The notes under the pieces: generated by a model
Seen by the model: only the letters and a program-made list of their open reading frames with translations
Database searches by the model: none
What the model was told of the DNA's origin: nothing
Program-made: the position numbers and the translations under genes
NCBI GenBank assembly: GCA_001791045.1
Contig: MGDT01000006.1
Location: 44,957-91,023, forward strand
Direction: 5' to 3'
From: Candidatus Uhrbacteria bacterium RIFCSPHIGHO2_01_FULL_63_20
Lineage (GTDB): Bacteria > Patescibacteriota > Patescibacteriia > UBA9934 > GWF2-40-263
Length of the DNA: 46,067 bases
Shown here: positions 1 to 46,067 of the stretch, piece by piece
Layout of the letters: each line of letters opens with the position of its first letter
Position numbering within the stretch: the first letter of the stretch is position 1

Positions 1-74
1 CGAAGAAGAAACGGGCCAGGATCCGCACGAAAACCCAATCAAAACGCCCGTAGGCGGCAAAAAGCCTCCTCTCC

Positions 75-103
75 TTGACAGGAAGGGGGCTTTTTCGCAT
101 ACT
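75..103 (+). promoter_or_regulatory. sigma70-type promoter for rplY
   Basis: TTGACA (75-80), 17-nt spacer, CATACT (98-103). Confidence 0.6.
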
Positions 104-143
104 AGCGGCATTCTCAGGGCCTTTTACGGCCGCACTGAATGGT

Positions 144-866
144 ATGAAGACCTACGAGCTCAACGCCAAATCCCGCACGCTGCGCGGTCGCAAGACCTAT
201 GCCCTGCGCGCGCAGGAAATCGTCCCGGCCGTCGTGTACGGCGCGGGCATCGAGGCCCCGACTCCGGTCGAGGTCGATCGCGGGGAATTCGTGCGCGTGT
301 TCCGCGCCGCCGGCGAATCCGGCGTGGTGGAACTCTCGATCGACGGGAAGATGGTGAACGTGCTCATCCACGACATCCAGACCGATCCGCTGCGCGACGA
401 GGTGATCCACGCCGACTTCCGCGCGCTCGACATGACGAAGCCGATCGAGGCGAACGTGAAGCTCGCGTTCACGGGCGAATCGGCGGCCATCAAGGTGTTG
501 GGCGGCATCTTCGTGCACTCGCTCGACGACGTGAAGGTGCGGGCGCTTCCGAAGGACCTGCCGCACGAGATCGCGGTGGACATCTCCGGACTCGCGACGT
601 TCGAGGACGTGGTGCGCGTGAAGGACCTGCCGGCCATGCCCGGCGTGGAGATCCTGGTCGATGCCGAAACCACCCTCGCGTCTGTGGACGCGCCGCGTTC
701 CGAAGAAGAGCTGGCCGACCTGAACAAGGCCGTGGAAGCGGACGTGACCGCCGTCGAGGTGGAGAAGAAGGGCAAGGAAGAGGAGGAAGGCGCCGAGGGC
801 GCCGAGGGCGAGGCGGCCGAAGGGAAGCCGGAAGCCAAGAAGGAAGAGCCCAAGTCGAAGAAATAA
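144..866 (+). CDS. rplY: 50S ribosomal protein L25/general stress protein Ctc
   Basis: VPAVVYG, IQTDP..IHADF and LPHEIAVDIS motifs, acidic tail; start moved to ATG 144. Confidence 0.95.
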   Translation: MKTYELNAKSRTLRGRKTYALRAQEIVPAVVYGAGIEAPTPVEVDRGEFVRVFRAAGESGVVELSIDGKMVNVLIHDIQTDPLRDEVIHADFRALDMTKPIEANVKLAFTGESAAIKVLGGIFVHSLDDVKVRALPKDLPHEIAVDISGLATFEDVVRVKDLPAMPGVEILVDAETTLASVDAPRSEEELADLNKAVEADVTAVEVEKKGKEEEEGAEGAEGEAAEGKPEAKKEEPKSKK

Positions 867-1933
867 TGGATCTCGTGCGCTTCCTCAAGACGAAGCAGGG
901 ATACGCAACCGCGATGACCGTCGCGGTTGCTCTTGCGCTCGCCCTGTTCCTGTACGCGTTCCGCGGCATCATCTTCCCGGGGCAGCCTGCGCAAGGTCCG
1001 GAGTCCCCCTCCGTCTCGAGCGCGTATCGCCACCCGCTCACCGGGTTGCCCATCGACGCCCCGCTGTCCTCGCTCCCTCAAGTGTTCGGGGTGATGGTCG
1101 ACCACAGCGTGGATGCCTGGCCGCAAAGCGGCGTGGACCGCGCGTTCCTGGTGATCGAGGCGCCCGTGGAAGCCGGCATCCCGCGGCTCGAGGCGTTCTT
1201 CCACGAAGGGCAGCAGGTGGACAAGATCGGCCCGGTGCGCAGCGCGCGCCCGTACTTCGTGGATTGGAACGACGAGCTCGACGGGCTGTACGCCCACGTG
1301 GGCGGTTCGGACGCCGCGCTCGACCAGATCGGCACCACCGGCACCTTCGACCTGAACCAGTTCTGGAACGGGTTCGCCTACTGGCGCTCCACCGACCGCG
1401 TGGCTCCGCACAACACCTACACCTCCACCGATCTCCTGGGGAAAGCGCTCGCGCACGCGCGCGAGGCCGGGAAGGCCCCCACGCTCCTGTACGGCACCTG
1501 GGCGTTCAAGGACCCGTCTCCGGCGCAGGTCGGGACCGGCGTCACCGTGGATTTCGGGGCCACGAGCTATCGGGTGGATTGGACCTATGACGGGAAATCG
1601 GGCACCTACTCCCGCCGCCAGGGCGGGCTCCCGTATGCCATGAAGGACGGCGGCACGGTCGCCGCGGACAACGTGGTCGTGGCGGTGACGAAGATGACCG
1701 TGATCGACACCGTGGGGCGTCGCGAGGTGAAGACCGTGGGGGAAGGGGACATGATCCTGTTTCAGGACGGGCGCGCCGTGCGCGGACGTTGGAAGAAGCC
1801 AAGCCAGACCGAACGCCTTCGCTTCTTCGACGAGGACACGGCGGAGATTGAGATGAACCCAGGCATGACTTGGATCGAGGTGGTGCCCGACGCCGAGATG
1901 GTGTCCTTGCACGAACCGCCTCCCAACAGCTGA
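866..1933 (+). CDS. DUF3048-family membrane-anchored protein
   Basis: N-terminal TM; PLTGLP, WPQSG, VEAGIPRL, IGPVRSARPY, HVGGS and APHNTY motifs. Confidence 0.85.
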   Translation: MDLVRFLKTKQGYATAMTVAVALALALFLYAFRGIIFPGQPAQGPESPSVSSAYRHPLTGLPIDAPLSSLPQVFGVMVDHSVDAWPQSGVDRAFLVIEAPVEAGIPRLEAFFHEGQQVDKIGPVRSARPYFVDWNDELDGLYAHVGGSDAALDQIGTTGTFDLNQFWNGFAYWRSTDRVAPHNTYTSTDLLGKALAHAREAGKAPTLLYGTWAFKDPSPAQVGTGVTVDFGATSYRVDWTYDGKSGTYSRRQGGLPYAMKDGGTVAADNVVVAVTKMTVIDTVGRREVKTVGEGDMILFQDGRAVRGRWKKPSQTERLRFFDEDTAEIEMNPGMTWIEVVPDAEMVSLHEPPPNS

Positions 1934-1960
1934 AAGACGGCCCGCGAGGGTCGTCTTTCA
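1931..1960. terminator. hairpin between convergent genes (likely bidirectional terminator)
   Basis: TGAAAGACGGCCC-GCGA-GGGTCGTCTTTCA. Confidence 0.7.
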
Positions 1961-2854
1961 TGTTTCCGCGACGATGATCCGATCCACGCCGGAGAGGTCC
2001 TTCACGACACGCGGCGAGGCGGCGGGGAAGTCGTGGCGGATCATGGCGAGCGCCGCGTCCGCCTGGTCCGGGTCGATCTCGATGAGGACCGTGACGCGTT
2101 CGGGAAGGATTTCGCGGTTCGCCTTGAGGTAACGGAACAGCTGCCAGTAGCACTCAAGCCCGTCTGAACCGGCCACGAGCGCGGAGTGCGGTTCGTAATC
2201 CTTCACGTCCGGCTCGGCGCAGGCCACCTTTTCGGCGGTGAGGTAGGGGAGGTTCGCGCAAATGACCAGATGCTTTACGGGCGAGGAGCTTCCGAGTTTT
2301 CTGAAAATGGCGACGACCGGCTCGAGCAGGTTCCCGAGCCGGAAATCCACCTTGTCCGCGACGCCGAGCGCGGCGGCGTTCGATTCCGCGATGAACAGCG
2401 CGTCGCGGCTCACGTCGGTCGCGATCGCGTGAAGGCCGGTCTCAGCCGCGAGCGTGATCGCGATGGCGCCCGAGCCCGTGCCGATGTCGGCGAAGAGGGA
2501 GTTGGTATTTAGTATTTGGGAGTTGGCGTGAACGATTTTTACGGCTTCTTCGACGAGCGCCTCGGTCGCGGGGCGCGGGATGAGCGTGGCCGGCGTCACG
2601 CGGAACGTGCGGCCGAAGAATTCCTTCGTCCCGACCAGATGCGCCACGGGTTCGCGCTTGGCACGCCGGTTCACGAGGTCCGTGAAGGCCGTCTCCTCAT
2701 GCGCGCGTAACTCCTGGTCCAGATGCGAAAACACCCACGCCTTGTTCACCCGGACCGCATGGGACAACAGCACCTCGGCGTCGAGCATGGCCGACGCCGA
2801 CACGATCGGTTTCAATTTCCCGCTGGCCCACTGCAGGGCCTCGAATACGGTCAT
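1958..2854 (-). CDS. prmC: release factor glutamine methyltransferase PrmC/HemK
   Basis: RRAKREPVAHL, TLIPRPATE, DIGTGSG, NLPY, DYEPHSAL and KDLSG motifs. Confidence 0.95.
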   Translation of the reverse strand: MTVFEALQWASGKLKPIVSASAMLDAEVLLSHAVRVNKAWVFSHLDQELRAHEETAFTDLVNRRAKREPVAHLVGTKEFFGRTFRVTPATLIPRPATEALVEEAVKIVHANSQILNTNSLFADIGTGSGAIAITLAAETGLHAIATDVSRDALFIAESNAAALGVADKVDFRLGNLLEPVVAIFRKLGSSSPVKHLVICANLPYLTAEKVACAEPDVKDYEPHSALVAGSDGLECYWQLFRYLKANREILPERVTVLIEIDPDQADAALAMIRHDFPAASPRVVKDLSGVDRIIVAET

Positions 2855-2885
2855 GAGGCTCAACCTAGCAGGCGTTTAAGAAATT

Positions 2886-2913
2886 AAAAAGGGCTCGCAT
2901 TTCTGCGAAGCCC
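2886..2913 (-). terminator. intrinsic terminator of the large non-coding unit
   Basis: minus strand GGGCUUCGCA-GAAA-UGCGAGCCC followed by UUUUU. Confidence 0.8.
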
Positions 2914-3876
2914 AGATCCTTTCTTTCCGGAGTGTGTACCGGTTTATCGTCCCTTAAAGGTTTGAGACGGATTTGCGAAGCTGCAGGTTAACCCCACAGT
3001 CTCTTTCCATGAGCACCAGCCCCAGCCCTGCAAGCGACCACACCGTTACCCGTTCAGACGACCTCTTGCGAGCGTCCTACTGAGTTTACCGACATGTTGT
3101 TTGTGTCGCCTCGGACTCCTCCTCTTTGTTGCCGCCGAATCTGACCGGCGGGATTAGAGTTCGTGAGGAAACTGGCGTTCCCAGGTTACCCTGGAGATCG
3201 CATGACCCTGTCGCTTCAAAACCCGTTTTACCTACGGGCTCGTCCACGAAATTGAGGACTACGTTGTATACGCTCGCGAACTGGTGGGATTCCAGCTACG
3301 ACGTGGCGCTAAACCTGCCCTGAGCATGTCGCCATGCACCGAATAGGCCCAAGAGATATCCTCGAACAAGTGCCGAGCATGGTTTAAACGTCCTGCGAGT
3401 CACCCCGCAAAACATCCTCCACATCCGGCGAGCCGCCAAACCCATGGTAGGGTCCGTCGGACTCATGCGACCATCTTGCACATCCCCTTAACGGTTCTGT
3501 GCTTTCCATCAATCGAGCTTGCGCCCCACCTCGCTTTGTCAGTTTCCCACTACCACGGTTAGAGCCAGTGTAGTGGATATAGCGAGAGTGCCCCGTGCCT
3601 TCCAGGTTGCCCCAGAGAGACGGGAATCTTGATTGACGGACGATGGAAAGTAATCCCGAGATCATCCAGTGGCTTGTTAGCCACCGGCATCCCGGAATTT
3701 TTCGTTCATCTTTGAAGGTGCTTCTACATCCCACGACCTGACCCTCCGAAGGGCCAAGCGCAAGCGCAGGCACTCCTTCGGCGGCTCTAGGAGAAAGCTT
3801 GACGGCCCTATCGGTGTTGGGCTGCTGCGACCGAGTCTTTCGACCCTTCCGCATCGACTTTCCCTCTGCAGTGGTA
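2886..3876 (-). ncRNA. candidate ~1 kb large structured ncRNA (family unassigned; GOLLD/ROOL-like size class)
   Basis: no credible ORF; bounded by a promoter and a terminator; many GNRA-capped hairpins whose G-U pairs form only on the minus strand; long-range helix 3502-3514 with 3631-3650. Confidence 0.75.
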
Positions 3877-3882
3877 ACGAGT

Positions 3883-3911
3883 AGCTTACGCGTGATTTTG
3901 ACGCGGGTCAA
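3883..3911 (-). promoter_or_regulatory. sigma70-type promoter of the ncRNA candidate
   Basis: minus strand TTGACC-N17-TAAGCT; the spacer is itself an inverted repeat (CGCGT-N7-ACGCG). Confidence 0.7.
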
Positions 3912-3918
3912 GGGGTGG

Positions 3919-3940
3919 TTATCAACAATTCTGTGGATAA
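3919..3940. promoter_or_regulatory. inverted pair of DnaA-box-like 9-mers
   Basis: TTATCAACA (3919-3927) and TGTGGATAA (3932-3940). Confidence 0.45.
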
Positions 3941-3942
3941 CC

Positions 3943-4626
3943 TCACGCACACGCCTTTCGCGCGGCTTCGAGTTCGGTTGCAGTGCCCACCGGATGCCAG
4001 AATCCGGCCTCCTCGGTCCGGATGTCGACGTCTTTCGACATGGTGACGAGCGTGTGCGGGAGCCCGAGCTCGTGTTTTCCATGCACGTCGAAGCTCACCT
4101 GGATGAGCGGGTAATCGAAAAAGCGTTCATCGAGCACGTAGGCGCCGCACACCCGGATTTTCGTCTCTTGCTCGGGCGGAACGGACTCAAGTGCGCGGAA
4201 ACAGCCCTGTTCGTCCACGATCGCGGACACCAAGATCGGGAGTTTGGTGCGCTGGATGAGCATGCCGACCGGATGGGCGATCAAACGCTCTAGGTCCGGC
4301 TTGCTATAGAGGTCGTCGCCGTTCACCACGAGGAAGCGGTCGTGCAACAGATCCTTGGTGAGGAGAAGTGCGGCACCAGTCCCGTTGATGTCCTCCTGGA
4401 CGACGTAGCGGATCGGTTTGCCGCCGTGCTCCGTGCCGAAACGCGCGATGATCTGCTCGCGAAGATGTCCGACCACGATGATGATGTCGGTGATTTCGTC
4501 TGGAAGCGCGTCCAGAATGTGGCCAAGCAACGGCTTACCGCACAGGTCGACGAGCGCCTTGGGCGTGTCGTAGGTGAGCGGGCGCAGCCGCGTCCCTTTT
4601 CCGGCCGCGAGGATCACTGCTTGCAT
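3943..4626 (-). CDS. sugar-phosphate nucleotidyltransferase (NTP_transferase family)
   Basis: AVILAAGKGTRLRPLT..PK, GTGAAL and VVNGDD motifs. Confidence 0.9.
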   Translation of the reverse strand: MQAVILAAGKGTRLRPLTYDTPKALVDLCGKPLLGHILDALPDEITDIIIVVGHLREQIIARFGTEHGGKPIRYVVQEDINGTGAALLLTKDLLHDRFLVVNGDDLYSKPDLERLIAHPVGMLIQRTKLPILVSAIVDEQGCFRALESVPPEQETKIRVCGAYVLDERFFDYPLIQVSFDVHGKHELGLPHTLVTMSKDVDIRTEEAGFWHPVGTATELEAARKACA

Positions 4627-4647
4627 ACCTCAAGCTCTTCAAGCTCC

Positions 4648-5730
4648 TTAAGCTCCTTTCGACAACGCCTCGAAGCGCTCCTTGAGCTCGGCCGCCGTGA
4701 GTGCGTCGATGAGCGGGTCGAGGTCGCCGTTCATGATTCCCGGGATGTTGTGGAAATTCTCCCCGATGCGGTGGTCGGTGACGCGGTCCTGCGGGAAGTT
4801 GTACGTGCGGATCTTCTCGCTGCGGTCGCCCGAGCCGATTTGCGATTTGCGCTCCGCCGAACGTTCCTTGGCCGCCTTTTCCTGTTCGTACGCGAACACG
4901 CGGGCGCGCATGATCTGCATGGCCCGCTCGCGGTTCTGCGTCTGGCTGCGCTCGTCCTGGCACTGCACCGTGATGCCGGTGGGGAGGTGCGTCATGCGGA
5001 TGGCGGAATAGGTGGTGTTCACGCTCTGGCCGCCGGCGCCGCGGCTGGTGGACGTCTCGATCTTCAGGTCCTTGGGATCGAGGTCCACGTCGATTGCCTC
5101 GGCTTCAGGCATCACGGCGACGGTCGCGGTCGACGTGTGCACGCGTCCGGCCTTCTCGGTTTCCGGCACGCGCTGCACGCGATGCACGCCGGACTCGAAC
5201 TTGAGCATGGAATACACGTTCTTGCCGTCGATCTCTATCACCGCCTCCTTGAACCCGCCGGCCTCGCCGCGGCTCATGGTGACCGGCGACACCTTCCATC
5301 CTTGGCGCTCGGCGAACAGGGTGTAGGCGCGCAACAGGTCGCCGGCGAAGATCGCCGCTTCGTCGCCGCCCGTGCCCGCGCGGATTTCCATGATGATGTC
5401 CTTCTTGTCGAGCGGATCGGGAGGGAGGAGCGCGAGCGTGAACGCCTCCTCGAGTCTGGGGAGTTTCGCGGTCAGCTCGTCGATCTCGTCCTGGGCGAGC
5501 GCGCGCATGTCGGCTTCGGTCGACTCCGACAGCGTGGCCTTGGCGGATTCGAGCGCGCCCCGCGCGTCGGCATACCGCTGGCCGATCTCCACGAGCTCCT
5601 TCGCGTCCAGGTAGTCCGCGTTCACCACGCGGAGCTTTTTCGGATCAGCAAGAATGCCAGGCTCGGCAAGCCTGGCTTCGAGCTCGGCGACGCGTCCTCG
5701 CGCGCGTTCGAGTTCCTGGAGGAGATCCAT
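4648..5730 (-). CDS. prfA: peptide chain release factor 1
   Basis: GGQ motif, PET tripeptide in [17 protein letters not shown] and [15 protein letters not shown]. Confidence 0.97.
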
Positions 5731-6012
5731 CTAACCCTTCGCTTCCTTCTTGGAGACCTTGGCGGCCGCGCGCTTGGCGCGCTTCACCTTGGCACCGGTC
5801 GCGACCGTCGCCTTCTTGGTGGTGCGCGTCTGGAATTTTTCCACGCGGCGGGCGGAGTCGATGATCTTTTGCTTGCCCGAGTAGAACGGGTGGCAGGCGG
5901 CGCACAGCTCGACGGCGATCTCGGGCATGGTGGAACCGACCTCGTAGGCGGCCCCGCAGGCGCAGGAAATCTTGGCCTTGGGATGATATTCGGGGTGGAT
6001 GTCGGTCTTCAT
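5731..6012 (-). CDS. rpmE: 50S ribosomal protein L31 (zinc-binding type)
   Basis: MKTDIHPEY, CxC..CxxCHPFY and RVEKF motifs. Confidence 0.95.
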   Translation of the reverse strand: MKTDIHPEYHPKAKISCACGAAYEVGSTMPEIAVELCAACHPFYSGKQKIIDSARRVEKFQTRTTKKATVATGAKVKRAKRAAAKVSKKEAKG

Positions 6013-6088
6013 ATGCGGCGGAATGAATGGCGAAAATCTACCAGCGCACCCTTGAACTGTCAAGGATTTCGCGCTATCCTTCGTTCTC

Positions 6089-7153
6089 ATGCCCACCCCC
6101 GTCTCCCTCTACGATTACGCGCTTCCGGCCGAGCGCATCGCGCAATCCCCGGTCGAGCCGCGCGATTCCTCGCGCCTGTTGGCGTTGGACCGGAAAACGG
6201 GGAAGACCGAGCATAAGGTTTTTCGCGACATCGTGGACGAACTGAAGGCCGGAGACCTGCTGGTGATGAACGACTCGAAGGTCTTCAAGGCTCGGCTCCG
6301 GGGGAAGCGGTTCAAGAAGGAATACGAGGTGTTCCTGTTGCGCCCTGTCCCCCACGAGTTCGTGATGGAAGGGGCGTCGCTGTGGCACGCGCTCGTTCGC
6401 CCGGGAAAACTCGTCCACGTGGGGAATGACATCGAGATCAGCGGGTTGAAACCCAAGGTGGTCGAAAAGAAACCGGATGGCTCCGTCGTGCTCGCGTTCC
6501 CGATTCCGGAATCAGAGGTGTTCGCGTTCTGCGACCAGTTCGGCGAAGTGCCCGTGCCGCCATACGTCGAGAAAGCACCCGAGGATGCGTCGAAGTATCA
6601 AACGGTGTACGCGAAGGAGACGGGCTCGGTCGCTGCCCCGACGGCCGGGTTTCATTTCACGCCGGAGATCATCGAGAAACTGAAAGGGAAGGGAGTCGAG
6701 TTCCAGTTCGTCACGCTGCACGTAGGCCTCGGCACGTTCCGGCCAGTGAAGGCGGAGACGCTCGAAGAGCATGTCATGCACAGCGAGTATGTGACGATTT
6801 CGTCCGAGACGGCACAAGCGATTAACAAGGCAAAAGCCGAAGGCCGCCGCGTCATCGCCGTCGGCACGACCACCGTCCGCGCCCTCGAAGGCGTCGCCTC
6901 AACCCAGCCCCCAGCTCCCAGCCCCCAGCTCCCAACGAACGGTTACTCCGGCGACGTGAACATGTTCATCACCCCCGGCTTCGACTTCAAAGTCATCGAC
7001 GCCCTCATCACCAATTTCCATCTTCCCAAATCCACGCTGCTCGTGCTCGTGTCCGCCTTCGCCGGCCGGGAGCACGTCCTGGCGGCATATAAGGAGGCCA
7101 TCGAGAAGGAATATCGGTTCTATTCGTTCGGAGACGCGATGTTTATTCGTTAG
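6089..7153 (+). CDS. queA: S-adenosylmethionine:tRNA ribosyltransferase-isomerase
   Basis: GSVAAPTAGFHFT, TLHVGLGTF, VGTTTVRALE, TNFHLPKSTL and YRFYSFGDAM motifs. Confidence 0.97.
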   Translation: MPTPVSLYDYALPAERIAQSPVEPRDSSRLLALDRKTGKTEHKVFRDIVDELKAGDLLVMNDSKVFKARLRGKRFKKEYEVFLLRPVPHEFVMEGASLWHALVRPGKLVHVGNDIEISGLKPKVVEKKPDGSVVLAFPIPESEVFAFCDQFGEVPVPPYVEKAPEDASKYQTVYAKETGSVAAPTAGFHFTPEIIEKLKGKGVEFQFVTLHVGLGTFRPVKAETLEEHVMHSEYVTISSETAQAINKAKAEGRRVIAVGTTTVRALEGVASTQPPAPSPQLPTNGYSGDVNMFITPGFDFKVIDALITNFHLPKSTLLVLVSAFAGREHVLAAYKEAIEKEYRFYSFGDAMFIR

Positions 7154-7674
7154 TCCATCTTGCTGATGAAATAGCAAATTCCGAGGAAGGGGATGATGAC
7201 CGTGATGAGTTCCAGTAAGGCCGGTCGAGAGAGGAGAGGGCGATCCGGAGGAGTGCGGAACCACTCATCCGTCAGCATGGCAGCAGCCGGAGCCATCAGG
7301 ATGGAAAACAACATGACGAGAACAGGAATCGTGCCGATGTCATTTATGTTTGTCGGAGCGAAAAAGTGGAAAAACAGGAGTTCGGTCGCCGCCAGACCAA
7401 GACCGATTATCAGCATGCGTCCGATGCGGCCGTGCCCACGAAGCAACGAGCCCAGAAGCACGAAACCGATTCCGGCGAGCATCCCGCCCGACAGGCTGCC
7501 GAATGTTCCCGTGCCTTCGTACCCAGGCAACCTGGCAAACTCGAACGGCACGGGATAGTTCCCGCCGAAGTTCATTCCGAACCCCAATCCGACGGCGAAT
7601 CCGACGAACGCCGCGATCGAAGCCAGGAGGAACCGGTAGATTTGCTTCACCTCGATATACAGCACAGAGAACAT
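7150..7674 (-). CDS. hypothetical multi-pass membrane protein
   Basis: 174-aa ORF with about 5 hydrophobic segments; fills the gap between queA and rpsB. Confidence 0.6.
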   Translation of the reverse strand: MFSVLYIEVKQIYRFLLASIAAFVGFAVGLGFGMNFGGNYPVPFEFARLPGYEGTGTFGSLSGGMLAGIGFVLLGSLLRGHGRIGRMLIIGLGLAATELLFFHFFAPTNINDIGTIPVLVMLFSILMAPAAAMLTDEWFRTPPDRPLLSRPALLELITVIIPFLGICYFISKMD

Positions 7675-7706
7675 AGGTCATGGACATCCTAGCATGTCCG
7701 CCATTC

Positions 7707-7735
7707 TTGACGCTTCCGGCCCGTTTCTGTAGGAT
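7707..7735 (+). promoter_or_regulatory. sigma70-type promoter for rpsB-tsf
   Basis: TTGACG-N17-TAGGAT. Confidence 0.65.
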
Positions 7736-7744
7736 TCCGGCACT

Positions 7745-7840
7745 AAATCAAACAGACGGGCCAAGGCCGACCGGATCCTCCCCCGCACCTTTCTAAAAAG
7801 GTGCGAGGGCCCGGCGCGCTCCGTCGGTGACTAAAAGGAT
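7745..7840 (+). promoter_or_regulatory. structured rpsB 5' leader (possible S2 autoregulatory RNA)
   Basis: hairpin CGCACCTTT-CTAA-AAAGGTGCG (7784-7805) nested inside CCGAC/GTCGG (7767-7771/7823-7827). Confidence 0.5.
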
Positions 7841-7847
7841 TAGAAAT

Positions 7848-8570
7848 ATGCCAAAGATCCCCGCTTTGGCCGACATGCTGGAAGCCGGCATGCACTTCGG
7901 CCACCGCACCAGCCGCTGGCACCCCAAGATGGAACCGTTCATCTTCGGCGCCAAGTCGGGCGTGCACATCATCGACCTCGAAGCGAGCCAGAAGCAGCTT
8001 CAGGACGCGTTGGATTTCGTGAAGGGCGTCGCCGCGCGCGGCGGCACCGTGCTGTTCGTTGGGACCAAGCCGCAGGCCAAGGCCGCGGTGCGCGAGGCGG
8101 CGCAGCGTGCCGGCATGCCGCACGTGACCGAGCGCTGGCTGGGCGGCACGCTCACCAACTTCCCGCAGATCAAGAAGACGCTCAAGCGCCTGAAGACGCT
8201 CAAGGACCAGCGCGAGAAGGGCGAGCTCAAGAAGTACACGAAGAAGGAGCAGCTCATGATCGACCGCGAGATCGAGGAGATGGAGCACAAGATGGGCGGC
8301 ATCGCCGAGGTCGAACGCCTGCCGGACGCGATCTTCATCGTGGACGTGAAGACCGAGAAGACCGCGCTCACCGAGGCCTCCGTGACCGGCACCAAGGTGG
8401 TGGCGTTGTGCGACACCAACGTGAACCCGAGCTCGGTGGCGTACGTGATCCCGGGCAACGATGATGCGGCCAAGACCATCGAGCTCATCGCCCACCTCGT
8501 CTCCGACGCGGTGAAAGAGGGGAAGGCGGAGGCGCTCAAGGCCGCCGCGGCCCCGGAAAAGAAGGAGTAA
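7848..8570 (+). CDS. rpsB: 30S ribosomal protein S2
   Basis: EAGMHFGH, RWLGGTLTN, DTN and IPGNDD motifs. Confidence 0.98.
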   Translation: MPKIPALADMLEAGMHFGHRTSRWHPKMEPFIFGAKSGVHIIDLEASQKQLQDALDFVKGVAARGGTVLFVGTKPQAKAAVREAAQRAGMPHVTERWLGGTLTNFPQIKKTLKRLKTLKDQREKGELKKYTKKEQLMIDREIEEMEHKMGGIAEVERLPDAIFIVDVKTEKTALTEASVTGTKVVALCDTNVNPSSVAYVIPGNDDAAKTIELIAHLVSDAVKEGKAEALKAAAAPEKKE

Positions 8571-8583
8571 CGAGAAGGAGGAT

Positions 8584-9171
8584 ATGATTGATGCAAAGAC
8601 CGTGGCGACGCTGCGCGAGATGACGAACGCCGGCATGATGGACGCCAAGCGCGCGCTTGAGGAGGCCGGCGGGAACCTGGAGGCCGCCGCCGAGATGCTG
8701 CGCAAGAAGGGGATCGCCAAGGCCGTGAAAAAGGCCGACCGCGTGACCAACGAGGGCCGCGTGCATGCCTACGTGCACGGCACGGGCAAGCTCGGCGTGC
8801 TCGTGGAAGTGCTGTGCGAGACCGATTTCGTGGCGCGCAACGAGGCGTTCCTCGAGCTCTGCCAGGACCTCGCGCTCCATATTTCCGCTTCCGACCCGCT
8901 GTACGTGTCCCGTGACGCCGTGCCCGTGGATCTCGTGGAGAAACAGCAGGCGATGATCCGCGAGGAATCCGCCGCCGGCGCCAAGAGCGCGGAGATCCTC
9001 GAGAAGATGGTGGAGGGCCGCCTGTCCAAGTGGTACCAGGAGATCGTGCTCGTGGAGCAGGCGTTCGTGAAGGACGAGGACAAGACGATCGAAGACCTCG
9101 TGAAGGAGAAGATCGCGCTCTTGGGCGAGAACATCCAGGTCCGCCGCTTCGCGCGGTTCCAGATCGGGTAA
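8584..9171 (+). CDS. tsf: elongation factor Ts (short form)
   Basis: LREMTNAGMMDAKRAL and CETDFVA motifs; follows rpsB. Confidence 0.96.
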   Translation: MIDAKTVATLREMTNAGMMDAKRALEEAGGNLEAAAEMLRKKGIAKAVKKADRVTNEGRVHAYVHGTGKLGVLVEVLCETDFVARNEAFLELCQDLALHISASDPLYVSRDAVPVDLVEKQQAMIREESAAGAKSAEILEKMVEGRLSKWYQEIVLVEQAFVKDEDKTIEDLVKEKIALLGENIQVRRFARFQIG

Positions 9172-9173
9172 GG

Positions 9174-9198
9174 AAATCGGCCCCTCGGGGCCGGTTTT
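9174..9198 (+). terminator. intrinsic terminator after tsf
   Basis: AAATCGGCCCC-TC-GGGGCCGGTTTT hairpin followed by a T-run. Confidence 0.7.
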
Positions 9199-9241
9199 CG
9201 TTTGCGGCGGACGAATGGTACAATTCCCCCCGTTCGTCCCG

Positions 9242-9298
9242 CCAACTCCCAACTCCCAAATATTTACCCGTCCGATGCTCCGAAGGAGCGTAGGCGGG
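9242..9298. repeat. heptamer repeats plus a small palindromic repeat upstream of gap
   Basis: CCAACTC-CCAACTC-CCAAATA (9242-9262), then hairpin 9267-9298 (reverse complement CCCGCCTACGCTCCTTCGGAGCATCGGACGGG). Confidence 0.6.
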
Positions 9299-9310
9299 CC
9301 AACTCCCCCT

Positions 9311-10318
9311 ATGTTACGCGTCGCCATCAACGGGTTCGGGCGCATCGGGCGCACGGCGTTCAAGGCCGGCTGGGGTCGCAAGGACCTGCGGTTCGTGGCC
9401 ATCAACGATCTCACCGAGCCCAAGATCCTGGCGCACCTGCTCCAGTACGATTCCACCTTCCGCACGTGGGGGCACGAGGTGAAGGCGGATGCCAGCCACA
9501 TCATCGTGGACGGGCACAAGATACCCGTGGTCGCCGAGAAGGAGCCGACGGCGCTCCCGTGGAAGGAGCACAAGGTGGACGTGGTGATCGAATCGACCGG
9601 CCGGTTCACGGACAAGGCATCCGCTTCGGCGCACCTCGTGGCCGGCGCGAAGAAGGTGGTCATCTCGGCTCCGGCCAAGGACGCGCCCACCTTCCTCATG
9701 GGCGTGAACCACAAGGGCGCGAAGAAGACCGACACGGTCGTGAACAACGCCAGCTGCACCACCAACTCCATCGGCCCGGTGGTGGCGATCATGGAGGAGG
9801 CGTTCGGCGTGAAGAAGGCGATGATGACCACCATCCATTCGGTCACGGCCGAGCAGAACCTGGTGGACTCGCTCCCGCCCGCGCGGCATCCGGACTTGCG
9901 CCGCGCGAGGAGCGCGCTCGTGAACATGGTGCCCACGTCCACGGGCGCGGCCAAGGCGCTTTCGCAAGCCATCCCGTCGGCGGAAGGGGTGTTCGACGGC
10001 ATCGCGGTGCGCGTGCCCACTCTTGACGTGTCGCTTTCCGATTTCACCTTCGTGCTTGCCAAGAAGGTCACGCCCGAGCAGGTGAACGACGCGTTCGTGA
10101 AGGCATCGAAATCCGCGCGGTGGAGAGGGATCCTCGGGGTCTCGGACGTCCCGCTCGTCTCGAGCGACTTCATCGGCAGCACCTACGGGAGCGTGGTGGA
10201 CCTCGAGATGACGCGCGTGGTCGGTGGCGACCTCGTGAAGGTGCTCGCGTGGTACGACAACGAATGGGGATATTCGATGCGGCTCATCGACATGGTGGAG
10301 CACATCGGGAAGCTGTGA
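9311..10318 (+). CDS. gap: type I glyceraldehyde-3-phosphate dehydrogenase
   Basis: INGFGRIGR, NASCTTN, STGAAKA and WYDNEWGYS motifs. Confidence 0.97.
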   Translation: MLRVAINGFGRIGRTAFKAGWGRKDLRFVAINDLTEPKILAHLLQYDSTFRTWGHEVKADASHIIVDGHKIPVVAEKEPTALPWKEHKVDVVIESTGRFTDKASASAHLVAGAKKVVISAPAKDAPTFLMGVNHKGAKKTDTVVNNASCTTNSIGPVVAIMEEAFGVKKAMMTTIHSVTAEQNLVDSLPPARHPDLRRARSALVNMVPTSTGAAKALSQAIPSAEGVFDGIAVRVPTLDVSLSDFTFVLAKKVTPEQVNDAFVKASKSARWRGILGVSDVPLVSSDFIGSTYGSVVDLEMTRVVGGDLVKVLAWYDNEWGYSMRLIDMVEHIGKL

Positions 10319-11598
10319 AGGGACCGCACCGCATCATCATCGTCGGAGGAGGGTTCGGCGGCCTCCGGGCCGCGTTGGAGCTGGTGAAACGCCGGGCGCG
10401 GTTGAAGTCGTTCGAGGTGACGCTCGTCGATCGCGAGACCCGCCACATCTATTCGCCGCTCCTGTACGAGGTGTGCACGGGCGGGCTCGATGCCGACATG
10501 GGTCGCGCCTCGGTGCAGGAGCTCAAGAGCGGGGTCGCCGTCCCGTTTTCGGACTTCGAGCGCCGCGTGAAGAAGAGCCGGCTGCACTTCGTGCGTGGCG
10601 AGCTTACGGGCCTCGACGAGGAAGCGAAGGAAATCGCGCTCAAGGACGGACGCACGCTTCCCTATGACGACCTCATCCTCGCCTGCGGCGGCGCTCCCAA
10701 CACGTTCGGCATCCCGGGGGTCGAGGAACACGCGTTCTTCCTCAAGTGGCTTCCCGACGCGCTTCGCATCCGCGCGCGGATCGCCGCGTTTCTCGAGGCG
10801 CGCCGCAAGGGGAAGGAACGCCGCGTGTGCGTGCTTATCGCGGGCGGAGGGCCCACCGGCACCGAGTCGGCCGCGGAGCTGGCCAATTTCTTCCAGCGCA
10901 TGACCGACGCGGGGGTGCTCGACCGTGAGGCCTGGCACGTGCGGTTGGTGGAAGCCGGGCCGACGGTGCTCCCCAACCATCCCGAACCGGTGCGCCAGGC
11001 GGCCCGCAAACGCCTCGAGGCGCTCGGGGTCGACGTGATGACCGGGACCAAGCTCAACAAGATCGAGCCGGGCCGCGCGTGCCTGACGATCGCGGACGAC
11101 GGGGAGGAATGCATACGCGAGGCCGACGTGGTGGTGTGGGCGGGCGGGATCAAGCCGCCGGCGGCGTGGAAATCGCTCAAGCTCCCGGTGGACGCCAAGG
11201 GGTGGCTCATGGCGGAACCGTCGCTCCAATTGAAGGGGAAGGACCACGTGTGGGGGCTTGGGGACGCCGTGTCGTTCATGCATCCCAAGACCGGCGTCCG
11301 GGTGCCGGCGCTCGCGCAGGTCGCGACGCGCGAGGCGGCGATCGTCGCCGAGAACGTGACGCGGCTGCTCGAACGCCGCCCAGCCATCACGTGGAACCCG
11401 CCGGAATACTGGATGACGGTGACCCCGCTTGGCGGGCACCACGCGATCGCCGACCTTGGCCGGTTCGTGCTCACCGGGTTCCCGGGGTACGTGGCGCGCA
11501 AGGTCGCCGACCTCATGTATTTCTGCTCCATCCTTCCGTGGCGCCAGGCGCTCCGCTTGTGGGCGAAGGGGACGATGGTGTACATGCGGAACGATTGA
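10315..11598 (+). CDS. ndh: type II NADH dehydrogenase-like FAD-dependent oxidoreductase
   Basis: GGGFGG, PLLYE, FGIPG, GGGPTGTE.A.EL, WAGG, GD and PALAQVA motifs; GTG start overlaps the gap stop. Confidence 0.85.
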   Translation: MKGPHRIIIVGGGFGGLRAALELVKRRARLKSFEVTLVDRETRHIYSPLLYEVCTGGLDADMGRASVQELKSGVAVPFSDFERRVKKSRLHFVRGELTGLDEEAKEIALKDGRTLPYDDLILACGGAPNTFGIPGVEEHAFFLKWLPDALRIRARIAAFLEARRKGKERRVCVLIAGGGPTGTESAAELANFFQRMTDAGVLDREAWHVRLVEAGPTVLPNHPEPVRQAARKRLEALGVDVMTGTKLNKIEPGRACLTIADDGEECIREADVVVWAGGIKPPAAWKSLKLPVDAKGWLMAEPSLQLKGKDHVWGLGDAVSFMHPKTGVRVPALAQVATREAAIVAENVTRLLERRPAITWNPPEYWMTVTPLGGHHAIADLGRFVLTGFPGYVARKVADLMYFCSILPWRQALRLWAKGTMVYMRND

Positions 11599-11599
11599 T

Positions 11600-12784
11600 A
11601 TGGCTTTGCGCACGCTCAAGAACGGAGCGGATCTGCACGGCAAGCGCGTGCTCGTCCGCATAGACGGCAACGTCCCGGTCGTGAAAGGGAAGGCCGTGGA
11701 CGGCGCGCACGGGCGCATCGCGCGGGCGGCGGTCGGGATCGACTGGCTGCGGCAGCGCGGGGCGCGCGTGATCGTGATGACCCACCTGGGGCGCCCGAAA
11801 GGGAAGCGCGTGCCCGCGTATTCGGTGCGGCCGGTCGCGAAGCGGCTCTCGGAATTGCTGGGCATCGAGGTGAGATTCTCGCGCGACATCGTGGGGCCGT
11901 CGGTATCCCGCGCCGTGGACAACCTCAAGGACGGCGAAGTGCTGCTCCTCGAGAACGTGCGGTTCGACGCGCGCGAGGAGCGCAACAGCCCGGCGTTCGC
12001 GCAGAGCCTCGCCTCGCTCGCCGACCTATACGTGAACGACGCGTTCGGCGTGTGCCATCGCGCGCACGCGAGCGTCGAAGCGATCGCCGAGCAGCTTCCG
12101 TCGTACGCCGGGCCATTGCTGCAGCAGGAAGTGTCGGTGCTTTCCAAGGTGATGAAAAGCCCCAAGCGCCCGTTCGTGCTCGCGCTTGGCGGCCTCAAGG
12201 CCTCTGACAAGATCCCAGTCATGCGTAAGCTCCTGCCCGACGCGGATTACGTGATCGTGGGCGGCGCGCTCGCGACCGCGTTCTTGGCCGCCGACGGCCT
12301 TCCGGTCGGTCGTTCGGTGTATGATGGGGACGGGGTGCGCTCCGCGAAACGGCTGCTCAAGGACGCGCGCGTCAAATTTTTGCTCCCGCTTGACGTCGTG
12401 GTCGCGAGTTCGCCCACGTCGCGCGCCAAGAAACGCAACGTGAGCGTTTCCCAGGTCGGTCCCAAGGACATGATCCTGGACATCGGCCACGCGAGCATGA
12501 AGAAGGCGGCGCGCGAGGTGGAAGGGGCCAAGACCGTGGTGTGGAACGGGCCGTTCGGCCTCGCCGAGAATGAGCGGTTCCGCGACGCGACGCTCCTGCT
12601 CGCCCGGGCCGTGGCCGACCGCGCCGAAGCGGCCGTCACGGTGGTGGGCGGCGGCGATACCGTGCCGCTCGTGGAGCGAGCAGGGCTCGCCGACCGGTTC
12701 ACCCTGCTTTCGACCGGCGGCGGCGCCATGCTCGAATTCCTCGCGGGCAAGAAGATGCCGGGGATCGAAGCGCTCCAAACCTGA
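11600..12784 (+). CDS. pgk: phosphoglycerate kinase
   Basis: THLGRP, LLENVRF, YVNDAFG..HRAHAS, WNGP, GGGDT and STGGGA motifs. Confidence 0.97.
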   Translation: MALRTLKNGADLHGKRVLVRIDGNVPVVKGKAVDGAHGRIARAAVGIDWLRQRGARVIVMTHLGRPKGKRVPAYSVRPVAKRLSELLGIEVRFSRDIVGPSVSRAVDNLKDGEVLLLENVRFDAREERNSPAFAQSLASLADLYVNDAFGVCHRAHASVEAIAEQLPSYAGPLLQQEVSVLSKVMKSPKRPFVLALGGLKASDKIPVMRKLLPDADYVIVGGALATAFLAADGLPVGRSVYDGDGVRSAKRLLKDARVKFLLPLDVVVASSPTSRAKKRNVSVSQVGPKDMILDIGHASMKKAAREVEGAKTVVWNGPFGLAENERFRDATLLLARAVADRAEAAVTVVGGGDTVPLVERAGLADRFTLLSTGGGAMLEFLAGKKMPGIEALQT

Positions 12785-12785
12785 T

Positions 12786-14042
12786 ATGTCGAAGATCGAT
12801 TCCATCCACGCGCACGAGATCCTGGACAGCCGGGGGAACCCCACCGTGCAGGTCACGGTGCTGTTGGAAGACGGCTCGACCGGGACCGCGTCGGTCCCGA
12901 GCGGGGCGTCCACCGGGAGCCATGAGGCGCTCGAGCTGCGAGACGGGAACCCCAAGCGCTACCGCGGCTTGGGCGTGTTGAAGGCGGTGAGGAACGCGAA
13001 TGGCCCGCTCGCGAAGGCGGTGACGGGCATGCACGCCGACGACCAGCGCGAGATCGACGCGCGCATGGTGGCGCTCGACGGGACCGACAACAAGCGCAGG
13101 CTCGGCGCGAACGCCATCCTCGGCGTGTCGCTCGCGGTCGCGCACGCGGCCGCCAAGTCCAACGTCCAGCCGCTGTACGCGTACCTGCGCGAATGTTTTG
13201 AGTTGAAGCACAAGGGGTACCGCCTGCCGGTCCCGACCATGAACATCCTGAACGGTGGCGCGCATGCGGGCTGGATCCTCGATTTCCAAGAGTTCATGGT
13301 GGTGCCGCAGCAGAAACGGTTCTCCGAACGCGTACGGTGCGGATCGGAGGTGTTCCACGCGCTCGGCGATATTTTGAAAAAGATGGGCCACTCGACGCTC
13401 GTGGGCGATGAGGGCGGGTACGCCGTGCCGTTCGCGCGCAATGAGGACGCGCTCAAGGCGATCATGAAGGCGATCGCCGCGGCCGGTTACAAGGCGGGGA
13501 AGGACGTGATGCTCGCGCTCGATCCGGCCGTGTCTGAAGTCTATGACGCCAGGCGAAAGCGGTATGCGTTGCGCGTCGACAAGCAGCGACTCACCAGCGA
13601 CCAGATGATCGCCTTGTGGCAGGAATGGGCCAGGAAATACCCGATCGTCTCGCTCGAGGACGGGCTCGCCGAGGACGATTGGGAAGGGTGGGCACGCCTC
13701 ACGCGAGCTACGGGAGAAAAACTCACGCTCGTGGGCGATGATTTCTTCGTGACGAACGTCGCGCGGCTTCAACAAGGGGTCGCGCTGGGGTGCGGTAACG
13801 CCATCCTCATCAAGGTGAACCAGATCGGGACGCTCACCGAAGCGGTCGAAGCGATAAACCTGGCGCAGGAGAGCGGCTACAAGGTCTCCGTGTCCCATCG
13901 TTCCGGCGAGACCGAGGACACCACGATCGCCGACCTCGCGGTCGCCGTGAACGCCGACTACATCAAGACCGGTTCGCTGTCACGTTCCGAACGCCTCGCC
14001 AAATACAACCGGCTCATGGAGATCGAGGAGGAAGTGATGTGA
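12786..14042 (+). CDS. eno: enolase
   Basis: ILDSRGNPTV, PSGASTG, GDEGG, IKVNQIG, SHRSGETED and RSERLAKYN motifs. Confidence 0.98.
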   Translation: MSKIDSIHAHEILDSRGNPTVQVTVLLEDGSTGTASVPSGASTGSHEALELRDGNPKRYRGLGVLKAVRNANGPLAKAVTGMHADDQREIDARMVALDGTDNKRRLGANAILGVSLAVAHAAAKSNVQPLYAYLRECFELKHKGYRLPVPTMNILNGGAHAGWILDFQEFMVVPQQKRFSERVRCGSEVFHALGDILKKMGHSTLVGDEGGYAVPFARNEDALKAIMKAIAAAGYKAGKDVMLALDPAVSEVYDARRKRYALRVDKQRLTSDQMIALWQEWARKYPIVSLEDGLAEDDWEGWARLTRATGEKLTLVGDDFFVTNVARLQQGVALGCGNAILIKVNQIGTLTEAVEAINLAQESGYKVSVSHRSGETEDTTIADLAVAVNADYIKTGSLSRSERLAKYNRLMEIEEEVM

Positions 14043-14569
14043 AGAAGAAGCGCATCGTCTTTTTCGACGGGGATGGGACCATTTGGTACCCGAAATCCAC
14101 CAAACGGACGAGAAAGCCTCACTGGATTTATTCCGACACGAAGATCGGACGGAATCATCTGGACCACCTGGTCCTGACACCGACGACAGTGCCGACGTTG
14201 AAGAAATTGCGGCGAAGCGGTGTGGTGTTGATCTTGATCTCGACGCATCCCCATCCGCCGAAGGAAGCGGACGAGTTTCTGAAAGGAAAGATGAGGCATT
14301 TGGACGTCGAGCGCCTTTTTGACGCGTATTACGCCGCTCGCGATTATCCGGAAGGAAAAGGGGAGTTGATCGTCAGGATCCTTAAGCGGCAAGGAATCCT
14401 CAAATCCCAAGCGTTGATGGTCGGGGACAGTTATCGGTATGATTATTTGTCTGCGAAGAACGTCGGCGTGGAAGCACTGCTCATCAGGACGCCATACACG
14501 GCGCCGGAGGGGAAGAGAGTGAGGCGGACCATTCATCACGTCCGGGACGTGCTCGATTATCTCGACTGA
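14039..14569 (+). CDS. HAD-superfamily hydrolase
   Basis: FFDGDGT motif I and MVGDS..YD motif IV. Confidence 0.85.
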   Translation: MKKKRIVFFDGDGTIWYPKSTKRTRKPHWIYSDTKIGRNHLDHLVLTPTTVPTLKKLRRSGVVLILISTHPHPPKEADEFLKGKMRHLDVERLFDAYYAARDYPEGKGELIVRILKRQGILKSQALMVGDSYRYDYLSAKNVGVEALLIRTPYTAPEGKRVRRTIHHVRDVLDYLD

Positions 14570-14575
14570 GAATAT

Positions 14576-14603
14576 ATTTCTGAAATTGTCCCGGTCGGGA
14601 CAA
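14576..14603 (+). repeat. 28-bp palindromic direct repeat, copy 1
   Basis: ATTTCTGAAATTGTCCCGGTCGGGACAA; 25/28 identical to 15160-15187. Confidence 0.85.
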
Positions 14604-14617
14604 TTTGGTAAACGAAC

Positions 14618-15154
14618 ATGACACATCGCAATTCAGCCAGTCTTGCAGCGCTCGATCGACTCACGCGCTCGATAGAGCGTCTGGAACGAGGCATGATCGT
14701 GGATCGGCGCCGGTTCATGCAGACTCCTGGTTTACGCGGTCGGACAAGGATTGCCGTCGAGATGAGCGCAAAGAAGGAACGCGCACGTTTCCTACGCGGC
14801 TCGAAGGCGTTGATTGAAGATGGATTGGTTGCCGAGCGCCGAGTCGGCAATCAGATTGTCTCAGTCTTGACCTCCAAAGGTCTTGAAGAAACGTTACGGT
14901 TTCGCATTCGAGCCTCTCGTTCAGTTCTTCCGAATCAAGATCGTCTCATCGTCACGTTTGATATCCCGGAACACGTGTCCGATGTTCGGACTGCTCTGCG
15001 GAGGTTTCTGAAGAGCGCGGGATTTCGACACGTACATTTAAGCGTTTGGGACACGGACAAATCCGTAACCAATGAACTTTCACAGCTTCTCCGTCTGATG
15101 AAGTGCGGCCGGTGGGTGAAATTGTTCATTGGACGCGAACTGAAGGACGAATAA
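14618..15154 (+). CDS. PaaX-like / Cas2-like ferredoxin-fold protein with an N-terminal winged-helix-like region
   Basis: LIEDGLV..LTSKG wing region; LIVTFDIPE..R.ALRRFL..GF....SVW signature. Confidence 0.75.
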   Translation: MTHRNSASLAALDRLTRSIERLERGMIVDRRRFMQTPGLRGRTRIAVEMSAKKERARFLRGSKALIEDGLVAERRVGNQIVSVLTSKGLEETLRFRIRASRSVLPNQDRLIVTFDIPEHVSDVRTALRRFLKSAGFRHVHLSVWDTDKSVTNELSQLLRLMKCGRWVKLFIGRELKDE

Positions 15155-15159
15155 CGCTC

Positions 15160-15187
15160 ATTTCCGAAATTGTCGCGGTCGCGACAA
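15160..15187 (+). repeat. 28-bp palindromic direct repeat, copy 2
   Basis: ATTTCCGAAATTGTCGCGGTCGCGACAA. Confidence 0.85.
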
Positions 15188-15243
15188 AAAGCAAAATGAA
15201 ACACCTTCCTCGCGGAACATGGGTCGGTTACAATGTCTCCGCT

Positions 15244-16830
15244 ATGGCCGATGCGCAGAAACGCCCGAAACCCGCCGTGCTCATGATCCTCGACGGGTTC
15301 GGCGTGGCGCCCGACGGGCCCGGGAACGCGGTCACGCGCGCCAAGATGCCCGCCTTCCGTTCGCTCATCGCGAACTATCCCACCATGACGTTGCGCGCGA
15401 GCGGCGAGGAGGTGGGGCTTTCGTGGGGGGAGATGGGCAACTCGGAGGTAGGTCACCTCGCGATCGGCGCGGGGCGCGTGTACTACCAGACGTTCCCGCG
15501 CGTGAACCGCGACATCATGAGCGGGGATTTTTACGCGAACGAGGCGTTCGTGAAGGCGATCGAGCATGCGAAGGCCGCGGGCAGCGCGCTCCACCTGATC
15601 GGGCTCATGAGCCCGGGCCGCGTGCACTCCATGGACGAGCACTGCTTCGCGCTGCTCGAGCTGTGCAAGCGTCATAAGCTGAAAAAAGTGTTCGTGCACG
15701 CCATCCTCGACGGCCGCGACACGCTCTACAACGCCGGGATCGATTTCGTGGGGAAGCTGCTCGAGAAGATGAAGGATCTGAAGACGGGCCGGCTCGCCAC
15801 GTTGTGCGGACGCTTTTACGCGATGGATCGCGACAACCGGTGGGACCGCACGCAAAAGGCGTTCGACGCGATGGCCGAGGGAAAGGGGGAGATGGCGCTC
15901 GAGCCGCTCACCGCCATCCGGCAGAGTTACGCCGGCGAGGTGTATGACGAGGAGTTCCCGCCCACGGTGCTGCTCGACGGCGACCAGCCGGTCGCGACCG
16001 TGCAGGATCACGACGCCATCATCTTCTTCAACTTCCGCCCGGACCGCATGCGCCAGCTGACCAAGGCGTTCGTGCTCCCCGGGTTCACGCGCTTCCCGCG
16101 CCGGACGATCGCGGACCTGCTCCCCGTCACCATGGTCGAATACCAACGCGGGCTTCCCGTGGAGGTGGCGTACCCGCCGGTGGCCATCCAAAAATGCCTG
16201 GCCGAGGTGATTTCGGACGCCGGGCTCACGCAGCTGCACGTGGCGGAAACAGAAAAATACGCGCACGTCACCTTTTTCGTGAACGGGACGCGCGAGGAAC
16301 CGTTCCCGGGCGAGAAGCGCGCGCTCGTCCCGTCGCCGCGCGTCGCCTCCTACGACGAGCGTCCCGCGATGAGCGCCGAGGAGGTCACCGACCGCGTGAT
16401 CGACGAGGTCCGGAAAGGCGAGACCGACGTCGTCATCATGAACTACGCGAATGCCGACATGGTGGGGCACACGGGGAACGTGGAGGCGACCGTGAAGGCG
16501 AACGAGACGGTGGACGCGTGCATCGCCCGCGTGGTGAAGGAGGTGCTCGACCGGGACGGCGTGCTGTTCCTGACCGCCGATCACGGCAACGGGGAAGAGG
16601 TGTTGAACGTGCGGACGGGAGAGATCGACAAGGAGCATGCCACCAATCCGGTGCCCTTCGTGATCGTCGGCAACCAGTTCAAGGGGAAACCCTCTCCCGC
16701 GGGCGAGGTGCCCGAAGGGGATCTCTCCCTCATGCCGCCGGTGGGGATGCTCGCGGACGTCGCCCCCACCGTGCTTTCGGTGCTCGGCCTAAAGCAACCG
16801 CCCGAGATGACGGGGCAGCCGCTGCTGTGA
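15244..16830 (+). CDS. gpmI: 2,3-bisphosphoglycerate-independent phosphoglycerate mutase
   Basis: ILDGFG, MGNSEVGH, LDGRD, AMDRDNRW, AETEKYAHVTFF, DMVGHTG and TADHGN motifs. Confidence 0.97.
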   Translation: MADAQKRPKPAVLMILDGFGVAPDGPGNAVTRAKMPAFRSLIANYPTMTLRASGEEVGLSWGEMGNSEVGHLAIGAGRVYYQTFPRVNRDIMSGDFYANEAFVKAIEHAKAAGSALHLIGLMSPGRVHSMDEHCFALLELCKRHKLKKVFVHAILDGRDTLYNAGIDFVGKLLEKMKDLKTGRLATLCGRFYAMDRDNRWDRTQKAFDAMAEGKGEMALEPLTAIRQSYAGEVYDEEFPPTVLLDGDQPVATVQDHDAIIFFNFRPDRMRQLTKAFVLPGFTRFPRRTIADLLPVTMVEYQRGLPVEVAYPPVAIQKCLAEVISDAGLTQLHVAETEKYAHVTFFVNGTREEPFPGEKRALVPSPRVASYDERPAMSAEEVTDRVIDEVRKGETDVVIMNYANADMVGHTGNVEATVKANETVDACIARVVKEVLDRDGVLFLTADHGNGEEVLNVRTGEIDKEHATNPVPFVIVGNQFKGKPSPAGEVPEGDLSLMPPVGMLADVAPTVLSVLGLKQPPEMTGQPLL

Positions 16831-16855
16831 AGGCGGATCCCGCTCCGCAACTCAT

Positions 16856-17284
16856 ATGAAACGGCTCGTCGATTCCATCGCCATCTGGTGCGCGCGTTAC
16901 CTGATCGTCGCGCTCTTGATCGCGGCCGCGCTCGCCGGTTCGTCCCTGATCAAGGAGCTCTTGGTTTCCATCCTTGCCGCCTGGGGGTTCGCGGTCCTGT
17001 TGCAGCTCGCGCTGCGCCGCCCGCGTCCGTTCAGGAACGGGGAGCAGGCGCTCATCAAGATGTGGGTCGAGACCCCGTCGTTCCCGTCGGCGCACGCCGC
17101 GATCTCGTTCGCGGTCGCCGGCACGTTCCTGTGGAGCCAAGGGGGACAGGCGCCGGCGTTCGCGGTCGCCGCGACGCTGTTGTGTTGGGCACGCGTGCGG
17201 GTGAGGGTCCACTACCTGTCCGACGTGGCGGTTGGCGCCGCGCTCGGGCTTGCCGTAAGCTATGGCGCGTCGTCATTCGTATGA
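16856..17284 (+). CDS. PAP2-family membrane phosphatase
   Basis: RPRP, SFPSAH and RV..VHYLSDV motifs; TM segments. Confidence 0.85.
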   Translation: MKRLVDSIAIWCARYLIVALLIAAALAGSSLIKELLVSILAAWGFAVLLQLALRRPRPFRNGEQALIKMWVETPSFPSAHAAISFAVAGTFLWSQGGQAPAFAVAATLLCWARVRVRVHYLSDVAVGAALGLAVSYGASSFV

Positions 17285-18228
17285 GCCGATTGCTGGTATT
17301 CCTGGCCATTTCCAGCCTGATCTCGGGCGCCGCCTGGATCGGGACCGCGGCCTACGACGCGCTGCTCATCGCCCCCGGCCCGGACACCGCGGCGGCGTCC
17401 TTTACGATCGAGCCTGGGGCGACCGTGAAGACGGTCGCGGCCGGCCTCGAACGGGAAGGGGTCATCCGCGGGGCGTTCGGGTTCGAGCTGTTCGCCCGCG
17501 TGACCCGCACGGCGGAATCCTTCAAGGCCGGGACGTACCAGCTCCGGCGTCCCATGAGTTATGCCTCGGCGATCGCGACGCTCACCGTCGCGACGCGCGC
17601 GCAGGAGGTGGAGCTGACCATCCCCGAAGGGCTCACGGCGCGGAGGATCGGGGAGCTCGTCCGCGCGGCGCTCCCGCATGTCACGGCGCGAGAGTGGGAG
17701 ATCGCCTCGGAGGGCCTGGAAGGCCGCCTGTTCCCGGACACGTACCGGTTCCGGTTCGATGCCACCGTCGAGGACGTGGTGACGAAGATGCAAGAGACGC
17801 TCGACCGCCGTCTCGCCGAGAACGGCGTCGCGAAGGACGACGCGTTCCCGCGCATCCTGATCCTCGCGTCCATCATCGAGCGGGAAGTGCGTTCGAGCGA
17901 GGACATGAAGCTGGTGGCGGACGTCTTCCGCAAGCGTCTCGACATCGGGATGGCGTTGCAAGCCGACTCCACGGTGAACTACGTCACGGGCGGGGACGAC
18001 CCGAGCGTGAGCTACGAGGATCTGAAGATCGACTCCCCGTACAACACGTACAAGCATCCCGGGCTCCCGCCTGGCCCCATCAGCAACCCGGGGATGAACG
18101 CGATCCTGGCCGCGGCGCAACCGGAACCCAACCCGTACTATTACTTCCTCACCACGCCCGAGGGCGAGGTGAAATACGCGAGGACCTTCGAGGAGCATCA
18201 GCTGAACCGCGCGCGGTACCTGAAGTAG
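17281..18228 (+). CDS. mltG: endolytic transglycosylase MltG (YceG)
   Basis: TIPEG, LEGRLFPDTY, LASIIERE, LQADST and SPYNTY..GLPPGPI motifs. Confidence 0.93.
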   Translation: MSRLLVFLAISSLISGAAWIGTAAYDALLIAPGPDTAAASFTIEPGATVKTVAAGLEREGVIRGAFGFELFARVTRTAESFKAGTYQLRRPMSYASAIATLTVATRAQEVELTIPEGLTARRIGELVRAALPHVTAREWEIASEGLEGRLFPDTYRFRFDATVEDVVTKMQETLDRRLAENGVAKDDAFPRILILASIIEREVRSSEDMKLVADVFRKRLDIGMALQADSTVNYVTGGDDPSVSYEDLKIDSPYNTYKHPGLPPGPISNPGMNAILAAAQPEPNPYYYFLTTPEGEVKYARTFEEHQLNRARYLK

Positions 18229-18232
18229 GGGA

Positions 18233-18261
18233 TTGACGCGGAGGCGTTTTTGACGTAGGCT
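18233..18261 (+). promoter_or_regulatory. sigma70-type promoter
   Basis: TTGACG-N17-TAGGCT. Confidence 0.55.
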
Positions 18262-18301
18262 CGGCAGGCCGTACGTCACGGCAGAACATGGAGAAGGCCC
18301 T

Positions 18302-19612
18302 TTGACACAGACTGCAGCCCGTCGGAACCTCCGCCTCGTCGTCGATCAGGTCCACATCCCCAACCCACGGCTTCCGAAGGTCGTCACGCGCACCGTCGAG
18401 GTGAAGCATGAGGACAAGAAGAGCTGGGTGAAGGCCAAGCTCAAGGTGGAAGTGATCCTCGACGGCGTGCTCTACGTGGTCGCCCAGGACGTGAAGCACC
18501 GATCCGACGGCGTCGACCTGCGGGTCGGCAACGTCCTTTCGCGCAACCTCAAGAACGGCTCGAAAGAGAAGAGCGACATCCGCTTTTCCACCTACCGCAC
18601 CGTCTACGACGCGCTGCGCGGGCTGTCGGACGTGCGGGGTTCCTACGAGTGGGTGGAGCTTCCCCGCAACCGGCGATGGAACGACACCTTGCGCTGGATG
18701 CTCCATGCGAGCTTCGGCATCGCCACGGCGAGCGTCGACCAGCAGGACGCCTACCAGCAGGCCGGCCTCGCGGCGACCGGGGAGAATCTCGGCGTCCGTG
18801 ACGACGGCAAGGTGCGCGCCCTGCAGCGGACGCACGCCGCCTCGCGCCTCACCGACGGCGCCGGCCGGTTCAATCCCGGTCGGCTCCCGCTCATCCTCTG
18901 GAGCGCCATCGGCCTCCTGGAGAAGCGCCTCCAGGACGTGCATCACATCGGCCGGTTCATGGACAAGCGCGTGTACCTGCTCACGCTCTACCTCGACCAG
19001 ATCCACCGGCTCACCCGGGACTGCGAGGCCTACGTGAAGCGCGTGCATGACGCGTCACCGGTGTTCTCCCGCCCCGCGGGCGGGAGGGCCGCCGAGACGA
19101 CGCTCGAACAGGCGGCGCGCAAGGAAGCGCGGGCGCTCGTGAAAGGGGCGGGGGTGCTCGCCCGCATCCACGCGCGTCCCTTCGGCCCGCGTTCCTTCCG
19201 GCATATCGCGAACGACCTCAAGGAGGCGGCGAGCCACCTGAACGCCGGCGTGTACGGCGAGGCGCACGGCTGCCTGAGCCGCGTCCTGCGTTCCATCACG
19301 CTCCTCAAGGAGATGTGGCAGATGCAGCAGATCCTCACCACGCTGCACCTGGTGCGTAGCCGCAAGTTCGTCCCGCCCGCGCGGGACATGGAACGCCTCA
19401 AGCTCGAGCTCGACGCGCTCGTCGATCGCATCGACCGGGACGACCTGGACCACGACTTCGAGACGCCCATCGTCGTCGACGCCGTGTCCCACCTCAAGGA
19501 CGCGTTCAACGGCCTCACCGGCTATTCGGACGACCCGGAGAACGCCCCTCGCGCGCGGGAGAGGATCAATCTGGTCCACGAAAGCGTGCGTGACGCCTGC
19601 GCGATCTTCTAA
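18302..19612 (+). CDS. hypothetical protein (436 aa, largely helical)
   Basis: long ORF with GC3-rich codon usage, GGAGAAGG before the TTG start, own promoter and terminator; no family recognised. Confidence 0.8.
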   Translation: MTQTAARRNLRLVVDQVHIPNPRLPKVVTRTVEVKHEDKKSWVKAKLKVEVILDGVLYVVAQDVKHRSDGVDLRVGNVLSRNLKNGSKEKSDIRFSTYRTVYDALRGLSDVRGSYEWVELPRNRRWNDTLRWMLHASFGIATASVDQQDAYQQAGLAATGENLGVRDDGKVRALQRTHAASRLTDGAGRFNPGRLPLILWSAIGLLEKRLQDVHHIGRFMDKRVYLLTLYLDQIHRLTRDCEAYVKRVHDASPVFSRPAGGRAAETTLEQAARKEARALVKGAGVLARIHARPFGPRSFRHIANDLKEAASHLNAGVYGEAHGCLSRVLRSITLLKEMWQMQQILTTLHLVRSRKFVPPARDMERLKLELDALVDRIDRDDLDHDFETPIVVDAVSHLKDAFNGLTGYSDDPENAPRARERINLVHESVRDACAIF

Positions 19613-19628
19613 GCACGCTCCGCCATCG

Positions 19629-19654
19629 AGGCCCTGGATCCCAGGGCCTTTTTT
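19629..19654 (+). terminator. intrinsic terminator
   Basis: AGGCCCTGG-ATC-CCAGGGCCT followed by a T-run. Confidence 0.75.
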
Positions 19655-19688
19655 CTTTGCCGCGGCCGCGTGTTACGATGCGCCCACC

Positions 19689-21782
19689 ATGAAGGATTTC
19701 ATGCTCCAACCGGCCTCGGGGAAGGCCCGCAGGATCGATTACGCCGGCGAATTGAACGCCGAGCAGCTTGCGGTCGTGGAAGGCGGCGACGGGCCGTGCC
19801 TGGTGCTCGCGGGCGCCGGATCGGGGAAGACGCGTACCGTGACCTACCGCGTCGCCTATCTCCTGGAAGGGGGAGTCCGACCGGAAGAGATCCTGCTCCT
19901 CACCTTCACCAACAAGGCGGCCAGGGAAATGCTCGAGCGCGTGCAGGCGCTGCTCGGGTCGGACGCCTCCGGGTTGTGGGGCGGCACGTTCCATTCGGTG
20001 GCCAACCGGCTGCTTCGCCGATACGCGCCGCTGGTGGGGCGCACGAACGCCTTCACCATCCTGGACGAGGAAGACGCCAAGGATTTCGTGAAGCTGTGCG
20101 TGAAGGATCTCGACGTGGATACGACCGCGCGACGGTTTCCGAGCCCCTCCGTGCTGAAGGGGATCGTGAGTTACACGCGCAACGCCGGCAAGGGCGTCCG
20201 CGAATTGCTGGAGGCGAGATATCCCAGCTTCCTGGACCTGTGCCCGACGGTCGAACGGGTGGCCGAGCTGTATGAGGAACGCAAGGCACGGTCGGACGCC
20301 ATGGATTTCGACGACCTGCTCATCCTCCTGTTGCGGCTGTTGCGCGAGCGGCCGGACGTGAAGGATTCTCTCGCGAGCCAGTTCCGCTACGTGCTCGTGG
20401 ACGAGTATCAGGACACGAACGCGCTCCAAGCCAACATCGTCCGTGAGCTTTCGAGCGTGCACCGGAACCTGCTCGTGGTCGGCGACGACGCGCAAAGCAT
20501 CTACTCGTTCCGCGCGGCGGACGTGCGGAACATCCTGTCGTTCCCCGACCTGTATCCGGGGACCAAGACCTTCCGGCTGCTCACCAACTATCGGTCCACG
20601 CCCGACATCCTGTCGCTCGCGAACGGGGTGATCTCGAGCAACCGCGGGCAGTTCAAGAAGGAGCTGCGCGCGGTGCGGCCCTCGGAAGAACTCCCGAACC
20701 TGGTCCCGGCCGGCACCGACGCCGAGGAGGCGCGGTTCATCGCCCAGCGCACGCTCGAGCTGCGCGACGAAGGGGTGCCGCTCAACGAGATCGCGGTGCT
20801 GTTCCGCGCGAGCTTCCATTCGCAGGCGCTCGAATTCGAGCTCATGAAACGCGACGTGCCCTACGACTATCGCGGCGGGATGAAGTTTTTCGAGCGCGCG
20901 CACGTGAAGGACGCGGTCGCGCACCTGCGCCTCATCGCGAACCCCAAGGACGAGGCGGCCTGGATGCGCGTGCTTTCCCTGCAAGGCGGGATCGGGACCG
21001 CGACGGCAGGGAAGATCATCGACGGGCTGCGCGGCTCCTCCACCATCCTGGAAGCGCTTGAGCGGACGCCGGTGTCCGGCAAAGCCGCGCGCGGATGGGA
21101 AACGGCGCGCGTGGCGCTCTGTGCCGCGGCCTCTTCGTCGACGCCCGCGGACATGGTGCGCGAGGTGGCGAGCGGCAGCTACCGCGATTACCTCGAGGCC
21201 GAGTATCCGGATTTCCGCGACCGGTTGGAGGACCTGGAACAGTTCGCCGTGTTCGCCGACGGGTACGACGACCTCACGAAATTCCTGGACGAGGTGTCGC
21301 TCACGGATCCCGCCTTCGCCAAGGCTTCGGCGGGCAGGCAGTACGGCGAGGCGGAACATGAGGAGAAGATGGTGCTCTCGACCATCCACCAGGCCAAAGG
21401 GCTCGAGTGGGACGCGGTGTTCGTGATGGGGCTGTGTGACGGGAAATTCCCCAACCCGCGCGCGATGGGGGAGGAGGGCGGGATGGAAGAGGAACGCCGC
21501 CTGTTGTACGTGGCCGCGACGCGCGCCCGGAACCGGTTGTATCTCACCTATCCGGTCGCCTCGCTCACCGACTCGCTCGCGATCGGCGCGCCATCCCCGT
21601 TCCTCACCGAGCTTCCGGACGGGCTCGTCGAAGAGGTTCGATTACGGAGCGCCGCGCCGCGACCGTCGCCGTTCCGTCCAAAATGGGGGAACGACGACGA
21701 GCCGCTGATCGTGCTCGATGATCTGGGCGAGCGAAAGGACGTGCCGTACAAGAGCTTGCTCCGCCGCGTGGATGACCTATGA
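19689..21782 (+). CDS. uvrD: UvrD/PcrA-family ATP-dependent DNA helicase
   Basis: AGAGSGKT, LVDEYQD, VGDDAQSIY.FR, NYRS, TIHQAKGLEW and EERRLLYVA.TRA motifs. Confidence 0.92.
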   Translation: MKDFMLQPASGKARRIDYAGELNAEQLAVVEGGDGPCLVLAGAGSGKTRTVTYRVAYLLEGGVRPEEILLLTFTNKAAREMLERVQALLGSDASGLWGGTFHSVANRLLRRYAPLVGRTNAFTILDEEDAKDFVKLCVKDLDVDTTARRFPSPSVLKGIVSYTRNAGKGVRELLEARYPSFLDLCPTVERVAELYEERKARSDAMDFDDLLILLLRLLRERPDVKDSLASQFRYVLVDEYQDTNALQANIVRELSSVHRNLLVVGDDAQSIYSFRAADVRNILSFPDLYPGTKTFRLLTNYRSTPDILSLANGVISSNRGQFKKELRAVRPSEELPNLVPAGTDAEEARFIAQRTLELRDEGVPLNEIAVLFRASFHSQALEFELMKRDVPYDYRGGMKFFERAHVKDAVAHLRLIANPKDEAAWMRVLSLQGGIGTATAGKIIDGLRGSSTILEALERTPVSGKAARGWETARVALCAAASSSTPADMVREVASGSYRDYLEAEYPDFRDRLEDLEQFAVFADGYDDLTKFLDEVSLTDPAFAKASAGRQYGEAEHEEKMVLSTIHQAKGLEWDAVFVMGLCDGKFPNPRAMGEEGGMEEERRLLYVAATRARNRLYLTYPVASLTDSLAIGAPSPFLTELPDGLVEEVRLRSAAPRPSPFRPKWGNDDEPLIVLDDLGERKDVPYKSLLRRVDDL
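21309..21334 (+). repeat. small palindromic repeat read in frame within uvrD
   Basis: CCCGCC-TTC-GCC-AA-GGC-TTC-GGCGGG encodes PAFAKASAG; related to the hairpin at 9267-9298. Confidence 0.65.
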
Positions 21783-22348
21783 GATACGTCACGTCCCGTT
21801 CCCGATCCTCCCGCCGCGTGAGCCGGCTCATGCCCGCGCTCGCGACCGCGTTCTTCGTGTTACTCATCGCCGGCGCGTTCGTCGGGGCCGTGTACCTGTT
21901 CCGCATGAAAGGAAACGCCGCGGACGCGCCATCCCCCCTACCCGAGGGGGGGACGAGGGGGGTGGGAGTCGCGGACGCGCTCATCCCGCGTACGGCGATC
22001 GAGGACAGGGAGGCCGCGCTCTACGACGTGCGCGACAGCCTCAAGGTCGGCGTCGCCCGACGCGGGGTGGAAGACGGCAAGCCGTATTTCGAGATCGTCA
22101 TGAATCCGCCCGCGATCGACCGCGAGACGCACGCGTACGAAGCGTGGATCGTGCGACCGGTGCCGTACGATTATTTCTCCGTCGGAGAAATGGTGACCAA
22201 CGACCTGGGCGAGTTCGTGGTCCGATGGGAGGGAGAGAAGGGGACCGACGTGGACGAATACACGCGCGTCGTAGTCACGCTCGAAGCGAAAGACGGCAAC
22301 CCGGACCCCGGCGAGCAGGTAATCAAGGGCGTGTTCGGCGCCGACTAG
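21779..22348 (+). CDS. hypothetical membrane-anchored protein
   Basis: N-terminal TM; YEAW and VVVTLE..DG..DPG..V.KG pattern reminiscent of RskA-like extracellular domains. Confidence 0.75.
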   Translation: MRYVTSRSRSSRRVSRLMPALATAFFVLLIAGAFVGAVYLFRMKGNAADAPSPLPEGGTRGVGVADALIPRTAIEDREAALYDVRDSLKVGVARRGVEDGKPYFEIVMNPPAIDRETHAYEAWIVRPVPYDYFSVGEMVTNDLGEFVVRWEGEKGTDVDEYTRVVVTLEAKDGNPDPGEQVIKGVFGAD

Positions 22349-22450
22349 GGCGCCGGAGCCGCTGGATGACCACGCGCGATCGTTTTCCCGGACGGAACAC
22401 GGTGCGGGCGTGGTCTTTGTTGTTCATGAAGAGGCGGAAGGCGGTGGCGT

Positions 22451-23692
22451 TCATAATTCGTGGTCGTACGCGAATCCGCTGGTCCGTTCCAAGATGGGGG
22501 TGGTGAGAAGCGAGGCGCGCGTCCAGGCGCGGGAGCCGAAGCGGCGCGTGGCCCGGTCGAGCGCCATGACCGCCGCGGCGGTGCGGCATTCCTTCGGGAA
22601 GAGGGAAACCTGCGTCGCGCCGCGCGTGAGCGTCCCGGCCGAGATGCCCACCAGGCGGATGGGACGATCGGGGTCGCGGCCGGACTCGATCAGCGACCAG
22701 GCGATGCGGAACAGGGCAAGGCCGTCGTCCACTCCCTCGCGGAACCGATGTTCGCTCCCGGACCCGTCGAAACGATGTCCTGAGCTTGTCGAAGGATCCC
22801 CGTAGCGGATGAAGGCGGAAACGCTTCGCGCCTTGAATCCGTCGCGTCGCAGCCGCCATCCCACCTTGTCGCACAGCCCCAGCAGGTAGCGTCGGATGGT
22901 CTTGGGCGCATACGCGTCGCGGGGCAGGGTGTATGAATGGCCCACGGATTTGGGATCCGCCTCGTCGCCGACGACCTCGTCGTCTCCCATGCCGCGCGCG
23001 GCGGCGTAGAGCCACGCGCCGTAGCTGTTGAATTCGCGCAGGAGCGTATCGAGCGTGACGTCGCGCAATTGCTTGAGAGTGGTCACTCCCAGGCGTTCCA
23101 GATGCCGGGCGGTGCGCGGGCCGATCCCGCACAGGTCCTGGAGATCGCACGAATCGAGGAACGCGATCTCGTCGCCCGGCTTCACCACCACGAGCCCGTC
23201 GGGCTTCATCGTCTCGGACGCGGCCTTGGCGAGCAGCTTGTTCCTCGCGATCCCGATGGAAGCCGTGATCCATTCGCCGCACTCCTCGCGCAGGCGCCTC
23301 CTGATGATCTGCGCGACCATGATCGCGCCCAGGTAATCACGCGCGGTCTCGGTGACGTCGAGGAAGCTTTCGTCCACGCTGAACCGTTCGAGCTTGTCGG
23401 AAAGATCACGGAAGATCGCATTGAACCGTTCGGTGATCTCGCCGTACTTTTCGGGGTCGCCCGGAACCAGGATGATGGACGGGCAGATCTTTTTCGCTTC
23501 CCAGGTGAACATGGCGGTCTTCACCCCGAGTTTTTTCGCCTCACGACTCGCGGCGGCCACCACCGAGCGTTCGGTGCGTTTGCCCGTGACGCCGATCGGC
23601 TTGCCGCGCAGGCGTGGGTTCGCCTGCTGCTCCACGGAGGCGAAGTAGGAATTCATGTCGGCATGGATGATGATGCGTCTAGCCGTCGGCAT
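22451..23692 (-). CDS. dinB: Y-family DNA polymerase IV
   Basis: IIHADMNSYFASVE, AASREAK..GV, SVDESFLD, NKLLAK.AS...KPDG and GIGPRT motifs. Confidence 0.95.
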   Translation of the reverse strand: MPTARRIIIHADMNSYFASVEQQANPRLRGKPIGVTGKRTERSVVAAASREAKKLGVKTAMFTWEAKKICPSIILVPGDPEKYGEITERFNAIFRDLSDKLERFSVDESFLDVTETARDYLGAIMVAQIIRRRLREECGEWITASIGIARNKLLAKAASETMKPDGLVVVKPGDEIAFLDSCDLQDLCGIGPRTARHLERLGVTTLKQLRDVTLDTLLREFNSYGAWLYAAARGMGDDEVVGDEADPKSVGHSYTLPRDAYAPKTIRRYLLGLCDKVGWRLRRDGFKARSVSAFIRYGDPSTSSGHRFDGSGSEHRFREGVDDGLALFRIAWSLIESGRDPDRPIRLVGISAGTLTRGATQVSLFPKECRTAAAVMALDRATRRFGSRAWTRASLLTTPILERTSGFAYDHEL

Positions 23693-23927
23693 ATAATTCC
23701 ACCATCTTCCACTGCAACGCTTCGGTGTCGAGCCGTAGCTTGAAATCATGGTTCCGGTCGGACACCGAGAAGTAGAACACGCGTCGCTCTCCCTCGTTCG
23801 TGGCATGGATGAGGTTCACGCGTTCCACGGCATACTCGCGTCCGCGCCAACGCAACCGGCGCGGGGTCACGCGGCCGTCGGTGAAGGAGACGACGACGTC
23901 GATCGGATCATCGCACGTCTCGTGCAT
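23679..23927 (-). CDS. small hypothetical protein coupled to dinB (DUF6504-like)
   Basis: 82 aa, P..L.WRGR.Y.V...W pattern; overlaps the dinB start. Confidence 0.75.
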   Translation of the reverse strand: MHETCDDPIDVVVSFTDGRVTPRRLRWRGREYAVERVNLIHATNEGERRVFYFSVSDRNHDFKLRLDTEALQWKMVELYADG

Positions 23928-24084
23928 AATCCATGCGTGAGAGCATCTCGCGCACGGCTTGCTTGAACCGGCGACGGGACACGCGCAGGCGCAGCCGGTT
24001 GAGGGAGCGCTCGAGCTCGCGCTCTTGGCGGAACGGGACGAACCCAAGGGTCATGTCGTAGTAGCGGAGCGTCGCGGTAGACAT
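23908..24084 (-). CDS. 58-aa basic hypothetical protein (below the ORF-track cutoff)
   Basis: translated by eye: MSTATLRYYDMTLGFVPFRQERELERSLNRLRLRVSRRRFKQAVREMLSRMDYARDVR; fills the gap after lexA. Confidence 0.5.
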   Translation of the reverse strand: MSTATLRYYDMTLGFVPFRQERELERSLNRLRLRVSRRRFKQAVREMLSRMDYARDVR

Positions 24085-24114
24085 AGAGGTAAGGGTGATA
24101 AGGGTTATTCTCTT

Positions 24115-24732
24115 CTACACCGGCTGGAACTTGCGGATGACGGCCCGGACGACGCCCTGGATGATGCAATCCTTCACGTAGATCGGATCCATGGCGCTGT
24201 TCGCTGGTTGGAGGCGGATGCGGTTGGTCTCGCGGTAGAACCGTTTGAGCGTCGCATACGCGTTGTCGAGCAGGGCCACCACCACTTCGCCGTTCCTGGG
24301 GCTCGGGTTGCGCTCGATGACCACGAAGTCCCCGTCGTGGATCCCGTCGTCGATCATGGAGCGTCCTTTCACGCGCAGCACGTAGGAGTTGGCGCCGTCG
24401 AGCACGAACTGGGTGGGCACGGCGAAGGTCTCGCGTTCCTCGAGCGCTTCGATCGGGACGCCGGCCGTGATGAGGCCGACCAGCGGGAGTTCGAGGGCGA
24501 GCGCGGCGCTTTGTCCGGTCTCCACGAGCTCGATGGAGCGCGCTTCGCCCTCATCGCCCACGGCGATCATCCCTTTCTCGGAGAGCGTCTTCACATGCTG
24601 GTGCACCGTGGCGGGGGAGGAGAGGCCGAAGTGTTCGGCAATCTCGCGGTAACTCGGCGCGTACCCGTGTTCCTCGATGTGCCCGCGGATGTGGGCAAGG
24701 ATCTCGGCCTGCTTTTTGGTAAGAGGTGGCAT
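24115..24732 (-). CDS. lexA: SOS repressor LexA
   Basis: LT.KQ..IL and GYAPSYREIA HTH region, AG cleavage site (ITAGVP), GRSM serine, ATLKRF lysine. Confidence 0.97.
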   Translation of the reverse strand: MPPLTKKQAEILAHIRGHIEEHGYAPSYREIAEHFGLSSPATVHQHVKTLSEKGMIAVGDEGEARSIELVETGQSAALALELPLVGLITAGVPIEALEERETFAVPTQFVLDGANSYVLRVKGRSMIDDGIHDGDFVVIERNPSPRNGEVVVALLDNAYATLKRFYRETNRIRLQPANSAMDPIYVKDCIIQGVVRAVIRKFQPV

Positions 24733-24738
24733 ATAGCT

Positions 24739-24780
24739 GTTCGTGTTATGTTCGTATTGTAATGCGAACAAAAACCGAAC
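24739..24780 (-). promoter_or_regulatory. putative LexA operator array overlapping the lexA promoter
   Basis: GTTC-N7-GTTC (24739-24753) and GAAC-N7-GAAC (24766-24780) flank a minus-strand TACAAT -10 (24756-24761). Confidence 0.65.
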
Positions 24781-24868
24781 ACAAGGGCTCAAGGTTGGCC
24801 AAGAAACGGTTGGGTGTGGATAACTTTTCGAACACAGGGCAGGGGACTTGCTACTCTTCTCGCACCTT

Positions 24869-25897
24869 ATGTTGAAAGCGGTCGAAAGCGCGTGCGCCGG
24901 ACAACCGGACAAGGTGTGCGACCAGGTGGCGGACGCCCTCGTGGACGAGTTCGTGCGCCGCGACCCCGCTTCGAGCGTGGACCTGTCCGTGCTCGGCAGC
25001 CACGGGATGCTCATGGTGGCCGGCGAGGTGGATTCGCGGGCGGATTTCGATCTCGCGTCGCTCGCCAAGAAGGCGTACGCGGAGGCAGGCTATGCGGACG
25101 AGGTCGAGGTGTTCGTGAACGTCGAGAAGCCGTCCGACGAGATGAAGGGCGCGCCGCGCGGCGCGACCGACACGCGCGTGGTGCGCGGATACGCCACGCG
25201 CGAGACGCGCGAGATGCTGCCGCGTCCCGTGGTGTACGCGCACGCCATGACGCGGCGGCTCGACGAGCTGCGGCGGCTGGATCCGCTCTTCGGCTGGCTC
25301 AAAAGCGACGGCAAGGCGCAGGTGGTGATGGACGGCGACCGCGTGCACGCCGTCACCGTGCTCGCGAGCCACGGCGCCGGCATCTCGCCGCGCGAGGTGA
25401 AACGCGCGCTCATCGAGCGCGTGATCGTGCCCGTCATGGGCGAGGAGCCGCCGGCGATCCACGTGAACCCGCTGGGAGCCTTCGTGACCGACGGGTTCCA
25501 CGCCGATTCGGGGATGAGCGGTCGCCACGCCGAGTCCGACGCGTACGGGGCGCTCGTGCCGTTCGGTACCGCGCTTTCGGGGCGCGACCCGTACAAGCGC
25601 GCCGGCGCCTACCTTGCCCGCCACGCGGCCCGTTCGATCGTGGCGCAAGGACTCGCGCAGGCCGTGACCGTGACCGTGGCCTACACCATGGGACGCGCCG
25701 AGCCGATCTTGGTCGAAGTGCGCGGCGTGCTCGAGAAATCGCGCGGCGCCAAGTTGGATCTCACCGAAGTGACGCGTCGTGAGTACGATTTCCGTCCCGA
25801 GGCCGCCGTCGAGCGCCTGTCGCTCGCCCGCCCGCTGTACCGCGCCGCATCGCTCTACGGCCAGTTCGGCCGAGGAGGATTTCCATGGGAAGAATGA
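24869..25897 (+). CDS. metK: S-adenosylmethionine synthetase-like protein (divergent)
   Basis: ES..G.PDKVCDQ..D, GYAT.ET..M.LP, DGK.QV, VNP.G.F, AY.AR and YGQFGR..FPWE; several catalytic motifs altered. Confidence 0.8.
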   Translation: MLKAVESACAGQPDKVCDQVADALVDEFVRRDPASSVDLSVLGSHGMLMVAGEVDSRADFDLASLAKKAYAEAGYADEVEVFVNVEKPSDEMKGAPRGATDTRVVRGYATRETREMLPRPVVYAHAMTRRLDELRRLDPLFGWLKSDGKAQVVMDGDRVHAVTVLASHGAGISPREVKRALIERVIVPVMGEEPPAIHVNPLGAFVTDGFHADSGMSGRHAESDAYGALVPFGTALSGRDPYKRAGAYLARHAARSIVAQGLAQAVTVTVAYTMGRAEPILVEVRGVLEKSRGAKLDLTEVTRREYDFRPEAAVERLSLARPLYRAASLYGQFGRGGFPWEE

Positions 25898-25987
25898 TTA
25901 CTTACGAAAATGATCCGACCGGATCGATTTCGTGAGCAAGGCGGAACCGATCGGATTTGCTATACTACGCGGGATATCCTCCCGCGT

Positions 25988-26182
25988 ATGATTTTCGGCT
26001 GGCTCTTCCTTGCCGTGCTCGTGACCCTCGCCGGCGCGGGGGTGGCGGTGCTCATGCAGGAGGTCGAGCAGGAGCACGACGACGAAGCCGCTTACGGGCG
26101 ACGCATCGACGAGCAGCAAGCCGCCATAAAGGTCGCTCGAAGCAAAGCCGCCCGTCCGCGCCGAACCCGCCGTTCCGCATGA
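25988..26182 (+). CDS. small single-TM hypothetical protein
   Basis: 64 aa with N-terminal TM; TATACT -10-like box at 25961; stop overlaps the next start. Confidence 0.55.
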   Translation: MIFGWLFLAVLVTLAGAGVAVLMQEVEQEHDDEAAYGRRIDEQQAAIKVARSKAARPRRTRRSA

Positions 26183-26916
26183 TTCCCTCCCGCCTTCCTC
26201 ACGCCGTGGTGCTCGTGTCCGTCGCGATCGCGGTCGGGAGCCTTGCGGTCGGCGCGCTCCCTGATCCGGACCGGCACCGCGCGGTGTCCGACGACGGCCG
26301 TCTCGCGGTGGAATGGCGCGGATCCGACGGCGCCTCGATCGCCCGGGTCTCGGACGCCCGTACCGACGGGTTCACCGCGTACCTGATCCTGTCCGGCGGT
26401 CTCCCGATCCATGGGGCGTTCACGCTCACCTTCTCCTCCGCGTCCGACTGGGCGCCCAGCCGGTTCGGCGACGTGCCGCTCGCCCTGTGGGGATACGACC
26501 CGTCCGTGCTTGCCTGGCGACGGGCGAGCTCGGTGGAGGACGCGAGCACCGGCATGATCGAGGCGGAAGGGATCCCGGGGATCGACCGATGGATGCCGGC
26601 CCCCCGCGACCCCGGCGAGTCCTCTCCCCAGACCCCGGTGCTGTTGGACGCGCTCCTCTCGTTCCCTCCGCCAGGCGCGGTGGGGTTCACCGCTTCTGCC
26701 GCGGTCGCGCCTGACGCGGACGCGTTCTTCTTGGTGGACGATTCCCTCGCGAATGGCGGCTGCGGCGGCCTGTTCCATCCGGGGCGTGAACGCACCCTCA
26801 CGAGCCGCGAGGTGGTGAGCGACGACCGCTCGACCCGCGTCACCGTCGCGTGGGAACTCGCCGACGGCTGCGCCGAGAACCAGCCCTTGTCCACAAGGGG
26901 AGTTGCGCGGCCGTGA
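26179..26916 (+). CDS. hypothetical exported protein
   Basis: signal/TM at the N-terminus; ATGA overlap with the upstream ORF. Confidence 0.65.
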   Translation: MIPSRLPHAVVLVSVAIAVGSLAVGALPDPDRHRAVSDDGRLAVEWRGSDGASIARVSDARTDGFTAYLILSGGLPIHGAFTLTFSSASDWAPSRFGDVPLALWGYDPSVLAWRRASSVEDASTGMIEAEGIPGIDRWMPAPRDPGESSPQTPVLLDALLSFPPPGAVGFTASAAVAPDADAFFLVDDSLANGGCGGLFHPGRERTLTSREVVSDDRSTRVTVAWELADGCAENQPLSTRGVARP

Positions 26917-26954
26917 TATCATGTTCGCAATCCTAAGGAGGAATCCCCACGCGT

Positions 26955-27266
26955 ATGCCAGCCAAGAAATCGGTCCGTCGCGTCCGACGCGCCAGGATGT
27001 CCGACGACCTGTCCCCCATGTCGCTCTTGCAGGCGCCTGACGAACCGAAACCCGAACCCATGCCGGGCCCGCAGCTGTCCTACGGCTGCTCGAGCTGCCA
27101 GCACCTGCCCATGGCCTCGCACCGCCTGATTGCGTATTTCGGCGCGTTCATGGTACTCATGTCCGGCGTGCTTTTGTCCTCGACTTTCGTGGCCGAAGCG
27201 TCCGCATGGCAGGACCTGTTCGATCAGGTGAGTTCTGCCGCCAGCGGCCTCTCCTCGGGCACCTGA
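26955..27266 (+). CDS. hypothetical protein with a CxxC motif and C-terminal TM
   Basis: 103 aa; CSSCQH; hydrophobic segment. Confidence 0.55.
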
Positions 27267-27271
27267 ACGCT

Positions 27272-27898
27272 ATGATCCATGTTCCGAAGGCGGGATGTGC
27301 CGCCGCGTGTCTGGTTTTGCTTGGAGCCGGATGTTCGTCCGCTCCCTCCGTGCAGTATCCCCCCGTCGTCGCTCCCGTCGAACCTGAACCGACCCCTGTT
27401 GTGACCGAGACTACGAAGACGCTCGCGTTCCCCGGCCTCCTCCCCAAGGAGAGAATCGAGGGGAAGCGAATCCGCATCGAGACCGCCAAGGGCGACATCG
27501 TGCTTGACCTGTATCCGGACACCGCGCCGCTCACGGTGTCGAACTTCGTGTATCTCGCGGGCCAGGGATTCTACGACAATCTCACCTTCCACCGGGTCAT
27601 CGAGGATTTCATGATCCAGGGCGGCGATCCCAACGGGAACGGCACGGGCGGCCCCGGCTACAAGTTCCAGGACGAAGTCGGTCCGGGCACGCCGACGTTC
27701 GACAAGGTCGGGTTGCTCGCCATGGCCAACGCCGGTCCAGGTACGAACGGATCGCAATTCTTCATCACCACCGTGCTCACCCCGTGGCTCAACGGCAAGC
27801 ACACGATCTTCGGGGAAGTGGCGGAAGGGATGGAGGTGGTGATGGCCATCAAGGGCGGCGACCGGATGACGAAGGTGACCGTCGAGGACAAACCGTAA
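27272..27898 (+). CDS. cyclophilin-type peptidyl-prolyl isomerase, lipoprotein
   Basis: GAGC lipobox-like motif; [29 protein letters not shown] and HTIFG. Confidence 0.93.
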
Positions 27899-27922
27899 GG
27901 AGATGCTATGCTGGGGAGACGT

Positions 27923-29026
27923 ATGAAACGCCTCCCTTTGCTTTTGGCCGCCATCGCCCTGGTCGGCGCCGGGTGCGCGGAGCCGGAGCCCGTGCCCTCG
28001 GTGGTCGAGGCCGCTCCCGAGGAGGTGCGCATGCCGCTCCCCAAGGAGGTACGCGGGATCTACTGGACCGCGCAGACCGCCGGCACGAAGCGCGGCGACG
28101 AGCTGCTCGCGTACATGCGGGAGACCGGGCTCAACGCGGCCGTGATCGACCTCAAGATGGACGACGGGGAGCTCGCGTTCGTTCCGGACGACGAGACGCT
28201 GCGCGCGTACGCCATGGAACAGCCCGTCATTGCCGGCCTCGACGCGCTCACGCGGAAGTTGGCGGACGCCGGTCTGTACCGCATCGCGCGCATCGCGGTG
28301 ATGCGCGACAGCGCGTACGCATCGGCGCACGCCGAGGCCGCGCTCCGTTTTCCGAAGGGGAGCCTGTGGCGCGACAACACGGGCGCCGCCTGGGTGGATC
28401 CCGCGGACCCGGGCGTGGCCGCCTACGCGCTCGCGCTCGGCCGGGAGGCCTACGCGCGCGGGTTCGACGAGATCCAGTACGACTACGTGCGTTTCGCCTC
28501 GGACGGGGCCATCTCCTCCATCCGTTATCCGGCCTACGACGGGACTCTTCCCAAGGAGGAGGTGATGCGGGCGTTCTTCAAGACGGTCGGCGGGACGCTC
28601 AAGGAGGAGGGGATCCCGGTGTCTTTCGACCTGTTCGGGATGACCTTCGAGAGCGTGGACGATTTCAACATCGGCCAGCGACTGATCGACGCCTACCCGC
28701 ACGCCGATTTCGTCTCGCCCATGACCTACCCGTCGCATTACGCCGCCGGGTTCCAGGGCTACCGGAACCCCGCGCTGTACCCCTACGAGGTGCCCACGCA
28801 CTCGTTCGAATCGGGGAAAGCAATGCTTGAGAAGGAACTGGGCGTGCCGCAAGGCGAAAGCGCTTCGCACATCCGCCCGTGGATCCAGGATTTCGACATC
28901 GGCGCCATCTACACCGCGGCGCGCATCGAGGCGCAGATCCGGGCGGCCCGCGACGCAGGCGCGAGCGGCTGGATGCTCTGGAACGCGCGCAACGTGTACG
29001 AGAGGGCGGAGTACGTCAAGGAATAG
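27923..29026 (+). CDS. putative glycoside hydrolase (DUF4015-like) lipoprotein
   Basis: GAGC; RGIY, VIDLK.DDG, GFDEIQYDYVRF, SPM.YPSHY, RPWIQDF and WMLWN motifs. Confidence 0.85.
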   Translation: MKRLPLLLAAIALVGAGCAEPEPVPSVVEAAPEEVRMPLPKEVRGIYWTAQTAGTKRGDELLAYMRETGLNAAVIDLKMDDGELAFVPDDETLRAYAMEQPVIAGLDALTRKLADAGLYRIARIAVMRDSAYASAHAEAALRFPKGSLWRDNTGAAWVDPADPGVAAYALALGREAYARGFDEIQYDYVRFASDGAISSIRYPAYDGTLPKEEVMRAFFKTVGGTLKEEGIPVSFDLFGMTFESVDDFNIGQRLIDAYPHADFVSPMTYPSHYAAGFQGYRNPALYPYEVPTHSFESGKAMLEKELGVPQGESASHIRPWIQDFDIGAIYTAARIEAQIRAARDAGASGWMLWNARNVYERAEYVKE

Positions 29027-29065
29027 ATTCGCCAGGCGCGAGGCGTTTTGCTATGCTGAACGTGT

Positions 29066-29320
29066 ATGGGAAACAATGAAATCACCACTGGTGAAATCCT
29101 GGATTTCCTGAAGGAGAACATGGTCACGAAAGACGACATGCGCGAGTATGTTGGTGGTCAGATTCAGGCTTCGGAACAGCGTCTGATTTCGCATATCGAT
29201 CGTTTCGCAAAGCTCCACGAGGCACTGGATACCGAATTGATCGCCATGCGCGGTAAGTACGACCGCTTGGAGAGCAGGCTCGAGATCGTCGAGCAAAAGC
29301 TTGGCCTCGCAGGAGCGTGA
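29066..29320 (+). CDS. small coiled-coil hypothetical protein
   Basis: 84 aa; MVTKDD and LESRLEIVEQKLG heptad pattern. Confidence 0.65.
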   Translation: MGNNEITTGEILDFLKENMVTKDDMREYVGGQIQASEQRLISHIDRFAKLHEALDTELIAMRGKYDRLESRLEIVEQKLGLAGA

Positions 29321-29362
29321 TCAGGATGTTGGAAGGCCTCGCCCCCGGCGTGGTTTTTTGTT

Positions 29363-29413
29363 GGGTAAGTATCCCAATTGCCACCTGGCTGGTGGCAATT
29401 GGGATACTTACCC
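29363..29413. repeat. perfect 23-bp inverted repeat with a 5-nt loop
   Basis: GGGTAAGTATCCCAATTGCCACC-TGGCT-GGTGGCAATTGGGATACTTACCC. Confidence 0.9.
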
Positions 29414-29445
29414 TTTCTTATCCGTAATTTTGCTATAATCCCCCC

Positions 29446-30843
29446 ATGCCTCGCCTCATCACCCAACGCAGTTTTTACCAGTACCTCAAATGCCCGAACT
29501 GGGTGTATTTCGACGCGCATGCCGACGCGCCCAAGCCGCACGATCCGCTCATGGAGCTGCTCGTGGACCAAGGGCTCATCAGAGAGAAGCAGCGCGAACT
29601 GCTCGCGGGGCGTCCGGACGTCGCCGAGGTGACCTACGAGGATCCTGAAGAGGCGTTTTCGCAGACGCTCCGGTTCATGCACGAGGGCCGAGGCACCATT
29701 TACCGCGCGGTGCTCATCGACAAGCATTGGATCGGCACCCCCGACGTGCTCGAGAAGGTGGAGGGCCGTTCCAAGGTGGGGGATTGGTATTACGTGGCCG
29801 CGGATTTCAAGGCCACGCGCGAGGTGCGCGACGACCACATGTTCCAAGGATGCTTCTACGCCGAGCTGTTGGAACGCATCCAAGGGGTGAAGCCCGAACG
29901 CGGATACGTGATCACGCCGGACCGCGCGGTGCTCCCGTACGGCATCGCGCCGTTCGAAACCGCGTACGCGCTGACCCTCGACGAGATCGAGCGCATCGTG
30001 GCCGGACAAAAGCCGGCGCATTTCACCACGAGCGGGTGCAAGCAATCCCCCTGGTTCGAGAAATGCCGCGCTCTCTCGGAGGGGTGCGACGACCTGTCAT
30101 TGCTCAACCGCGTGTGGCGCGAGGAAGTGGCGCGGCTCGAGGCGGCGGGGGTGAAGACGATCAGCGCGCTTGCCGCCGCGTCCGTCGAGGACCTGTCGCA
30201 TCGGGCGCCGGACGTGCGTCCCGAGCGCATCGAGCGCATGCGCGACCAGGCCGTGGCGATCAAGAACGGCACGCATCTCATCACCGGGGCCGTGGACTTT
30301 CCCGAGGGGAAGCGCGCCGTCTATTTCGACATCGAGAGCGATCCCTTGCGCGACCTGGACTACCTGTTCGGCGTGCTCGTGGTGGACGGCGCCCAGAGCG
30401 AATACCGCGCCTTCTTCGCTTCCTCGCCCGAGGATCAGGAACGCATGTGGAAGGAGTTTTGCGGATTCATCGAGAGTCATTTCGACGTCCCCGTGTACCA
30501 TTACGGCTCGTTCGAGGCCGACGTGCTACGGCGGTTCGCGGCGAAGTACGGGAGCAGTTCCATCGCCCGCGAGGCGCTGGAGAGGAACCTCATCGACGTG
30601 AACGTGGCGTTGCGCACCGCGGTCATCTTCCCGCTCACCTTTTACAGCCTCAAGGACATCGCGAGCTACCTCGGGTTTTCCTGGCGCGCCGAGGACGCGT
30701 CGGGCGCGAACTCGGTGCTGTGGTTCGAGAAATGGCTCGCGACCAAGGACGACGCCCTCAAGCGGAAGATCTTGGACTATAATGAGGATGACGTGCGCGC
30801 CACCTGGAAACTCAAGGAATGGCTCCAAGGACATTGCCTATGA
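29446..30843 (+). CDS. TM0106-family RecB-like nuclease with a C-terminal RNase H-like domain
   Basis: G.PD.L..DFK..Q...Y nuclease motifs; YFDIE, YLFG, YHYG..E, YSLK and YNEDDV. Confidence 0.85.
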   Translation: MPRLITQRSFYQYLKCPNWVYFDAHADAPKPHDPLMELLVDQGLIREKQRELLAGRPDVAEVTYEDPEEAFSQTLRFMHEGRGTIYRAVLIDKHWIGTPDVLEKVEGRSKVGDWYYVAADFKATREVRDDHMFQGCFYAELLERIQGVKPERGYVITPDRAVLPYGIAPFETAYALTLDEIERIVAGQKPAHFTTSGCKQSPWFEKCRALSEGCDDLSLLNRVWREEVARLEAAGVKTISALAAASVEDLSHRAPDVRPERIERMRDQAVAIKNGTHLITGAVDFPEGKRAVYFDIESDPLRDLDYLFGVLVVDGAQSEYRAFFASSPEDQERMWKEFCGFIESHFDVPVYHYGSFEADVLRRFAAKYGSSSIAREALERNLIDVNVALRTAVIFPLTFYSLKDIASYLGFSWRAEDASGANSVLWFEKWLATKDDALKRKILDYNEDDVRATWKLKEWLQGHCL

Positions 30844-31019
30844 AATCCGTATCCAAGCTCGAACTCCCGATCGCCATCGGCGCCGCCGCGTTCCTGGTCG
30901 CCGTCTCCCTCCTCGCGATCGCGGCCACGCGACGGACGCCGACGGTCGAGATCATCGAGTCCCCGAGCCCGTCCGTGTCCAAGCCCCTGCCGGCAGGGGA
31001 GACGCCGGTTTCCCGGTGA
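30840..31019 (+). CDS. small single-TM hypothetical protein
   Basis: 59 aa with TM; ATGA overlap with the upstream gene. Confidence 0.55.
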   Translation: MKSVSKLELPIAIGAAAFLVAVSLLAIAATRRTPTVEIIESPSPSVSKPLPAGETPVSR

Positions 31020-31021
31020 GT

Positions 31022-31465
31022 ATGGCCCGCGAGATCTCCGAACGGACGCTCCTCATCGTCTTCGTCCCGCTGTTCCTGCTCGTGATCGTGACGGCGAGCT
31101 GGGCGATCCGGTCTTCGCGAGCGCCCGAGCAGGTGCCGCTTGAGGCCTTGCCGCTCGCGACCCAGGTGATGTACGGTCACCCGTCCCCAAGCATCTGCGA
31201 AGCGGCCGGGGGGGCGGTCAGATACGAACGCGTGACCGAATGTTTCAGCGGTCCCGGCGTGCACGACGCGTGCGAGTTCCCGGGCGTGCTGTGCTTCACC
31301 GGCGGAGACGGAAGCGTATGCCGCGAAGCGCGCGCGCCGTACTGCGCGTGCGAGGGGGCCGACGACTGTCCGGACCGCATGGTCTGCCAAGGCCCGCAGG
31401 TCGGGGAGACGCGTTGCGTCCCGTCCCCGTCGTATCCGTATCCAAAGCCCTATCCTATTTATTAG
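31022..31465 (+). CDS. membrane-anchored Cys-rich hypothetical protein
   Basis: N-terminal TM followed by a domain with 10 Cys. Confidence 0.7.
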   Translation: MAREISERTLLIVFVPLFLLVIVTASWAIRSSRAPEQVPLEALPLATQVMYGHPSPSICEAAGGAVRYERVTECFSGPGVHDACEFPGVLCFTGGDGSVCREARAPYCACEGADDCPDRMVCQGPQVGETRCVPSPSYPYPKPYPIY

Positions 31466-31471
31466 CCCCAC

Positions 31472-32311
31472 ATGCATCTTCGCGCGAAGCTCATCTTGAT
31501 CCCGTTCGCCATCGCGGCCGCGGCGTTCCTCTACGCCAACCGCGTGGCGGTTTCGGACGTCTTCCGCGCCGCCGCCCAACCGCCTCTCCCCCCCGCCATC
31601 ACCTACGAGGAGGTGGTGGAGACGGGTGACGACGAGGGAGGTCCGGTCGCAGGCGAGCGGTCGGAGACCCCGCGAGCCGAGGACGGACCTCCCTCGTCGT
31701 TGGGTCCCGTCTCTCCCGCTGACGAGCTTCCGTCCGCTTTCAACCTCGCCGTCCCATTCACCCCCCAAGCGCCGTTCGCGAACTGGGACGAGGTCCACGA
31801 GGAGACCTGCGAGGAAGCGAGCGTGTACATGGTGGAGCGGTTCTATGGCGGGCAGCCCAGCGGCCTCATCGACGCGCGGGACGCCGAAAAGGCGCTCCTG
31901 TCGCTGGTCGAGACGCAGCGCCGCTTGTTCGGGTTCTTCGAGGATACGACGGCGCGGCAGACCGGGCTGTTCGCGAAGGAGGCGTACGGCGTCTCGTCCA
32001 CGGTGATCGAGGATCCGAGCGCTGAGGACCTGAAGCGCCTGATCTTGTCGGGCCGGCCGGTCCTCGTGCCCGCCGCCGGACGCGAGTTGCATAACCCGTT
32101 TTTCACGGGCGAAGGCCCGCTCTACCACATGATCGTCCTGCGCGGCTGGACCGAGGAGGGGTTCATCGTGAACGACCCGGGCACCCGCCGCGGCGAGGGG
32201 TACGTCTATGGCGAGGCGACCATCATGGAGGCGATGGATGATTGGGATCCGGCCACGGCCGGCCTCTCGGGCGCGAAGCGCGTGCTGGTGATCGAGCCGA
32301 ACGAACCCTAA
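31472..32311 (+). CDS. C39-like (papain-fold) peptidase, membrane-anchored
   Basis: VPF.PQAP, CEEAS catalytic Cys, YHMIVL.G His and NDPGT motifs. Confidence 0.8.
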   Translation: MHLRAKLILIPFAIAAAAFLYANRVAVSDVFRAAAQPPLPPAITYEEVVETGDDEGGPVAGERSETPRAEDGPPSSLGPVSPADELPSAFNLAVPFTPQAPFANWDEVHEETCEEASVYMVERFYGGQPSGLIDARDAEKALLSLVETQRRLFGFFEDTTARQTGLFAKEAYGVSSTVIEDPSAEDLKRLILSGRPVLVPAAGRELHNPFFTGEGPLYHMIVLRGWTEEGFIVNDPGTRRGEGYVYGEATIMEAMDDWDPATAGLSGAKRVLVIEPNEP

Positions 32312-32317
32312 GCCCTC

Positions 32318-33526
32318 ATGTCCGTCCCGGCCGTCATCTCCGTCGCGCAGTACCTCGACCTGGTGAACGACCGGCTGCGCGAGGTGCCTTCGGACGTGGG
32401 CGTGGAAGGGGAGGTGTCGGATCTGCGCGTGTCCCACGGCAAGTGGGTGGGCTTCGACCTCAAGGACGCGCAGGGCGGCGGGGTGCTCAAGTGCTTCATG
32501 ACCGTGTGGCAGCTGTCCGTGCCGCTTGAGGACGGGATGCGCGTGCGCGTGACCGGGGGAGCCAAGGTGAGCGCCAGGTTCGGCAAGTTCCAGCTTGATG
32601 TCCGCACGGTTGAGTTGGTGGGAGAGGGGGCGCTCAAGCGCGCGTACCTCGCGTTGAAACGGAAGATGCAGGACGAAGGGCTCTTCGACGGCGCGCGCAA
32701 GCGTCCGATCCCGCGGTTCCCGGAACGCATCGGGCTCATCACTTCCCGCGAGGCCGCGGCGTACGGCGATTTCCTGCGCGTGCTCGGCAACCGCTGGGGC
32801 GGGGTCGAGGTGGATTTCGTCCCGGTGCATGTCCAGGGCGGGAACGCCGTCCCCGAAATCCTCGCCGCGTTCGAGCATTTTCATCATCTGGGCGAATCGG
32901 AGCGGCCCGACGTGCTCGTGCTCACCCGCGGCGGCGGCGGGCTGGAGGACCTGCACGCCTTCAACGACGAGTCCGTGGCCCGCGCGGTGTTTTCGAGCCG
33001 CGTGCCGGTGGTGGTGGGCGTGGGCCACGAGCGCGACGAGTCGTTGTGCGATTTCGTCGCGGACGTACGGGCGTCCACGCCCAGCAACGCCGCCGAGCGG
33101 GTGGCACCCAGCCGCGACGAGGTGCGCTACGAGCTCGACGCCATGACGCGTCGGGTCGAAGAGGTGTTGCGCGCGAACCTGGACGCGCGTCGTCGCATCG
33201 TGGAGCACGCGGCGTCGTCCGCCTCCGCGCTCGTGTCGCGCCAGCGCGAACGGCTCACCTCGGAACTCGACGCGTTCGGCACCGCGACCGACCGCTGGAT
33301 TCCCAATATCTCCGAACGCATCGAAGGGGCGTTGCGGGTGCTGCGCCAGGTGGATCCCAACCGGGTGTTGGCGCGCGGGTACAGCATCGTCAAATCTGGC
33401 AAAACCCTCCTCCGCGACGCCTCGGAACTTGTCGTGGGTACGGACGTGTCTGTACAATTGTCCCGTGGGACGTTCGATGCGAACGTTCTTCGTATAAACG
33501 GCACGGGCAAACAACGGTTGGTCTGA
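32318..33526 (+). CDS. xseA: exodeoxyribonuclease VII large subunit
   Basis: VEGEVS, EGLFD..RKRPIP, RGGGGLEDL..FNDE, GVGHE.D and LARGYSI motifs. Confidence 0.95.
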   Translation: MSVPAVISVAQYLDLVNDRLREVPSDVGVEGEVSDLRVSHGKWVGFDLKDAQGGGVLKCFMTVWQLSVPLEDGMRVRVTGGAKVSARFGKFQLDVRTVELVGEGALKRAYLALKRKMQDEGLFDGARKRPIPRFPERIGLITSREAAAYGDFLRVLGNRWGGVEVDFVPVHVQGGNAVPEILAAFEHFHHLGESERPDVLVLTRGGGGLEDLHAFNDESVARAVFSSRVPVVVGVGHERDESLCDFVADVRASTPSNAAERVAPSRDEVRYELDAMTRRVEEVLRANLDARRRIVEHAASSASALVSRQRERLTSELDAFGTATDRWIPNISERIEGALRVLRQVDPNRVLARGYSIVKSGKTLLRDASELVVGTDVSVQLSRGTFDANVLRINGTGKQRLV

Positions 33527-33527
33527 T

Positions 33528-33734
33528 ATGGCTGCCAAAGGAAAGAAGATGGATTTCGCCAAGGCGTTCGAGGAGCTCGAGGCCATCACCCGGTGGTTCG
33601 AACAGGAGGGGGCGGACCTCGACGAAGGGCTCAAGAGGTTCGAACGCGGGCTCGAGCTCGCGCGCGCGTGCAAGGAACGGCTCGCCGAGGTGGAGGCCAA
33701 CGTGAAGGAGATTAAAAAGAAGTTCGAAGCATGA
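33528..33734 (+). CDS. xseB: exodeoxyribonuclease VII small subunit
   Basis: F..AFEELE.I, LDE....FERG..L...C pattern; follows xseA. Confidence 0.93.
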   Translation: MAAKGKKMDFAKAFEELEAITRWFEQEGADLDEGLKRFERGLELARACKERLAEVEANVKEIKKKFEA

Positions 33735-33735
33735 T

Positions 33736-34089
33736 ATGGCCTCCATCATCCTCCGTTGGGTCATCAACGCCGTCGCGCTCGTGGTGATCGCGAACGTCGT
33801 CCCTGGATTCGGGGTGGACGGGTTCTACACCGCGCTCATCGCCGCGCTCGTGCTCGGGCTCGTGAACGCGCTCATCCGCCCGATCCTGATCGTGCTCACG
33901 CTCCCCATCACCATCCTCACGCTCGGATTGTTCGCGTTGGTCATAAACGCGCTCATGATCTGGTTCGTGAGCACGATCGTGAAAGGATTCACGGTCGAAG
34001 GGTTCACGCCGGCGTTCCTCGCCGCGGTCCTCCTGTGGCTGACGAGCGTCGCGACCAACTGGTTGGTGAAAAAAGCATCCGAAAGCTGA
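33736..34089 (+). CDS. YvlD-like 4-TM membrane protein (phage holin_4 family)
   Basis: LGLVNALIRPIL..LTLP...LTLGLF..VINA signature. Confidence 0.9.
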   Translation: MASIILRWVINAVALVVIANVVPGFGVDGFYTALIAALVLGLVNALIRPILIVLTLPITILTLGLFALVINALMIWFVSTIVKGFTVEGFTPAFLAAVLLWLTSVATNWLVKKASES

Positions 34090-34122
34090 ACATGAGCGGG
34101 CGCCTACGGGCGCCCTTTCCAT

Positions 34123-34815
34123 ATGTCCCGACCCACGTTCGTCCTGTCCCTTGGCGGCTCCATCGTGGCTCCCGAGCGGGGGATCGACACCGCGTTCCTC
34201 ACGGGGTTCCGCGACCTCATCCTCCGCCACGTCTCCCGCGGCTGGCGGTTCCTCATCGTCGTGGGCGGCGGCGTGACCGCGCGGCACTACCAGGACGCCG
34301 CGCGAGAGCTTTCCGACCTCACGCGCGAGGACCTCGACTGGCTCGGCATCCATGCGACCCGGTTGAACGGCCATCTGCTGCGCACCATGTTCCGCGGGGT
34401 CGCGCATCCGGCCGTGGTGAAGGATCCCACGCGTTCCCCGAAATCGTGGGTGAAGCCGGTCATGATCGGGGCGGGGTGGAAGCCGGGATGGTCCACGGAC
34501 TACGTCGCCGTGCGGCTCGCGAAGCGCATGGGCACGGACTTCATCGTGAACCTGTCCAACATCGACTATCTCTATAGCGAGGATCCGAAGAAGAATCCCA
34601 AGGCCGAGCCCATCTGCGAGATCGGCTGGAAGGATTTTCAGGAGATGGTAGGGGAGACCTGGGACCCGGGCATGAACGCCCCGTTCGACCCGGTGGCCTC
34701 GAAGCTGGCCCGGACGTCGAAAATGAAGGTGGCCATCGTGAACGGGACGGACCTCAAGAACCTCGACGCGCTCCTCTGCGGGCACCGGTTCACGGGGACC
34801 ATGGTCGGCGGTTGA
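34123..34815 (+). CDS. pyrH: UMP kinase (archaeal-type)
   Basis: VLSLGGS, VVGGG..AR.Y, D.LGI.ATRLN, PGWSTD and PFDPVA motifs. Confidence 0.92.
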   Translation: MSRPTFVLSLGGSIVAPERGIDTAFLTGFRDLILRHVSRGWRFLIVVGGGVTARHYQDAARELSDLTREDLDWLGIHATRLNGHLLRTMFRGVAHPAVVKDPTRSPKSWVKPVMIGAGWKPGWSTDYVAVRLAKRMGTDFIVNLSNIDYLYSEDPKKNPKAEPICEIGWKDFQEMVGETWDPGMNAPFDPVASKLARTSKMKVAIVNGTDLKNLDALLCGHRFTGTMVGG

Positions 34816-34852
34816 CGCTCTCCCTGCCCTTGGGTATAGTGCCGGGGCAATC

Positions 34853-34908
34853 GAATAGCCGCAGAAAACGGGGGCCGAAAGGCATAATTCCCGTCGAGGC
34901 ACATCACC
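34853..34908 (+). promoter_or_regulatory. L10 leader-like ribosomal protein autoregulatory RNA
   Basis: GCCGCAGAAAACGGGGG-CCGAAAGG-CATAATTCCCGTCGAGGC resembles the L10 leader core (GxAGA..GG..TAA..CC..CGAGG); lies upstream of rplJ. Confidence 0.7.
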
Positions 34909-35032
34909 ATTTCTGCGACTTCAGGTTGGCAGAATTTTTTAAATAATGCTACGAACCAACGGACGGCCACGAAACAACAAACACGCGATCTCGTAGTTTC
35001 GTAGCAAGTCCGTAGGTTCGTAACAACATCTT

Positions 35033-35530
35033 ATGGCAAAGACTCGTGCCCAAAAGGAGGAAATGCTCTCCGGGCTCGTCGACAAGCTCGGCCGCATGAA
35101 GGCGGCGGTGTTCACCTCGATCGCGGGGTACACCATGACCGACGCGGACGCGCTGCGCGCCAAGGGGCGGGAGCAGGGCGTCGAGCTCACGGTCGCGAAG
35201 AAGACGCTGCTTTCCAAGGCGCTCGAGCAGAAAGGGCTTGTGCCCGAGAAAGGCATGCTCCAGGGTTCCATCCTCGCCACCTTCGGGATGGACGACGAGG
35301 TCGCTCCGGCGAAACTCGTCTCGGACCTGTCGAAAGGCAAGGACAAGGAGGGGATCAAGATCGTGGGAGGGATCCTGGAAGGGAAGTTCGTGGGACCGGA
35401 GGCCGTGTCCGCGCTCGCGAAGCTCGTGAGCAAGCATCATCAGCAGGGCCGCGTCGTGGGCACCATGTACGCTCCGGTTTCCGCCTTCGTGCGCGTGTTG
35501 GAGGCGATTCGTGCGAAGCAGGCAGCTTAA
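35033..35530 (+). CDS. rplJ: 50S ribosomal protein L10
   Basis: K..K, VAKKTLL, APAK and GGILEG motifs; precedes rplL. Confidence 0.93.
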   Translation: MAKTRAQKEEMLSGLVDKLGRMKAAVFTSIAGYTMTDADALRAKGREQGVELTVAKKTLLSKALEQKGLVPEKGMLQGSILATFGMDDEVAPAKLVSDLSKGKDKEGIKIVGGILEGKFVGPEAVSALAKLVSKHHQQGRVVGTMYAPVSAFVRVLEAIRAKQAA

Positions 35531-35540
35531 TTAACGTACC

Positions 35541-35607
35541 GTAGTACGTAGGAGGTAGTACGTAGGGAAGGCCTGCATGCTACGCACTACGCACTACCAA
35601 CTACGCA
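35541..35607. repeat. inverted heptamer tandem repeats between rplJ and rplL
   Basis: GTAGTAC-GTAGGAG-GTAGTAC-GTAGGGA then CTACGCA-CTACGCA-CTACCAA-CTACGCA. Confidence 0.75.
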
Positions 35608-35615
35608 CTCTACTT

Positions 35616-36014
35616 ATGTCAGACGAAGTGAAAACCGAGGTCCCGGCGAAGTTCGCCTCCCTCGTGAGCGAGATCGAGAAGATGTCCGTGATCGACCTCG
35701 CGGAACTCGTGAAGGTGCTGGAAGCCAAGTTCGGCGTGTCCGCCGCCCCGGCCATGGTGATGGCCGCCGGTGGCGCCGGTGGCGCGGCCGCCGCGGAGGA
35801 AAAAACCTCGTTCGACGTCGAGCTCACCGCCGCGGGCCCGAACAAGATCAATGCGATCAAAGCCGTGCGCGAGATCACGGGCCTGGGCCTCAAGGAAGCC
35901 AAGGACATCGTGGACGCCGCCCCCAAGGTGGTGAAGGCCGGTGCCGCCAAGGCCGAGGCCGACGAGATGAAGAAGAAGCTCGAGGAAGCCGGCGCCCAGG
36001 TCACCCTGAAGTAA
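35616..36014 (+). CDS. rplL: 50S ribosomal protein L7/L12
   Basis: [33 protein letters not shown] and KLEEAGA motifs. Confidence 0.98.
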
Positions 36015-36020
36015 GGATTT

Positions 36021-36050
36021 AAAAATACCTTGCGGTCGCAAGGTATTTTT
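36021..36050. terminator. bidirectional intrinsic terminator
   Basis: AAAAATACCTTGCG-GT-CGCAAGGTATTTTT between convergent genes. Confidence 0.85.
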
Positions 36051-36056
36051 ATTCGC

Positions 36057-38216
36057 CTATTGTCCTGTGCGGAAGCCGTAGAGCGCGTCGGGGGTGAGCA
36101 CGTAGATGGTCTGCGCGGTCTCGTCCACGAGGAGGTCGGTGGCGTCCGTGAAGGCGTCGGCCACGTATTGGGTGAGGAGCGCGCCGTTTTCCTTGGCGAA
36201 CACCATCACGCGTTTCTGGGCGGGCTCGAGCACGTACACGCGGTCGCTCTCGAGGTCGGTCCACAGGTCGAGCGCGTCGGTCATGGCCGGCTCCACCTCG
36301 GAGGCGTCCCACCCGCTTTGCCCGCTGCTCACGAACCGGACCGGTCCCGTGGGGAGCAGCACGAACACGCTTCCGTCCACGGCGAGGCTGCGCGCGTCGG
36401 CAAGGGGGGTCGTCTTGGATCGGATCCATCCGGTGGGGGAGCCGAATCCGGACGCGGTGGCGTTGAACCGTTGCACCTGCGTGTCGGTTGGTGAGGATTC
36501 GAGCACGTACAGCCGGTCGCCGTACGCGGCCACGTCCTTCCAGTCGTTGCCCGCGTCCGGCAGGAGGTCGGTCACGCGCATATGCAGGAGCTCGGGGTCG
36601 AACAGCGAGATTCCCGGACGGTCGTCGAGGAAATACGCGGCCGTCTCGTCGGCGGACGCTTCCCGTGCCGCGCCGACCGAGGCGTCGGGAAGGGGGAGCG
36701 CGGTCGCGGTCTTCCCGACCGGATCCACGCGCACCACCTCGCGTGCGGCCGTGAACGCGTACAGGTTGGTTCCCACTTTCACGAGCGCGCGCGCGCCTTC
36801 AAGCGACGCGAAGCGCGGCAAGTCGGAGAGGCGCACCACGTGGCGGAGCTGGTCGAGCGCGGCTTCGATGTCGGATACGATCTTCGCGACCGCCTCTTGG
36901 CGTTCACGGGTGGCGGCGGCGACGGAGGCAAGCGTGGTGAGCGCCTCGGTGTAGAGGACGCGCGCGCGGTCCTCGTCGCGGTAGATGGCCGCGGCGGCGG
37001 CTTCCTCGCGCAGCTCCGACGCCGCGGCGAGGCGCGTCTCGAACGCGGCGTCGTCCGCATGCCGCGCTCGCGCGCTCGACAGCACCGAGATGCTCACCCC
37101 GAAGGCGACGAGCACGACGACGGCGGCCAGCGCGAGGTATCGGCTGGAGTTCGGCACGCTTCCGGCGCGGCGCAGCCATCCGCGCGCCACCTCGTCGGCG
37201 CGCAGGCGCGTTTCCCGCACGATGCGGGCGCGTCCGTCGGCGCGCGTCACGTCCACCGTGGCCCGGCCCGTCCAGAGCCCGGCGGCGACGAGAGCTTTCC
37301 CGGCGCCGAGCAGGCCGTGCACCACCCGCGACAAGGAGCGCGGGCGCGGAGCATCGGAGGCGGGGGCGCGCCGGAAGACGCGCTGCCAAAGTGACAGGAG
37401 CAGCGAGGCGTTCGGGGCCTGGTCCTCGATGAGCCGTCGCGTCTCCTCCCGCGAGGCGGCCAGCGTGGAGAGCGAAACCTCGGATTTCGGCTTGGCTTGG
37501 GTCGTCTCCGGCTCATCGGCTTCCACGCGCAGCACGAGCACGGACAGGACGTCGTTGAAGGCGAAATATTGGCGGATACGCGCCGCGGCGCCGGCGGGGG
37601 GAAGGGTCGAGAGGATGGCGCACAGCTCGTCGTTACCCACGGCCGGGGCCAGGTCCTTGCTCGCCACGCAAAACACGTCGCCCGGATGGAGCGATCCGTC
37701 GAGAACGACCGCGAACGGCTTTTCCCAGGTCGGGAGCGCTTGTTCGGTGTGGATGCCGCGCGACAGGTTGAACACCTGGTACCGCTGGTCAGGGGTCCGG
37801 TGGAGGAACAGGGCGGCCAGGTCTCCGGTGCCGGACAGGTACATCTCCTCCTCGCAGGCGATCCCGACCAGCGCGTGGAACTCCTTGATGGGGAGCGACC
37901 ACTCGGTGGCGCGCACCAGCTCCGAGACGCTCGCGTTGAGCGAGGAGAGGAACTCCTCGAAGCGGTGCTGCGCATGGTCGCCCGCCCCGAATGACGCCGA
38001 AAGCCTCTGTACCTGCTCCTCGACCGTGCGGCACAGGAGGTTCGCGTCCGGGGACGGGCGTTTGAGGCGCGCGAGGCACAACGCGAACACGAACCCGTCC
38101 CGGCCCGAGAGCGGCCAAAGCGTCGTGCGGGGGGCCGCGGGGGAGGGGCTCGGGTCGGCATAGGTGCCGGCCTTGAGCCTCGTGTTCGGTTCCATGCTTG
38201 CCGGTTTTTCTCGCAT
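36057..38216 (-). CDS. large membrane protein: degenerate PP2C-like N-terminal domain, TM, helical linker, beta-propeller-like C-terminus
   Basis: long ORF; G.L..GD pattern; central TM; repeated LYV/LAVDG..VL blades; start at 38216 or 38195. Confidence 0.7.
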   Translation of the reverse strand: MREKPASMEPNTRLKAGTYADPSPSPAAPRTTLWPLSGRDGFVFALCLARLKRPSPDANLLCRTVEEQVQRLSASFGAGDHAQHRFEEFLSSLNASVSELVRATEWSLPIKEFHALVGIACEEEMYLSGTGDLAALFLHRTPDQRYQVFNLSRGIHTEQALPTWEKPFAVVLDGSLHPGDVFCVASKDLAPAVGNDELCAILSTLPPAGAAARIRQYFAFNDVLSVLVLRVEADEPETTQAKPKSEVSLSTLAASREETRRLIEDQAPNASLLLSLWQRVFRRAPASDAPRPRSLSRVVHGLLGAGKALVAAGLWTGRATVDVTRADGRARIVRETRLRADEVARGWLRRAGSVPNSSRYLALAAVVVLVAFGVSISVLSSARARHADDAAFETRLAAASELREEAAAAAIYRDEDRARVLYTEALTTLASVAAATRERQEAVAKIVSDIEAALDQLRHVVRLSDLPRFASLEGARALVKVGTNLYAFTAAREVVRVDPVGKTATALPLPDASVGAAREASADETAAYFLDDRPGISLFDPELLHMRVTDLLPDAGNDWKDVAAYGDRLYVLESSPTDTQVQRFNATASGFGSPTGWIRSKTTPLADARSLAVDGSVFVLLPTGPVRFVSSGQSGWDASEVEPAMTDALDLWTDLESDRVYVLEPAQKRVMVFAKENGALLTQYVADAFTDATDLLVDETAQTIYVLTPDALYGFRTGQ

Positions 38217-38261
38217 GTGTAAGATTATACCCGACATTGGACGAGCGGCAACGGACCCCTG

Positions 38262-38885
38262 ATGATTCCTGATGTGAGTGGCCAAGAATTCAAGCTTGAA
38301 CAGTTGTTTGGCTCAAAGACACGTGCGCGGCTGCTCGGGTTGTTTTTGATGAATCCCGAGAAGGCCTACTTCGTGCGGGAGCTTACGAGGAAGATCGACG
38401 CGCAGCTCAATTCGGTGCGAAGGGAACTGAAAAACCTGGTGGAGCTCGGGTTGGTGGTCGAGAAGGCGGGCACGGCCGGAGCACGCCCTGGCGCGACGCT
38501 CGCCGAGAAGAAAAAGTACTACGCGGTCAACATGGATTTCGTGCTGTGTGACGACCTGCGCTCCATGTTCAAGAAGATGCAGATCCTGCTGAAGAAGTAT
38601 CTTGTTCAGGAGCTGGAGAAGCGAGGCAACGTGGAATACTTCGCGTTCACCGGACGGTTCGTGGAACGCAGCGACGTGCCCACCGACATCGTGATCGTCG
38701 GGTCCATCGATCCCGCCGAGCTCCAGCGATCCATCGTGCAGTTCGAGGGGGACTTGGGCCACGAGATCAACTACACATTGCTTCCCAAGGAGGAGTTCCT
38801 GTACCGCCGACAGGTCGCCGACCGGTTCCTCATGTCCATCTTGGGCGGGGAAAAGGTGGTGATGATCAACCGCTTGGGGGTATGA
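38262..38885 (+). CDS. winged-helix plus nucleotidyltransferase-like protein
   Basis: LFGSKTR..LL..F, YFVRELTR..NSVRREL..L...G HTH; TDIVIVG and EINY. Confidence 0.8.
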   Translation: MIPDVSGQEFKLEQLFGSKTRARLLGLFLMNPEKAYFVRELTRKIDAQLNSVRRELKNLVELGLVVEKAGTAGARPGATLAEKKKYYAVNMDFVLCDDLRSMFKKMQILLKKYLVQELEKRGNVEYFAFTGRFVERSDVPTDIVIVGSIDPAELQRSIVQFEGDLGHEINYTLLPKEEFLYRRQVADRFLMSILGGEKVVMINRLGV

Positions 38886-39277
38886 AGGCGCTTGCCATCC
38901 TGGCCCAGGACATCAACCGCCTGACCGTCGGGTGGGTGGAAGACGGGGGATTGGTACGCGAAACCGAGTTTGCATCCGGGCCCGAGAGCTGTTTGTCCTC
39001 GATCGATCGGTTCCTCAAGGAACAGGGCCGTTCCATCGACGAGGCGGAAGCGGTGCTGGTGGTGAACGGACCGGGCGCATTCACGGCGATCCGCGCGTCG
39101 ACCACGCTCGCGAACGCCATCGCGTTCGCCCGTTCCATTCCGGTCCATACGGCGGAAAACCCGACCCGATTGCCGTTGCGTGAGCTGGTGGCGGCCGGCG
39201 CGTTCCGCCCGGGGAACGGGTATGCCGTCCCCGTGTACGACCGTCCGCCGCACATCACCCTCCCGAAACGGGTGTGA
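38882..39277 (+). CDS. tsaB: TsaB-like t6A biosynthesis protein (short)
   Basis: VVNGPGAFTAIR...ANAIA matches GPGSFTGxR; C-terminal PVY..PP.IT. Confidence 0.75.
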   Translation: MKALAILAQDINRLTVGWVEDGGLVRETEFASGPESCLSSIDRFLKEQGRSIDEAEAVLVVNGPGAFTAIRASTTLANAIAFARSIPVHTAENPTRLPLRELVAAGAFRPGNGYAVPVYDRPPHITLPKRV

Positions 39278-39356
39278 ACAACTCCCTTGCGCACAGCCCG
39301 TAATAGGGATATAGCTGGTAGCACAGACCCCTTCTAATCACCCAATCGTCCGTCTT

Positions 39357-40037
39357 ATGACGCCGACCGTGAACGTGTTCCAGGATTCATTACTCAGCCT
39401 TTGGGACGAAATCCTCGTCTCGCTCCCGAACGTGCTGGCCGCCGTCGTGGTGTTCGTGGCCGGTCTCGTGGTCGCGGCCGTGCTCTCCCGCATCGTGGAG
39501 AAGGCCGTGGAGCTCCTGCGCCTCGACGATCTCGTCTCGCGCCTCGATCTCAAGGCCGCGCTCGAGCGCGTCGGGCTGCGCCTGCACGTGGGGCACCTGC
39601 TTGGATGGATCGTGCGGTGGTTCTTCGTCATCGTGTCGCTCATCGCGGCGACCGACATCCTGGGCTGGGAACAGGTCACCGATTACCTGAAGCAGGTGGT
39701 GCTCTACGTCCCGAACGTGATCATCGCGGTGATCATCCTGCTCGCCGGGATCCTGCTCGCGAACTTCGTGCGCAACGTGGTGAAGTCGGCCGTGGAAGCC
39801 GCGCAGCTCTCGAGCGCCGATTTCCTCTCCGGCATCGCCAAGTGGGCCATCCTCGTGTTCAGCTTCATGGCGGCGTTGGTACAGCTGCAGATCGCGACCG
39901 CGATCATCAACACGCTGTTCACGGGCCTCGTGGCCATGCTCGCGCTTTCCGGCGGCCTCGCCTTCGGCCTGGGCGGCAAGGAACACGCCAACCGCGTCCT
40001 CGAGCGCTTGCGCCGCGACCTCTCGAGCGAACGGTAG
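39357..40037 (+). CDS. MscS-associated TM-helix (CmpX-like) membrane protein
   Basis: two LPN/VPN..A....G repeats and AFGLGGKE. Confidence 0.8.
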   Translation: MTPTVNVFQDSLLSLWDEILVSLPNVLAAVVVFVAGLVVAAVLSRIVEKAVELLRLDDLVSRLDLKAALERVGLRLHVGHLLGWIVRWFFVIVSLIAATDILGWEQVTDYLKQVVLYVPNVIIAVIILLAGILLANFVRNVVKSAVEAAQLSSADFLSGIAKWAILVFSFMAALVQLQIATAIINTLFTGLVAMLALSGGLAFGLGGKEHANRVLERLRRDLSSER

Positions 40038-40046
40038 GAAATCAAA

Positions 40047-40102
40047 GGCCGCCCCGGGCTCTCCCGACCGAAGCGTCGGGATTGATTCCGGGGCGGTTTT
40101 TT
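40047..40102 (+). terminator. intrinsic terminator with an internal hairpin
   Basis: GCCGCCCCGG...CCGGGGCGGTTTTTT enclosing TCCCGAC-N6-GTCGGGA. Confidence 0.6.
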
Positions 40103-40120
40103 GCTAAGGTTTCCCCCGAT

Positions 40121-41608
40121 ATGGACGGCTTTTACGGGTACAAATATGGCCGGATGCGCTTCTGGGAGATTCTCCCCGGATCGCTCGTGTGGAGCACCTT
40201 CTTTTTGGGCGTCGCGCTGTCGTTCTTCGCCCCGGTGTACGTGGTGGTGTTCATCATCGTGTTCGACCTGTACTGGTTCTTCCGCGTCGCCTACTTCGTC
40301 ATCTTCCTGTTCGTGGCCTGGATCGCGGTGCGCCGGGCCGGGAAGGTGGACTGGGCCGCGCGCGTGCGCGAGGTCGCCGGATCGGACCGCGTGCATCACC
40401 TGGTGTTCCTGCCGACCTACAAGGAAGAACTGCCGGTCATCCGCTCGACGTTCCGGTCGTTCCTGTCCGCGCACGCGTCGCACGAGCGCATGATCGTCGT
40501 GCTCGCCGGCGAGGAACGCGACGCGGTCCGCTTCCGCAAGAACGCGGCCGCGATCGAGCGCGAGTTCGGTCACCGGTTCAAGAAGATCATCGTGACCGAA
40601 CACCCCCAAGGGCTCCCGGATGAGATCCCCGGAAAGGGGTCCAACCTCGCTTGGGCGGGCCGTCGCGTCGCCGAGGTGCTCGAGGCCGAATTCCCGGACG
40701 TGAAGGACGAGGACGTGGTGGTGTCCGCGTTCGACGTGGACACGGTGGTGCATCCGCAGTATTTCGCCTACCTCACGTACTTGTATCGCACCGTCCCGAA
40801 TCCCACGCGAACGAGCTACCAGCCGGTGGCGCTCTTTTCGAACACCATCTGGACCGCGCCCGCGCCGGTGCGCATCGCCGCGTTCGGCACCACCTTCTGG
40901 CTCATGGGCGAGCTCGCGCGTCCCGAACGGCTGTGGACTTTTTCGAGCCACTCCATGCCCTGGGTGATGCTCAAGGACGTGGGGTTCTGGCAAAGGGACA
41001 TCGTGAGCGAGGACAGCCGCATCTTCCTGCAGGCGTTCGTGCACTATCACGGCGACTACCGCGTCACTCCCATGTACCTGCCGGTGTCCATGGACACGGT
41101 GGCCGGGAAGACCTATCTTGAGTCGCTCAAGGCCCTGTACAAGCAGCAGCGCCGATGGGCCTGGGGGGTCGAGCACTTGCCGGCCATGGTCGCGGCGTTC
41201 TCACGGGAGAAGCGCATCCCGTTCTCGAAGAAGTTCCGTTACCTCTTCAACCACCTGGAAGGGATGTACACCTGGGCGACGGCCCCGCTGCTCATCTTCC
41301 TGCTGGGCCAGCTCCCGCTCGCCCTCGTGCGCGATCCCGACGCGCTCATCCAAGCGGCGCCGTTCACCTTGCAGCAGATCATGCAGCTCGCCATGGCCGG
41401 CGTGTTCGTGTCCGGCATCCTGTCGCTCACTTTGCTTCCGCCACGGCCCAAGACCGTGAAGGGATGGGCGTGGCTCGTCATGATCGCGCAGTGGATGCTC
41501 CTCCCGGTCACGTTCATCGCGTTCGGCGCGCTGCCGGCCATCGACGCGCAGACGCGCTTCCTGCTCGGCAGATACCTCGGGTTCAACGTCACGAAGAAGG
41601 GCCGGTGA
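40121..41608 (+). CDS. membrane GT2-family glycosyltransferase (processive-type motifs)
   Basis: PTYKE, GKG.N, DVD, SED and QQRRW (QxxRW) motifs; flanking TMs. Confidence 0.85.
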   Translation: MDGFYGYKYGRMRFWEILPGSLVWSTFFLGVALSFFAPVYVVVFIIVFDLYWFFRVAYFVIFLFVAWIAVRRAGKVDWAARVREVAGSDRVHHLVFLPTYKEELPVIRSTFRSFLSAHASHERMIVVLAGEERDAVRFRKNAAAIEREFGHRFKKIIVTEHPQGLPDEIPGKGSNLAWAGRRVAEVLEAEFPDVKDEDVVVSAFDVDTVVHPQYFAYLTYLYRTVPNPTRTSYQPVALFSNTIWTAPAPVRIAAFGTTFWLMGELARPERLWTFSSHSMPWVMLKDVGFWQRDIVSEDSRIFLQAFVHYHGDYRVTPMYLPVSMDTVAGKTYLESLKALYKQQRRWAWGVEHLPAMVAAFSREKRIPFSKKFRYLFNHLEGMYTWATAPLLIFLLGQLPLALVRDPDALIQAAPFTLQQIMQLAMAGVFVSGILSLTLLPPRPKTVKGWAWLVMIAQWMLLPVTFIAFGALPAIDAQTRFLLGRYLGFNVTKKGR

Positions 41609-41609
41609 T

Positions 41610-42656
41610 ATGGCTAGGGCGCAGGTCACCATCGTCGCTTGGAACAGCCTTCGGTACCTGCCGGAACTGTTGGATTCGCTTTCCGCGCAGACGTTCAAGG
41701 ACTTCCAGGTGCTGATCGTGGACAACGCGAGCACCGACGGGACGAACGCGTACCTGCGCGCCCATCATCCGGACGCCACCACCATCCTGAACGCGCGCAA
41801 CCTCGGGTTCGCGGCCGCGCACAACCAGGGGATCCGCTACGCGATGCAGCGCTGGAGCCCCGACGAACGCGCCATGCGTTACGTGCTCGTGACCAACCCC
41901 GACGCCATCCTCGAACCCGATTACCTCGAACGCGTCGTCGCGGAAGCCGACGCGCACCCCGGACTCGGGAGCGTCGGCGGGAAGCTGCTTCGCGCGTTCG
42001 GGGAACCTCGTGAAGAAGAAGGGGTGCGCGAGACCATGAAGAGCGACCTCATCGATTCCACCGGGTTGCGCGCCACCCGCGGGCGGTCCTTCGCCGATCG
42101 CGGGGCGGGGGAAGTGGATCGGGGCCAGTACGACCAGGCACGCGGCGTGTTCGGCGTCTCGGGGGCGCTCGCGCTGTATCGCGCGAGCGCGCTTGAGGAG
42201 GCCAAGACCGGAGAGGAGTATTTCGACGCCGACTTCTTCGCCTACAAGGAAGACGTGGATCTCGCGTGGCGGCTGCGCCTGCTCGGGTGGGGCTCGCGGT
42301 TCCTCCCCGAGGCCAAGGCGTACCATCATCGCGGGGTGTACGGGACCGAGAAGGCGGGGTTCCTCTCGCGGCTGCGTGAACGGCGCGCGCGTTCGGTCAC
42401 GCGCTCCTCGTATTCCGCGCGCAATCACTGGTGGCTGCTCATGAAGAACGAACTCGCGTTGAACGCGCTCATCGCGCTCCCGTGGATCAGCGCGCGGGAG
42501 CTCTCCCGCGTCGGCTACGTGGCCCTGTTGGAGACGCGTACGCTCGGCGCGTTCTTCGCGTCCGTCTTCGGGATCCCGAGGATGTGGCGCAAACGCCGTG
42601 AGATCATGCGTCGCCGCAAGGCGAGCGCCTCGGAGATGCGGAGCTGGTTCGTATGA
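41610..42656 (+). CDS. GT2-family glycosyltransferase
   Basis: VDNASTDG, NLGFAAAHNQG, NPD and FFAYKEDVDLAWR motifs. Confidence 0.9.
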   Translation: MARAQVTIVAWNSLRYLPELLDSLSAQTFKDFQVLIVDNASTDGTNAYLRAHHPDATTILNARNLGFAAAHNQGIRYAMQRWSPDERAMRYVLVTNPDAILEPDYLERVVAEADAHPGLGSVGGKLLRAFGEPREEEGVRETMKSDLIDSTGLRATRGRSFADRGAGEVDRGQYDQARGVFGVSGALALYRASALEEAKTGEEYFDADFFAYKEDVDLAWRLRLLGWGSRFLPEAKAYHHRGVYGTEKAGFLSRLRERRARSVTRSSYSARNHWWLLMKNELALNALIALPWISARELSRVGYVALLETRTLGAFFASVFGIPRMWRKRREIMRRRKASASEMRSWFV

Positions 42657-43462
42657 CGGACGTTTCCATCCTCATCGTGCACTACAACACCCCGCTGTTG
42701 CTTCGGCAGACGCTCTTGGGGATCCGCCGCGCGGCTCCGCAGGTGCGTTACGAGGTAATCGTGGTGGACAACAACCCAGCCTGCCGCGTGGAGGAGGCCG
42801 TACGGCGCGAGTTCCCGGAGGTGCGCGTGCTCGTTGCCCCGCGTAACCTTGGATTCGGGGCCGGGATGAACCTGGCGATTCCCTCTTCGCGCGGCCGGTA
42901 CCTGTTCGTGTTCAATCCCGACATCGCGATGACGTCGGGGAGCCTCGAGGAGCTGGTACGGTTCATGGACGCCTCGCCGACGGTGGGGATGTGCGGGCCG
43001 CAGTTGTTGCATCCGGACGGATCGGTGCAGGCGAGCTGTTTCCGGTTCATGGATCCCGAGGTGATCGCCTGGCGCCGGCTGCCGGGAGCCTCCCGTTTCC
43101 CTCGCGCCCGCCGCGTGCTGGACGCCTACGTGATGGCCGACTGGGATCATGCGGACACGCGCGAAGTGGATTACCTGCTTGGCGCGTCGATGTTCGCGCG
43201 CCGCGAAGCCGTGGATGAGGTCGGCGGGTTCGATCCGGCGTTCTTCGTGTACTTCGAGGACCAGGATTGGTGCCGTCGCTTTTGGGAAGCCGGATGGAAG
43301 GTGGCGTATCACCCGCTTTCGCGCATGGTGCATTACCACCGTCGTGAGACCGCGGAAGGATCGCTCCTGAAGCAGATCCTCAATCCGCTCACCCGCGTGC
43401 AGCTCAAGAGTGCGCTATACTACTATCGTAAATGGAGGGGGAAACATGTCCCACAGCGCTAA
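42653..43462 (+). CDS. GT2-family glycosyltransferase (WbbL-like)
   Basis: VVDN, NLGFGAGMN, NPD and GGFD..FFVYFED.DWC motifs. Confidence 0.9.
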   Translation: MTDVSILIVHYNTPLLLRQTLLGIRRAAPQVRYEVIVVDNNPACRVEEAVRREFPEVRVLVAPRNLGFGAGMNLAIPSSRGRYLFVFNPDIAMTSGSLEELVRFMDASPTVGMCGPQLLHPDGSVQASCFRFMDPEVIAWRRLPGASRFPRARRVLDAYVMADWDHADTREVDYLLGASMFARREAVDEVGGFDPAFFVYFEDQDWCRRFWEAGWKVAYHPLSRMVHYHRRETAEGSLLKQILNPLTRVQLKSALYYYRKWRGKHVPQR

Positions 43463-45452
43463 TTTCCTGCACCACGTCGAACCGGCTCCGACTCATCGCC
43501 GCCACAAGCGGCGGCGGGTGTTCGGGCCGCTGTTCGCCGTGATCGCGCTCGCGCTCGTGGGATATGCCATCTGGCTCGCGGTCGCCGTCGGAGCGATCCT
43601 TGCCGCGGCCTCCGACGGGCGTGACGCGCTCGAGCGCTCGCGCGAGAGCGCCGAGGCGTTGGATTTCGAGGCGGCGCTCGTCGACCTGCGCCTGGCGGAC
43701 GACACCTTCGATCGCGCGCAGCGGCATCTGTCCGCGCTCGCGCCGCTCAAGGCGCTCCCGTGGGTCGGGACGCACGCGAAGGCGGCGGCGGCGCTGGTTG
43801 ATTCCGGCCGCAGCGTCGTCGCGGCGCTCGAGGAAGCGGTGGAGATCGGCGCCGACCTGGTGCGGTTGTCGGGGTTGTCCGCGCAGGACCTGGCCGACCT
43901 CGCCGAAGGGGCCGGCGGCCGCGTGAGCTTCGAGGACCTGCCGTCCGACACGAAACGCGCCATGTTGCGCCGGCTCGTCTCGTCCGCCGACGAGATCGAC
44001 CGGACGGTGGCGAGCATCGCGATCGCGCGCGACGAGCTGTCCGACCTCGACCGCACCGCGCTTTCCTCGCCGGTCCTCGCGGCGCTCGCGCCCGTGGACG
44101 CGAAGCTCGCGGGACTCGAGGCCATGATGCGGCTCCTCGCCCGCGCCGCGCGCGTGCTTCCGGCGTTCGCCGGCGCCGACGGAACGAAGACCGCGCTCCT
44201 CCAGTTCCTGAACGACACCGAGCTCCGGCCCGGCGGCGGGTTCATCGGCACCTACGGCGTGCTCGAGGTGAAGGACGCCGACATCGCCTCGCTCTCCACC
44301 CACGACGTATATGAGCTCGACGGCGCGGCCGCGCACGGCGTGACCGAACCGCCCCCGCCCCCGCTCAACCGCTATCTGGGCGCGGACAAATGGTTCTTCC
44401 GCGACGCCAACTGGTCGCCGGACTTCGCCGTCTCAGCGGAAACCTCCTTGCGGTTGTTCGCCCTCGAGGAACGCGCGAGCGGCCGTACGCCGACGGCGTT
44501 CGACGGGGTGATCGGGTTCACGACCGGTTTCGCCGCCGACCTCCTGCGGCTGACCGGCCCTCTCGAGGCCGGGGGCCAGACGTTCACTCCCGAGAACGTC
44601 GCCGACCGCCTGGAATACCAGGTGGAATTCGGGTACGCGGGGCAGGGGATCCCGCCCGAGCAGCGCAAGGCGATCCTCTCCGAACTCGTGGAAAAGATGA
44701 AGTCCGAGGTGTACGCGCTCCCCAGCTCGCGATGGAGCGCGTTCGCGACCGTCGTGGAACGCGCGCTCGTCGACAAACGGCTCATGCTCTACAGCCGCGA
44801 CGCGAAGGCCCAGGCCGTGATCGCGTCGGTGGGCTGGGGCGGCGCGGTGAAGACGCCCGCGTGGGGCGACGCGCTCATGGTCGTGGACGCGAACCTCGCG
44901 AGCCTGAAGAGCGACCCGTCGGTGCATCGCTCCGTGCGGTACGCGATCGCGCAAAACGCCTCGGGGGAGTACGTGGGTCGCACCACCATCCGCTATGAGC
45001 ACGCCGGACGGTTCGATTGGAAGACCACGCGCTATCGCACCTACACGCGGGTGTACGCGCCCTACGGCAGCAAGCTCCTGCGCGTCGAAGGATCGCTCGC
45101 CGACGACAAGATCAGGAACCCCTCGCTCGCGGCGGGGAGCCCGGACGTGTTCACCGAGCTCGGGTTCACGACCTTCGGCGCCTTCACCGCGGTGGAACCC
45201 GGGCAGACGCGCGAACTCGCCTTCGAATACCTGCTTGCGCAGAGCGTGGTGGATGCCATCCGTTCGGGCTCGTACCGGCTCGCGGTGTTCAAGCAGGCCG
45301 GAGCCGCGGACAACGGGTTGACGCTCCATCTCGATTTTGGTAAGAACCTCACGGACGCGTCCGTCCCCGAGGACCTGAGCCGGTGGGGGGATGACACCTA
45401 CAATCTGAACACGAAATTGGATCAGGACCTGGTGTTCGAGGTGGATCTGTGA
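43446..45452 (+). CDS. DUF4012-domain membrane-anchored protein
   Basis: N..ELRPGGGFIG and RDANWSPDF motifs; N-terminal TM. Confidence 0.85.
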   Translation: MSHSANFLHHVEPAPTHRRHKRRRVFGPLFAVIALALVGYAIWLAVAVGAILAAASDGRDALERSRESAEALDFEAALVDLRLADDTFDRAQRHLSALAPLKALPWVGTHAKAAAALVDSGRSVVAALEEAVEIGADLVRLSGLSAQDLADLAEGAGGRVSFEDLPSDTKRAMLRRLVSSADEIDRTVASIAIARDELSDLDRTALSSPVLAALAPVDAKLAGLEAMMRLLARAARVLPAFAGADGTKTALLQFLNDTELRPGGGFIGTYGVLEVKDADIASLSTHDVYELDGAAAHGVTEPPPPPLNRYLGADKWFFRDANWSPDFAVSAETSLRLFALEERASGRTPTAFDGVIGFTTGFAADLLRLTGPLEAGGQTFTPENVADRLEYQVEFGYAGQGIPPEQRKAILSELVEKMKSEVYALPSSRWSAFATVVERALVDKRLMLYSRDAKAQAVIASVGWGGAVKTPAWGDALMVVDANLASLKSDPSVHRSVRYAIAQNASGEYVGRTTIRYEHAGRFDWKTTRYRTYTRVYAPYGSKLLRVEGSLADDKIRNPSLAAGSPDVFTELGFTTFGAFTAVEPGQTRELAFEYLLAQSVVDAIRSGSYRLAVFKQAGAADNGLTLHLDFGKNLTDASVPEDLSRWGDDTYNLNTKLDQDLVFEVDL

Positions 45453-45455
45453 AAT

Positions 45456-46067
45456 ATGTTCGCAAAAAAAATCGGCATCGACTTGGGAACGACGACCGTG
45501 CTTGTTTACGTTCCCAAGCGCGGGATCATCCTGCATGAGCCGTCGGTGGTCGCCGTTTCTTCCATCGACAACAAGGTGTTGGCGGTGGGGAAGGAGGCCA
45601 AGGACATGCTCGGCCGCACGCCGGACACCATCGTCGCGCGCCGTCCGCTCAAGGACGGCGTCATCGCGGATTACCGCACCACCGAAGCGATGCTCCGGTA
45701 TTTCATCAACAAGGCGCTCGGCGGCGTCCGGCTGTTCCGTCCCGAGGTCATGGTGGCCGTGCCCGGCGGCATCACCTCGACCGAACGCCGCGCGGTGATC
45801 GACGCGGCGATCGCGGCGGGCGCGAAGGCGGCGTACGTGATCAAGGAACCGATCGTGGCCGCCATCGGGGCCAACATCCCGATCGGCAGCCCCTCGGGAC
45901 ACATGATCATCGACATCGGGGGAGGCACGTCTGAAATGGCCGTCATCTCGCTGGGCGGCATCGTGGCGTCCGAGTCGGTGCGCATCGGCGGGGTCAAGTT
46001 CGACGCGGCGATCGGGGAGTACGTGCGCCGCAAATACGGGCTCGCGATCGGCGAGCGCACCGCCGAA
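45456..46067 (+). CDS. mreB: rod shape-determining protein MreB/Mbl (truncated by the window end)
   Basis: translated by eye: [37 protein letters not shown]; missing from the ORF track because it has no stop. Confidence 0.95.

What the first reader, a model, noticed from the sequence alone, without database searches (positions are those of the whole stretch)
2886..3876. Stand-alone ~1 kb structured non-coding RNA with its own promoter and terminator
Seen: a ~1 kb gap in an otherwise gene-dense region, with no ORF showing the genome's GC3 codon bias. On the minus strand it starts after TTGACC-N17-TAAGCT (3911-3883) and ends in a GAAA-capped hairpin plus U5 (2913-2886). Inside are GNRA-capped stems: GGGUC-GAAA-GACUC (3833-3846), UCUGGG-GCAA-CCUGGA (3601-3616), UGCGGG-GUGA-CUCGCA (3394-3409), GCAUG-GCGA-CAUGC (3324-3337), CCAGG-GUAA-CCUGG (3181-3194) and CUC-GCAA-GAG (3063-3072). 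There is also a 9-bp stem (3666-3687), a CUUG loop (3758-3767) and a long-range helix (3502-3514 with 3631-3650). The tetraloops and G-U wobbles work only on the minus strand. Known: bacterial ncRNAs of several hundred nt or more outside rRNA are rare (GOLLD, ROOL, OLE, self-splicing introns). Inference: this is a divergent member of such a class or a new giant RNA, retained in a reduced CPR-like genome between translation genes and with no tRNA, phage or intron context.
Basis: partly seen in the sequence, partly recalled or inferred. Interest (0 to 1): 0.93.

Follow-up and report, generated by a model that had tools for sequence, protein, structure and literature searches.

The report
Fast-evolving one-kilobase folded RNA gene
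The gene-free kilobase between the translation genes prfA and prmC of this ultra-small bacterium is most likely a stand-alone gene for a very large, heavily folded non-coding RNA that matches no known RNA family, has counterparts at the same spot in sister genera, and has no known function.

Summary
Window 2886-3876 (minus strand) has stops of all three kinds in all six frames and flat codon-position GC. A TTGACC-N17-TAAGCT promoter precedes it and a GAAA-capped hairpin plus U5 ends it. The minus strand folds far better than shuffles (z -8.2; plus strand -2.0) and carries 7 GNRA-capped hairpins (0.9 expected; antisense 0). Rfam 15 gives no match. RNase P RNA and tmRNA lie elsewhere.

The body has no detectable homologue, not even in the one same-genus genome, where RNase P RNA is 89% identical. 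That genome keeps the architecture: an inverted DnaA-box pair, the same promoter, about 950 ORF-free bases and a terminator, all before prmC. In 17 of 29 family genomes examined, a promoter and a 400-1400-nt ORF-free unit precede prmC. In two sister genera these RNAs align within the genus. They are about 75% identical where 4-fold sites are 37-45% identical, and they show 19 and 25 compensatory pairs (slid controls 3-5).

prmC has its own extended -10 box 7 nt before its ATG, so this is not its leader.

Verdict: a real, undescribed large RNA gene at a fixed locus that evolves fast. The fold of this copy has no covariation support and the function is unknown.

The parts
3919..3940 (-). Inverted pair of DnaA-box-like 9-mers (TTATCCACA at 3940-3932 on the minus strand; TTATCAACA at 3919-3927 on the plus strand), 7 nt upstream of the -35
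   Evidence: One search gives a perfect box plus a 1-mismatch box. Both are conserved in same-genus G001. A box lies within 60 nt upstream of the -35 in 13 of the 17 syntenic units.
3883..3911 (-). Sigma-70-type promoter TTGACC-N17-TAAGCT of the RNA gene
   Evidence: Read. The block GGTTATCCACAGAA..TTGAC..TAAGCT is conserved in G001 while the body is not. The consensus scan does not call it.
2886..3878 (-). Body of the roughly 990-nt structured non-coding RNA (the start is inferred 5-8 nt after the -10; the 3' end is the U-tract)
   Evidence: z -8.2 against -2.0 for the other strand. 7 GNRA hairpins against 0.89 expected. No coding signal. No Rfam match. Contigs from an RNA library lie on 3363-3649 only.
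2886..2913 (-). Intrinsic terminator: a 9-bp stem with one bulge, a GAAA loop and U5
   Evidence: G001 and the g3 and g7 RNAs end in comparable hairpin plus U-tract terminators.
2862..2870 (-). Extended -10 box TGCTAGGTT of prmC, 7 nt before its ATG (2854-2852). prmC is therefore probably leaderless and transcribed on its own.
   Evidence: A TGnTAnnnT box lies 6-17 nt before the prmC match in L004, L005, L009, L011, L014, L016 and L019.
3943..4626 (-). Upstream neighbour: NTP_transferase-family gene (227 aa); prfA is at 4648-5730 and rpmE at 5731-6096
   Evidence: Pfam PF00483 at 9e-19; PCRF/RF-1 and Ribosomal_L31.
1958..2854 (-). Downstream neighbour: prmC (release-factor glutamine methyltransferase)
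   Evidence: PrmC_N at 3e-18 plus methyltransferase domains. Found in 41 of 41 genomes searched, G000 included.

Best explanation
Window 2886-3878 (minus strand) is a stand-alone gene for a roughly 990-nt, highly base-paired, GNRA-tetraloop-rich non-coding RNA.

Shown:
- It lies on the same strand as rpmE-prfA-NTP_transferase upstream and prmC downstream.
- It has its own TTGACC-N17-TAAGCT promoter, preceded by an inverted pair of DnaA boxes, and its own intrinsic terminator.
- prmC restarts from its own extended -10 box right after that terminator.
- The locus is kept in one family of ultra-small (CPR-like) bacteria.
- The sister-genus RNAs at this locus are under purifying selection and keep their helices through compensatory changes.
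- They also gain and lose whole hairpins, so sequence similarity is gone between genera.

Inferred:
- The RNA is an abundant, stable, compactly folded molecule. Its function depends on its architecture (many tetraloop-capped helices on a multi-branched core) rather than on a long conserved sequence.
- It most likely serves as a scaffold or multivalent binding platform, either an RNP or an RNA-only assembly.
- Its synthesis is probably tuned by DnaA binding at about -45 to -66, which would tie it to replication or growth state.
- The function itself is not known.

The confidence given is for the identity as a functional stand-alone RNA gene. The scaffold mechanism alone I put at about 0.2.
For: (1) Non-coding: stops of all three kinds occur in all six frames and codon-position GC is flat. 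No gap ORF has a Pfam match. ORFs of the syntenic gaps share no similarity among 14 relatives and W (blastp).

(2) Strand-specific structure: z is -8.2 against -2.0, while 7 coding controls give +0.4 to -2.6. There are 7 GNRA hairpins against 0.89 expected, with 0 of 300 shuffles reaching 7, and 0 on the antisense strand.

(3) Transcription unit: promoter and terminator were read, and the terminator was also found. The box-promoter block is the only part conserved with same-genus G001 (39 nt, 85%; alignment). G001 has the same layout, with about 950 ORF-free bases between prfA and prmC.

(4) The locus is kept. Of 29 family-f1 genomes examined, 17 have a TTGAC-N16-18-TAnnnT promoter followed by a 400-1400-nt unit before prmC, 6 have a gene directly adjacent and 6 are unclear. 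None of 5 genomes from other families have the unit. Of the 10 units folded, the sense-strand z is -4.0 to -13.1 and is more negative than the antisense z in 9.

(5) Selection and covariation in sister genera:
- g7, 3 of 3 species: 308 pairs, 95.6% paired, 19 pairs changed on both sides against 3-5 in slid controls, 0 of 500 shuffles.
- g3, 5 of 8 species: 132 pairs, 93% paired, 25 compensatory pairs against 4-5, and 0 of 500 shuffles on four of five measures.
- Mean column identity of the RNA alignments is 77% and 74%, where 4-fold sites of prmC are 45% and 37% identical.
- Substitutions show no 3-periodicity.

(6) It is not a prmC leader: TGCTAGGTT lies 7 nt before the prmC ATG, and similar boxes occur in 7 relatives.

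(7) Expression hint: in one soil metatranscriptome the only near-identical contigs (2 of 151 nt, about 97% identical) lie on 3363-3649, with none on the flanking genes. The variant at 3395 turns a G-C pair into G-U in the GUGA-capped stem.

(8) It is not a known RNA: Rfam is negative. RNase P RNA (165 bits) and tmRNA (109 bits) lie on other contigs.
Against: - No homologue of the body was found. blastn finds none in 60 relatives or in the 73-genome family. nhmmer finds none in the syntenic loci. The chain of shared 7-mers with G001 scores 12 against 9.6+-1.6 (p about 0.11). RNase P RNA of the same two genomes is 89% identical.
- A single-sequence covariance model of the 5' 185 nt finds nothing in 17 syntenic loci (best E 0.24).
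- A model of the g7 core finds only g7, plus one 58-position partial match in G024 on another contig.
- No 8-10-mer is shared across 12 RNAs (about ten genera) beyond shuffles.
- Homology between genera therefore rests on position and promoter only, and the fold of this copy has no covariation support.
- The 5' start motif (CGTTACCGTC-like) also follows other promoters of this genome, so it is not family-specific.
- G001 is not enriched in GNRA hairpins (2 against 0.9).
- The global MFE fold is unstable.
- The -10 is weak by the E. coli consensus.
- RNA evidence is contigs at depth 2 in one library, which may hold DNA.
- One genus has a member without the unit (G035).
Confidence: 0.7

Rival explanations
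1. The kilobase is a very long cis-acting leader (attenuator) of prmC. Transcription starts at the DnaA-box promoter, and the GAAA hairpin plus U5 is a regulated terminator that decides whether prmC is transcribed.
For: The unit lies on the same strand as prmC and directly upstream of it in W and in the 17 syntenic units. In W the terminator ends only 31 nt before the ATG.
Against: prmC has an extended -10 box, TGCTAGGTT, 7 nt before its ATG, and comparable boxes occur in 7 relatives. In G007 about 290 nt separate the terminator from prmC, against about 80 in G033. No riboswitch or leader family matches. By my own knowledge, 1 kb is several times the size of any described attenuator. Genomes with prfA directly next to prmC manage without the unit.
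Confidence: 0.08
2. The stretch is non-functional spacer DNA: the relic of an insertion or a decayed gene that happens to be transcribed. Its foldability would come from accumulated hairpins, not from selection.
For: The body is unalignable with the same-genus genome. No motif is shared across genera. Unit length varies from about 400 to 1400 nt. One same-genus pair differs by presence or absence.
Against: The genome is 863 kb and dense, yet the unit is kept in 17 of 29 family genomes examined. Sister-genus RNAs are about 75% identical where 4-fold sites are 37-45% identical. Compensatory pairs are 4-6 times the slid controls. Structure and GNRA or UUCG caps are confined to the sense strand. 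No residual codon periodicity is present.
Confidence: 0.1
3. The functional element is the DNA: a DnaA-binding locus (origin-like, or datA/DARS-like titration or reactivation site). The transcript would be incidental.
For: A perfect DnaA box sits next to an inverted 1-mismatch box. This pair is the best-conserved part of the locus. TTATCCACA occurs 20 times in 863 kb.
Against: The kilobase holds only two boxes, both at the promoter. GC is about 0.55 with no AT-rich unwinding stretch. dnaA and a three-box cluster lie on another contig (C4:182 kb and 197 kb). Ten box-plus-promoter units exist in the genome, most in front of ordinary genes. A DNA-level role does not explain strand-specific folding or covariation.
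Confidence: 0.03
4. The region is a mobile or self-splicing element remnant (an ORF-less group II or group I intron, a retroelement RNA) or a phage- or plasmid-derived RNA.
For: Its size and GNRA richness resemble introns, and the GC drop to 0.55 against 0.65 could suggest foreign DNA.
Against: No intron or other Rfam model matches, even at E<=10. There is a single copy in the genome. The flanking genes are intact and not interrupted. No tRNA, repeat or integrase lies nearby. There is no phage or plasmid match. The position is fixed across genera. A lower GC than the coding average is also usual for structured RNA genes of GC-rich genomes (own knowledge).
Confidence: 0.03

Closest known systems
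Orphan large 'ornate' bacterial RNAs: GOLLD, ROOL, OLE (from PMC12286853 I saw only the search listing and the start of the abstract; the rest is own knowledge)
   Same: A stand-alone gene several hundred to about 1000 nt long, densely base-paired, with many GNRA-capped helices, no coding capacity and no known function. At about 990 nt it is at or above the size of GOLLD.
   Different: No match to any of their Rfam models. Those classes keep highly conserved nucleotides across wide taxonomic ranges. Here, sequence similarity is lost between genera and even within genus g1. The locus is fixed between prfA and prmC, not phage- or tRNA-associated. The host is a CPR-like bacterium.
6S RNA and Ms1 RNA (RNA-polymerase-binding stable RNAs)
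   Same: An abundant-type stable-RNA gene layout with its own promoter and terminator. Structure is kept while sequence drifts fast. The promoter architecture is shared with another stable-RNA candidate of this genome.
   Different: It is three to five times larger and multi-branched rather than one long hairpin with a central bubble. The Rfam 6S model finds nothing in the genome. A separate hairpin RNA of about 250 nt on contig C8 is the better 6S-like candidate.
Protein-sponge RNAs such as CsrB/RsmZ (own knowledge)
   Same: A modular array of hairpins whose number changes quickly in evolution, with little sequence conservation outside short loop motifs.
   Different: No CsrA gene was found in this 98%-complete genome. 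The enriched words are structural tetraloops (UUCGG, CGCAA, GCAAG), not a binding motif. Within a genus, long multi-branched cores are strongly conserved.
DnaA-box-preceded large RNA genes noted earlier in this scan (e1-1282752, e1-806056, e1-1059415 in CPR lineages; e1-4548028, e1-5205666 in Alphaproteobacteria)
   Same: An ORF-free unit with a consensus-like promoter preceded by DnaA boxes, a heavily folded RNA absent from Rfam, and a lineage-specific fixed neighbour gene.
   Different: Those RNAs are 335-620 nt and are reported as conserved families. This one is about 1 kb and not alignable between genera. No sequence relation was found: the look-alike look-up returned nothing. These are unchecked AI notes, used as leads only.

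Membership tests
GOLLD / ROOL / OLE / HEARO and every other Rfam 15 family | Match to the family covariance model at its gathering score | tested here: not met
   cmscan of the whole window gave 0 matches at gathering score. In 2700-4100 at E<=10 there were only two chance-level matches on the opposite (plus) strand, at E 1 and 6.9. Twenty syntenic loci gave 0 matches.
GOLLD / ROOL / OLE | Blocks of nucleotides conserved across distant members | tested here: not met
   No 8-10-mer is shared by the 12 RNAs (about ten genera) beyond shuffles. The g7 core model hits only g7 apart from one 58-position partial match. The W 5' model hits nothing.
Group I / group II introns | Catalytic-core model match, and interruption of a host gene or an intron-encoded ORF | tested here: not met
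   No Rfam intron model matches at E<=10. The flanking NTP_transferase gene and prmC are complete. No ORF in the gap has a Pfam domain.
RNase P RNA / tmRNA | Model match; a single essential copy per genome | tested here: not met
   Both are found elsewhere: C4:98617-99047 (165 bits) and C3:9156-9556 (109 bits). ARAGORN finds none in the window.
6S / Ms1-type RNA | Model match, about 180-300 nt, a long helix with a central open-promoter-like bubble | tested here: not met
   RF00013 finds nothing in the genome. The length is about 990 nt and the fold is multi-branched. Binding to RNA polymerase cannot be tested here.
Riboswitch / attenuator leader of prmC | The downstream gene depends on read-through and has no promoter of its own | tested here: not met
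   The extended -10 box TGCTAGGTT lies 7 nt before the prmC ATG, and similar boxes occur in 7 relatives. This is a sequence inference only; no 5'-end data exist.
oriC / datA / DARS-type DnaA loci | A cluster of several DnaA boxes, with an AT-rich unwinding element for oriC | tested here: not met
   Two boxes only, both at the promoter. GC is about 0.55 throughout. dnaA and a three-box cluster lie on contig C4.
Stand-alone structured ncRNA gene (generic) | No coding signal; strand-specific thermodynamic structure above background | tested here: met
Stand-alone structured ncRNA gene (generic) | Compensatory base changes in homologues | tested here: inconclusive
   This is met for the syntenic RNAs of genera g7 and g3. 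It cannot be tested for this copy, because no alignable homologue exists. One strain variant is pair-preserving.
Stand-alone structured ncRNA gene (generic) | A discrete transcript of the predicted strand and ends | tested here: inconclusive
   Two 151-nt contigs of one RNA library lie on 3363-3649 only. Contigs show neither strand nor ends, and DNA carry-over is possible.

The most novel reading that the evidence does not exclude
One family of ultra-small CPR bacteria keeps, at a fixed locus between prfA and prmC, a DnaA-controlled gene for a 'giant' (0.4-1.2 kb) stable RNA. This RNA evolves by swapping whole tetraloop-capped hairpins around a genus-specific core. That would be a new class of large bacterial RNA whose function lies in architecture and valency, for example an RNA-only assembly or RNP scaffold tied to the replication cycle. 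This 990-nt copy would be one of the largest bacterial non-ribosomal RNAs.
Probability: 0.4. Interest if true: 0.85.

Novelty: new variant of a known kind. Interest (0 to 1): 0.72.

Why it matters
Non-ribosomal bacterial RNAs approaching 1 kb are very rare, and each one found so far (OLE, GOLLD, ROOL) has proved structurally surprising. A streamlined 863-kb genome that spends more than 0.1% of its DNA on such an RNA, at a locus kept across most of a family, argues for an important but unknown role in organisms that cannot yet be grown alone.

The mode of evolution is unusual for a large structured RNA. Pairing and cores are kept within a genus, whole hairpins turn over, and no similarity is left between genera. 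This mode explains why homology-based RNA discovery misses such genes. The DnaA-box promoter adds a testable link between replication control and a stable RNA.

Tried and rejected
- Similarity searches for the 1-kb body: blastn in the own genome (single copy), in 60 relatives and in all 73 family genomes. nhmmer over the syntenic loci found nothing. Only the 39-nt box-promoter block of G001 matched.
- All-against-all blastn and Smith-Waterman of the upstream regions aligned only the flanking genes and short 15-45-nt stretches without collinearity.
- The 9-mer ACAAAGCGA, seen in two RNAs, is not a shared motif.
- A profile HMM of the g7 RNA found nothing in other genera. The covariance model R1 of the g7 core found g7 only, plus one 58-position match in G024 on another contig.
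- The single-sequence model R2 of the W 5' domain gave a best E of 0.24.
- Structure-aware MAFFT is not installed.
- The metagenome scan with PrmC returned only relatives of <=39% identity, so no closer copies of the RNA were obtained.
- Complementarity of the RNA to the rest of the genome is at most 15 nt, which is chance level.
- CsrA sponge idea: no CsrA gene.
- A second box-promoter unit with a long gap (C4:188206) turned out to be a short hairpin followed by a low-GC coiled-coil ORF, not a second large RNA.
- Alternative genetic codes are ruled out because all three stop codons occur in every frame.
- Runs X3, X4 and X6 hold only 100%-identical fragments of the same organism and gave no variants. 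Uncovered parts in the contig tables carry no weight.
- Literature searches (listings and abstract starts only) returned no paper on a large RNA of CPR/Patescibacteria or on an RNA between prfA and prmC. Papers outside the held library were not searched.
- Earlier-findings look-ups by place, by look-alikes and by eight words returned nothing.
Full report
**What is there.** The window is G000:C6:44957-91023 of an 863-kb, 8-contig, 98%-complete genome. On the minus strand the gene order is:
- rpmE (5731-6096)
- prfA (4648-5730)
- an NTP_transferase-family gene (3943-4626)
- the flagged gap
- prmC (ATG at 2854; 1958-2854)

- TTGACC (3911-3906), a 17-nt spacer, then TAAGCT (3888-3883).
- The hairpin GGGCUUCGCA-GAAA-UGCGAGCCC (2913-2891) followed by U5 (2890-2886), which the terminator scan also found.
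- The GNRA-, CUUG- and long-stem hairpins.
- The 3502-3514 / 3631-3650 helix.

The strict consensus promoter scan does not call the promoter, because TAAGCT matches TATAAT at only 3 of 6 positions.

**It is not coding.**
- All six frames carry 7-13 stops, and all three stop codons occur in each frame, so no single reassignment opens a frame.
- GC at codon positions 1/2/3 is flat (0.52-0.59), against GC3 of 0.79-0.87 in the three neighbouring genes.
- The 232-aa ORF at 3384-4082 is an out-of-frame run-on from the end of the NTP_transferase gene and has no Pfam match. The other four gap ORFs scanned have none either.
- Regional GC falls from about 0.65 to about 0.55.

**It is structured on one strand, beyond chance.**
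- The minus strand folds to -418.6 kcal/mol (z -8.2; 0 of 20 shuffles as good). The plus strand gives -335.9 (z -2.0). My own run with 12 shuffles gave -5.7 and -1.6.
- Seven 990-nt coding segments of the same genome gave z +0.4 to -2.6, mean -0.8.
- Hairpins of at least 4 bp capped by GNRA number 7 on the minus strand against 0.89 expected (0 of 300 shuffles) and 0 on the plus strand.
- The outer, long-range part of the MFE fold is not robust. Adding six 5' bases changes it. Only the local helices should be trusted.

**It is not a known RNA.**
- Rfam 15 (4227 models) gives nothing at gathering score in the window.
- At E<=10 in 2700-4100 there are only two chance-level matches, both on the opposite (plus) strand.
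- Twenty syntenic loci of relatives give nothing.
- ARAGORN finds no tRNA or tmRNA in the window.
- RNase P RNA and tmRNA lie on other contigs. The 6S model finds nothing in the genome.
- There is no similarity to 50,697 phage or 72,556 plasmid records.
- The element is single-copy.

**Comparative picture.** The body has no detectable relative:
- blastn finds none in 60 relatives or in all 73 genomes of the family.
- nhmmer finds none in the syntenic loci.
- The best collinear chain of shared 7-mers with the only same-genus genome, G001, scores 12 against 9.6+-1.6 in shuffles (p about 0.11).
- For scale, RNase P RNA of these two genomes is 89% identical over 431 nt, and PrmC is 70% identical.

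The layout, however, is kept. In G001, prfA is followed by these elements, in order:
- GGTTATCCACAGAA-TGT-G-TAAC, an inverted DnaA-box pair
- TTGAC-N17-TAAGCT
- about 950 ORF-free bases
- a GAAA-capped hairpin terminator
- prmC

The 39-nt box-promoter block is the only blastn match (85%).

Of 29 family-f1 genomes whose prmC upstream region I read:
- 17 have a TTGAC-N16-18-TAnnnT promoter followed by a 400-1400-nt unit without a prfA or NTP_transferase homologue.
- 6 have a gene directly adjacent (prfA in four, NTP_transferase in G035, another ORF in G002).
- 6 are unclear or cut by contig ends.

None of 5 genomes from other families of the order has the unit. A DnaA-type box with at most 1 mismatch lies within 60 nt upstream of the -35 in 13 of the 17. 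ORFs of these gaps share no protein similarity.

Of the 10 units folded, including this one, the sense-strand z is -4.0 to -13.1 and is more negative than the antisense z in 9; L012 is a tie. GNRA caps are enriched on the sense strand in 7 of the 14 units tested (W, L004, L009, L010, L017, L020, L021) and not in the other 7, G001 among them. Pooled over 11 RNAs, the most over-represented 5-mers are tetraloop words: TTCGG, CGCAA, GCAAG and CTTCG.

**Selection and covariation where alignment is possible.** Two sister genera have several species each.

| | Genus g7 | Genus g3 |
|---|---|---|
| Species with the RNA | G007, G063, G033: 3 of 3 | 5 of 8 |
| RNA identity (mean column identity) | 77% for G007/G033; blastn pieces 75-78% | 74% for G003/G031 |
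| Identity at 4-fold sites of the adjacent prmC | 45% | 37% |
| RNAalifold pairs | 308 | 132 |
| Cells that form a standard pair | 95.6% | 93% |
| Pairs changed on both sides | 19 | 25 |
| Same count with 3' partners slid by 1-3 columns | 3-5 | 4-5 |
| Column shuffles reaching the observed values | 0 of 500 on all five measures | 0 of 500 on four measures; 243 of 500 on further pair types |

In g3, a 20-pair long-range helix carries 6 compensatory pairs. These structures were derived from the same alignments, which favours them against the controls. Even so, the margins are large.

Substitutions show no 3-periodicity, and no jointly open frame is longer than 42 codons. Species differ by insertions and deletions of whole hairpins, while core blocks reach about 93% identity. 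This hairpin turnover is a sufficient reason for the loss of alignability at the g1 distance.

No family-wide core could be shown:
- A covariance model of the g7 core hits g7 only, plus a 58-position partial match elsewhere in G024.
- A single-sequence model of this RNA's 5' 185 nt hits nothing (best E 0.24).
- No 8-10-mer is shared beyond shuffles.

**Stand-alone gene or leader of prmC.** Directly after the terminator comes TGCTAGGTT (2870-2862), an extended -10 box. It ends 7 nt before the prmC ATG, which predicts a leaderless prmC mRNA. Comparable TGnTAnnnT boxes lie 6-17 nt before the prmC match in 7 relatives. In G007 the terminator is about 290 nt from prmC, and in G033 about 80 nt. This argues for an independent RNA gene. 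It remains a sequence inference without 5'-end data.

**The DnaA boxes.**
- TTATCCACA occurs 20 times in the genome. My own estimate from base composition expects about 2.
- Ten box-plus-promoter units exist, most in front of ordinary genes.
- dnaA (C4:182 kb) and a three-box cluster (C4:197 kb) lie on another contig.
- The kilobase itself has only the two promoter boxes and no AT-rich stretch. It is therefore not an origin.
- The boxes sit at about -45 to -66, a position from which DnaA could act as a transcription factor. That role is inferred.
- The CGTTACCGTC-like start of the transcripts is not specific to this RNA. Similar words follow the promoters of a 6S-like hairpin RNA, of RNase P RNA and of rpsP.

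**Expression.** Nine public runs hold parts of the stretch, and two of them may be the source of the assembly. In the one RNA library (a soil metatranscriptome), the only near-identical records are two 151-nt contigs, each with 5 differences and depth 2, on 3363-3513 and 3499-3649. None lies on about 1.8 kb of flanking genes. A third piece of 38 nt at 2460-2497 belongs to another organism. Of the listed differences, 3395 G>A on the plus strand turns a G-C pair into G-U in the GUGA-capped stem. This is a weak hint only: contigs give neither strand nor ends, and DNA may be present in the library.

**Reading.** The best explanation is a real, stand-alone gene for a roughly 990-nt structured RNA of an undescribed, locus-fixed and fast-evolving kind.

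How it works is inferred from three features: many tetraloop-capped helices on multi-branched cores, conservation of pairing, and free exchange of hairpin modules. Together these point to a scaffold or multivalent platform (an RNP or an RNA-only assembly) rather than a sequence-specific guide or ribozyme core. The DnaA boxes would tie its synthesis to replication or growth state.

I put about 0.7 on the identity as a functional RNA gene and much less, about 0.2, on the scaffold mechanism.

Earlier notes of this scan describe other DnaA-box-preceded large RNA genes in CPR and alphaproteobacterial lineages. I used them only as leads, and no sequence link was found.

The four literature searches returned nothing on such an RNA. 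I saw only search listings and abstract starts.

Noticed in passing
G000:C8:about 4600-4890 (minus strand), outside the window: A roughly 250-nt RNA-like unit. It has TTGACA-N17-TATATT preceded by a 1-mismatch DnaA box, a start GCGTTACCGTT, one very long imperfect hairpin and a hairpin plus U-tract terminator. It looks 6S-like, but the Rfam 6S model finds nothing in the genome.
   Followed up: partly
whole genome G000; in the window at 3932-3940 and 24815-24823: The perfect DnaA box TTATCCACA occurs 20 times in 863 kb, mostly just upstream of -35 elements. Ten box-plus-promoter units were found, which suggests DnaA acts as a broad transcription factor in this reduced genome.
   Followed up: partly
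window 2852-2870: prmC appears to be leaderless. The extended -10 box TGCTAGGTT ends 7 nt before the ATG, there is no Shine-Dalgarno sequence, and the same arrangement occurs in several relatives.
   Followed up: partly
L068 (G035) against L023 (G016): Within one genus, one species has the NTP_transferase gene directly next to prmC, with no RNA unit. Another has a unit of about 590 nt. The locus can therefore be lost or gained at short evolutionary range.
   Followed up: no
A4 columns 51-86, 228-282, 470-680, 759-796; A8 columns 240-340, 490-590: Species of one genus differ by clean insertions or deletions of one or two complete tetraloop-capped hairpins inside otherwise conserved RNA, a modular mode of RNA evolution.
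   Followed up: partly
G000:C4:187374-188206 (locus L089): Another DnaA-box promoter is followed by a 45-nt hairpin plus U-tract. Then comes a low-GC3 ORF of about 105 aa with a coiled-coil-like sequence and no obvious family. It is not an RNA gene.
   Followed up: partly
G000:C4:98500-98620: The RNase P RNA promoter (TTGACC-N17-TAATCT) carries a DnaA-box-like TTATCCATG inside its spacer, and the RNA starts CCGTCGG. This resembles the start motif of the other stable-RNA candidates.
   Followed up: no
G000:C6:4463-10725, outside the window: A 6.3-kb stretch with GC 0.44 in a 0.65-GC genome, left uncovered by high-GC3 ORFs. It may be foreign DNA or an rRNA or other RNA region.
   Followed up: no
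L006 (G015), upstream of prmC: The syntenic RNA unit of this genome is interrupted by a run of N in the sequence as served, so it was left out of the folding, word and alignment tests.
   Followed up: no
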